Assembly (NCBI GenBank): GCA_964658305.1
Contig: OZ210885.1
Location: forward strand, 806,001-870,000
Length of the DNA: 64,000 nucleotides
Source of the DNA: Leptogorgia sarmentosa
Lineage: Eukaryota
Direction of reading: 5' to 3'
Shown: positions 1-64,000 of the stretch, piece after piece
How the letters are laid out: every line of letters begins with the position of its first letter
Position numbering within the stretch: the stretch's first letter is position 1
Position numbers and translations under genes: made by a program
The notes under the pieces: model-generated
Database searches by the model: none
What the model was told of the DNA's origin: nothing
The model's input: only the letters and a program-made list of their open reading frames with translations

Positions 1-793
1 AAGGAATCCTTCAAAAAATCTCAAACAGAAAAGGGTGAAAAGTTCAAACGCGTCTCATGTCGAAATGCGTTCAAATTCCACATGTCGAGGAAAAAATGAC
101 CTCATTTTCCTTGATTTCGGAGATAACATTTCCCTATTTGTTCAAAGATTTGTTCCTTTTTTTTACATTCGAGCAAACATCCTACTCCTCCTCCACCTCC
201 TCCTCCTTAGACCCGCTTTAATGTAGTGCATGAATGACGAATCCATCAGGCTTTCTAAATGAGTGTTCATGCTGACTGAAAAAAACCTCAGAATTTAAAA
301 CTTATCAATTGGATGAACTTTAATTTTATCGCCATATACACGTTTTGTTTTGGGTTTTTTCAGGATGTAAGACTGGATATCCAGGTTTCAATCGCCCACA
401 GATTCAATGAACACTGTAAAAACAATTTCAATGCCGAAATTTGTCCCAGCAACCGGTAAGTATTAGCAGGACATTTTAATACCAAAATGCATAGCGATGG
501 GGAATGGATATTTAATTGAAACGAGATGCAATCATCTTATCTGATGATGTTTTAAAAAACGACCATTTGCGGCTTGCCTTCACATTTTGCTTTTGTATTT
601 TCTTAGTTTTTTATACTTGTTTATTTTCTTTGATTTCAGGAACTTCACCAAAGATGATATTCGTGTTGTTATTCATCGTAACAATGGCTCTGTCAGTTTT
701 GTGGTCACTGATCCTGATACTGGATCAACACTTCCCGTGAACCAAATACAAGAATCAATCAGTGGAAAGTTCAATTCCATAATTTACGGTCTA
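1..793 (+). repeat. Intragenic duplication, near-identical to about 5452-6760 (exons plus introns, with indels)
   Basis: Shared text such as 'tccttcaaaaa.tctcaaacagaaaag', the exon DVRLDIQVSIAHR and the exon NFTKDDIRVVIHRNNGS...SIIYGL occurs in both places. Confidence 0.9.
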
Positions 794-3700
794 CCTTATA
801 CACTGGAAGTTACAACCAATCAACGTTCCAACGCAGTCAGTGTTCGCTTACCAAACACTCAGGCGAGTGAGGTGAGTTGATTCATTAATCATTCAACGAA
901 ACTTCTCAAACAGGAAATCCGATTGGGAAAAAATCCCCAATCTGAAAGCGCGCAGAAACTTTTTTCCTGAAAAACGTAAAATCATTGAATTACACGAGCA
1001 AAGGCTCCTAGGGCGAGCGAATGACGTAATAGTAATAATGAAAATGGTGAATACAAACAAAACGGGAAGGTGAAATATTAAAATGTTTTTAAAAGACTCG
1101 CGCGATGTCTGCAGAGTGGCGTTAATTTATTCTAACATTGTACCTTTAGTGGCCTGCCAGAGATTTGCTGTTTCGACAAAATATGGCCAAAGAAATCCAG
1201 GACTTTTGTAACACTTCAGATTTCCATCGTACTCTTTGTAACATCACAAAGTGAGTATTTTGGATACGTCAGAAATACAACATTAGACATTGTTCCTCAA
1301 TTTCGAGCAATTGTAATGGTGAAAAATTATAAAAACTTTGTTATCGTTAATTTTGCTATCCTTTTGTCACTTCACCAATGGCATAATATTCCAGTGTTAT
1401 TTGAGTTCATTTCAATTCCGGTATTGCGTTTACCTGATTTGCATGCATTATAAAACTTTGTACCCAAAATAGGCTATCTATTCAATGCTTGTGCATTATA
1501 CTTTAACAGCAAATGTAAGACAAAGATGTTAAATTTAACAATAATATGCAATTAATCACAAATCTTGGCAAACAAATTCTCGTGGGAGTTAACTTTCATA
1601 AGTTCCCTAATTTCTTGTTGGATCTGTATAATTGTTAGCGATATTTGTTTCTCTTTCAGTGATGACCTGAACAGCCTCACAAGTGCTAACATTCAAAGAC
1701 TGCCAGGTTCTCCATCACAAAATGGCACCAATTCAATCCTCAAATTTTACGCACAGTTGACAAGCGGTAGAGTTATTCCTAAAACCATCTTGGCCACCAT
1801 CTTCGTAGAAAGACGGGAAAAAATATTGTCACTTGACAGCAGTCTGGAAGATTTCACAGAAAGTTTTACATCTGATGAAACAGTTCTTACTCCAGAACAA
1901 CAAAATAATACAGTTCCTATTGCAATAATTAACTTTCTCCTTTCAAAGGTGAGTGTAACAAGTCTGAAATTAAATTTGTCCGACGTTTAGCGAATGAGTC
2001 TTTCATTCATGTTTTTCTATGTTGCGTATTTACGATAAAAGTGTTCACAAATCCTTTTGGCGTACCTGCATAACTTGTTTTCTTTATATCACTTCAAAAT
2101 TTTAGTTTTAATGTTCCTATCATGTGCTGCTATACTATTTATCGACAATACCAAAATTGTCAGAATATTGTCAGTACCAAATTAGGCTTGCAGCGGTTAG
2201 CTTTACGTTATTGTTGTCACAGCAAAAATGGACAACGTTTTGCAAATAATGATTGAGCAGGATTAAGCAATGTTTTGCTGCCTACAGTAATTGTTCACAG
2301 TTGTTTTGTTATTGCCACGCCCGATTCAGTCCCAACAATAATTTGTTGACAACCATGCATGAGCAAAATGTGGGCGGTTAAACGCTGTTCAATCCTGTTT
2401 TACTGCAGGCTGAAAATTTTGGTTTGTAGGATATATACATTACAAATTGAAGGTATTTCCTCAATTACACTTACGTGAAGTATATTTTATTTAAATTATA
2501 TGTTCCCTTGCTATAGTTCACATCCTTGCGAAAGATGGATATCAAAGTGTCAGTTGCACGAAGAATGAATATCTTTTGTTTTACAACAGCTGCAGACACG
2601 TGCGGTATTACTAGGTAGGCATACAATCACTGTTCGTACTATTTTTAAAACATGAAATGCACAAAGCGAATAAGAGTTATGGCAGTATTAAAATATATTT
2701 AAGTCTGATCATTGTTACTATGTTTTCTTCTTGTTAATAATTCTTGATATCAGAATGAGGAAACTGCATGTAGTCATTGACAAAATCAATGCTACGTTTT
2801 CTGGCTAGGTTCTTCGTCCGGAATTTGTGTGGTTGGTCGAGAGAACTAATACAAATGCAATACACATGTTAAAGTAACATGTGACAAAATTGAAAGTGGT
2901 TGAACTAACAATGTACTAAGGCATGATATTGGATTCTTTTTTATTTCCAGGCCAAGAAGAAGAAAACGAGCTGCGACGTAAGTTATTTCACTTCGTGAAA
3001 CTAGTGGCCATCCCTGTTCTTTAATGTGAAATAACTAATTATGCGGTGTTAAGACAAAAAAGATACATATCATTTTTCACTTGCAAAAACCACTAACTAC
3101 TCTAAGCGTCTACTTTGTTGAAAAAGTAGAAACAAGGCAACAACGTAATGATAATTATACACTTTAACCCTCCCAATTACCTATTACGCATAAACCCCGC
3201 ATATCAACATGAGCTATCATGCTTTAGAGAAAGGTCACGGTAGATAAATATCTGGAGAGCTGACAAAGGTTCCATCTGACCACATATGCAGTGACTGCAG
3301 TTACATAAGCTCTTCCCATTAAGAACTCTGTCTTACACTTTAAAATTACTATTACGCACCGTCCATGCAATAAGTACAATTAACAACTAAATGAACTATC
3401 TCTCTAAATCCTCGTATATATTTTTGGCAGCGATCAATTCAGTGATAATGACGTCATAGTTACTGGCGTCATGGCAGCCGGAAATGATACCGTTATCAAT
3501 GTTGTTGTCAACGAACCAGGAGAGAATAACCCAGTTCCAGCTAATATTGTTGAAGAAGCAATGCGTGAATCCATTGAAACTGATAACACATCACTCATTA
3601 CTGGTTTACAACTGGCTCTTGGTAATACACCGGAAGTAATTACAATCAATCAACGTTCCAACGCAGTCAGTGTTCGCTTACCAAACACTCAGGCGAGTGA

Positions 3701-6700
3701 GGTGAGTTGACTCATTAATCATTCAACGAAACCTCTCAAACAGGAAATCGATTGGGAAAAAATCCCCAATGTGAAAGCGCGCAGCAATTTTTTCATGAAA
3801 ATTGAACTTGTTATGGAATTAGTTTTAATTCTGTATTATTATTTGCATTGAAATTAAACCATGTTGTTCAAATGAATACATTTTAGTGGCAATTTGAGGA
3901 TGAAATATCATTCAGAGAAAATATGTCGGAAGCCATTAAACAATTTTGTGGAATGAGTGCGTTACATCTGGATTTGTGTGGCCTTACTAGGTATGTATCA
4001 TTTAAGGAATGACAATGAGCTCTTCGGGCGAGTGTTTCCACACATTTCGAATTCTCCCAAACTTACACGAGTGTTTACGTAACTCAATGTAAACATAGGA
4101 AAATGTTTTCCGTTGTTTTCATAAAATAACAAGATGACAAACGCGGAATAACGGAATAGCGAGAAGCAGCGGGAAATAGCTGTGTTTACATAATCTCACA
4201 TCAACACGGCTGTTAGCCAATCACACGCGTGTTGTCTTTTTCACTTACTTCCGGTTATTTTATAAAATATATTATAATTAAAGGCATGGTACGAATTTTT
4301 TTAAAATCCAAGATATGGCCATATATCTCTCCGTGAAATTTCAATATGTCGCTAATATCAACAAGCAGCAAAAGTTCTACTCACTACACTAAACGATACC
4401 TTAAAGTTCGAAATTTTGAGCACCAATTCCCGACGAATGGTCTTGCCTCAAATCTTTGAATCTTATTGTGTGGCTTGGTTAACTTTTACTGTTTTTTGAT
4501 GATTGTTCAAAAGTCGATCAGCTGTCTGGATCAATATGAATTTTAATTTCTTCCTTGAGGTTTTGAAATAAAGAAACTAAAATAATTAAAATTAACTATT
4601 CAATATCACCTCAAAATCGCAGTTAGTTTTTAGAGCTATTTCACCTTTGAGCAACCTGCCTTTGCAAATGATCATTTAGCATCAGTTAGCATTGCCGACT
4701 CTGTATGGAATGCCAAGTAAAATTATCATTTCCTCCCCAGCAAAGTAATTTTGGTTTCTTTTGCAAGTATACCCTGTACGTATCGGAGTTTTTTGCTGCG
4801 GAAGGAAATGCAATCACACATGTTATTGAAAATCGTATCCGCGTCACCCTAGCATTATAAGCACCAATGTTTTGTCCAGATCAAACGGAAATTTGTCAAC
4901 AAACAAACTTGTGTCTAATTGAGAATATTGTTCCTTAATTCTGATAGTGTTCGGTCGATCACGTTTATCGTCAATTTGAGCTATATATGCATGGGATCAA
5001 GTGCTCTTGACTGTTTTCCTTGCTTAGGAAAAACGTGGAAAAACGGCTTACAGCAATATCTCATTATTTCATTATAGTTCTCAAGTCAATGAAATCCAAT
5101 CCTTGAATGTGAAGACATTGCCTGAATCTCCAAGTCAAAATGGAAATGACACCATACTGTCGTTCTACGTGGATCTGCCCAGTAATAAAACTATGCCTTT
5201 GGATCTTTTAACAACAATATTCATGTCATCACCAAACGTTCTTTCACAACCAAACAGTGTTATTTCAGAAACAAGCGAAAACCCTGTGCTTACAGATGCT
5301 GAGACTAAAAACCTCGTTCCCTTGTCCATAAATGTCCTACCAAACCAGGTAAAATATCCCCAACAGTTTCTTCAATCAGTTTCTTTCAACTTTGAGATCA
5401 ACATTGCGTGCTTTTAATGGAATTAACTTTAGTACATAGAATTCATAAGGAATTAGTCCTTCAAAAAGTCTCAAACAGAAAAGGTTGAAAAGTTCAAACG
5501 CGTCTCACGTCGAAATGCGTCCAAATTTCAAATGTCGAGGAAAAAATGACCTCATTTTCCTTGATTGAATGTATATTCATTCCTCAGGAAAAAAATGTTT
5601 CTCTTTCCGAACTCTTCAAGATCTTGAGTTATTTTTGTTTTATACCATGAATCCATTAGGCTTTCTAAATGAGTGTTCATGCTGACTGAAAAAACCTCAG
5701 AATTTGAAACTTATAATTCGATGAACTTCAATTTAATCGCCATTTACACGTTTTGTTTTGGGTTTTTTTCAGGATGTAAGACTGGATATCCAGGTTTCAA
5801 TCGCCCACAGACTCAATGAACACTGTAAAAACAATTTCAATGCCGAAATTTGTCCCAGCAGCCGGTAAGTATTAGCAGGACATTGTTTGGTATAAATAAA
5901 AGTTCTTGTACAATTTAATACCAAAATGCACAGCGATGGGGAATGGATATTTAATTGAAACGAGATGCAATCATCTGATCTGACTGATTTAAAAAACGAC
6001 CGTTTGCGTTTTTCATTATTTTCGATCACAATACAAAATAATTCCACTGATTCAGAAATGAATTTACATGAGCCATATCTCTTTTAATACTCAATACTAA
6101 CTGGGTAAGTCTGGGTTGTTGGGAACTCAGTCTAGTAAAAAAAAGCCGGATCTGTTTATTGCAATATCGACATGATAAATACCTATGTTATCGTTCCCTA
6201 TGCGGCTCGATTTTTTTTTCTAATCGCTGTTCGTTTCTGAGCCTACAATTCTTCGTTTGCGCATGACGCCATTGGGCGCCATCTTGGTTGAGACTACGGA
6301 AATTAGTTCAGCTATTACAGCAAATAAACTTAGCTATTCCACCATTTCTTGGTGTATTTTAAAACTGACAATCGTGCATGCCCTACCTGATTATTGATAT
6401 TTTAAAAAAGTGTCCGTGTTTAATTAATGTTTGTTTAATTTTGTTGTGCACTTGTTTTGAAATGTCAATCCAGATGGAGTCCAATTGCAAACTGCCTATA
6501 TGTAGCAAAATAATTTTCACTGAAGATCAAATTAAGGCGTTTGCTTTCACACCTTGCTTTTGTATTTTCTGATTTTTTTATACTTGTTTATTTTCTTTGA
6601 TTTCAGGAACTTCACCAAAGATGATATTCGTGTTGTTATTCATCGTAACAATGGCTCTGTCAGTTTTGTGGTCACTGATCCCGATACTGGATCAACACTT

Positions 6701-7159
6701 CCCGTGAACCAAATACAAGAAGCAATCAGTGGAATATTCAATTCCATAATTTACGGTCTACGACTCACAGTGTCTGCTAACGTTGATGAAGAAGATGAAG
6801 ACTGGCCATTGATAGTAGGATTAAGCATTGTTGGAGCATTTATGTTTTTACTTGTGATTGTATCTGCGATTTATGCGTAAGTTCATTGGGTTTTTTTTTC
6901 AGAATTAAGAAACGAGTTGCGTGTTTTAATTTTCTGTTACAGAATAGACTGAAATGTTGTTTATGTATTTTTCAGCATGGCAGTTCGTTCTGGCAAAGTA
7001 CAGGGTAAAGTAAATCTGGGCTGGAGGCGGTCTGTCTATTCTGGTCATTCTGATGGTGGTTGGCAATTCGACAGAGAATCACCATACACTGGGTCACCAT
7101 TTTCAGGAATTGATGGTATACCCGGCTTTGATGATGATGGTCTACCATCAAATATTTAG
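364..7159 (+). CDS. Type I membrane protein with tandem ~120-aa SEA-like repeats, 5'-truncated by the window. Exons 364-455, 640-871, 1150-1250, 1660-1948, 2517-2614, 2951-2977, 3431-3701, 3887-3990, 5078-5348, 5773-5864, 6607-6876, 6976-7159
   Basis: All introns are GT-AG and the phases chain into one open frame. Short exons with a helix-like segment and two Cys (e.g. FRQNMAKEIQDFC...LC) alternate with beta-rich exons. TM helix WPLIVGLSIVGAFMFLLVIVSAIYA, cytoplasmic tail ending PSNI*, AATAAA near 7458. The SEA-like fold is inferred from the pattern only. Confidence 0.8.
3647..3800 (+). repeat. Intragenic duplication of about 817-972 (exon 3' end plus intron start)
   Basis: 'caatcaacgttccaacgcagtcagtgttcgcttaccaaacactcaggcgagtgaggtgagttga' and the following intron sequence occur twice. 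Confidence 0.9.
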
Positions 7160-9616
7160 TCGAATCAACATGAACTGCACAAAACAGCACATCTCAGTCT
7201 TCTATATATCATAGCTGAATAATATCAAACTATAGCCATCCTGCCATGGTTACAGTCACCAATAACAGCACCATCAATTAGTACCATCTACTGGTATAAA
7301 AAGGTTGACCCTTTTGAAGTGCGAAGTAGCTGGAACTATTCATATAACTAACATATAACAATAATTTAAGAAAACATATATGATGCATGTGTTAGGAAAA
7401 CCTATAGTCTCGGCACCACAAGTCAGCAATGTAGGTTTTAGCCATTCAAGACTTTATAATAAAGTTATATATATCTGTAATCAAGTTGGGAAGAAAAACC
7501 AACCAAATAATTGATTTTAAGAGAAAGTAAAAATGCGTCGAAGTCTTTGTGTGTACCACATGCGTGTGGTGTGATCTTTTATACGGTATTTCACGAACCC
7601 TGGGCAAAAATTAGCCGCGGCTTATTCGCAAAGAAATTGTGCGTTTATTATACAGACGTTCGCGACTTATTTTAGCCGCGGCTTATTCTTCCTCGTATAT
7701 TGGCCATATTGTCTATTGTCGCGACAACTAATTGAAATAGCTGTATCACATTTCACTTCTGTCATCGATCGTATGACTTAAAAATGTATCTTGCCCAGGC
7801 TTTTGAAAACTTGGCTATATTTATTACATTACGCAATTATTTTGACTTCGTATCGTGAAACAGTTTCAAAAGTAGACGGGTATTTCATAACCCAGCCGGA
7901 ATTTTACAGTTTGTGCGTTACGGCAGCACTTTTCCTTGCGATAGTAACTCCTAGTTATATTTTGATTGACCGGAAATGCTCGTATCATCTTTTGAGGTAT
8001 GATTTTTAGTGGGATTAAACTTTCGATCTTTCAAATTCCTTTGAAATGTGGCAAGTTGTATTCGAAGAAGAATAGTTTATGTACAGGCCTCAAGAGGTAG
8101 TTTACTGGTTATTTTCTTTATATCGTGTTTAAACCTCATGGTATATGTCGTATTAGGCAGAAAATGTATAAAATTTAGCCTAATATTGTTTGATTCTCAC
8201 GAAAATATATAAATATTGTTAATTGGTGGGAATGGCCAACCCAACCGTATTCGTATAGTTCTCTGTATTATTGACATTCATGTGATTATGTTGAAATCAA
8301 TTTTGATAGCTATAGATATGTTGTGATTTTCACCTATATAAAGTGTGCATATGTTGTTTTTCCTGTAGTCAGTCTGGACAGCCTTAGTCTTTATAGGTTG
8401 GGCATTTAGTTAAGTGGAATAATATAAACAAACTTTATCTTTGGTACACCAAGGATTGATTGGACAAGGGACCTTCCTAAGTTCCCTATTCCAAATTAGC
8501 CTTTTGATACCACATTAAAAACAATGTAAGGTGTTGCAAGACTTTTGAAAATCCTAAAATTGTTAAGCCAAACCCAAGGTGCAAGGATGTAGTACACTGT
8601 ATGTGCATAAATTGCCTTAGTTCCTGTCAAATACTGGATTGTGCTTAGGTATTAATTCCTTTTCCGTAACTAGAAGAAAACCCTCCTTTGTGATATTTGT
8701 TCATGTTTCTGCAATTCTGTTACGGTTAATTTGGAATTTTATGTTGTTGCCAACATTTTGATCATACACTCAGAGAGCGTTCATAATTCTCTGTGCAGGT
8801 TGCTCTGCTACTGTCTGTAGTTATTTAGTATATAATGTGAATTCCATCGCTTTAGACTGTAAAGTCGTTGTGTTCTTGTCTGTGAAATGTTGACCCCATT
8901 TAATACCCAGCATGTCTGACAAATTAGTCCTAAAACAGTACTCAGAGGATGCTTTACACTATAATTTGATTTCCATTTTCGAGAACCTTGGATATTGGCC
9001 AATCATAGGCATTTTTGTCCTCATGAAGTGTAATTACCTTTGATCTTTTGAAACAACAGAAAGATGTGTTTTTAAAACTAGCTTTAAAGGTTTTTTTTAA
9101 AGTGTGTGTTTCTTGTGAAAAATGTACTGTGTGGTTAATGTGGAAAGTAGTATCTAATGGAAATTAGTCAAATCATACCAGTATACTGTAATTGCAAATG
9201 CTGCAATTTGATTGGCTAGTCTCCTTGCTAGCTATTCCTTGATAAATAGCAAGTACTGTGGCAAAACATGGGAATTTTCATTGAAGAAAATGTCTACTGA
9301 GATGCATTTTTAAATTATTTTTTGCAATATTTTCGTGTTTGATCTCTAATTCTACTAAAGCAATAAAGCTTCACTCTCATAGAAATCTCAAGCTCCTAGT
9401 TGTTTTAAAAATGGTCATTTCTTGTACATTCAGATCAGTCTCAATTGTTAGCTATACACTTGCTGAAATTCCAGCCGGGAACAATTGGGGTAATTTTCCA
9501 TTTAGTAAACAGAATAATACACGAAATAGGAAATTTTCTATATAGAAATGAATTTCATATGTGTATTATCCTGTACTATGTACGGATAAATTATGATATT
9601 CTTCTTAAAATTGTAG

Positions 9617-12600
9617 ATGTATGGTGCCAGTTCAAGCTTCAACCCATATCCTAAAATGGGTGGACACGCCCATGGAGGGCACGACCATGGGGGGCATGGC
9701 CACAGTCATGCCCCCGGAGAGGAATGTGGTATGCACGGTGGGGAGGGTGAGGATGCAAACTTCCCTTCCCCTGGACCCCAGAATAAACCAAAATCACCTG
9801 CACCCCCTCCACCCTCAAAACCAGACCCTGCATCAATGAATATTGTCCAGGCTGTCCAATATGGTGAAATGACAAAACTGAAGCAATTTGTTGAGAATGG
9901 TGCAGATGTGAGAACACCAGATGCAGAGAATGTGACTTTACTACATTGGGCTGCTATCAATAACAGAATTGAAATTGTCAAGTATGTATGACCACTTTAG
10001 GCTACTTTCTCTATTGATCCTTAAAAAGTGGAAACACTGGATTTAGTGTTTGAACAAATAAGTCTGTATTAGTGGCCACTTTAGGCAGTACTTTCTCTAT
10101 TGATCCTTATAAAGTGGAAGGACTGAATTTAGTCTTTGAAGAAATAAGTCTGTATTAATGGCCACTTTGGGCAGTACTTATTTCTGTATTGATCCTTAAA
10201 AAGTGGAAGGACTGGATTTAGTCTTTGAACAAATAAGTCTGTATTAATGGCCACTTTAGGCAGTACTTTCTGTATTGATACTTAAAAAGTGGAAGGACTG
10301 GAGTTAGTGTTTGAACAAATAAGTCTGTATTAATGACCACTTTAGGCTACTTTCTCTATTGATTCTTAAAAGGTGGAAGGACTGGATTTAGTGTTTGAAC
10401 AAATAAGTCTGTATTAATGACCACTTTAGGCTACTTTCTCTATTGATTCTTAAAAGGTGGAAGGACTGGATTTAGTCTTTGAAGAAATAAGTCTGTATTA
10501 ATGACCACTTTAGGCTACTTTCTCTATTGATACTTATAAAGTGGAAGGACTGGAGTTAGTCTTTGAACAAATAAGTCTGTATTAATGACCACTTTAGGCT
10601 ACTTTCTCTATTGATTCTTAAAAGGTGGAAGGACTGGATTTAGTCTTTGAAGAAATAAGTCTGTATTAATGACCACTTTAGGCTACTTTCTCTATTGATC
10701 CTTAAAATGTGGAAGGACTGGATTTAGTCTTTGAACAAATAAGTCTGTATTAATGGCCACTTTAGGCAGTACTTTCTCTATTGATACTTATAAAGTGGAA
10801 GGACTGAATTTAGTCTTTGAAGAAATAAGTCGGTATTAATGACCACTTTAGGCTACTTTCTCTATTGATCCTTAAAATGTGGAAGGACTGGATTTAGTCT
10901 TTGAACAAATAAGTCTGTATTAATGGCCACTTTAGGCAGTACTTTCTGTATTGATACTTATAAAGTGGAAGGACCGGAGTTAGTCTTTGAACAAATAAGT
11001 CTGTATTAATGGCCACTTTAGGCAGCAGTCTCTAACCCTTTAATTAACTGACTAAGCACTGTGAAAATCTGGTTTGTACTAACCTTATAGTCAGCATCAG
11101 AAATACCAGTGCAACATTAACACTTGGTTTAAAAACGATCACGACAGACTACTGTGTCCTAGTGAACTGAATTAACCACACACTCACTTTTTAAGGACAG
11201 TGTATCAGTTTTTCAAGTGACAAAGTCCCTGCTGTAACCTTCGCTGCATTTTATATTATACTTACTTTTTAAAACACACGGGAAAGTGATTTATCCCATG
11301 TAAATGGTTTAAGAAACGACCCAACTTGTTTAATGTAAATTTCAACCAATTCTAAGCCGGGAAAAAACCATGACCAGCCGACAACAAAAATAAAGTAAAA
11401 AACAAATTCCGAAAAGACAGGACATCTTGAGAATTCAATATATAATTCAAAACAAGACGCAGTTTGAGACTGTAAATTTTCGACTTTATTTCAAAGTCAT
11501 CTTCAGACAGAATGAAATACAATACTTTACACATTCATTCTGTCTGAAGATGATTTGAAAAAAGTCGAAAATTTACAGTCTCAAACTGCGTCTTGTGTTT
11601 TGAATTATATATTGTATTCTCAAGATGTCTAAGCCGGGAAAACCAAAGCTACATAAAAAACGTGAAATGATCAAACGAGGCCAACATGTTGCATCTAACA
11701 ATGCTTCGGCTTTGTTTGAACAGCCTTTAACGAACGTGTTTCTTTTCCTCGAACAGGTTCCTTATCACGAGTGGTGCGATAGTCGAACAGAAAGGAGGGA
11801 ATTTGGAGGCAACTCCTCTCCACTGGGCTGTCAGGTAACGTGGCAACCAAGCAGCGGGCTTAGCTTGAGTATCAAGTACCCTGAATAGCCTCATTCATGC
11901 ACAATGAGCATTTAGTAGTAAAGTATAACGACCTCCTTAACGACCCAACGTAGTGATGACGCGTTATGTTACCATATTAATAGACTACTTACCTCGCCAT
12001 ATCGCTGGCTCAATACCACGAGAGCTCGGTTTAATATTTTCCCATGAATTCTTAACTCGCTCTCGCGTAAGTAGTTACAGTACATGCAATAATCACGTCC
12101 ACTGCGTTGAATTTCAGCCTGTTAATCACCTCCCTTTCCGCAACTAATTGTTGCACACTGTTAATCCTTAAGCACTGTGAAAATCTGGTTTGTACTAATC
12201 TCATGGTCAGCATCAGAAATACCAGTGCAACATTAACACTTGGTTTAAAAACGATCACGACAGACTACTGTGTCCTAGTGAACTGAATTAACCAGACAGT
12301 CGATTTAAAATATGACAAACACCTCATGCATGAAGTTTGCAAGAAAACTAGAAAAAACTAGGGCATGCAGCAAATGTGCCCAGTCGTGACAAGATTGTCT
12401 TGGATAAGAAAGACTGTCGTGGACAGGGAAGACATTTAAAGGGGGAATTTCAACTTGGAGTAAAGTGCCATAAAATCATATCCAGTTACCCTCAATTTAC
12501 ATGTATGGTAACAAATGTGTTTATATTTTATATAGACAAGGCTTACTAAACATGGTTGTTCTGCTTATGAAATATGGGGCTGATCCCAATTCAATGGATA

Positions 12601-15600
12601 TCGAAGGTAGGCCTAAATTATAATTTTTTTTTCACTTATGCCAGTTTCACTGCAATTTCTAGTCCGGTTTTCTCCTGTCCGATAATGAAGAACACGTTTA
12701 GGTTATTTTTTCGCTTGCAATGGACAATTCCCCAATCAAACAAAATTTTGAAATATGAGAATTCGTTGCTAATCATTATCATAGCTGGAAAGGGCATCCT
12801 ATAAATTTAGTAAAACTGTGGAGTTTGGTTGCAAAATATCGTAAACTTTGTAAAGTACAGGGACTTGGAGTTTGCGAATTTTGTAATTTATTACACTTTT
12901 TTATTACACACTAAAAAGCGTCCATTATTATTTACCCGCGAGTTGTATTTTATAATGTTCTCAAGCCATTACTTCATATACAGTTCTGACCTCAATACAC
13001 TCTAAATAATGACTGTCTTAATTTGGCATAATACTACGTACACATGCAGGGAACTTTAGATTTGCTATAAAAATCTATTACAGCCTTTTAATTCAGGATC
13101 TTTGCAATCGAAAGCGTTTTATCTTTTTTTTTTATCCGCACCACATCATTGTAAGAAACGTTTAAATAAACCATGTTTTAAGTATGAAAATATAATATTA
13201 AGATCGCAGCAGTTTTCGAAGATATACAGTATAGCAAGTCGAAGCTCCCCATTTTGACACGCAGGCCACAAGCCTGTTTCTAGCAGCTGTCAGTTTTAAC
13301 AATTCTTTTCTCTATAACAACATTTGCTGCGTAAAAATTTACAATTTGCATGAGAATCATATTTTTGTACATAGAACACTAGTTATATACTGGCAGTTGA
13401 CTCTACAAGATTATTTAAAAACGCATTTCACAACAATTTATTAAAACTACATATGTACATTGAATTTCAACATTGCACGGAAGAGTCGTATATATGTCGA
13501 AGTCTTATTATACTGACTCTACCGTGTTTGCAAGAATCTCTATTCCCATATACAGTATTATTGTACATTTTTCCTGCGCTCGTCTTTTCATTAACATCTT
13601 CGTCATTGTACCTGATCCCACGAGTCTTACTCGGTGAATATTTTAGCAGTTCGTATTGGAACCTTTTACACCAACATTATCCCGTTGTGGGAGTCCTCCC
13701 TTTCTTGAGAATTTTAAATGTTTCGTTGCGCAGTAATGGTCTGGTCCAGAAAAATATTATTGAGTTTAAACTTGAGTTTAAGTTCATAACTGCTCCTGCC
13801 CATGCCCTGAGCGCAAAGGAGTGTGCTTTATCAACAAAGGATACAGAGGCAAGTAAGCCGGTCCCTGCAAGAAAACAACCAAGAAAGCATCCCACAGCAA
13901 GAAAACAGGATTTCCCCTGTTGAATCTTCTTCAAAAACGAGCGTTCATTTTGGCCATTTGACGTGGAAATATCTCCAACATTCCCAGGGCCAGGGGGATT
14001 TAGATTTTTAATAGCGAGAAAAATCTTAGTGTACACAAATATTGCAATGAGTATAAAGAGCACCATGCAAATAATTAGAAAGCCTTCAAACAGTTGTCTT
14101 TGGAAAAATGTTAAGGCTATAATGATTATAACCATAAGCAAACATCCGCCAACCAAAAAGTGCGTGATTCTTCTTTTTGTCACCATATTACGATGTTTGA
14201 TGGGATGTACAATGCTCATGTATCGTTCAATACTCATTACTGTTAACGTTATTAAAGATATTAGAAATGGAAGAATCATTATATTTGCTATCAACCGCAG
14301 CGATAAGCAATTTGGAGAACCCAGCGCTTGACTGAAACAAAGATAGCTCAATGAAGGTAAACCGACGAATCCTACCGCTAAATCAGCCAGTGATTGAACC
14401 ATTATCAGGAAATAAGCGATCTTTTCTTTCAGTTGGGGGCATTTCATTATCGTGAAAACAGATATTCCATTGAGGAAAACCGTGGGTAGGATTAAAAACG
14501 TTGTAACTGAACAGGCGCTGATCATGTTGTTGAAATGTGCTTTGGATGGCATCTTTACCAAAATTTCATACCGTGAGTTCAACATAACGCACTGCTGGAA
14601 GAATTCTTCACTTGTGGCATTCATTGTTCCAAATCTTGATCTTCACAAAGTTAAATTACAATGACGAAAAGTCTACTATGTTCTTATCAACGAGAAACCT
14701 ATTGCTGTGTGATGCTGTTTGAACTGCCAAGGCTCTTAAACAGCCACGTAACTAATGGCTATGTATCTCATTCGCTGTTCCCAAGTATCAATATACGTTT
14801 ACATTGTGTGGGGAAAGTTATCAGACAAATTGTTGACCAATTAATTGGGCGTTTTTTAAAGCTTCACATTGCCAGCTGCAAACATGTTAAACTCCTTTTG
14901 ATCCGATAATAATTTATTTTAATCTCATTGTATTATCACTGAAAGGGCTTTTCGTTACGTGCGTTGATAAATTTTTTTCATTTACTTTCTTTATTTTTGA
15001 TCAAATCTGTTCACACACACGTCCAGTTTTCCCTGCTATGCCGAAAAAATTATATATAGTGCGCTGTATTAAATTGTATTCTTTAGCAATCGCCAATTTT
15101 CTCGGTGTCTTTCTTATTGCTATATAGATAAAAGATAATTACAGTACAACATAGACGAGGAGGCATAAAACCGGGGGGATAGGGGGAACATTATAATTTT
15201 CTTTCAATTCTGGTTTATTCTATAGGCCTCGTTTACATTGGGTTTACAGGACAGTGTCATTTTCCGTCTTGTCTGTTACGTCATATTTCTATTAGGATTT
15301 TGTGGCAATGCTACTTGACATTCATTCGATAACGCGCCCCAATATATATTTGCGCTTTTAAGAAATAACAGGTGTATGAATCACACAGACTAAACTGTTT
15401 CTATTGTGTTTTCTTGTGTCCATCAATATATATGCCTGAATATTGTTTTAAATTACAAAGTGGCCTCTGTTGATTTATCTCGAGACGTTTTGGATTCGTA
15501 AGTTTTTTCCCAACACTTCACCGCTATACCGAAAGGCAACGGCTTTTAATTTTAGGAAAAGAAAGCGTATTTCAAAACACACAAACCGCCTCGGCACCGT

Positions 15601-18600
15601 CTGTTCCTCGAATTAAAAAAAGATTTTATGCAAATATTCATCCAATTAATATATACTGTTCTCCTACGTCTGGTCTAATCACGTGTTCATTTTGTCCAGC
15701 CAAAATGAAACAATAAAACACAAAAGTTACGAATCGAAAACGTATCGACAGAGGCAAACTTTGTAAAATTTAAATCTCACGGGTAAAGCGTTCATCCCGT
15801 CCTGTTACATACGTAGACATTCACTCCGTTGGGAACCCAAGAAATATAAAGTTAAAATATCCTTGAAATAGCTTATTGTAAAATATATATTCAAACGATC
15901 AACGCCCATGCATGTGTATCTCATTTTCATGCAGATGTTTGCATTTCCCCACTTACATTCGCTGAGCCTCAATTCACACATTAAAACATTTAATCGCAGC
16001 AAAAATAAAAACAACACAAATTGTTACCAAGGTTTTATTTATACGAGAACGAGTTGGTCAGTGAAGTGAGTGACTTGGTGATGGCCCAGCTATATTGTAT
16101 AGAGGTTTTGTTTACACGAGGTACAGAACAGAGTGTTCCTCTAGGAACCAGTAGGCGTGCTTCATGAGAGGGCTTTCATCGCACTCATGGTGTGGTTGAA
16201 TAAGGCCGTTGATGACAACAATGCGACGAAGGTCTCAATACTTATATTAAAATAGTTGTATTTAGTGATACAACAAGATTCAACGTTTCGGGAAGGGCCA
16301 TTGTTGGTAATAATAATGAGTGGAACTTTCGTTGCATTTGGCTATTATTTAAAAACGGTATTTGAATTTTTTCCTAGGCTGTTCATGCCTGCATGTCGCC
16401 AGTCAACTTAGTCAAACAGCTGTGGTGGCTTATCTCATAGGAAAAGGAATGGTGAGTATAGTCCGTCGGAGATGTATACGTAGATCAGTGTAGTGATGTA
16501 CAGGATGTGACGTCAGTCATCATGTGGGGTGCCGTGGTCAGTGTTTTTTCAGTGGTTTAGATAGTTTTTTTGGATTTTGTGAACGGGAAGGAAAATTTCA
16601 AGTTTTTGCATAGTAGCCCAAATATACACCTAGTTTTATGATATTTAACTTAAAAATCATTAAAAATAATGAAAATGTATCCTTGAATGTTGTAGTCGGT
16701 CTATGCACTCACCGACTCTCACGTGCGAACTGCGTGCGAACTACGTGCGTGAGAGTCGGTGAGTGCATAGTTGATGACAGGCACAATAAGCAACAGACCT
16801 CGCTCCGGGTCTGTTAATGATAAATAATGATTACTAACCAGAATATATTGCCGGTTTAAACTAGGATGTTGATCAAGTTGACAATAATGGTATGACTCCT
16901 CTTATGTGGGCTGCATATAGATCATTTGGGTAAGTGCATGTTTTTTTTGGCGGTTGTTGTGTGCCCTCGTGAAAAAAAATCGTCTTGTTTGAGCTCAATT
17001 TAATGATTTCCTCACTCACAGTCCCACACATCAGATGCAGTCACAGGCTTACACAGCTTTTTACCTCGCTTTCACGGTCAGAAATTGGTGTATCTTCAAA
17101 CGTTCGCTCTCGCCTTCTTTAAAACTTGGTAGCCCTTCACAACACTTTTGTTCATCAATCTGTATGCGGCTTTGGGACAGTCTCTTTTTCTTAGTTTTGT
17201 GCGTTGCAATCGTTTACGCTTCAATGAAACCTTAACATGGAAAACTTCCCGCCAGATATTTAAGAAATGTGCGGGGCTCGGGAATTTGCGCGCTTTGCAA
17301 TAGCCCGCCCTCAAGCACGTATCAGCGTTCACTATCCACACATGCCCGTATAAGGTGATCTGATTCATACTGTGTTTCAGTTTGTCAACCCGTTTTTTAA
17401 ACAAGCATTTTACATTTGTTTGCTTCAACATTTAAAATTTGTTTTTCAGAGTGGATACAATAAGGTTGTTGTTAACAATGGGCGCTTCTATAAACCGAAG
17501 AGATAAATTTCATAAGAACACAGGTAAGGTTTTAACACAAACGTTGCATGATTTTCCTTCATGTTGAGATCTGAAGGTGTCGAGAAAGTGGCATGCCTTG
17601 ACGTTTTTCTCATCTTTTTGGCAAATGCATGGTAATGAGTTGGTGGAGTTTTAAAGATTTACACTGTATTCCCCTCCGGCTGTGTTAATCCTTAAGCACT
17701 GTGAAAATCTGGTTTGTACTATTCTCATGGTCAGCATCAGAAATACCAGTGCAACATTAACACTTGGTTTAAAAACGATCACGACAGACTACTGTGTCCT
17801 AGTGAACTGAATTAACCACACACTCAAACCTACGATAGAAACTACCAAAACGATAGAAACAGGTTCGACCAGGCAATACGTACACTGGACGCATATTGAA
17901 GTTAATATAGTTTGGTATAGTCAGTCACCAAACAGCAAAGGTTCAACTCACTACCTAAGCGATAGAAACAGGTTCGACTAGGCAATAATCAATCAATCCT
18001 GTTTTCATCAATGTTGCACCAAGTTGGTGATTTTTTGTATTTGTCAAGCATTATACGACTCACCCCAGTATCCAAATTAGTTCAGTCTGTCGCACCCCTT
18101 CCCCCTCCCTCCCCCACTACGACTGTCCTAAATTTGATTTGTTTTTCTCATACAGTATGGTTAATCTGCAGATGCTTAATTTTCTTTTTAAGCATTACAC
18201 TGGGCTGTGATATCTAGCAATCACAATGCTCTTTCAGTGCTGACTAAAGCCTCGGCAGATGCAGCTATCACAAATGAGAAGGTCAGTGTATCATGAAATC
18301 CAATATTCGAGCCGAAATTCTTATGAAGTAAATAAAAGTAAATAAAAGAGAAAAGTAAATAAATGAAACTCGTAAAAATCAGTGTTTCTGTTTTTTGTTC
18401 CTACAGTGTATTTTGTTCCTATAGGGTATTTTGTCCCTATAGGGTATTTTGTTTCTATAGGGGATTTTGTTCTTATAGGGTATTTTGTTCCTGTAAGGTT
18501 TTTTCCTATAGGGTATTTTGTTCCTGTAAGGTTTTTTCCTATAGGGTATTTTGTTCCTATAGGGTTGTTCCTATAGGTTTTTCGTTCCTATAGCGTATTT

Positions 18601-21600
18601 TTGATGAGGTTTATTATTTCTTTCGCAGGGTGAGACGCCACTAGATCTTGCTAAGCAGAAGAAATCATCGCATGTGATGACTCAGTTAGAATATCTAAAC
18701 CTTAATCAAGGTCGTGAACAACCTGGCTGGCTTCGGAACTTATCCACTAATAAAGTAACTATAACGTTTATTTCAGTCTTCTCATTCCCAATTGGTTGAA
18801 TTCCTGCGATTTAACTACACTAAATGTGCAATTTTCTTTTTTGTTCTACAGATATGGCGTTACCGAATCATGTTTTGGCTTCCGTTCTATACGTTGTTCT
18901 CAATGGCAGGTATACTGGAATGGACTAGTGGATGGGACTGCTTTTTACTCATTATATCTTCTGTCTTAATAACCTGGGGATGTATAAGGTAACGAAAGTG
19001 GCTATAAACATTCTACATAAACTGATTTCTTGATCACATGGCCAAAGATGTTGTTATATGGCTTTTGAAAATTCCCTATTCTAATTGGTTCAAAAACAGT
19101 CCGTAAAAACCCATCTCCGTATAAGGACCGGTGTTCCAGACGTCGTTTATCTGGCGGGAAATTGTGTCACACACTACCGTCATGAATATAATTTACTTCC
19201 TTTCTAAATTACGCGATGTCTAAAATAATCGAGGCCAATGCAGAGGAAAGTGCATTAAATTTACAAAAAAGATCATGCACGAAATAAACAGCTAAATTTA
19301 AAACGTTGAAGAAATTGTTGTTTGTGATGATAAAGTGTGAATGAACATGACTGGAAATTGCCATTTGTCCCTCTTCTTTGTAACCCGTAGCTTATAACTC
19401 GTAAGCTTTACATTGCCAAACAAATTGTTGATAAATTTTAATTGTCAAAAATCTTAACCACTTTTTTTCTGCATTTTTGTGTTTTGTGCAATTGCATATT
19501 TTTTGGTATTTCCTAAAAAATCGATCAGCAGAAATAAAAACGATTTTCGGCCGCCATGTTGGGAAAAAGCCTTATAGTAAATAATGCCTCAGATTTACTA
19601 GTCAGACAGCCAATCAAAATGCTTTAACCATAATTTACTACTGAAATTATACTAATTTTTATTATCATTGTATTATATTTATAGTAATAGTGGATGAAAA
19701 TAATAATAATTACCTGATACTAATTTGTATTATATGTACTTTCCTTGCAGATTATTTTATAGTTACGACATGGCCTCCAATCCTATAGCAGTTGCTATTG
19801 CTATAGCAACAAAAGTCATGACATATACTGTGTGGTATTTTTTTATAATGGAACATATCCTTTTCAACAAACTTGATGTGTATCCATGTACTATACAATG
19901 TGGCTAGGGTGCTTTATCACCTTGTTCTCCCTATGGCTAATCGTGCTTCACCTGTTTGTAACGTTATAAGGGCGGGGTGGAGGAGGGGCTTTCATGAGGT
20001 GTTGTGGTCCATTTCGCATTCTCTTTTATGCCATATCCATTTATTGTTATTTTTATCTAGTTTTGTGTTGTCATGTTGTGAACACTCAATGTTTATTTTC
20101 CTTAACGTTTCTTCACATTGTACATTTTACTTTATTTTACCTTTCATTGCTTTTTCTGCGGTGTTATTTTATTCGTTTCATAAAGCATGGAAAACCGATC
20201 CCGGTACCATAACAGCCACGCATGGAGAGAGGAAAAGGGTAAACATTTCGTTCTCAAATATCGATTTTATTCGTTATTTGTATAACTGGCGATTATTACT
20301 ATCTTGCATTTTTAGATTATTGTAAACCTTGCAGAAGATGGCTCTTTAGACTTCAAGAGTTTTTGTCCAACTTGTCTCGTAAGTAACTTCAAATAACTAG
20401 TTATATGCAATTATGCGTGTGATTTTTGCATGATCATAGAATTTCGAAATTCTTTTATCATCGTAAACATTATTCAATGATCATAAACATTGTTGGACCA
20501 TCATAAACATTATTCAATGATCATAAACATTGTTGGACCATCATAAACATTGTTGCTCCATTGCATGAACGGGTCTTTTTGTCAGTCAAATATTTCTTTT
20601 TTTCAGGTAAGGCGTCCAATTCGCTCTAAACATTGTTCTATCTGTAATTGCTGTGTGGCTCGTATGGATCATCACTGTCCTTGGGTTGATAACTGTATAG
20701 GTAAGACCTACTTGCAAAGGTAGGCGAATCTGGAATTTGAAACTGGATATTTTTTTCCACCAAATTTCCAATTTTAAAGCAATTGAATCAAAACTTCTCC
20801 AATGTCTTGTAATTTAATTGTTTTCGGCTGCATTTTATGCAAAATGTGTTGTTAAATCTTTGTTAAAGATGCAGCTTCCTGAAAAATGTTGTCGAATTTA
20901 TTGATGATTTATTGAATATATAATATTTATTGATAGATTGATATTTTGTATATGAGTTTTTTATAATCGCACACATTCTGGTGCTTGCAATTGTGTGATT
21001 ACAATATACTGTAGTTTCGCAATATGACTACCCTCGTGTGCAACGGTATCAACGTGTTTCATCTATTTCTGTCGTTAAATATGCATTTCAACACTTTATT
21101 TTTAGGGGTAGATAACCATGCATCATTCATAATCTATCTGTTCGCTGTGATTGTCTGTTACTCTTATGTTATGTACGGAGCATTTTACTGTAAGTATAAG
21201 CTTGACCATCAATGGAATCGCTAAAACTGCAGAACATCCGTGATACGCTTAACATTAAATCCATTCCGGGACTTTGTATTGACATAGTTTAAACCAGAAC
21301 AGGAATGAGTGTGCAACTTTCGACTTATATAACAGTCTTTATGTAACTTATGTAACAGTCTTTTTAATAGTTAACAATAATGGCGATATTTCAGTAATAA
21401 AGAACGCTGGAATTAAGTGTCGGTTTTTAGCTTTGTCAAATCCCAAACGAATTTTAAAAATTGATACGTGCATTGACATTGCCGTCTTGATCAAAATATA
21501 TAAATACAAAGTGCAGAAATATTTTGAAGAGGAAGTTATGGGGTTCCAAAGTAAAGCGCATCACGTCTTTTTCTTGCGTTTCCAGTCCGTTCCTTCGATT

Positions 21601-23091
21601 GTCTGTGGTACAAGCACCAATCTTCCACAGCCTTTTTGCCTGCCTAAAATAAAACCAATCAAAACCCAAACTTATCAGTTATCAGTTATGTCATGACATT
21701 GCTCCAATTTGTGGAATACTATATGAATGATTTGTTCACGAAAAAGACTTTTAAATAATAAATAAAATTTCATGCATCCACAACAATACAAGTAAAATTT
21801 CACTCTACGATGTAAAATTCTGGTATGTTTTAGATTTTTCGAACGAGTGTCGTGCATTTGATAATGGAATTCTCAAAGGTTTTACAGCAATGTTTCAATG
21901 TTCTGGTATGATCTCGTGGACTGTGTTACTGGCTGTATTCTATCTTTTCTGGGTCACTTCGCTGTTTATTTCGCAATGTCATCAGGTATTTTCAATTTGC
22001 TGTCACGTAGGTGCGCTGAAATTTTTTTATTAGATACAGATTAGAAAATCAGATTTTATTTGGGTACGCGCCGGAAACTGTACAAGAGCTACATGCAGAC
22101 ATGTGTAGAAGCATTTTACGCCTCTCTTTTCTTAATATTTGTCTTTTTTCGAGTGTGTATTTTGTGACATTTCATTTTGTAATTATAACAAATTTCAATA
22201 TGTGGCAGTGTAAAGGTAGCGGTAAAAAGCAAAAGTTCTCACTACCTAATCGATTCGACAAAATTGAACGTTTCGAGTATAGGTTCGCATTTAGTGTAAA
22301 AGGGTTCACCCGTAACGTCGAATCCTATATGATAATGTTTAGGTAATAAATATAACTTTTGCTGCTTATTTTTCCAGAATTATTGTCGAGCATGAGTTTT
22401 TACTACTCTCTGTAACTCTAAGAAGCTTTACTTTCTTTACACGTTGTAGTGTTGTCTTGTCTAAACGTTGAATTTGTTTAGGTATTTTGGCGTGGCATGA
22501 CAACAAATGAAGTTATAAATGCTCCGCGATATCAACATTTCTTCAACAAAAGTAATGATGGCATGCCGAACAGTCCATTCACGTAAGTAAACATATTGAA
22601 TGTGTTCACCTAGAATCATCACGGGTTAAAATTGGATAGATGGGGGTCATTAGGTACACGAATTAGATAAATATCAGTTGCATGAAATGTATAGATAGCA
22701 ACATTTGCAGCAGATAGATAATTGGGGGCATCAGGGACCGGTTGTTCGTAGCCCGTTTAGCTTAAATGGTGGATAACTGTGTGATCGCAGCCTTTACGGA
22801 AAGCGTCGATTCGTTACAAGTATATTCTTCAGTATGTCTTTTTCTTCAAAAATACGAAACGTGAATGATTTTTGTCGTTTTTGGTTTTATTTTTCTCTCC
22901 GCTATTTCTTTTCAGTTGTATTGGGTTCGTTTTAATTATTATTTCACTGTATTTTTAGACGTGGTTTTATCGGCAATATTGCAGATTTCTTTCAGTGTTC
23001 TTGTTTTGGTCTGGTGAGACCTGTGTATGTTGACTGGAAGTCTGAGTTTGACTTTGACAAATTTTCAAGTCATAGAAAGCAAACTGTATAA
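9617..23091 (+). CDS. ZDHHC17: Ankyrin-repeat DHHC palmitoyltransferase (ZDHHC17/13, HIP14-like). Exons 9617-9981, 11757-11834, 12536-12606, 16378-16451, 16865-16929, 17450-17523, 18193-18281, 18629-18754, 18852-18988, 19751-19854, 20117-20238, 20316-20378, 20607-20700, 21106-21189, 21834-21985, 22482-22582, 22959-23091
   Basis: Ankyrin motifs [35 protein letters not shown] and [15 protein letters not shown], then [37 protein letters not shown] (DHHC-CRD), the GMTTNE motif, SPFTRG, and a C-terminus of RKQTV*. Splice phases are consistent throughout. Confidence 0.95.
9990..11025. repeat. Minisatellite, 84-86 bp unit, about 12 copies, in the first coding intron of ZDHHC17
   Basis: The unit 'gaccactttaggctactttctctattgat.cttaaaa.gtggaaggactggatttagtctttgaa.aaataagtctgtattaat' recurs at 10335, 10419, 10503 and onward. 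Confidence 0.95.
11056..11185 (+). ncRNA. Intronic 130-nt repeat, copy 1; candidate box H/ACA snoRNA or MITE fragment
   Basis: GCACTG...CAGTGC hairpin, ACATTA (ANANNA), second hairpin GGTTTAA..TCAC..GTGA..TTAACC, then ACA. The repeat itself is certain; the RNA call is inference. Confidence 0.35.
11421..11629. mobile_element. Foldback (about 95-bp inverted arms) with a hammerhead-like motif in each arm; probable Penelope-like element remnant
   Basis: gacatcttgagaa...cttcagacagaatgaa is the reverse complement of ttcattctgtctgaag...ttctcaagatgtc. The arms contain CTGAAGA-T-stem-GAAA. Confidence 0.6.
12172..12301 (+). ncRNA. Intronic 130-nt repeat, copy 2
   Basis: Near-identical to 11056-11185, with ACA kept at the same offset (12296). 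Confidence 0.35.
13677..14624 (-). CDS. Intronless class A (rhodopsin-like) orphan GPCR, 315 aa, nested antisense in a ZDHHC17 intron
   Basis: Seven hydrophobic segments; TM1 LNG, TM2 [10 protein letters not shown]3 SIERY..IVHP, TM7 [11 protein letters not shown], helix 8 [10 protein letters not shown]-terminal NAT sequon. Confidence 0.9.
   Translation of the reverse strand: MNATSEEFFQQCVMLNSRYEILVKMPSKAHFNNMISACSVTTFLILPTVFLNGISVFTIMKCPQLKEKIAYFLIMVQSLADLAVGFVGLPSLSYLCFSQALGSPNCLSLRLIANIMILPFLISLITLTVMSIERYMSIVHPIKHRNMVTKRRITHFLVGGCLLMVIIIIALTFFQRQLFEGFLIICMVLFILIAIFVYTKIFLAIKNLNPPGPGNVGDISTSNGQNERSFLKKIQQGKSCFLAVGCFLGCFLAGTGLLASVSFVDKAHSFALRAWAGAVMNLNSSLNSIIFFWTRPLLRNETFKILKKGRTPTTG
16701..16770. 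repeat. Short perfect hairpin (23-bp arms)
   Basis: ctatgcactcaccgactctcacg ... cgtgagagtcggtgagtgcatag. Confidence 0.85.
17696..17825 (+). ncRNA. Intronic 130-nt repeat, copy 3
   Basis: Near-identical to copies 1 and 2, with ACA at 17820. Confidence 0.35.
18392..18601. repeat. Tandem repeat, about 18-bp unit (gttcctatagggtatttt), about 11 copies
   Basis: Seen directly; it explains the periodic ORFs at 18363 and 18382. Confidence 0.9.
19058..19165. repeat. Dispersed repeat, related copy at about 62039-62165
   Basis: Shared 'ggctttt.aaaatt...tattct.attggtt...gtccgtaaaaacccat.tccg...ggaccggtgt.cc.ga.gtcgtttatctggcggga'. Confidence 0.8.
19855..20116 (+). other. U12-type (minor spliceosome) AT-AC intron in ZDHHC17
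   Basis: 5' site ATATCCTTTT, branch site TTTTCCTTAAC at 20096-20106, 3' end CAC 10 nt later. Splicing restores the frame (..[19 protein letters not shown]). Confidence 0.92.
20460..20554. repeat. Tandem repeat, 20-bp unit with two alternating variants
   Basis: atcataaacattattcaatg alternates with atcataaacattgttggacc. Confidence 0.85.
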
Positions 23092-24206
23092 CACGATATG
23101 GAAGCAATTCAGTAGTTTTTCCCCGTCGCTAAGAACAGAGACTAGTTGTTGCTGAAGCGATTAGTAAAAGATCTTAAAGTTGGTCATGATAATTTTAGTG
23201 TGAGAAGCAATATTTTATTTTAGATTAAGTTCTGTGAAGATCTTACGAGTTAGAGCTGACTTTTGCATCGCCGCACGACATTGAACATGGAATTAGTGTT
23301 ATTGACGGTCCCGAACCAATTGTTTCTCTGAGCTCATTGACTTTTTCATGTAAAATTATATCATAGGTGTGCCAGATGCATACACTTCAATCTGCTAGGG
23401 ATAAACTTGGAAATCTGGAGAACGTTACTAAAGCTGTTAGCTCAATTCGGTAATTTTAGATTCAAAGCAGATCTTTCAACAGTTTGTTTATGAGTTTCGA
23501 AATATTTCTTCAGAAACTTTATGTCATTAAGACCTGAAACGGCCAGATGAATGTGGAAATACGCAAACCACAACACTCACTGGCTTGAGTGACTAATACT
23601 GATTTTCTCAACTCCCCCTAATCAATGTACAGTCGTAGCTGTATATTTGTGATGTGGTAATGTTTAAAAACTTTTTATCAGCTACAACATTGGAAGAGGG
23701 GCGGGGTGGGGTGGGGGGGGGGGGGGTAGGGCGGGGAAGAGGAGGATGTGAATGTAGCGTAGTAGCTTGTAAAGCTTAATGTCCCAATTTAATTTTTGGC
23801 CAGGATCTTAGCTCCAAATAACTAGCTCCTGAAATATAAATGTCTAAATGTGTGCCTGGAGTTAAAATAATGTAAGCAACCGTAATTTTGGCGGTTGAGG
23901 GGCCACAAAACACAATGTTTCCCTCGGTCTCAGTAAATTAGTGATAATTCTGGACGGTGCCGTAGCCAGAACGATAATTGGGGAAGGGGGGGGGGGGGCA
24001 TATTCCAATAATAATTGAAATTCCATTTTGAAATCAATTCTTTTTATTATATGTGAACACGAATATATGAATATGCCCCTCGCCACAGCTAGGTTATAGA
24101 AACACGGGTAAAAGTTTGGGAGAAAGGAGAAATTCAACGGTAAAGGGTAATGATAAGCGTTTCATTTGACAAAAATGATTCGCAATGAAATGGCTACTGA
24201 TACATA

Positions 24207-24570
24207 CCGTAAATGCTCTAATTAACGCCCCCTATCAAATAAACGCCTCTTATCTAATAAACGCCCCCCACTAATGGGTAAGTTTGTATTAGACGCCTCT
24301 CTCTATTAAACGCCCCGTATCTAATAGACGCCCCCCCGAATCGATCTGTGAAGGACATAGCGTTTTATATTATTACCACAATGAACTGGGATATCAATTG
24401 GGCTCAGAAACTATACATGTTATAGTCTTAGTTTTTGTTTTGTTTAGCAGTAAAGTTATAGAGATGAAATAAACGCCTCTCTCTATTAAACGCCTCATAT
24501 CTATTAAACGCCCTCCCTAGAACCGCTAAAATTTATTAAACGCCCCGGGCGTTTATTAGAGCATTTACGG
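24207..24570. mobile_element. Tc1/mariner-pogo (Tc2-like) MITE
   Basis: TA-CCGTAAATGCTCTAAT...ATTAGAGCATTTACGG-TA, internal subterminal repeats 'taaacgccyc'; absent from the paralogous site near 35830. Confidence 0.85.
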
Positions 24571-25005
24571 TACATACATGGGAGATACATGAACATCCGC
24601 AAACTCTAGGTAAACCCACGTAAACATACAAGGCAAAGTTAAACAGGTGCAAAAAGAGCAAATAAATGCGCATTAAAATGTCAGATAGTTAAAATTGATT
24701 GTTTACATTACATTCTTTACTGCCAACTCTACAGACGTATGTCTTACAATTTACTCACAATGTGACGTTTCTCTATGTGTATCTTTGTGAACACAGCTTA
24801 GCGTCTTGTTAGAATGCGAAGTAGTGCCGTGTTTCACTGAAAATTTAGTGCGGCTCAACCACATAAAAAAGTTTATTATTTCCAGCTTATTATAATTGTG
24901 AATTTGAATATACAAATCTACCTGTTCTGAATTGGCACGACTATCTGGTAATTTATGTTTTTTTAAATGTTGGGATGTATTAAGGACAGTGGATGGTGCA
25001 AAGTT

Positions 25006-28000
25006 TTATCGAACCCACAAATTTAATGCGTATGATTTTTGCGCATTATCAACGTCTATTGAACCCTGTGCAGGCCCGTAACCAAAATCAAGAAAACCAA
25101 TAGTTCCACCAAACCGTGCTGCATCTTCCTCAGTTATTCCAATACCATGATCCGCTCTATTGCATACGCTTCCTCCTCCACCAATCATCATCACTGCACC
25201 ATCATAATACCAATCACACCAAAATCCAATTTCGTTACTGCTCTGAATATCACTGCTACATCCATACATTTCAAATCCCGACGTGTTCTGATACTGTCCA
25301 CCATAATTGACATCACAACTACCAAGACACTTATCATCTGCCCACACAGCTCGGTTACGAAAGTCTCCAAAAGATGTGATAAATTGACGAAATGTTTTTC
25401 CTTTGAGGCAATTACTGGTGGTTTGCAACAACGCTGTGTGGGAGGGATCGTCGCTTCTCGTAATTTTCAGCTCATTTGCTTGTGTTTTCCAGAACGCTTC
25501 AGCAATCATGTCATGATTAGATGAAGGATCAAATGTTGAACCGTAATTGGACATTCTGTCAAACCAAAAGCTGGCATTTGTCATCCAATTTTTACCATCT
25601 ATGTTAGAAAAACGAGCAACGAGAGTCCACGCTGAAGGCATCTCGCAATACGCCTAATACAAGAGAAAAATATAGAATTAATAATTAATAATACATAAGC
25701 TTTTTGTCATTTTCTTATCATCCTTGATTCAATAATGATTAAATAATTAAATGATTCAATTAACATTCATTATTCCTTTTACATAACACCAGAAAAAGAA
25801 CTGGTTTCAACTACTGATTTCGCAATACAAACATGGATGCTCGGCTGAGTGGAACGCCTTCCATTTCACGACCGTGAAATTTAACAATTTCTGATGGTGG
25901 TTTATACACAAAAATTGAAATGAGTGGAAATAAATTTTAATTATCAACTAAAACTACAGTAACTATTTTCGTTTCATTTGATCATTGAGTTTGAATAAAT
26001 AATTTTTTTATTATAAATTACACCTGCAAAATTTGTCACCACAACGAATTCTTATGCCCAAAACATTCTTCTACCAAAATATGAATAAATGAGCAATATT
26101 CATGAAAGTAATTATCTCAAATATTTTTATTTAATTTTTTATACGTGTATGTACGTGTACTTTTTCATAAAATATGTGTAGTTTACCTTCCAAGATCCGA
26201 TGGAATGTACTCCACTGGAAAGTTGCGGTTCTTCTAGTGATTTGCAGTTGTAGATACCTGAATTAATTAAAAGGAGAAATTTCACTGCTGCTATTTGCGC
26301 CAGCCTGGTGGGTACAAGTTCCGCACGGCTAACGAAGTCGGATGGAAGTTAATCCGCCGCCATTTCGGGTCATGGAACTGTTCTTGTGGCGAGATATTTT
26401 CCGATTATAATACCGAAAATTTAATTCTATATAGCTACTGAACTCTCTAAACATGTCGTAACAGGTCTATAGAAACTGAACATAACGACCTGATTTTGGA
26501 TAAATATTGGAGTAACATTAATATCACAATTGGAATTGCGCACCAGAGTCCCGTTGAAATGAATTCCCACTACCAGCCGTTTACGCTTGCATGCAAACCC
26601 CTCAACAATTACCGGGGCAGAGAAAGTCAAACATTGTTTGTTGTTTGGACGGACGTCCTGCTCCATATCCTGGAACTCTACAACTACAATTGCCACCGTT
26701 ATATCAAACACGAAACTCGCGTCTTCCACCAAACTATCTATTTCTCCGCAGTTCTGATGTTACGTACCTTCGCAAAGCTTGCCGAAGGAACTCTCTGGGC
26801 ATTTACATTTGAAAGGCTCATTTGGATCCCAAATCATAGTTCCACCATTTTTACACTGATTGTCTTCTTCACATCCAAACTAAAGTATTTGAAGAATTTA
26901 TTACATTATTATCATTTATAGACACGAAGCGAGGGCTATTCATCGAAATATTTCCGGAAGTGATGAAGTGAAGAATACTTCATATTTCGAGAATATAATT
27001 GGCTTAGTTGCGTTGTTTGTTAGTAAGGCAAGGAGTGCATGCCATGAATGTATCTTTAGTAGCTAAAAGTTCTGCTACAAAAGGGGTGGAGTTATAACTC
27101 CGGAAATCTTATAGAGTATTTTCCAGTCATTCTTACCATTCTGTCTTCAACGCCTTGATAAAATGACCAATCATTATCTTCGCTGCTCACTTTTAGGAAT
27201 TCATGATTGGAATCGTGGCTTATCTGGCAGTTGATGTCGTTTTTCTTTGAGTTTTTGTTGTAATTGAAGCCGGTACAGAATTGTGTATCCAAACAACTCA
27301 TGCCACAGTCCAACCAACTGGACACTTTTGATTCAAACATGATATTCTTTTCCAGGCGTGAAATACCTAGAAATTTAGGCAAATGTTTTCGCATAATTTA
27401 GCACGTCTCTGGTTTTTAAGTCCAGCAGCGGGGTTTAATGTCGATTTCAATGGAATATAAGTCAGAAAATAAAATGTTAAACATTAGGACATGCGTCGGG
27501 TCCAATGTCTTTTGCTGACATGCAATATAATTACGTTATTTTATTCTTGTACTGGTTATGACACTTATACGACCTGTTTTGCGATGATATTAATAACTGT
27601 ATATTTTGAAGCTACAGTAAATTGCCAGTCCCACTAGTAAAGTTACAAAGAGAAAACAAAACACGAAGTGTTAATTATACGTGGTTTTAATAACTTACTT
27701 TGACGCGTGCTCCTAAAATGTTTATTTTTTTAGCGTAGTTGGGAAGACTTGCTATTATTACTACTACTTATTATCAATCCTAACCACGGTACATACGTGT
27801 ACAAAAATAATTACACCGCCTGCGCCCGCAGCAGCAGCGGAGTCTTAAATTTGTCGACAGTGTCACAAATCGGCAACCCTGTATACGTTTCTGGATAATG
27901 TGACGTTGGAACCTTTGATAACTTTTAATATGTCGTGATGAGAGTTTGACCATTTTACTTTTGGTGCATTTATACAAGCCTTTTTACACGTGTTATCCAA

Positions 28001-29190
28001 ACAAACACGCATTTTCATTTTGTACCTTTTATAGGGATGTGAACTGTAAATGTGATGGCTAACATGAATAAGTGTCGCTATTTTGTGCTGGATATTTCTA
28101 GGACGTCCTATATAACAGTTGCGAAGCCAGCCCGACATTTGATCATGCAAATGCAATTTTTTTCTGTTTTATAGACCGTATAAGGAATCAATTTCTAAAG
28201 AAATGAATAACGATAATGATTCAAATTTGCATTTGCATGATCAAATGTCGGGCTGGCTTCACCACTGCGTCCTAAAGAAATGCAGATTGTACATTTGATT
28301 ATAATAAAACGAAATAATGATTCTAAAAATGTCGCAATATAAACGCATTTCTTTACAATGTTGCGTGCGGTTGTTCATGCAGTACCGACGACCAGGCAGG
28401 TTTGCAGCGCGTGCCAGCAGGTGGAGTAAACGCCGCCGTAGGCGTCTTGTTATTTTAAAAGCACGCTTAGAAGTGAGTAAAGGGCATCAAACGCACGCAC
28501 TCCAACTAAAACAATGGCGCATTTTGTTAAACGTCGAATCTAACGGTGGTGAGAAGAACGGTGAGAAGAATCACTATAGTGAGAAGAATCACTATAGTGA
28601 GAAGAATCTTAGCTGCTTGTTGATGTTATTATCTGCTACATTATTGGTCACATATTGAAGTTTATTTCTATTATAATTTACCCTGGCTGAATAGATCGTG
28701 TCTTGACAAACACGGAGACATGTGTCAAATACAAGTAGCTGCTGTATTTAGTTTCACAAACATTAATATACGCAAAACTTTTTCCTCAAAATTTCCCACA
28801 ACAGTACTAGTAACTAATCAAAAGTAGGATGCCAAAGTCCATGATTCCACTAGTCCATCAACGCCTGTATGGATTCGAGGTGTACTACTTGTGGACAATG
28901 TCTTGCAATCTTTAAGTAATTAAAACGTTTTTTCCTGACGTAATATTTAAACGTTTTTCCTACTACAACTGAAGTGTTCATGCACAAAATTTTCAAACAA
29001 GGTTTAGTTGAAATATTCCAGACAATCACATACCTTGAACTTTTAGGTCAAATGGTTGGAAGATAACATCTTCTTGGCCAGGTTTGCAATCTCTTTTTGC
29101 TTCAACATGCGCCACTAAGTCCGTCAGTTGGCTGAGAAACAAAAACGATGCACAAATGTACGACACAAATTTCATTTCAAGTCTCTCCAT
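25006..29190 (-). CDS. Secreted PAN/apple - EGF - fibrinogen/intelectin-like protein, copy 1. Exons 29190-29034, 27366-27137, 26879-26768, 26257-26187, 25653-25006
   Basis: Signal peptide ending VEA, PAN-like SWLDCGMSCLDTQFCTGFNY, EGF-like CKNGGT..FKCKCP..GKLCE, FReD-type start CK..SGVH..YCEM..WTLVARF, C-terminus YALNLWVR. Phases are consistent. The start could be the ATG at 29175. Confidence 0.85.
28116..28267. mobile_element. MITE with long TIRs (hAT-like CAG termini)
   Basis: cagttgcgaagccagcccgacatttgatcatgcaaatgcaa ... ttgcatttgcatgatcaaatgtcgggctggcttcaccactg; no clean TSD. Confidence 0.75.
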
Positions 29191-30783
29191 CTTCTTCCTT
29201 AGGAACACTCTGCTGCGTTAATTGATCCACCTGTGTTTTTATTTGACCTCTTCACTGCCAATGCCCACACGCATGCGTTGAGCTACTGGAGCATCTGATT
29301 GGTTCATTTACTTCCCACACCTACGTTGCACATTTTCGTTCTCAAAGGAACATAACTAACCAAAATAAAAGTAGAACAATCTATCCATTGATATATATAA
29401 ATATAATTATTATAATAGGTTATTGTATTGGATCGAAACGCGTTGTCATTATCAATTACACCAACTAATGTTTGATACTGCAATTTACTGCTACTGAATA
29501 ATCCATAATGAATTAACCTACGTATAGAGGGTTAATCACCAGGGGGGGGGGGGAAATACGTGTTCTGCCCGAAAAGTTAGTTTCATTTTCATGTTACGCT
29601 AATCCATTTCTATCACATCCTACCCCCCCCCCCCCAACCATAACATTAACTTCAAGGCTAATGCCTAACCCTATCCCCATCTAACCCTGACCGTTTTCGT
29701 GACTACGTAACATGAAAATATGACCTAAAAGTGTCTTTTGAAATTAGTTGTTTCTAAATTAACTTCAAATGAAATCCATTCCATGAATATATCAACCCCC
29801 CCCCCCCCCCCCCGCTCCCGCTCTAGCTGCAGGTAGCTCCACGTATCACAGGATGACGTACGTGAGTCAGTATCTTCTCGTATCTGAGTCAGTATCTAAC
29901 CTCGGTTTGCACTTACTTGTTCTCTGAGGCGATGCGTGCTTTTGATTTATTTTTCTCTTTTTTTGATCGACCTAAAAATTTTAAATTTCTCATCAATGCG
30001 ACCCGTGGCCGATTGCCATTACACACCACTGAAAGATAATATTACCCGCACTTGCATGGCCATAAGGGTGCACGAGGGGTTACGAGTCGACCCCGGTTTT
30101 TGGCTTAGGCGAACAAATATGACATTGTCACCCCATGTCGTCATTCTTTGTTTTCTTTATATATTAATTTGTGACAACAATCACAATTGAATTAGCTTCA
30201 TTGATTGATTTATGATTTATGACTTTAATTGCTTTTTGAAAATTAAAGTATTTTATTTCTCATAAAGCAGCGAATTCCTCATTCTTAAAGGCGATAAAAA
30301 TTTCTGTTAGGGAAGTAGGATAGGCGCTACGCGTGCGGGGTCCACTTTCCTTCCAATACTCAGCTCTAGGGACCAGGCACCCCCAAACGAGAGTGAAAAA
30401 AGCACGCTACCATTGAAAAAAAATCTATTGTTAGAAATTTTCAATAATTTATTGGACTGTTGGGTTTAAATTATACAGGGTGTTCACCTCTCTATTCTTT
30501 GTAACTCTATAGTTACAGTATACACGACGCATTACCTGGGTGGAGGGCCTGGGCCCCACCAATGCTGACCTACACATGCATATATACACATAAGCAAGTT
30601 ATAATGTTTTGCAACAATATTCTCTCTAATTATATTACAATTCATTACACTAAATATGGTTGTCTAATCACTAAATCTACAAGACTACAACACAACACAG
30701 ACTTTTGCATAAAATTGAGACTTATTGTAATTTACGTTTTTGTAAATGTTAAGTATTATTAAAGATTATGGTGATGCAAAGAT

Positions 30784-33700
30784 TTATCGAACCCACAAAT
30801 TTAAAGCGTATGATTTCTGGATTTCTCCTAGGTAATCATATCCAAAATCAAAAAAATAATAAGGTCCACCAAATCGTCCTGCATTTTGTTCGGTTATTCC
30901 AATGCCATGATCCGCTCTACCGCATTCGCTTCCTCCTCCACCAATCATCATCACTGCGCCATCACCATCACTCCAATCACACCAAAATCCAATTTTGTTA
31001 CTGCTCTGAATGTCACTGCTACATCCATACATTTCAAATCCCGACGTGTTCTGATACTGTCCACCATATTTGACATCACAACTACCAAGACACTGGTCAC
31101 TTGCCCACACAGCTCGGTTACGAAAGTTTCCAAAAGATGTGACAAATTCACGAAATGTTTTTCCTTTGAGGCAATTGCTGGTAGTTTCCAACAACGCTGA
31201 ATGAGAGGGATCGTCGCTTCTCGTAATTTTCAATTCATTTGCTTGTGTTTTCCAGAAAGCTTCAGAAATCATGTCATGATTAGATGAAGGATCAAATGTT
31301 GAACCGTAATTGGACATTCTGTCAAACCAAAAGTTGGCATTTGTCATCCAATTTTTTCCATCTTCGTTAGAAAAACGAGAAACTAGAGTCCACGCTGAAG
31401 GCATCTCGCAATACACCTAATACAAGAGAAAAATACATAATAATATTAATAGATTATTAAGTCGTGTAATTATAGTAAAATATTCCCTGGTGAAGGACGG
31501 GATATTTCATTTAACAAGGCAACAGCCGAGTTATCAATACCGCTGCGGAATCCGTACCCACGCCGTTTTGCATGCTCATTGAGATCGAGGTTCAAATTCT
31601 ATCGCGCAAACATTCTTTCACGTAAAAATGTGAAAAAATTGGACAATTCCGAAAGCGGAATATGTTAGTTTACAATTTTGAAAGCGTTTTTATAAAATAT
31701 GTTAGTTTACCTTCAAAGACCCGAAGGAATATACTCCACTGAAAAGTTGCAATTCATCTTGAGGTAGTGATTTACAGTCTGGTTTGGGCGTGTCTAAATC
31801 ATTTAACACACATACAGTCAATTTATTCTAACTAATTAATGTTGCTCTACACCTCAACAATTACCGGGGCAGAGAAAGTCAAACATTGTTTGATGTTTTT
31901 GGACATTCCTGCTGCATTCCTGAAACTCTACAACTACAATTGCCACCGTTATATCAAACACGAAATTATTCACGTCTTCCACCAAACTATCTATTTCTCC
32001 GCAGTTCTGATGTTACGTACCTTCGCAAAGCTTGCCGAAGGAATTCTCTGAGCATTTACATTTGAAAGGCTCATTTGGATCCCAAATCATAGTTCCACCA
32101 TTCTTACACTGATTTTCTTCTTCACATCCAAACTTAAGTATTTGAGAGTTTATTATATGACACATTATGTGAGCACAATGAAGAATTTTTGAAGATGAAA
32201 CGCGACTACACTTTTATACGCATGCATGTATTGTTACAGATTGAACCCGTTTATTTCACAAAAGATCCTATGTCCGTGAGCCTTTGCGATTGATTACATG
32301 CTTTTCAACAGTACAGATTCAAGAGGCGAATAATAGTAGTATATTGGGAATGAAATCAAGGTCACTCTTGGAGTCACTTGAATAAAGATCCAAAAAATCG
32401 ACAAGTTTCGAATTCAGCAAGATGATCATTTTGTAATTAGATTTCTAGCTGTATCTAATACAAAAACTCTGTATGTATTGTAAAGGGCAAAACGAATCTT
32501 CTGGAATCTTCACATTCTAGTGTTATGACAATATACGTCTTCCACAGCTTCGTGGACGAGAACCGGCACAAAATCTGGTGACAATAGCGACTATAAAAGT
32601 TATATATACTGCGCCACAATCGTCACCGCCTTGAACCGTTTCCGGCAATCTAGAGTATTTTCCAATAATTCTTACCATTCTATCTCCATTGCCTTGATAA
32701 AATGACCAGTCATTATCTTCGCTGCTCACTTTTAGAAATTCATGATAAGAATCGTGGCTTATCTGGCAGTTGATGTCGTTTTTCTTTGAGTTTTTGTTGT
32801 AATTGAAGCCGGTACAGAATTGTGTATCCAAACAACTCATGCCACAGTCCAACCAACTCGACACTTTTGATTCAAACATGATATTCTTTTCCAGGCGTGA
32901 AATACCTAGAAATCAAATGTCAATGTTCAATCTTTTGCATGTTTGTATCTTGGTTTTGAAAGCGCCTTTTCCACTTGCCCGTTTTTAGTACTTTGCGATT
33001 TTTTATGCGCTAGCTAACATGGAAGAGTGCTTTTTTCCCTTTCGCATGAACAAATTTGCGAAGTGGACTGAAACAGGATTAAGCTAGAAAATTTTGTTGA
33101 TGAATCTAAAACGCTCTCTGACCAAATATTAAATTTTATTTATGAGCTTTCGGTCACCAGTCTGTAACCTTCAACGGATAGTTGCATATTCCCGATAGAT
33201 TTGTCATCTATCCGTTGAAGGTTACAGACTGGTAACCGAAAACTCATAAATAAAATTTAATATTTGGTCAGAGAGCCTTTTAGATTCTTCACTATGTTTA
33301 ATCCTGGCCGCGCATCTTCTATTTTTTGTTAGAAAATTTTGGACACCACAAGAGCAATTATTCAAAAGCAGGAATGCAAATCTTCCCTATAGATAAAAAA
33401 TCTAAACAAGATGCAGTATATTGAAATATTTATAACACTTTTAAGTTTTAATTTCAAGTTTTCCTCAAGAATAATTTTTTGTAAGGATAGAATATATGTA
33501 GCTATTTGTAAATAAATTAGCTACAGACACAGATGAAATATTATTCCCCGTTAAATTATTATTATTAGCTCTCTTATTACTGTAGTCTATATATAAGTTC
33601 TGTAAAAAGTGTGTATGAGAGAAGAAGTCGAGTCTTTCAGTTTGTTAAAAACTATTTCGGAATACTAGTTGTGCGTGGCCAAATTCACGCATTGTAGTTA

Positions 33701-34847
33701 ATAATTAACACATCTAATTTCATACAAGTTTCTCTTCTTTGCTACATGTAGACATCGATTGAATAGAATAGTAACACCCCCCCCACCCCCCCCCCCCCTC
33801 CCAACCCCAAAATCAAAGGTTCTTTAATGTCGTACGTACTGCATGTATGCTGCGTACAGCGTTTATCACAAAACGCCTATGGTCTTTGTTTAAAAAAATT
33901 AGAACTAAATGTGGGCAATTGCATGTGCGTTTTAAATATTGATACCCGCATGTATTTAATTTGAAGTTTTCCCCACGAAATATTTTGCATAATACAATAA
34001 TTTTGCTACAGACATACTTCAAATGAAATATTATTCCCCGCGCCAAATGAAACGCTCTTGAAATACCGTCTGCACATATACTGTATACAGTGTTGATCAG
34101 AGAAGAAAGGCGGATAGTCTTTGAAAAAAGGTTAGCAATATTGTATTGAATTATAATTAATTGACAAGTATAATTACTTCGAATCATTTAGCGGCCTGAA
34201 AAACAAAAGCTTTTCTACTTATGGGTCAAGTGTGAACAAATTAAACACCATGTAAGCAATAGAGTTTAGAAAAAACAGATCACTATAATCAACATGACCG
34301 TAATTTGAATTTCAAAGATCATGCAGCCTTCTTTTTATACATACTAGTGAAGCTACAAGTTATAAACTACAGCAACAACATCAAAGTATACTAAACTTAT
34401 ACCGACGCATTATATAAAAGCTAGGTACATCAGAATTTATTGTTCCGAGCAAAACTCTCTTGTTTAACACCAGACATAAGTCATTAGGTCATTAGGTGGC
34501 TGACCGAGGCGCGCCCTTTTTTGAAACACTGAACAAAAGTCCGAACGCCCTTTAGAAAGCCTTGTCGCTCTTCTCTTTAGAAAACTTTTTCTCGAGTTGC
34601 CTCCTTCGTAATTCAGCTTAAATTGAATATAGCTAGTAAGAGTTATCAGCACCGCTATCGCAATTTTAGCCCAAAAGGGGAGAGGTTTTGTAAAAAATAT
34701 TCTAGACATACCTTGAGCTATTAAGTCAAAGGGTTGGAATATAACATCTTCTTGGCCAGGTTTGCAATTTCGTTTTGCTTCAACTTGGATGATAAAGAAA
34801 AATATTGTAAAAATAAACAAAAACTTTACTTCTTGATGCTTCTTCAT
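30784..34847 (-). CDS. Secreted PAN-EGF-fibrinogen/intelectin-like protein, copy 2. Exons 34847-34712, 32905-32676, 32132-32021, 31793-31711, 31416-30784
   Basis: Same exon architecture and phases as copy 1, with a divergent signal peptide MKKHQEVKFLFIFTIFFFIIQVEA. Confidence 0.85.
33102..33287. mobile_element. Foldback (about 78-bp arms) with a degenerate hammerhead-like motif; probable Penelope-like remnant
   Basis: gaatctaaaa...ccttcaacggatag / ctatccgttgaagg...ttttagattc, with internal GGTTAC-agactg-GTAACC-GAAA followed by AATAAA. Confidence 0.55.
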
Positions 34848-35949
34848 CTCTTTCCTTTGAAACAAGCTTGTTAATCACCTGAAACACTCAAAGTGAGTTG
34901 AGTTATCTTCCGAGTGTTTTTAATTAACGCATGTTGCAACATTGGTTGAACTACTGCAGCATTTGATTGGTTCATTTAAATTACATACTTTTCACCAGCT
35001 GCTCTTCGTTTTCGTCGTTAGCGTATTAGCGTTGTCGAAGAAAGATAAACTATCCATGGAAACTAAAAGTAGACTAGGTGATCAAAATTACGCACATTCC
35101 TGCTTTATGGCTTGGGAAGTGACCCGATTTCATTAAATTGGAAACTGTTTCAACAAAATATGGGTTTTTAATTTTAAATATCTATAGTGAATAAGTCTAT
35201 AATATATATTGTGAATAAATATCCATTGTGAATAAGTCAACTCTTTCCATCACCGTCTTTCCATTTGAAACTGACCGCCAAGCGCTAAACTGGCGTGATA
35301 GAAAAGCATTTATAAACGCGGTAATATGTAACGTCTCAAGTAGAAGGTATATCTGGCCATTTTGGTACAACCTCCGTATTGTATTTTGGTCTCCGCGACG
35401 ATATGTTAGAGCCAAAAATTTAAATGTACATGTGTCATCTAAAGCGCGTTTGGATAAATTTTTATTTCATAACAATGTGAGAATTAGGAAATAGAAAAAA
35501 GTTTCCGTGTTTATGTCGAGTAAATCGAGTTATGGACTGTGCCGTAGCCATAACGATAATTGTGGGGGGGGGGGGGGGGGGAGGGCATATTCGAATAATA
35601 ATTCATTCTCTGCGTTATTAACTCATTTTGAAATCAATTGTTTTTATGTTAGCTTTATCAACTCGAATATATGAATATGCCCCTCGCCACAGCTAGGTTA
35701 TAGAAACACGGGTAGAAGTTTGGGAGAAAGGAGAAATTCAATGATAAACGCGGTTATGATAAGCGTTTCATTTGACAAAAATGATTCGCAATGAAATGTC
35801 GATTGCGCAAAGAAAATGGCTTCAATTGATGCATACATGGAAGTTAGATGAACATCCATAAACTCTAGGTAAAGCCACGTAAACGTTATAAGACAAAGCT
35901 AAACAGGTGCAAAAAGAGCAAATAAATGTGCATTAAAATGTCAGATATT

Positions 35950-36669
35950 CAGTGCCGGATTATCTAGGGGGCAATGGGGGCATTTGCCCCCAGCCCCAGC
36001 TCAAAAGCTTGTTTACCGGCCCAAGAAAAACAATGTATAAAAAATTTCAGTTACTGTGGGATTCGAAAAAACAAATTTTGATTAAAAATTGCTCAATTGA
36101 AAGCCAGGAAATTCTAGAGTCCTAAATTACTCAAGAATTATCTGCGTCTATAGACAACGATAAGATTGCAAACTTCAACCTACTTAGCATCATAGGCGTA
36201 CGAGGCGGGCGGCCCCAAAAAAATTCAAATTGGAAAATTCGGGCACTGATTTTGAGCATAATTCGGGCAACATGAGGAATAGGTTGAAGGAATAAGGTAA
36301 TGTCAATCCTCCAGTCGTTCACCTGAACGAGCGTACCAAGAAAGTGGAGTTAGGACTTTGAAATCGCCGTTTCCGGCAATCCGAGGTTGAAAAAGTTAAA
36401 AAATTTCTCGCTCGGCGCCAACCATGGTGGCGCCTCGTGACATTCGCTCCCCTCAAATACGGGCAAAGATAAACTTTCTGCCCCCCTCTGAAAAAATGTA
36501 CCACGTACGCTTATGCTTAGCATTGAATAATCATATTATCGTTTTTGACTATATAATGGACAAGACTTTCAATTTGAATACATATATGTTTCATGTTTTC
36601 ATATTCACCAAATTACGGCCCTTTACTTTTTGTTTGTCCCCGGCCCAATGACGGGTTAATCCGGCGCTG
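35950..36669. mobile_element. Non-autonomous hAT-type element
   Basis: TIRs CAGTGCCGGATTA / TAATCCGGCGCTG, 8-bp TSD cagatatt on both sides, empty paralogous site 'tcagatagttaaaattgattg' at about 24681. Confidence 0.9.
36191..36515. mobile_element. Second hAT-type MITE nested in the previous element
   Basis: TIRs CATAGGCGTACG / CGTACGCTTATG, 8-bp TSD cttagcat at 36183-36190 and 36516-36523. Confidence 0.9.
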
Positions 36670-36995
36670 CAGATATTTAAAATTGATTGTTTACATTACA
36701 TTCTTTTCTGCCAACTCTACAGACGCCTGTCTTACAATATTTACTCACAATGTGACGTTTCTCTATGTGTATCTTTGTGAACACAGCTTAGCGTCTTGTT
36801 AGAATGCGAAGTAGTGCCGTGTTTCACTGAAAATTTAGTGCGGCTCAACCACATAAAAAAGTTTATTATTTCCAGCTTATTATAATTGTGAATTTGAATA
36901 TACAAATCTACCTGTTCTGAATTGGCACGACTATCTGGTAATTTATGCTTTTTTAAATGTTGGGATGTATTAAGGACAGTGGATGGTGCAAAGTT

Positions 36996-39900
36996 TTATC
37001 GAACCCACAAATTTAATGCGTATGATTTTTGCGCATTATCAACGTCTATTGAACCCTGTGCAGGCCCGTAACCAAAATCAAGAAAACCAATAGTTCCACC
37101 AAACCGTGCAGCATCTTCCTCAGTTATTCCAATACCATGATCCGCTCTATTGCATACGCTTCCTCCTCCACCAATCATCATCACTGCACCATCATAATAC
37201 CAATCACACCAAAATCCAATTTTGTTACTGCTCTGAATATCACTGCTACATTTATACTTTTCAAATCCCGACGTGCTCTGATATTGTCCACCATATTTGA
37301 CATCACAACTCCCAAGACACTTATCACTTGCCCACACAGTCTGGTTACGAAAGTCTCCAAAAGATGTGATAAATTCACGAAATGTTTTTCCTTTGAGACA
37401 ATTACTGGTGGTTTCCAACAACGCTGTATGAGAGGGATCGTCGCTTCTCGTAATTTTTAATTCACTTGCTGGTGTTTTCCAGAACGCTTCAGCAATCATG
37501 TCATGATTAGATGAAGGATCAAATGTTGAACCGTAATTGGACATTCTGTCAAACCAAAAGCTGGCATTTGTCATCCAATTTCTTCCATCTTTGTTAGAAA
37601 AACGAGCAACAAGTGTCCACGCTGAAGGCATATCGCAATACATCTAATAAAATTAAGAGAAAATAGAGAATTTAGAATTAATAATACATAAGCTTTTTGT
37701 CATTTTCTAATTATCCTTGATTCAATAATGATTAAATTAATTAAAGAATGATTCAATTACAATCATTCATTATTTGTTTTATATAACACCAGAAAAAGAA
37801 CTGGTTACAAAACAAACATGTATGCACGGCTGATCGCGGAGAGTGGAACGACTTCCATTTCACGATTTTTGACGGTGTTTTTATACACAAAATTGAAATA
37901 AGTGGAAATAAATTTTAGATTAAATGACAACTAGTATTTCCGTTTCATTTGATCATTGAGTTTAAACAAATTACATCTGCAAAACTTGTCACGACAACAA
38001 ATTCTTTTGCCAAAAACATTCATCTACGAATAAATTGAGCAATATTCATGAATAAATTGAGCAATATTCATGAAAGTAATTATCTCAAAGATCCGTTCCT
38101 AATTTTTTATACGTGTATGTATGTGTACTTTTTCATATAATATATTGTGTAGTTTACCTTCCAAGATCCGACGGAATGTACTCCACTGGAAAGTTGCGGT
38201 TCTTGAACTAGTAATTTGCAGTCTGGTTTGTAAATGCCTGAATTAATTAAAAGGACAAATTTCACTGTTGCGGTTCTAACATCATATGCGCCAGCCACGA
38301 GGGAAGGGCCATTAGGACGTAGCCCAGGCGTGGGTACTAGTTCCGCACGGCTAACGAAGTCTGATCGAAGTTAATCCGCCGCCGTTTCGGATCATGGAAC
38401 TGTTCTTGTGGCGAAATATTTCCCGATTATTATGCCGAAAATTTAATTCTATATAGCTACTGAACTCTCTAAACATATCGTAACAGGTTTATAGAAACTG
38501 AACATAACGACCTGATTTTGGATAAATATTGGAGTAACATTAATATCACAATTGGAATTGCGCAACAGAGTCCCGTTGAAATGAATTCCCACAACCAGCC
38601 GTTCACGCTTGCATGCAAACCCCTCAAAAATTACCGAGGCAGAGAACGTCAAACATTGTTTGTTGTTTGGACGGACGTCCTGCTCCATGTCTGGAAACTC
38701 TACAACTACAAATGCCACCGTTATATCAAACACGAAATTCACGTCTTCCACCAAACTACGTATTTCTCCGCAGTTCTGATGTTACGTACCTTCGCAAAGC
38801 TTGCCGAAGAAATTCTCTGGGCATTTACATTTGAAAGGCTCATTTGGATCCCAAATCATAGTTCCACCATTCTTACACTGATTTTCTTCTTCACATCCAA
38901 ACTAAAGTATTTGAAGAATTTATTTCATTATTATCATTTATAGACACGAAGCGAGGACTATTCATCGAAATATTTCCGGAAGTGATGAAGTGATGTTTCG
39001 AGATTATAATTGGCTTAGTTGCGTTGTTTCTTCGTAAGGCAAGGAGTGCATGAATGTATCTTTAGTAGCTAAAAGTTATGCTACATACTATCTAAAATCT
39101 TCAAAAGTCGTGGAGTTATAATTCCGGAAATCTAGCGAGTATTTTCCAATAATTCTTACCATTCTATCTCCATTGCCTTGATAAAATGACCAATCATTAT
39201 CTTCGCTGCTCACTTTTAGGAATTCATGATTGGAATCGTGGCTTATCTGGCAGTTGATGTCGTTTTTCTTTGAGTTTTTGTTGTAATTGAAGCCGGTACA
39301 GAATTGTGTATCCAAACAACTCATGCCACAGTCCAACCAACTCGAAACTTTTGATTCAAACATGATATTCTTTTCCAGACGTGAAATACCTAAAAAGTAA
39401 ACAGCAGTCCAGTCGGCAAATGTTTTCACAATAATTTTACACGTCTTCGGTTGTTTAGTCCAGCAGCGGGGTTCAAAGTCGATTTCATCTGGTCTTATAT
39501 CTATTGCTGCCAGTATAATTATGTTATTTTATTTTTCTACTGGTTACTACATGACTCTCATAATTGTACGTGGTTTTGACTTAATTTGATGCGTGCTCTT
39601 AAAATGTTTAATATTTTAGCGTAGTTGGGAGTAGATATTAATAATAATTATTATCATTACATTAATAATTTTGCTTATTTATCCTAACCACGGTAAATAA
39701 CGCATCGAACCAGGATTGAACGTACGCACGCACTCTACACGCACTACTGACGGAACCAATGACGGTTGAGCATTTAATTTGTTAAAAGTTGAATCTAATG
39801 TCAAATGTCGTGAGAAGATTCTTTGCTGGTGTTGGTGTTATGCTATACATTATTGGTCACATATTGAAGTTTGATTTTGCTAAATAGCCCCTGCTGAATA

Positions 39901-40733
39901 TATCGTGTCTTGACCGACACGAAAGATCTGTCAAATAGAAGCAGCTGCTGCATTTTGTTTCACAAACATCTATATACGCAAAACATTTTCCTGCGAAATT
40001 TTGCACAGCAGTTATCAAAAGCAGGGATGCTAAAGTCCTGGATTAATTACAGAATTCAAGGCCTGAATTCGAGATGTACCAGTTGTGGACAATTTCGTGA
40101 AATGTTTAAGTAATTAAAACATTTTTCCTCACATAATATTTTTAACTACGCAAATACAAAGGAATAATACATTTTAAATATAAAAGTCTCTAAATTAACG
40201 CTGTCTGGTATAGTGAGAGATTAAAAATTACTACAAATTACAAACAATTTTAAAGTTTGTAAACTACACCACGTAATTTTATTGTTGCAAAGGTTTCGAT
40301 TCGTAAATTATCTCCATCAATGCTACTAATATCTGTTGTTAACTAATAGATGTAAACAACAAACTTCAAAATAGTGTTTTCACCATGCCAACTTTCAAAC
40401 AATAAATTACAAACTAGCAACAACTTCAACAATGCTACAACAAAACTTAAATTACTTAATGTTTCGAGCAAAAACCTCTTCCGTTCACTACTGTACTTCT
40501 AAATACTACAACTGAAGTGTTCATGCACAAAATTTTCAAACAAGGTTCAGTTGAAATATTCCAGACAATCACATACCTTGAACTTTTAGGTCAAATGGTT
40601 GGAATACAACATCTTCTTGGCCAGGTTTGCAATCTCTTTTTGCTTCAACTTGCGCCACTAAGTCCGCCAGTTGGCTGAGAAACAAAAACGATGCACAAAT
40701 GTACGACACAAATTTCATTTGAAGTCTCTTCAT
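36996..40733 (-). CDS. Secreted PAN-EGF-fibrinogen/intelectin-like protein, copy 3. Exons 40733-40577, 39389-39160, 38901-38790, 38237-38158, 37643-36996
   Basis: Same architecture; flanks and introns are closely similar to copy 1. Confidence 0.85.
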
Positions 40734-41715
40734 CTTCTTCCTTAGGAACACTCTGCTGCGTTAGTTGATCCACCTGTGTTTTTATTTGACCTCTTTGCTG
40801 CCAATGACCACACGCATGCGTTGAGCTACTGGAGCATCTGATTGGTTCATTTGTACAGTCCACTTTCAACCACCTGCTCTATGTTTCCGTCGTGTTGCAC
40901 ATTTTCCTTGTCGAAGGAAAATAAACTAACCAAAATAAAAGTAGACCAATCTACTGAATATAGCCATTGATATATAATTTATAAATATAATTATTATAAT
41001 AGGTTATTGTATTGGATCGAAACACGTTGTCGTTATCATTACACCAACTGATGTTTGATTAAGCTATATTTACTACTTTTATAGCGTGCATATTTCGAAA
41101 ATACATCGCAATCATCATTATAGTACGAATTTCGCCCGGCTATTTACACCAAGGAAAGCAAAGCATTCAACATTCATTGCTGCCGCTGTGACAATAATTA
41201 TTCATGTAAATGAACTTTATTTAAGAAGTTCACAACAATACGACCGATATCGATCAAACGTCAATTATTACATATTAATTATATTATTACATGATTAAAC
41301 GTCATTACATATGAATAAAACCGATTGGAAATGTAATGTCCATTGCTGGAAGAAAATGTATATAAATTGTAGCTGCACAGAGGCTGAGTTAACTGTGGAT
41401 AAACGCACGTAAACATTTGACATAACATATAGACAGGTGTAAAAGAGCAAATAATTAAATGGCATAAAATTGTCAGAAATTTGAAATTAATGGATTGTTT
41501 ACGCGTGCACGGTAAAAATAGAAACCCTCAGTATACAAGACTAGTGTCCTAAGCACAATTTACGCGCATTTAAGTGGAAAATTTCCAATAGATTATATGT
41601 CTTGTATATTAAATTATCTTCATTCATTTCTTCCCCAAAATAAATATAGTAGTTAATTTAATTAATATGGCAATTGAATACAATTGTCAGCTGAGATGTA
41701 TTGAGTTTGCTGTAA

Positions 41716-42222
41716 GGAGGTGTTTATCTGGAGGCGAGCCAGCCCGAGTACCCGAGTCAGCCCGCGCTTAGCCCAGCTGAATGATTTTCATCTCGTATTT
41801 GCATGAGACTTTTGAGGCGGAAATAATTCCTTACGAACGTGAAATGCACACTTCTGAAAGTCACTTTCACAGTTATAACTCACAGAACCGTTTCCTGAGA
41901 CCTTTTAAGATTGAATATATCGGTAAAACATATAATTCGTAGCAGTATATTCGCGCAAAAAGCGAAATAACAGCCAGCCCGCCACTTAGGCGAGTAAGCC
42001 CGGCTAATTGCGTTTATACGGAAGTTTCCAGCCCGCCTAGGCGGCATCCCGCTTCGGCAAAGCGAGATCTCGCCTTGGCGGGCCAGCCCGGTTCCCATAT
42101 AAACGCAAGATGAATATTACAATAAAATAATTAATTATATTGTGACATTAGATCTCACTGCATGTGAGCGAGCCAATCCGGGTGTCCAGGGTACCGTAGC
42201 TCGCCTTCATATAAACACCCCC
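41716..42222. mobile_element. PIF/Harbinger-type MITE
   Basis: TAA-GGAGGTGTTTAT...ATAAACACCCCC-TAA. Confidence 0.85.
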
Positions 42223-42578
42223 TAAAATCACTTGTCTATTCATGATAGTCACGATAATCCTTCACTAGCCTTTCCTAACGAAACTAACGGACGTTTTACC
42301 CCACTGCTCTACACTTATCAATAGATTACAGTCATCTTTTTAATTCAAGCAACACCTGACATACTATTCCGCTTTGCACTAGCAGGTTATTAATATCAAA
42401 GGACGAGTAATGGGTATATAAAATGAATAACCAACACACTAGTATTTGTTAACAAAGTTTATTTCTAAAAGCAGAACACAAATGTGTACAGCTATATCAA
42501 CTACATCTTGTATTTAAAGTGAATTTTGTGTTGTCCAATATCGTAATTATTCTATGTTGTTTCATGATGCTACATCGT

Positions 42579-44863
42579 TTAGTATCCGTAGAGGTTACAC
42601 TAGACAATAAAAAAGGCAAATAATTAGTCCCAAAGGCCAAGCCATGCGAGTTAGATGCAAGAAGCAAAATTCATCTCGTCATTAAACTCCGGTTCTATTA
42701 CATGCAAGAATTGAGGAACGAAGGGCGTCATGGGAAACGCCAAATTCTAGCCCGAATCATCTCGTCATTAAAGCCATCCGTAAATTCAAGTTTACAAAAA
42801 TGGTTCAAAGGCACTTGTTTGTAATCTTGAATCTTGATTCAAAGTTTTGTCATATAAGACAAATCGTCAAGTTTTGAGATGATGTTAAAAATCAGATGGC
42901 ATGCAATTAAGCCTCAGCTATCAACTTTAGTATACACCCAACCATCGTCTATTACAAATGCCACATTCTGATTGGCTACTCAGCCTTCTGGGCATAGAGT
43001 GTATACTAAAACAATTAGACAACTCGGCCTCCTTGTCTATGAGCGAATAGTCAACTCGGCCTCGTTGTCTAATTGTTAAATGGTCCAAATGTGAGTTGAG
43101 TAAATTTTCGCTTACCGTTCGCTTGCAAGGTCCGGGTTTGCAGATTTTGCCGCAAATGTAAGACTGGGTGCGACACCTGGTGCAGAGGTTGGTCACTATC
43201 TTGCAGACAAGGACCTTTCTTGGAACTTTCTTTGTCTTCCACACGAAACGGGGTCCGTATCCTGGGTAGTAAGCCAGATAGTGTTTGTATCTGACGATTC
43301 TGTATCTGATCACAGTGTTACAAACACGTTTGGTACATTTAACTTTTCTGCAAACACGTCGGGTACATCTTCTGGGTCGGCAAATCGGTACGCATCCACA
43401 GGCCCTACACCAAAGTTTTCCTTTCCTGTAACGCCTGCATGGCGCCAAACCTAAAATAATCAAACCACATCGGGAAATGTTAAAATCTAGCTTGGGTCGA
43501 ACAGTTACGGGAGTTGTTAGGTTTTCTGGAGAACATGACATCATAGGACATGGCTTTGAAGTAATTGATGGAGCTGACCTCGTTTCTCTGGCTCATCATC
43601 AGCGACATCTGTGGTTTCTTCTAAAAAGGCAAGAGAAAAGCGCAAATCAAAACTGGGAACAAATTTTTTGGTGCGATTGAAGGCACCACAGCTTTGAGAG
43701 CGGCAAAATTGATTTGCTTTGGAATTACTAGTGTACTGCTCTACAGGGTGTAAAAAAAAACGCAGCCTCGTGGATAATTATGCATTCGATGAAATTTTAA
43801 TTCTCAGTAATGTAATTATTATTCATATTAGTTTGATTTTACGCCTCTGGAATTTCATATTTTGTGTACAGTATAAGTAAAAGCAAAACAGGACAAATTA
43901 AGTACTGTGATACAACAACGCGGTTCCATTCTTTTGGGGCACACCCTGTATATAAAGGCCTGTTTACACCGGCAATTTTTGCTTCGATTTTGGAAGCGAT
44001 GTTCTCCTTTTGAACGACGTGAAAGAGTAGATTACTTATTAAAGTTGTTGTGAGATTTCATAACTTGGAACGTTTATAAATTATCAACTCCTTCACATCG
44101 TTCAAAAGGAGAAAATCGCACCTAAAATCGCAGAAAAAATCGACGATATAAACGGGGCTTAAGAAGGGGGGTGCCGGGTGGCCATATTTGCTTCGATCAA
44201 CTCCTTCAGTCATTACCTTCATCTTCTTCATCAGCTTCTTCGTCTTCGCTTTCATCTTCATCCTCGGCAGTCTCGTCTTCCTCAGCCTCGGGTTGTTCAT
44301 CGTTCACGTCAGCAGTCTCTGGTTGGTCGGCCATCTTGGGCGCGTCGACCGCGGGGGTCTCGTCATCGGCACGAGCAACTTTTGTTTGGAAAAAGAAAAA
44401 CTTGGATTTATTTGCAATCCTTCTCAGTCCAGATACTCGCCCGAATGTTTATCATTTCGCCAACAAAAGAAAGATTTTTGTGGCAAGTCTCAATTTTAAT
44501 TATGCAAGCATGCCAAGCAATATATATGACATTTTATGGAGTAAATTCGACCGCGTCATTTCAGAAATGTAACCAATTTCAAACGCTTTCAGTGAAAAGT
44601 ACATAAAAATACGACAAGTATTTTTCCTAAACAATGGACACTACAAGATTGTAATGAAATTAAACTCAGCTAAAATATGTTTTAAAATCGTTTGGTTTTA
44701 AATCTTTTTGGAGGCCGCATGTCGGAGGTTGATTGCATGCTCGCTCAGGCTTGCCCACTGTTACGAGAAGGCAACACTTAATGAAGTTCTGACACCACAA
44801 TCACTTACCAAACACACAGGCCGAAGCCACCAAAAGGAAACACAACAGTGCAAAACTCTTCAT
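42579..44863 (-). CDS. Secreted prepropeptide, 204 aa: signal peptide, acidic propeptide, KR site, cationic 16-Cys mature peptide. Exons 44863-44809, 44378-44217, 43620-43579, 43450-43116, 42599-42579
   Basis: Canonical GT-AG sites and phases 1,1,1,0 give MKSFALLCFLLVASACVFVARA-DDETPAV...DDEPEKR-GLAPCRRYRKG...CKRTCNLYGY*. A TATA box lies upstream and AATAAA at 42463-42458. Confidence 0.9.
43744..43948. mobile_element. Tc1/mariner-type MITE in intron 2 of the peptide gene
   Basis: TA-CAGGGTGT...ACACCCTG-TA. Confidence 0.8.
43956..44160. mobile_element. PIF/Harbinger-like MITE (a degenerate relative lies near 59125-59285)
   Basis: taa-aggcctgtttac...gattttgg / ctaaaatcg...ataaacggggct-taa, imperfect TIRs. 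Confidence 0.6.
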
Positions 44864-44939
44864 GATTCTTCTGTTTCTGTTTGGATTCTTTCTTTCTTGA
44901 AGATCAAACTCGAAGTGACAAACTGTTGAAACTTGCCCC

Positions 44940-44946
44940 TTTTATA
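44940..44946 (-). promoter_or_regulatory. TATA box of the peptide precursor gene
   Basis: The minus strand reads gggTATAAAAgggg, about 77 nt upstream of the ATG. Confidence 0.75.
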
Positions 44947-47900
44947 CCCATTTCCAGCGCCATTATGCAAGACTCGCAATCCCCTCTGCAGCCATGGTTA
45001 CAATATTCGTCAGCATGATCGCCAGCAGCGAAAGCCAATATGTCGAGTGCCTCCACTTTTCTTAACTTTACTTCCGGATGACAAAGAAAACTTTAAAATA
45101 GAAACTAACATTTGAAAGTAATTCTGAAGGGGCTGAAGTGCAAAAGCCAGTATATTAAAGTGCTTCAGTTGTTTTGCTTCAAGTAGGAAAACGCCCACCT
45201 GAAGCGATGTTGATTCAATTCATGGTTACGTTTATGAATTTGCCATGCAAGCAGAATATTATTGCTAAATAGAGAGAACGAATTTGAGACATTTATTTCG
45301 ACGCAACTGCTCTACAGGTTCCCCATTTATCCGCCTCGCCATGATCGACAAAACGTCCTTTAATTGTGTTAGTTTAATTAAAAATTGGTCGGATTTGAAA
45401 TTCAAATTCATCGGATTTGAATTGAATTCCACGATTGGGCGATATACCTTACAATATATATTAGGAAGGAATTACAACATCGACGTGTAGTTAAAGTACT
45501 ACTCACTGCCGAAACAATGCAACAAGATTTGAGGGAACTCCCACACTAAATTCCGACGAAGGGCCTTTGCCTATTGTATCATTTCGGTAGAACAGAACTT
45601 TTGTTTCTTGTATAACCTAGCTTGCAAACACTTTAAGAGTTTGTATAAGATTTTGTTTTTTTAAAAGATTTTTTCATCAAAGAACAATCTCTACCAAGTA
45701 CTTTCATCGATATATACACAAAGAAAAAGCACATAATGCATGCTATCCTATACTGTTGGTTAAATTTTACTTAGCATATTATGCCATATGCAATATTTGT
45801 ATATGTGCATCAAAATCAATAAAACAAGGTGGTGATATACTTCTTAGTAGCTACCCACAAATAAACTAAATGTCTTTATTTCAGGGAAATCACTTTGAAA
45901 AAGGATCGTTTTTACTAAGACAATGATTACGAATACCATTTCATTGATTCAGAAGATATGCATCATATCGAAATTGTCATTGCTTCGTATATATACAAGA
46001 ATGACTGCTATAGTATGGTCAAGATTCAAATGAGTATATAATTATTGTCACACTGTACATGTATGATTATGAAAAAAACTATTATAATAAAAATTTATTG
46101 AAAATATAATTTTGTATAGAGTTTGTAGCATTTTTAAATTTTTTTTAATGAAAGAGCATCTTCATCGATAAAATGACAACAACAATATACAAAGAATGCA
46201 GTCTGCATGCAGAGAAAGCACAAGATGATAGCATATAATACACCTGGTAGGTTTAAGATCGCCGTTGGAAAATGCGAATTTTGTACACGATTGTAATTAA
46301 CATCAATAGCACGCTTGTCATGAACTACGAAAAAACTGAATGATGAAAGACAATGATTGTGAATATACTATAATGATTTTTGGCGCATTACATTTGTAGA
46401 AAAATTTGGGGTTTCGACTTCGGCACCACTGGACGTGTTCAATACAAGTTTTAAATTACGACAAGGTCACTCTAGAATGTCATATTTGAAATATGACAAA
46501 TGTAGATTGAATATTATAGTCTGATTGTAGTGTAACCAGGTATAAATTATCATGCTCACAGAAACTTTAGTTGGAATGTAATCAATATTGAATAATTATA
46601 TCGTGCATGTTCATTAATTTTTGGGAGTAGTTGACAATAAATGTTGTTTCATACAATGCACAGTAGCTATTTCTTCAGTACATGACATGTTCATCAGAAT
46701 GCAAGTCCACGTTGCTGAAGAATCATCACCATGCACTCAGCACAGGATCTTTACTGTTTAATTATAATTATTATATTACTTGATCATACGTCATGATAAT
46801 TTTTAAACGTAATTATGGCGCTCGCCAGATTCACTTGTTCCTACACAATAATAGTTTAGTTGAAACTGTAATTATCTGTACTATCACGACAAAAATGAAA
46901 GCATTCAGCTTTTGTTGAGCCGCTGCGTATAAAGCTCCTAAGATGGTTTTTATAACAGGACGAACTGTAATCAAACAGCAAAAGTGTTCTGACAAATAAT
47001 ATTCTACGTTATGCTGTGTATTCTTGAAGTGAAGCTCCATATTATCTAATATAGCTCGGTATAATTTTAAGATTTAAAGCTTAAAAGGTGCTATTAGCTA
47101 ACTATATAAACCGAAAAATATTGACTGATATGTGCACAGAAATGTGCTTTGTGTGGACGGAAGTTTAATTTCCTCAAGTGGACCCAGTTGAATTTTTTTT
47201 TATTTAACCTTTTCTGGTTGTCTTGAATTATATTTATAATGCTTATGACTCATCTGTGCATGTGGATATTTGCGTTGGATAAACAGTTTCTAATAACTGA
47301 GCTGTCTAGGGGGCAGTCGTTATTATAGGTGAACATACGCCAAGTAGCTACAAGCACTTGAAAACACACGACTCGGCTGAAGTGGTCAGGGAATTAGGGG
47401 AGGTACAATACTTGAAGAATAATCTTGATGAAGAAAATGAACACAGAAGTGACTGTACATTTTAAGTACTTTTATTAGTAAAATTTTATTAAAAAAACTT
47501 TCATATTTCAATGTCCTCAACAAATAATATCTATATAAAGGATGTGTTTGGAATTAACAGTCAATGAAAGTCGATCTATAGTTTTATAACATGCATATAC
47601 GTCAAAATTATTGCATGTTTATAATTTAATTAATTAATACTGTATATTACAGAATTACCAATAACACTTATGTCGATTTGATGTATCGTGTGATATTGCA
47701 TGGGAGGTGTGGGGAGGACAGTGGGAGGCTTGGTGGCGAGGAAAACATGAGTTGGGGGCAGGTATAGCTACATCAGTAGACTTAAGGCGACACGCAAAAA
47801 AACATTTCATTAATTCACACGGTGTAATCTTTGGATTCATATAACATTAAGAATAATATTATTCTTGGCTATCCGATGTTTATGTTGTTGAAAATGAAAA

Positions 47901-50900
47901 ATGGTTAAGCTGTACAACAACCACAACACGTACAAATCACCGCGACAAACAGCATATTTTAAATGAGATACCACATTTGATATTTTCGAAGTTTGGGATA
48001 AAACTGTCTTTGATCCTCTATACATTGTAATTCTTTTAATGTACTGCAAGGGTTTCATCAGTTTCATAAACATATTAGCTATAAATTAACTGTTAAAGAA
48101 ATCACATGTATATAGTAAGCCCATTTTGATGGTTTACCAAGTGTCTGAAAATACTATTGAATGTATGATGTGTGAGCTTCATTTGCTCTAGCTGACTCAA
48201 AGGTGATTTTGGTTTCCTTTGTCCAGCTAATTACAAACATGTTCCTGTTCATTTTCCTGTTGTGACGTGATGAAACAGCCATTTCCTGTGACCTTTTACT
48301 TCTTTAACTTGAGTTGTAAGACCTAAAATGTAAAGACGTGAAATCAACTGAACACTGTAGTTAATTGCACTTTTTTCTCGAGATAATTTTTAAAAACTCC
48401 TTTAAGTATGTTAGGTTTCTAACTGAAAAGGCTGTTTGTGCGCAGGTACATCATATACTCTGCATGAGTAGCATAATCAACTCTATTTTACGGGACGAAG
48501 AGGATGGGGTACTCTCTTAATTCGAAAGATTGAAAATTTCAATCTTTCAACAGTTTGAGTATTCAATCTTTCAACAGTTAGAGTCAAAAATACTGTTTCA
48601 GTGTACAATTCGATTGAAAGTATGTCTGTCGATAAAGACGACGGCAAATCTACTTAATGCTTACATTCCAAAAACTTTATGTCTCTTCTAGCAACATTTC
48701 TGTCCTTGATTAAGGTTGAATAAGGTCACTTTCTCCCAGCTGCTGTAAGAAAGATGATAGCATACTCCCACTTCTTCTTTTGAGACGGATCGATATTGGA
48801 TCATGTTTTCTACAGTGAAAGACTACATGGATATTTTGCATGCTGTCGCACAGATACAGAAAACAAATTCTATTCACTAAAATATATTCTTTCAATCCTA
48901 AATATTGGGTTTTGCAACTAATCTGTGGGAGAAATACATGATTTGATTGAAAATTTATTACTGAAACCTAGTCGAAACCTTGACTAAAATTTTAACTATT
49001 TTCGGAGTGTCTATATATTGTTTTGCTCTCTTTAAAATTACTCAATGGCAACCGTAAGAACTGGGTATAAAGTCTTTGCTGTTTTTTTTTTCAAATCGTG
49101 ATCAATTTTCAAATCTTAACAAAGTGTTAAAATCAAGCTTAAAAAGATCAAAAATAATGCTGGGAGTGGGCCACAGATATGACGTCAAGCAAGAAAAGTG
49201 GTTCGAACATACAGGAACAACGCTCGTCATATGTAGGCCCGAGGCAACACAACATTATACGCATGTAAAATCGCCGAGGCATGTCATGACTGACAAGGTG
49301 AAAGTTATTTTTATTTGAAGCAGACAACAAAACACCCACGAAATAGATTGGCCCTGCACGAAAGTCATGTCAAAGAAAAAACACCGATTTTATTTGGCTA
49401 ATTTTGACGCCTTTTTGTTCACAATCATTTTCGACAAAACGACATTTCTTTAAAGCCTAAATTATTTAGAATTCAAAATGTAATTTTTAATAAAGAAACA
49501 TAACTTTTTAGTTGTTCAATTTTCGTATAACAAGTGCGCATTCTTAGCTAAAAATAGCGGCATACCGTACGCTATTGAGCTGATTATGAATTTAATCAAC
49601 CTCACAACTTGGTTATTTTATAAGTGACCTGTTTTTACAGTGTTTACTAGTCAAACTATTCATATTTGCAAATAAAATGTATTTCTCTGTTATCTACTTA
49701 TTTTTTTAATCCAAATATGAATTTTTTTGCAAAATTCAAAAAAAGAAGGCCCAGGAAATGTTTGAACATGCACAATATGTTGTGCGATCTGAAAGGTGAT
49801 CATCGGTGGTGTATAGTTCGCAATAAGTTGACTCTATAAGTTCTTATTGATTAATTAGCTACTTTTATTACTTAATCCTGTAAATATATTTTTTAACTTC
49901 ATCTTTGTATTTCTTGTTTGTCTTTCCAACTTTGTCGTTAAATATTCCCACTATTTCTGAATGTATGATGTTTACAGGGAGGTACTCCATGTCTCTTAGA
50001 AATGTGCTCTTCTGAACGCTTAGAGTTGAAAGTTTAGGGTTTAGAGTTTATTTAGGACAACCTTTATCGAATATCGCTGTATATCGAATATGGTGGATTT
50101 TTTGACCATCCGCTCATCACAGGTAAGTATAGTTCAAGTACATAGACTATAGCATGAAGTAAAGTATATCTAAGACGGACAGAAATTCGTTAACTGCTAT
50201 AACTTGCAATATATTGCAAAATTATTATCATGACTGCACAGGTTGGTTAAAGCCTACAAGATTTTTAGGCAGGCGTAAATCACATAAGTGAGTTAAAGGT
50301 TTGCAAATTACATGTACCGAAAGCATTATTATACAATATACTGGTGCGTAATTGTTTCCAGGTAATTTGGCACGGCAGTGTAGTGGCGTACCATTTTAAC
50401 CACGATGCCATAGTTTTTTAATAATCATAAATGGCACGACATTATAAATATTGTAATCGCAGGCAGACTCATAACAGGAACATTAATTAAAATATTCCTC
50501 TTAATGATGTCAATACAATATAAACTTAATGTTAATCGATTTTCATGCACGCACGGGAAATATTGTCCGCAGTTTGCAAAACGATGAAGGTCAAGTGAAC
50601 TGAGACAAAATGATTTGAATGAATGTTTAACATGGAAAAATCAATCAAATTTTCTATTCCGCTATGAATCAAATGAGATAAGTAAACTCCCAATGTTATT
50701 ATTAAATTATTTAAAAGGCGAACATAAAATATCTCTCTGAATCTTTCTTATTAAGGTATTCGTTTTGTCAAATGTCAAATGGCCGGGAAATTTTTAATCT
50801 CGGGAAATATGTTGTACATATTTAGCGACACGTTTAAATCTCGTAGCCAACATAAATAATAAAATATTAATTGCATTCTTACACAATAAGGAATAGTTCT

Positions 50901-51521
50901 CGCAATATATAATGCTCAGTTGAGAGTGCCAACTGATATAATTAATTTGATTAATGATTAGAGTTACAGGGGCGGAGAAAGACGACACTAGACTGAAGTA
51001 TACCATTGAAAGGAGTTGAAATGAAATTTTGCCAGACTTCATAACTGGGACTTCAAAGTCATTTAAAACTGGACAAGTGCCAGTGAAATTTGGCACAAAG
51101 CACACTGTTATAAGTACCGAATTTTTCAATGTTACACAAGAACTATATGCAGATGAATTATATGGTTGCAAAGAATTATGCGAATAGTCGATTGACCGTG
51201 AAATAGACGTACTTTAATTATAGGATAACAACTTGAAATACCAATTACTGAATACGATCCAATAAAGATTAAATACAAGTTTTCTGTTGTCTAGCCGCTT
51301 GCAGTGCCCGCATTTGTTTTGCAAGTGATATTTCATTCCTTTACAGCCTATACGCACAATCTCTACAGGGAAGGGGGAATTATGCGATTTTTTATCCCGT
51401 AATCCCTCTCCTTTCGTTGAGACTAAGCGCCGGCTAAATCCTACAGCAATATACCTGTTATATAAAAATCGCATACACAGACGCTAAAGTTATCTATAAG
51501 ACGCTAAAGTTATATCCATCA

Positions 51522-51746
51522 GGGGCCGGTTGTATCAAAGGCGTTTAGCTTAAACCCTGGATAAGCAAAATTTTAAATTTAAAGCACTCCTATTCGTTTT
51601 GTAAATAATTGAACTAAATGTGTAGTTCTATGCATAGTTGTCATGTTTAGACAGAAAAGTTTAGTTTCCTTGTAATCAATAGTTTATAAACTTGTTCGAT
51701 ATTTTTTACTTATCCACCGTTTAAGTTAAACGCCTTTGATACCCCC
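51522..51746. mobile_element. MITE (Harbinger-like termini); related fragment at about 22733-22780
   Basis: gtatcaaaggcgtttagcttaaac..ggataag / cttatcc..gtttaagttaaacgcctttgatac inverted pair. Confidence 0.75.
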
Positions 51747-52355
51747 AGAGTGTTAACCCTGTAGTTGAAAATACTTCATTGCTCATCAAAAATAAATATC
51801 ATATGCTTAATGAGCTGTATACAAAGCACAAGCCTCTAGCTGGGAGTTTACGGCCTGCTAATCATACAATCGAACAGTCATATCAGATAAACTAATAATG
51901 GTGCTGCTCACAACTGCTCACAAGCGAACAACAAATTTTCATAACAAACAAGAGCAAAGTGTTTTCCACAAGATGCTGAGGTGCTACACCAGTGAATGAG
52001 GGAAACATGACTTTGTGATGAATTACGACAGCAGCCCGGCTGACTCAGTTTACGCGCGCTTGCGATTGTAGTCATTAAACATGCAGTTGTTGCCCTGGAT
52101 AATACGAGTATAGACGCTCTATTAGAAATTCCCAGGAGCTCAAAATCTATTGTGTTTGAAACAAAACGAATATTTTAGAACATCAAGTGCATGGTTGTGT
52201 TTTTTTTATACCCAGTACCATTACAGGCAGTTAGATTTCACAAGCGTTCACGTGCAGTCGAGATACACAAGAGCTGGTAGGAAGATAGGAAAAAGAAAAA
52301 TCTTATTTACATGCAGCAGGTTTATCAACAACAGACAGTGAAACAGCACCTCAAA

Positions 52356-54608
52356 ATGTATTCACAAAGGTTAGTGGAATGCTCTAGCGATATTGCATTG
52401 AATGTCGCAGCTTCCTTCAGTAATACTCAAGGTGTGCTTTAGTATAACTTCGATACAACATTGTCGTGCAACACGTAAAAATACAGGTAAATACAACAAC
52501 AACTTACTGTTGTAAATTGTGTTCGTTAACAGCGACGAATGTGTATAACAATCTCTGACTCTCTACTCTGTTCTGGTTCAGTTACCTTCATGACCACAAT
52601 CTCCCCGCTTCGTGCAGACTATATGCAGTATACAGCATTTTAATACATTGTTTCATAACCCTTATCTTCTTCCCAAATCACTTCAACGCTTAAATAGAGC
52701 CGAGAAGAAGAATTTAAACTTTATTTAAGCTGGGTGGCCCTTTCAGCACGAAGGCTGGTATCCACAGGAAGCCTGCATTTGAAAATAAACTCACATTATG
52801 GAATACGAAAATACAAATTTCTCACCATCAGTCCCGTCACTTCCATATTCGAAAGTAAGAAAGCTGACTACACACAATTCGTGCATACGTTGCGAAAGTG
52901 TGAATGGAATTTTTCTGATCGTTTCAGGTCGATGATAAACAGTATAATCAAAATTAGAAACATCAAAATTGTTTTAATCCTTCAATCATTCATCACAACT
53001 ATCGCCATTATCTACATAATAGTACAAACATCAAACCTGGAACAGATTTCAAGAATGGAAGGTATACTGTGGCCTAATAATTAATGTATTCCTTTTTACT
53101 GTGGATTCTTCTAATAGAAGACGCACTATTAAGTGAGGACATGACTTTTCTCTTTCTGTCTATGTAAATGCGTGCGATTGTTGCCATATTTTGGCTAGAG
53201 TGACATGTTTACTGATGTAATTAATAATTAGATTACGAGATCGAGATGTCCATCAGATGATAATAGAATAAGTCAACAAGCGATCAGACTCAGTTAAAAT
53301 GTTTTACAAAATAATTAAAAAAGAAAAGAAATTCTTCAGAAAAATTTAAATGGTCTTAACAATAAAAATATATCGATCTGTCTAAAGACCGGCTTACACT
53401 GTACGCTTACGTTTGTCGAAAGCTTTTTTAAAGCATGCTTTCAAAAGGCCACAACTTTTTTCGTGTTCTATCGAATTATCGTAGCGAGTTGTAGGGGTAA
53501 TTCACATTGTACAATTCGAGTTATGAGCGCATTGCATGCGACAGTTGTAAGCAAAAGTGGCACAGAATAAACCGACCTTAACTAAAAATCCTGCCAATTC
53601 TAAAGAAACACTGTCCTTCCCATGGGTCTTAGAGTACCGTTCGCTCCACCTGAATGTTGTTCTACCGATCAAGTTCTTAGAATATCCTTGAAAATGCATG
53701 ACATTATTATTATTATGTAGAGACTCTACGATGCCAAGGATGTTGTATCATGAAGAAGGAAAATATCGAAGCCATCACGAGTGAGCCACAGTTATCTGAA
53801 AAACTTCATAAAATATCTCGAGCTATCAGAAATTATCAAATACCAGAATATATCTTGAGAATACTTCATGATAGTGAAAAGAAACTAGAAGAGTTTGAAA
53901 ATGAGCTGAGACGATTGAAGCAGGTATAACTGAATTACGGTTACCACTTAGTAATTTTAAAAAGTAACAAAACAACACCTGATGATGATGACTGCAAATT
54001 AGTCGAAAACGTTGTATTTAAATGATTTCTATTGTTTTGTTATTTTCAAGCAGGTAGAGCTTTATACTTGGTTTTATACAATAAAGGTCGTTATTTCGTA
54101 TGCAATGGTGGTTGTGCATGTTGAAATATATTTGTCCTAGTGGTCGGCACTAGATCATGGTGACCTTACGCACATATCCGCGACTGCTGTACATTCACGT
54201 CAGCGGTGATAGATATTTCTATTGGCGTATTCACAAAATAAACCAGTCCCAAACCATAAATCTGACCCTAACCACCAGTTAGCCAAAAGAAATTTCTATC
54301 ACCGCTGACGTGAATGTACAGCAGACACAGATGTGTGCGTAAGGTCACCATGATCTAGTGCCGACCTTGTCCTAATTACCAGTATGCTAGCTAATTAAGG
54401 ATAATTACGAAGAGTGCAAAAAAAGTTTCATTTCTTTCTCTTTCAACAGATGGACTTAAATCGTCTTTCCAAACTTCATCAATTTTTTATTGAAGAAGAC
54501 ACAACTACAGATCAAGATTTAGTGCCACAATCCAAACCAAAATGGACGCCTGTGAACCCTCGGAATTTAATTACAGAAAAGAAAAGTCAGTCTTCATTAA
54601 ATACGTGA
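52356..54608 (+). CDS. Uncharacterised small type II membrane protein, paralog A (169 aa). Exons 52356-52369, 52928-53061, 53721-53923, 54450-54608
   Basis: MYSQR micro-exon, N-terminal hydrophobic anchor IVLILQSFITTIAIIYIIV, RCQGCC, SEPQLSEKLHK, coiled-coil-like segment, PQSKPKW. Aligns along its length with paralog B. Confidence 0.85.
54142..54366. mobile_element. Mutator-like MITE
   Basis: About 85-bp TIRs GGTCGGCACTAGATCATGGTGACCTTACGCACA..., 10-bp TSD ttgtcctagt / ttgtcctaat. Confidence 0.85.
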
Positions 54609-54708
54609 ATAAATAGAAATTTAATACATTTATTGCTATGATTAAACGATTTTCATCCCCCTCTCCACCGCAATTAGGCATTTGATTTACATCATTATTG
54701 CAGTATAA

Positions 54709-54908
54709 AGGCGCTGTTACCCATGCAATTTTTCTTGCAACTTGCAACGCAATTCCGCTCTTAAGAGATGTAAATTAATGTAGACTATTTGATTTGTGAA
54801 GAGTCATTAGAGAAATGTGATAAAAACTCGGACTTGCCAATTTCGCATCTCTCAACAGTAAAATTGCGATGCAAGTTGCAAGAAAAATTGCATCGTCTTA
54901 CAGCGGTT
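54709..54908. mobile_element. Harbinger-like MITE
   Basis: atgcaatttttcttgcaacttgca.cgcaatt / aattgcg.tgcaagttgcaagaaaaattgcat inverted pair, TAA-like flanks. Confidence 0.7.
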
Positions 54909-55436
54909 TTAACATTCCAATTCAATCGGATGTAAAATTGACTTGCCCGCTCGGTGACAAACGAGCTTTGTAGACGCTTTTCTGGTAGAGTTACACACAT
55001 TTCTGTGCTAAACATGTGTTTGTCTCATGCTAAGGGGAAGTTATATAGCATTCCGGAGTTATATAGCGAATAAGCGATTTCATATTAGAGTGTGTTTTGA
55101 TATTATTATTTGCCTTGGTCACATAATGTGATATATAATATTCATTATTATACATTTAAAATTTATTCTCGTTCCTGATTGGTCAGAAAGCACCGGCTAA
55201 TTCTCAGTATTCGCTATTTATTACGTATTTTCCGCCGATGACGTCATCAGCGTCCAATAATTATTTGTTTGGATCAAACTTGCATCCAAAAAAAAATATT
55301 ATTGGAGTCTCTCGTGCCCAAGCCCCAGCGCTGTCAAAAGCTTGAAGCTAAAAGCGCGCGAAAAAAACAAACAAACAAACAATGGCCTGCAGCAGATTTG
55401 CTTCGCTGATTGAAAGTGAACTCTCTTTTAAATGTA

Positions 55437-55595
55437 TAATAAAACAATTATTGGATTCGGCTTTCGCATGATATCAAGAATTATTCAGACCTCGGTCAAT
55501 GTTATCCGCCTCAGCTTCGCTTCGGCAGATAACATTAACCTCGGTCTGAATAATTCTTGATATCATGCTCAGCCTCATCCAATAATTGTTTATTA
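55437..55595. repeat. Palindromic repeat end; related fragment at about 62425-62480
   Basis: aaacaattattggat...catgatatcaagaattattcagacc / ggtctgaataattcttgatatcatg...atccaataattgttt. Confidence 0.8.
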
Positions 55596-56016
55596 GCATG
55601 CTCGCTTGGCATTATCAACCATGCTTTAACCTCATGCATGTATCCAGTTTTCACTAGATAAGCACGAATTTTGGAGGTGGTTTGCATGTATTATTGTTGT
55701 TTCCTGGCAACAGTAAATAGCTGAGAAATAGTTTAGGTCAATTTTCATCAATTAGTGAGCCACATTATTCCGCTAATAACTGCCAACAATGCACTCTTCC
55801 GTGCGTGGTTTTGCCTGAATGAATTTGCTTGTATGCCTTCAAACATAAGACGTTCGGTAAATAATATCTTGATGTGTTTGTATTTAACGTTATTTGTATA
55901 ATCTTAAATGAGCAACGGATCTTTGAGAGGTTAATGTAGTGGTTGTGAACTCTTGGAAATAACTGGAAGCTACATATAGTATGAAAGTGGAAGAAATGTT
56001 TCTAAATTAGATCGAA

Positions 56017-57735
56017 ATGAATTCGCAAAGGTAAGTATACTAATCGTATAAAATGTCTTTTACAAGTCACTCGTAATTTTCGTCTAAGCGTGAAGTCGGT
56101 ATCACCAAAATTTAGTTGCGACAAAGTTCAGATTGTCATTATTTATATTATATATAAACGTAGTCTATGTCACATCGGCGGTGATAAATACATTGTAATT
56201 ATCATTGATTGTATATTCAGAAATATATAATATCGTCATTTTATGTTCATCACAATGGCCAATGCTTTGTAGACACTCGGTATGTTCAAATAAAGTAGAG
56301 GCGAACATATTTTGCGAAGCGTGCATTATTAAATCAAGGCATCCTCACAGATTCGAACCTCGACATAGAGTCTATAATATAACAATATTATTTCCTGAAG
56401 GAAATTGCGTGTCTTAACACAAGTTATAGTGACGTATGAATGTACACGTCACCTCATTTCAAATGAATGAAACAGAAATTAAAATTAAAGCACAACAAAC
56501 ATGGCCATAATTATGCGATATTTGCTTCTCCTCTGGTACGATTTCCAGTCGGGACTTTCTTAAAATTAATATGACTCGAACCGAGTCCTCATGTGAAAAG
56601 AGTGAAGTCAACGCTCTGCTTGAAGTCGTGACTTTTCTCAAAGGATACTTCGGTTTTGTCCAGGTGAAAGTCGACAGGGTTGGGGTATTTGAAAAGGGGG
56701 TATTACAGTTGACATACACATTGCAGCCTGGTCCGTATCCATCATAATTATACGTGTTTATGTTAAGATCAGATTAAGCCTCTTTTCCACTCACGTATTT
56801 CGATTCGCCGCCATGCACTGGCGAAAAAATTGATTCGTTGTTCTTTCGCACCATCAGTGAAAGGTCTGACAAAAGTTCAACATTTTCAACAACTATATAG
56901 AAATGTCGAACTTTTTTCTTCAATGGAGAATGAAAGTAACGAATATATGCTGCTATATTATCTGGGAAGCTATAAGTAAAAACATCTGAAATGCTCACAA
57001 AACCTGTACCATTCTGTAAAAAAACAATCATTTTTGCTATGGTCAATTGCCGTGCTTCGTCTTTCAATCCAACCACGCTACAATTAGCTAATGACGTAAA
57101 CATATAGGAAAAATATACTTAGTCAGATTTTAAGTGGTTCAAAAGAATGATATAAAATTTTCTTCTTTTGCAGATCTGTTTTGAGCAAAATTATCCGTAT
57201 TCGGAATATCAAGGTAGCTTTACTAGTGCAATCAATAGTGACGACATGTGCCGTACTATATATGATGTTTCAAACATCGAGCTTGGATGACGCAGCACGT
57301 TTGGAAATCGAGCTGAGAGATCGAAGATGTCGTGGTTGCTGTATTATACAAAATGATACAATGCTTTCAATATCAAGTGAGCCACGTCTTTCTGAGAAAC
57401 TTCACAAGTTTTCAAGGGCTATCAGAAAATACGATATACCCGTCAGCGTAATGAAAATCCTTCATGATGCTGAGCACACAATTGAAAAATTTGAAAACGA
57501 GTTAAAGAAATATAAGGATGGAAAATTAGAGCGTTTGAGTAGCCTTCAAGGACTTTTAATCGAGGAAGACATTAAAATTGATGAGGAATTACAACCTAAA
57601 GCTAAACCAAAATGGCAACCAAAACCTAAAGTATCTGAGGAATCGCTTTCAAAACCATCAGTTGCGAAAAAGGAGGCGACAAAAATTCCAAATGATGTCC
57701 ACAAGCAAGTTAATGTGAAAGTTCCTAGCATCTAA
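56017..57735 (+). CDS. Uncharacterised small type II membrane protein, paralog B (191 aa). Exons 56017-56030, 57174-57735
   Basis: MNSQR micro-exon (AG|gtaagt) joins in phase 2 to SVLSKIIRIRNIKVALLVQS...RCRGCC...SEPRLSEKLHK...PKAKPKW. Confidence 0.85.
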
Positions 57736-58348
57736 AACGTTTACATTCCCTGGGGGAATAGTCGTATTGTTCTATCCCTGGACGATATTTGCGACTGTGT
57801 CACTGCAATATAGCTAAATGCTTAATTTTAATGACAATAATAGTAGTAATAATTTGTTAATTTATACCGCGCTGAAACTATAGAATTTATTATTCTAAAC
57901 GTTCCAATTTGAGTGGAAAAATGCGTAACCGTGTCTTATTACAAAAACAGAATAAATTAATGTCTCGTTTTATCGCGCGCGTTTCCCACGAAGAACCTGC
58001 CAACAAGCTGTCAGCTTTTAAAGGTGGTACTTGAAAAAGCTAATTTATAGTATACGTGGTTTAAAAAAAAATATAATTATTATAGATTTTAAATGAATTA
58101 ACTGAAAATTAATCAACACGAATCAGCACAACGTTTGGGCTTCTGTGTTAACAGGTTGTGGGTGACAGCGTTGCTGCAAGCTTGTCAAGTTGTGATCAGA
58201 TTTCTACATGTGCATCCCACGTACCGGTGAAGTTTAATCATGAGAACCCCTACTCAGCTGACAACCCCGACGGAGACCTACGAGAGGTCCCGAAGCTGTC
58301 CGCTTAATAGGGTTCGACTGTATACTAGCTACATACCCAGATTTAACC

Positions 58349-60783
58349 ATGGCAGTACGATTACTTCGAATGCAAAATGTGACACACGTTGCTTCAAGAG
58401 TCATGTTTAATCGTATATCCTCGAAATATGTGCATATGGGTGAATATTTTAGTCAAGGACATCCAAATGAAATTGAGCTTCAGGCCGTAGTGCCTTTGGC
58501 TGGAAGAAAACATTTGGTTGGTTCTAACTCAGCTGGCTTTCCCAAACATTTGTCAGGGCCTAAAGAAGATTTTCCAATGCTGGTGAAAGCGAAGAACGGG
58601 CAAGAAGCAAGTATGAAACACTGGGCATTGAGATGTAGAGAGATTATTGATCAAGCATATCAAAGGTATTTATTACGTAAAACAATGCGAATGTTTGTAT
58701 GGCTCCAATTCCAGCGTGTTCAGCTTCCAGTTGGATTTGTTCGGCCATACAAGCGCATCACCAAGTTTGTAATATATGAACTGAAATGTAACAACGATAT
58801 TCACACCAAATTTTGATAGAAATAATTTATATTTTATTCATAATGTTAGACGTGTTATTGTGTTGTTGCCTGCAGCGCTGCGAAGCGGAATAATCACATT
58901 GCTTGGCATGCATTTGACCTTTGCGGCTTACATATATTTAATTTCCAGCCTCTTGCAATGATTAGCAGGGACTTTCGATCCAATGAAAGCGACCTTTGCT
59001 TTTTACATTTGAGAATAATATGGAATTACAACTAAAGTAGTCTTTGGTGTCTCCTAGTTTTCACTCTCTATGATAAAATTCACCCACAGTAGTTGCCAGA
59101 TAATTGAAGAATTTTCTGGCACCTTTAAAGCTCGTTAACGTTTAGACGAGCGATTTCTGGTGCAATTTTCTCCTTTTGACGGATGTGAACGAGTGAACCA
59201 GTCACGAATGTTCATACTCAGCACATTGGTTATTAATTCGCTTTTTCACATCTATCAAAAGCAGCAAACGTGTGAACTGGGCTTATGTTAACGGTTTTGC
59301 GAAGCATTGCATGAATGATGCATGCACAAACATGTGCAAGCTTTTGAGATTGCTGACTGGTCAGGCCTTTCATAGGACGAAAGCAGGTGATGCTTGAGAA
59401 CTTTAGTGAAATGACAGGTTGAGGTTTTTAATTTATTCGAGTAACTTTTCATTGCATGTGAATGGAAGTGAACAGGTTTCGAAGAAGTGGGAGAACGTCA
59501 GACTTTGTCGCGAACATGTTGGACAGATAGCTTTTCCTTTTTTTGAAAATTTATCATTCAAAATTAGATGTCATAATTTGTAGTGAATTGATAGTAATAA
59601 AAGTAAATTTTAATTCATACTGGATAAATCAATTAGCAATAATAATTTAACATTTTGAAAGGTATGAGAAAGATGGCAGCGCTGTAGCTATATTGTTCCG
59701 TGGTTTACCGAATTTGGATGAAAAGGACTTTGCAGCATGGGTCAACAATTTGGGTTTTAAACCATTCCCGTACGTTGGTGGAATATCTCCAAGACATGAA
59801 ATACAACCGAATGTTGCGGAAGGCGCACATGATGACAATGTGTTCACCATTGAACCACATAATGAAATGGCGTACGCTGCTAAATATCCAAAGGTATTTG
59901 ATATAAAATATCTTTAGATAAGGAAGTATAAACAGACGAAGCCCTAGTGAAGACATGTTAGGTCGTAAATACTTTTCAACTGAATTTGGAATCATTCCAG
60001 CCAGGGTAACAAATAAAATCGGGAAATATTCTTCACATATAGGTTGCGAGCCATATGTGTAGATTAAATCTGTTTGTATTGTTTAATATGGGTAGCGAGC
60101 AGAGCTTTTGCTTCCTGTTCATATTCTTACTTATTGACCTTAATATTGAATTTCAGATATTCACTATCAGCTGTTTAAAGAAATCTCAATGGGGCGGTGA
60201 GACAGCAATTTGTGACAATCGAGACATCCATATGAAGTTAGACCCAGCATTTGTGCAAAAATGTGAGGAGAAGAAAATTCGTTATTGGAATTGTCTGCAC
60301 AGTGAGGATAGTGAGAAAAATCTTTATCAAAGTTGGCAAATGCGTTTTAAAACAGAGGATAAGAGTGAAGTTAACGAGTTTTTAGAAATTGAAAAGTATA
60401 GTTATATTTGGGAAGAAAATACTTTGTTTTACTGGAAAGATTTATCGCCCACTACAACACATATTATTAGCGGGGAGCAGCTGTGGTTCAATCATTTAAC
60501 CTGCTCACACTGGAGTTATTTTGAGCACATTCCACGCTACGAAGACCACAAATTGAACTACAAAGAGTATCCATGCCATACGACTTATGGTGATGGTGAA
60601 GAATTTGAAAAGCATGAGATTGATGAGCATCGACGTTGTATTTGGGAAAGTGCTGTTGGATTTGACTGGCAAAATGGTGATATATTGTTTTTAGATCAAA
60701 TGATTGTTCAGCATTCCAGGTTAAGTTTCGAAGGGGATAGAAAAGTTGGTGTAAGTCTCATGGATTTTTTAAACAAAATTTAA
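58349..60783 (+). CDS. TauD/TfdA-family Fe(II)/2-oxoglutarate dioxygenase (DdaC/SyrP/clavaminate synthase-like group), 391 aa. Exons 58349-58665, 59662-59893, 60157-60783
   Basis: AILFRGLP, IEPHNEMAY (HxE), WGGETAICD, LWFNH, TYGDGEE, WQNGDILFLDQMIVQHSRLSFEGDRKV. The Arg-rich, acid-free N-terminus resembles a mitochondrial transit peptide. Confidence 0.92.
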
Positions 60784-60903
60784 ATGATACTAAAACATAT
60801 GAATTGCTGTTAGTTAGCTTGTAGTCAGGAACACCCATTATAGTAACTACAGGGAAACACGCAATTTGATTGCATTGGTCAATAGCCGTCCAGTACTATC
60901 TTG

Positions 60904-60934
60904 TAATGATAATAATAATAATAATAATAATAAT
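60904..60934. repeat. (AAT)n microsatellite
   Basis: taatgataataataataataataataataata. Confidence 0.9.
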
Positions 60935-62932
60935 AGCCCAGCAATTTTTAGGATGCACAAAGACAGAACTGACCACGTAAATCTTATAGATGTCGCCAAT
61001 GAACTTGTGGGACGCAACGATATTCGAAAGCGACACTTTCCGAAATTAATGACAACAAAGTAAAATATGCATTTTACCAACGAAATTTGATATATTTGGA
61101 AGCTGTCTGGTCCCCCAATTCTTCACAACCATTACCGATTTGATATTGCCCCCCCCCCCCCGGGGAAGCTTCTTCTACAAACTTGCATGTGTGGGATGTG
61201 GCAGGTGAATTGACGCTTTCCAACACTGTTATTTGCATCGATGACGCTATCTATGAAAACCACAAAACACTTTCGACAAATATTTAGGATTGGCTTTGCT
61301 GCTTGAGACAGGGACGTAGGAACCGGGGAGGGGGAGGGGCACAGGGGCCGTGGCTTAGACAACAATCTTTCATTTGTATACCCAAAGAAGCCAACTAAAA
61401 AGGTCGAGTTTGGACTCTGGAATGGTCATTTCCGGCGACCTAGATTTAAAAACGTTCAAAATTTAAAAACGTTCCTATGTCCCTGGCTTGAGATGACAAT
61501 AAATATACAGCCACTGCGGGTGGCTTTTAGAAAATATAGCGGTTTAAAGGAATATAGCGGTTTGCACTTATCACTGTACAATATAACATATTTAAAAAGC
61601 GTTTTTGAAAGCTTTTTGGATTTTTTTATGAGTTGTTAGAGTCAGAATGCTACGGTTACGTTTATGGTTTGGGAGTAACTTATTTTGTGAAAACTACGTG
61701 CCAAAGCAAGCTGCTTTTGACGGATATGAGAGACCTAAATCAGCACTCGCCTGAAACCGGGTAATTTGAGATAAATGATGTCATTGTTATTTTGTGGTTG
61801 ACGGAAATCTGGTATCTGAGATTCCAGATCTGCTACGGAGCCGAATGTTATTTTAAACACTGGTACTTTCAGGCAAGTGTAATGATTAGATAACATTGAT
61901 AAAAGCATTCTGTAATTGGTCGAATATATTTTCAACGTGATTTTAATTCGTTATTGGCATTTTCCACGTTTTGTTGAAAGTTGCTACTTCCTGGACGTGA
62001 AATTTGAGAATATTGCACACATGCATATACGACATCATATGGCTTTTCAAAATTCTCTATTCTGATTGGTTGACAAGCGGTCCGTAAAAACCCATATCCG
62101 GACCGTGGTTCGTATTTTTCGTATCTGGACCGGTGTCCCGGATGTCGTTTATCTGGCGGGAGATTTCGCTTTACAAACCTCTGTCTTTTGCATTTAATAT
62201 GTCGATACTAAAGAACCTCCGTCTAATATTTCACTGTACACACCTCACGCTGAATCAATAACCCTTCATTTATGACGTAATTATGACGTATATTGAAAAT
62301 TATATGACATTATGACGTCGACTAATTTATGCTGCTTATGTTAAAAGCGGCGAAATATACAAGTTCTTGTTTACAAATCAATGCAACCGTTTACACTAAG
62401 TCAGATGAAGATACAAATAAATACAAAACAATTATGAATGAGGTCGAGTAGGATATGAGGAATTATTAAGGCCAAGGTTTGTGTTAGTGTGTAGGAGGCG
62501 GCGTAGGAAGATTGATAATAAGGGGGGCTCATATCCATATATTCGTTTGCTGCATCATTAATTTCTGTTGAAATCCATTGCTTTTATGGTCTGTGGACAC
62601 GAGTATATGAATGTCAGCCCTAGTAAGTTCTATAATTGTTTAATATTGTAACTGACGAGCGTATCAGGAAAAACGTCCTCTAAATATCCTTGTTCTCTTG
62701 TTTCATATACTGTCGTTTTAGGTCGACTCACTCACAAAATCATGGTCTTTTAATAAAATACAATACAAGGGAAACTTGGGAGCCACATGATGCTATTGTA
62801 ATTTGATAAACGCGTCGATCGTCTCGATCTGATTACTGATGATATTTTTGGCTACGTATATTGCGCAATATCTTAAGAGAGTATTTTACTGTCCTGACCA
62901 TTAACCGTAAGCCATCATAGCAGGCCTTAACC

Positions 62933-63258
62933 ATGGCAGTACGATTAGTTCGAATGCAAAATGTGAAAACTGTCGCTTCAAGAGTCTCAAGAGTCATGTT
63001 TAATCGTATATCCTCAAAATATTTGCATATGGGTGAATATTTTAGTCGTGGACGTCCAAATGAAATTGAGCTTCAGACAATAGTCCCTTTGGCTGGGAGA
63101 AAATATTTAGCGAGTTCGACCTCAGCCGGCTTTCCCAAACATTTGTCAGGACCTAAAGAAGATTTTCCAATGCTGGTGAAAGCGAAGAACGGGCAAGAAG
63201 CAAGTATGAAACACTGGGCATTGAGATGTAGAGAGATTATTGATCAAGCATATCAAAG
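62933..63258 (+). CDS. Exon 1 of a second tandem TauD-family gene (the rest lies beyond the window or is lost)
   Basis: Near-identical to 58349-58665, with the same AG|gt donor and a 9-nt internal duplication (SRVSRV). Confidence 0.85.
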
Positions 63259-64000
63259 GTATCATTGTTATTGTCATTTTGAATCAACTTTTATGTCAAC
63301 TTTAATGTGAGTTATGCCTCTTCGGGGATTACCGCGTTTGCGTGTTGAGTTCCCAACTGAATACGTTCGATTCCAATAGTTAACTTTCACCGTAGCACGA
63401 GAATGAACGTGTATGCAGGTATGTCAGTTAACATAATTACATAAATTGAAAGATGTAATTGGCTCCGGCATTCGGGGATGCAAATGTGCACGAGAGATGT
63501 GAATGGACGAAAATACCGACAGGGCAAGACAGCAATCCAAACTGTAGCTGGCAACAATTCGACAGAAATCTCCTCAGTGCTATTGCGTTTAGCGTTTATA
63601 CTGTATGTATTTCCACAGTATGCTCTTAATTTCGTTTCCACTGCGGTTTTGAAGTAAAAAAGTCGGATCGATGTGTGTTTATACATGCAACCAGTCCCGG
63701 GGCTCTAAATTATTTTATCAAAAGTTTTATGTTTAGCATGTGAAAAGTGTGTGCCGGTATTCGGTCATTGTACAAATGTCCAACAACACAATCATAAAAT
63801 AATCGAGTTATTTTCAAGAATATATTTACGGCTTATGAAACGCGAAGTTGAATGAGGTTTACCTTTACTGCCAGGTAAAAATATAACGGATAAAAATCGC
63901 CGGTTAGCCTCATTTTCATATTACAGAGATCAGTGGCTTTTGAACCATTAAGATTGCTGACTTTCGATAGGAGCGGGAAAAAATGACAAAATTCAGTTCA

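Follow-up and report, generated by a model that had tools for sequence, protein, structure and literature searches.

Our results show that Leptogorgia sarmentosa expresses a five-exon gene whose 204-residue product belongs to an apparently undescribed octocoral peptide family, in which a strongly acidic propeptide precedes a cationic, cysteine-rich part of almost equal and opposite charge that is predicted to fold as a long, disulfide-laddered beta-hairpin. We hypothesize that the mature peptide is a secreted host-defence effector that binds polyanions and acts on microbes, a reading to which we give about an even chance. The gene lies on the minus strand of the 64,000-nucleotide stretch of DNA that was analysed (the window), and a precursor of this kind had been proposed in an initial annotation made from the sequence alone.

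All four introns (4/4) are of the GT-AG type, with phases 1, 1, 1 and 0, and the features of the gene and its flanks are collected in Table 1. The spliced transcript that the initial annotation had anticipated is present, as the contigs of runs X4 (779 nt) and X6 (734 nt) join 4/4 junctions exactly and that of X5, which stops short of exon 1, joins 3/4, with no cover of the unique intron parts by the spliced contigs of the three runs. The gene is thus expressed; X4 to X6 belong to one study whose library type is not on record, and we read them as RNA because their contigs are spliced. The DNA-like run X1 covers the introns with 0/4 junction joints, and the DNA-like run X2 covers intron 3 with no joint over the stretch compared, i.e., exons 3-4 with one intron (of six runs that contain the stretch, X4, X5, X6 and X1 were compared over the whole gene, and X4, X5, X6 and X2 over exons 3-4). 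The spliced contigs extend the 5' UTR to at least 44893 and place the end of the 3' UTR at about 42445.

Table 1. Features of the precursor gene and its flanking signals, in positions of the window.
Feature	Position	Strand	Basis or remark
TATA-like box	44940..44946	-	about 47 nt upstream of the spliced-contig 5' end (44893); putative promoter role
Coding exon 1: start codon and 18 residues of the predicted signal peptide	44809..44863	-	joined to exon 2 in X4 and X6
Exon 2: signal peptide end with its A-x-A motif (up to 44368), then the bulk of the acidic propeptide	44217..44378	-	gene model, spliced contigs
Exon 3: end of the acidic propeptide and Lys-Arg site (43585-43580)	43579..43620	-	gene model, spliced contigs
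Exon 4: mature residues 2-112, 15/16 Cys; predicted long beta-hairpin ladder	43116..43450	-	gene model, contigs, AlphaFold2, family alignment
Internal 18-nt direct repeat in exon 4, 30 nt apart (10-codon unit), 89% identity	43321..43368	-	repeat scan
Coding exon 5: final six residues (C113 among them) and stop codon	42579..42599	-	gene model, spliced contigs
AATAAA polyadenylation signal	42458..42463	-	13 nt upstream of the X4 contig end

The exon differences listed within the species are all synonymous (7/7; a further one in exon 4 of the X6 contig is outside this list), and this small set looks, weakly, like purifying selection rather than an arms race. A chance ORF or a pseudogene is ruled out by the splicing, the synonymous-only variants and the conserved homologs, and the antisense ORFs at 43104-43454 and 44126-44606 were discarded as shadows of the coding strand. 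A scan of all 64,000 nt for Cys and basic residues found no second gene copy in the window; at 80% likeness to exons 3-4 there was one contig per spliced run, which points weakly to a single copy. The 30-nt spacing of the repeat in exon 4 equals the 10-residue Cys period of strand 1, and this suggests duplication of a 10-residue unit as a route of ladder growth.

Introns 2 and 4 hold inverted repeats (43942-44173, 105-nt arms, 76%; 42926-43081, 31-nt arms, 81%), both with very high summed depth in X1 and likely high-copy and MITE-like, and a further likely MITE-like element with 32-nt inverted arms 459 nt apart lies just downstream of the gene (41708-42230). Elsewhere in the window, three tandem Trp/Cys/Gly-rich exons of about 200 residues (25006-25653, 30784-31416 and 36996-37643, minus strand; no Pfam family in the 2/3 scanned) and neighbouring PAN-domain exons (32523-32912 and 39088-39528; one scanned, PAN_1 E 2e-05) make up a duplicated cluster of secreted-type genes. 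A single-exon rhodopsin-family GPCR gene (13677-14642, minus strand; 7tm_1 E 7.8e-14) apparently lies nested within an ankyrin-repeat gene of the opposite (plus) strand whose start is near 9617, and an ORF for a TauD/TfdA-family dioxygenase occupies 60043-60783 (plus strand; E 9.7e-13).

The precursor consists of a 22-residue predicted signal peptide (hydrophobic and ending in A-x-A, after which we infer cleavage), a 64-residue propeptide and a 118-residue mature part. The propeptide holds 34 Asp/Glu and one further Glu whose codon is split by intron 2 (35) and three Lys/Arg, ends in Lys-Arg and has a net charge of -32, and the mature part, net +33, has 33 Lys/Arg, no Asp/Glu and 16 Cys at positions 5, 15, 18, 20, 24, 29, 34, 39, 44, 83, 90, 93, 100, 104, 109 and 113. 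These counts and positions, first given in the initial annotation, were reproduced from the five-exon model, and the proposed layout of signal, acidic propeptide, Lys-Arg and cationic Cys-rich part is also kept in the full-length homologs. The almost 1:1 match between the charges of propeptide and mature part was borne out as well, and the balance recurs in four homologs (propeptide/mature net charge -37/+38 in P0003, -40/+37 in P0014, -37/+37 in P0023 and -26/+25 in P0017). The two charges correlate over the five precursors (r = 0.95, n = 5, two of them near-identical and both charges scaling with length), a set from which P0022 (an isoform of P0014), P0024 (a cluster-mate of P0017) and P0030 (partial) were left out. 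In these sequences the charge balance is conserved, and the correlation is suggestive rather than a co-evolution test. The C-terminal residue is Gly in P0003, P0014 and P0023, a possible site of C-terminal amidation, and Tyr in this protein and P0017.

Single-sequence searches matched P0001, the P0002 cluster and P0003; P0001 is 99% identical, an unspliced ORF call and likely from the same species. When 1.84 billion representatives were searched with a profile, 13 matched, all with E below 1e-10 and none weaker, and a deeper profile added four further members, among 13 matches from 315 candidates. The named members come from the octocorals Paramuricea clavata (CAB4007075.1, CAB4016147.1) and Dendronephthya gigantea (XP_028412270.1, XP_028412269.1, XP_028407356.1), both Malacalcyonacea, and two loci in each of them make this a multigene family. 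Among named records the homology search proposed at the outset leads to octocorals only, and from these records we infer that the family is restricted to them. Two paralog pairs, P0026 with P0035 and P0033 with P0027, lie on equal-sized longest contigs (908,192 and 55,708), which suggests tandem copies elsewhere, and a metagenome DNA scan gave 194 pattern matches with 0 confirmed relatives. XP_028412270.1 (P0014) is labelled a RING1a E3 ubiquitin ligase in RefSeq; this Dendronephthya member has no RING match in Pfam and carries a signal-like N-terminus and an acidic propeptide, so the database label is corrected here.

The full-length members keep the signal, the acidic propeptide (48-78 residues, this gene included) and the Lys-Arg, which ends the propeptide in 5/5 homolog records, and contain 14-16 Cys; the 14 of P0017 lie seven on each side of the core. 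The signal exon is 67-89% identical to that of four homologs. With P0017 it shares 89% identity, compared with 33% for the non-Cys mature residues, and with the other three 67-78%, compared with 49-53%. Exon 3 is matched in 12-13/13 residues in the Paramuricea and Dendronephthya homologs and in 7/11 in P0017. The usual pattern in families of antimicrobial peptides (AMPs) and toxins is a conserved signal, a fixed Cys frame and variable loops. Exons 2 and 4 matched no Pfam family, and in 4/4 full-length homologs no match passed the cut-off; neither ShK nor another family was matched by exon 4, P0003 or P0017, and P0014 and P0023 had only a sub-cutoff low-complexity match. No description of the family was found in the literature, searched also by six member accessions or locus ids (0 papers), with subscription journals mostly outside coverage, which agrees with the initial annotation having recognised no family.

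Seven Cys pairs have position sums of 127-129, the mirror symmetry described in the initial annotation, and seven pairs are rarely reached by chance (3/1000 uniform shuffles; 18/1000 with both Cys blocks kept). AlphaFold2 modelled exon 4 (3 sequences) as one hairpin, E26-56/E67-97, with block pLDDT of 75-94 over residues 31-90 and pTM 0.35, and the complete Paramuricea mature peptide (15 sequences) as strands E4-9, E12-25, E31-57, E68-94 and E101-113 with mean pLDDT 74.6 and pTM 0.32; pTM is low in both models, and the output is one of strand bounds without disulfide distances. In Paramuricea numbering, the registers that agree with these bounds have 43-82 and 33-92 opposed in the core and 14-112, 19-107 and 23-103 in an outer segment, and they set 4-17 in a small hairpin at the N-terminus; the pair 38-89 misses its register by two residues, and 28-99 falls in the hinge. 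In the mature numbering of this gene's product, the predicted structure is a two-segment hairpin with core strands of about 33-59 and 70-96, outer strands of about 14-27 and 102-114, and the small N-terminal hairpin, and by rough arithmetic (about 92 + 48 angstrom) the ribbon would measure roughly 14 nm if extended. It probably has eight disulfides, i.e., the seven rungs 44-83, 39-90, 34-93, 29-100, 24-104, 20-109 and 15-113 plus C5-C18. The about seven cross-strand disulfides first proposed thus survive as the rungs of a probable total of eight, and of the two residues then offered as partner of C109, C20 is retained and C18 is likely paired with C5. The tight YYPG64YG turn has to be given up, as the models close the hairpin with a variable loop of about 10 residues, whose length differs freely across the family (9-17 residues between anchors), and the stretch between C44 and C83 does not show the clean basic/hydrophobic alternation ascribed to it.

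The family alignment bears on the same ladder. All 15 Cys columns are kept in nine of 15 aligned rows; the other six lose a Cys, and 5/6 of these lose a predicted pair. C24 and C104 are lost together in P0011, as are C5 and C18 in P0015, P0017 and P0018, and P0016 is without C5 and has one Cys for 15/18. Exceptions are P0019, which loses C100 alone and keeps C29, and, outside the 15-row alignment, P0020 and P0028, which keep C44 and have Trp at C83. The core strands have a common length in 13 of 19 rows, are two residues shorter on both strands in P0014, P0023 and P0019 and two longer on both in P0018 and P0029, giving matched indels in 5/19 rows by anchors picked after the alignment was seen; they represent two or three events on the tree (the place of P0019 is unsure). 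P0009 was mis-anchored by the pattern used to set the anchors, though it aligns without a gap. In the alignment, Cys losses in pairs and indels of equal size on both strands show that the register has been selected over its full length. In the C44:C83 register, 13 rows chosen to thin near-duplicates, which are still related, contain 4/130 basic-basic cross-strand pairs (shuffle mean 16.9) and 71/130 basic-hydrophobic pairs (shuffle mean 43.8); a register offset by +4 has equally few basic-basic pairs (4), and this gene's sequence taken alone gives no significance (P = 0.41).

The long antiparallel ribbon with nested Cys pairs is accordingly upheld as a prediction by the two AlphaFold2 models, each with a long two-stranded ribbon as the initial annotation had expected, and by the paired losses and matched indels. 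A sequence search of the PDB gave 0 matches and a second search one, ribosomal eL42 (E 0.052), which we read as compositional. Foldseek against the PDB returned 0 matches at E <= 0.001 for both models, and the best VIA-align scores over 48,161 chains were Z 3.2 (rmsd 6.8, 45 aligned) and 3.0 (rmsd 4.3, 42 aligned), blanks that show neither a new fold nor a difference from known folds. The ESM Atlas had no usable match for P0003.

Over 19 rows, the two faces of the core carry on average 4.2 and 4.7 Lys/Arg and 4.7 and 6.6 hydrophobic residues of 12, with mean hydropathy of -0.84 and -0.23. In the modelled ribbon both faces would be mixed basic/hydrophobic and neither would face lipid. This favours a polyanion binder that uses both sides over a transmembrane hairpin, and the amphipathic transmembrane reading was rejected. 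Protegrins and theta-defensins are cationic hairpins with cross-strand disulfides; the peptide can no longer be seen as a scaled-up protegrin- or tachyplesin-like hairpin, because its mixed faces make it not amphipathic.

As a host-defence effector, the peptide would travel the secretory pathway shielded by its acidic propeptide, acting as a counter-polyanion chaperone, and after secretion of the precursor a convertase would cut at the Lys-Arg and release it. The freed peptide would fold as the predicted long disulfide-stapled beta-ribbon, and this rigid ribbon would bind along polyanionic surfaces, i.e., LPS, teichoic acids and anionic lipids, and cross-link them, so that microbial cells may be clumped or carpeted without amphipathic transmembrane insertion. 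We expect it to lie along polyanions rather than to insert because both faces pair Lys/Arg with hydrophobic or aromatic partners. In marine AMP precursors anionic prodomains neutralise the cationic mature peptides, according to passages of a review (PMC10608444). Divergent paralogs with a fixed signal seem to fit defence families better than a matrix role. Against the defence reading stand a mature part several times the size of hairpin AMPs and without a hydrophobic face, and the acidic-pro/Lys-Arg layout that sea-anemone toxins share in the cited part of PMC3447340.

The same ribbon might instead serve the coral itself, and we regard such a matrix role as unlikely: the polycation would condense or cross-link the coral's own polyanions (mucus, cuticle, mesoglea, egg coat or cnidocyst contents), maybe into sheets or fibres, with the propeptide blocking premature assembly. 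A cross-linker would be well served by two equivalent mixed faces and two free sheet edges, and the listed variants are synonymous in 7/7 cases. Anderluh et al. (2000) reportedly, by their title, found that toxins and nematocyst collagens share a propart motif, which we count for this role, and octocoral skeletal matrices hold small basic secreted proteins in the passages cited (PMC3365975, PMC7853314). The divergent paralogs with their fixed signal stand against it, fitting defence families better.

Use as a venom or anti-predator cytolysin of cnidocytes or gland cells, with long hairpins that assemble as oligomers into a beta-barrel or lyse animal cells in some other way, strikes us as improbable. 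The propeptide ends in an acidic stretch and Lys-Arg like sea-anemone toxin proparts (PMC3447340, in the part cited), and this end is the best-conserved part among the close homologs (12-13/13). However, KR-ending proparts also occur in toxins outside nematocysts, and toxin proparts have 9-17 residues against 64 here, according to the same source (PMC3447340). The best, weak structural matches are beta-barrel pore stems (3j9c: E 0.017, TM-score 0.26, rmsd 8.8, 74 columns), but they fall short of significance and reflect no more than the presence of a long hairpin, and neither face is lipid-compatible at the above hydropathy (-0.84, -0.23) and Lys/Arg content (4.2, 4.7 of 12).

Equally doubtful, in our estimate, is a self-assembling covalent beta-sheet tube or net held by inter-subunit disulfides, for which the propeptide would be a stoichiometric polyanion mould until Lys-Arg cleavage triggers assembly. 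C39/C90 and C29/C100 are shifted by two residues from the register that C44-C83 and C34-C93 define, and the Cys spacing of strand 1 is an odd number, so that alternate Cys might face the strand of a neighbouring molecule, each hairpin being sheared by two residues as in closed beta-barrels. The block of about 14 nm would be kept soluble and assemble on a microbial or matrix surface after the cut. Intramolecular diagonal disulfides would meet the Cys offset equally well. Least probable of all is a polyprotein whose 118-residue part is cut at internal dibasic sites into short cationic peptides, the ladder being a storage form: exon 4 does have nine dibasic sites and one RxxR-type site, but dibasic pairs are expected at 28% Lys/Arg, the RxxR site is absent from most homologs, and the full-length register is under selection, as the Cys losses in pairs and the indels matched between strands show.

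If our predictions are right, the peptide is a natural two-stranded ribbon of about 100 residues that seven to eight disulfides hold together without a hydrophobic core. Its length would be several times that of the hairpin peptides reviewed, and it would be a model both for the limits of cystine ladder extension and for an unstructured acidic propeptide tuned one-to-one to the charge of its cargo. Should the tube or net be real, octocorals would possess extracellular nanofibre or nanonet proteins of a new, disulfide-laddered class. The reviews consulted name one octocoral antimicrobial peptide, Pd-AMP1, and the family adds to it an expressed and directly testable candidate effector. Pd-AMP1 is also secreted and is called a beta-hairpin AMP, but in the description cited it has 5.4 kDa and, by eye, an unrelated N-terminal sequence, so it is not our peptide. 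Neither is scleritin, likewise secreted, basic and from octocorals: C. rubrum CR_1, read as scleritin from its length (155 aa; for scleritin 135 aa are described beyond the signal), contains few Cys, lacks an acidic propeptide and shows no similarity by eye.

Among the other cnidarian systems, the coral peptides damicornin and AmAMP1 are secreted, cationic and Cys-containing, but they have six Cys and are ShK-related, compared with 14-16 Cys here. The damicornin precursor is said to have an acidic proregion and a dibasic site. Hydra periculin-1 likewise joins an anionic N-terminal to a cationic Cys-rich C-terminal region (PMC11767717, PMC12466427, in the passages cited), but it has eight Cys, is hydrozoan rather than octocoral and is likened here by description, not sequence; no periculin is named among the 13 profile matches. 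The precursors of sea-anemone toxins share a signal, an acidic propart, Lys-Arg and a Cys-rich mature part, with the signal and the end of the propart conserved and the mature part variable, but according to the cited part of PMC3447340 the propart has 9-17 residues, against 48-78 matched in charge to the mature part in our family, and the toxins have a compact fold in place of the extended ribbon predicted here. To beta-barrel pore-forming toxins there are only weak long-hairpin structural matches, and their lipid-facing hydrophobic alternation is absent.

The marine beta-hairpin AMPs, i.e., tachyplesins, polyphemusins, arenicins and capitellacin, are cationic antiparallel hairpins made from precursors, with cation/aromatic cross-strand pairs and cross-strand disulfides of the kind predicted here; they measure about 2.5 kDa with 1-2 disulfides in the passages cited (PMC10608444), against 118 residues, 16 Cys and eight predicted disulfides in our peptide. 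Their propart is BRICHOS or a short pro-piece rather than a polyacidic stretch of 64 residues, their amphipathic non-polar face is missing here, and no sequence relation to them was found. Defining features of each group are absent from our family (size and amphipathy of the beta-hairpin AMPs, the six ShK-like Cys of damicornin and AmAMP1, the eight Cys of periculin, and those of Pd-AMP1 and scleritin), a separation that is drawn partly from descriptions. By analogy, the gene product would work like a prepro cationic Cys-rich defence peptide, in which a known precursor logic serves an extreme predicted scaffold.
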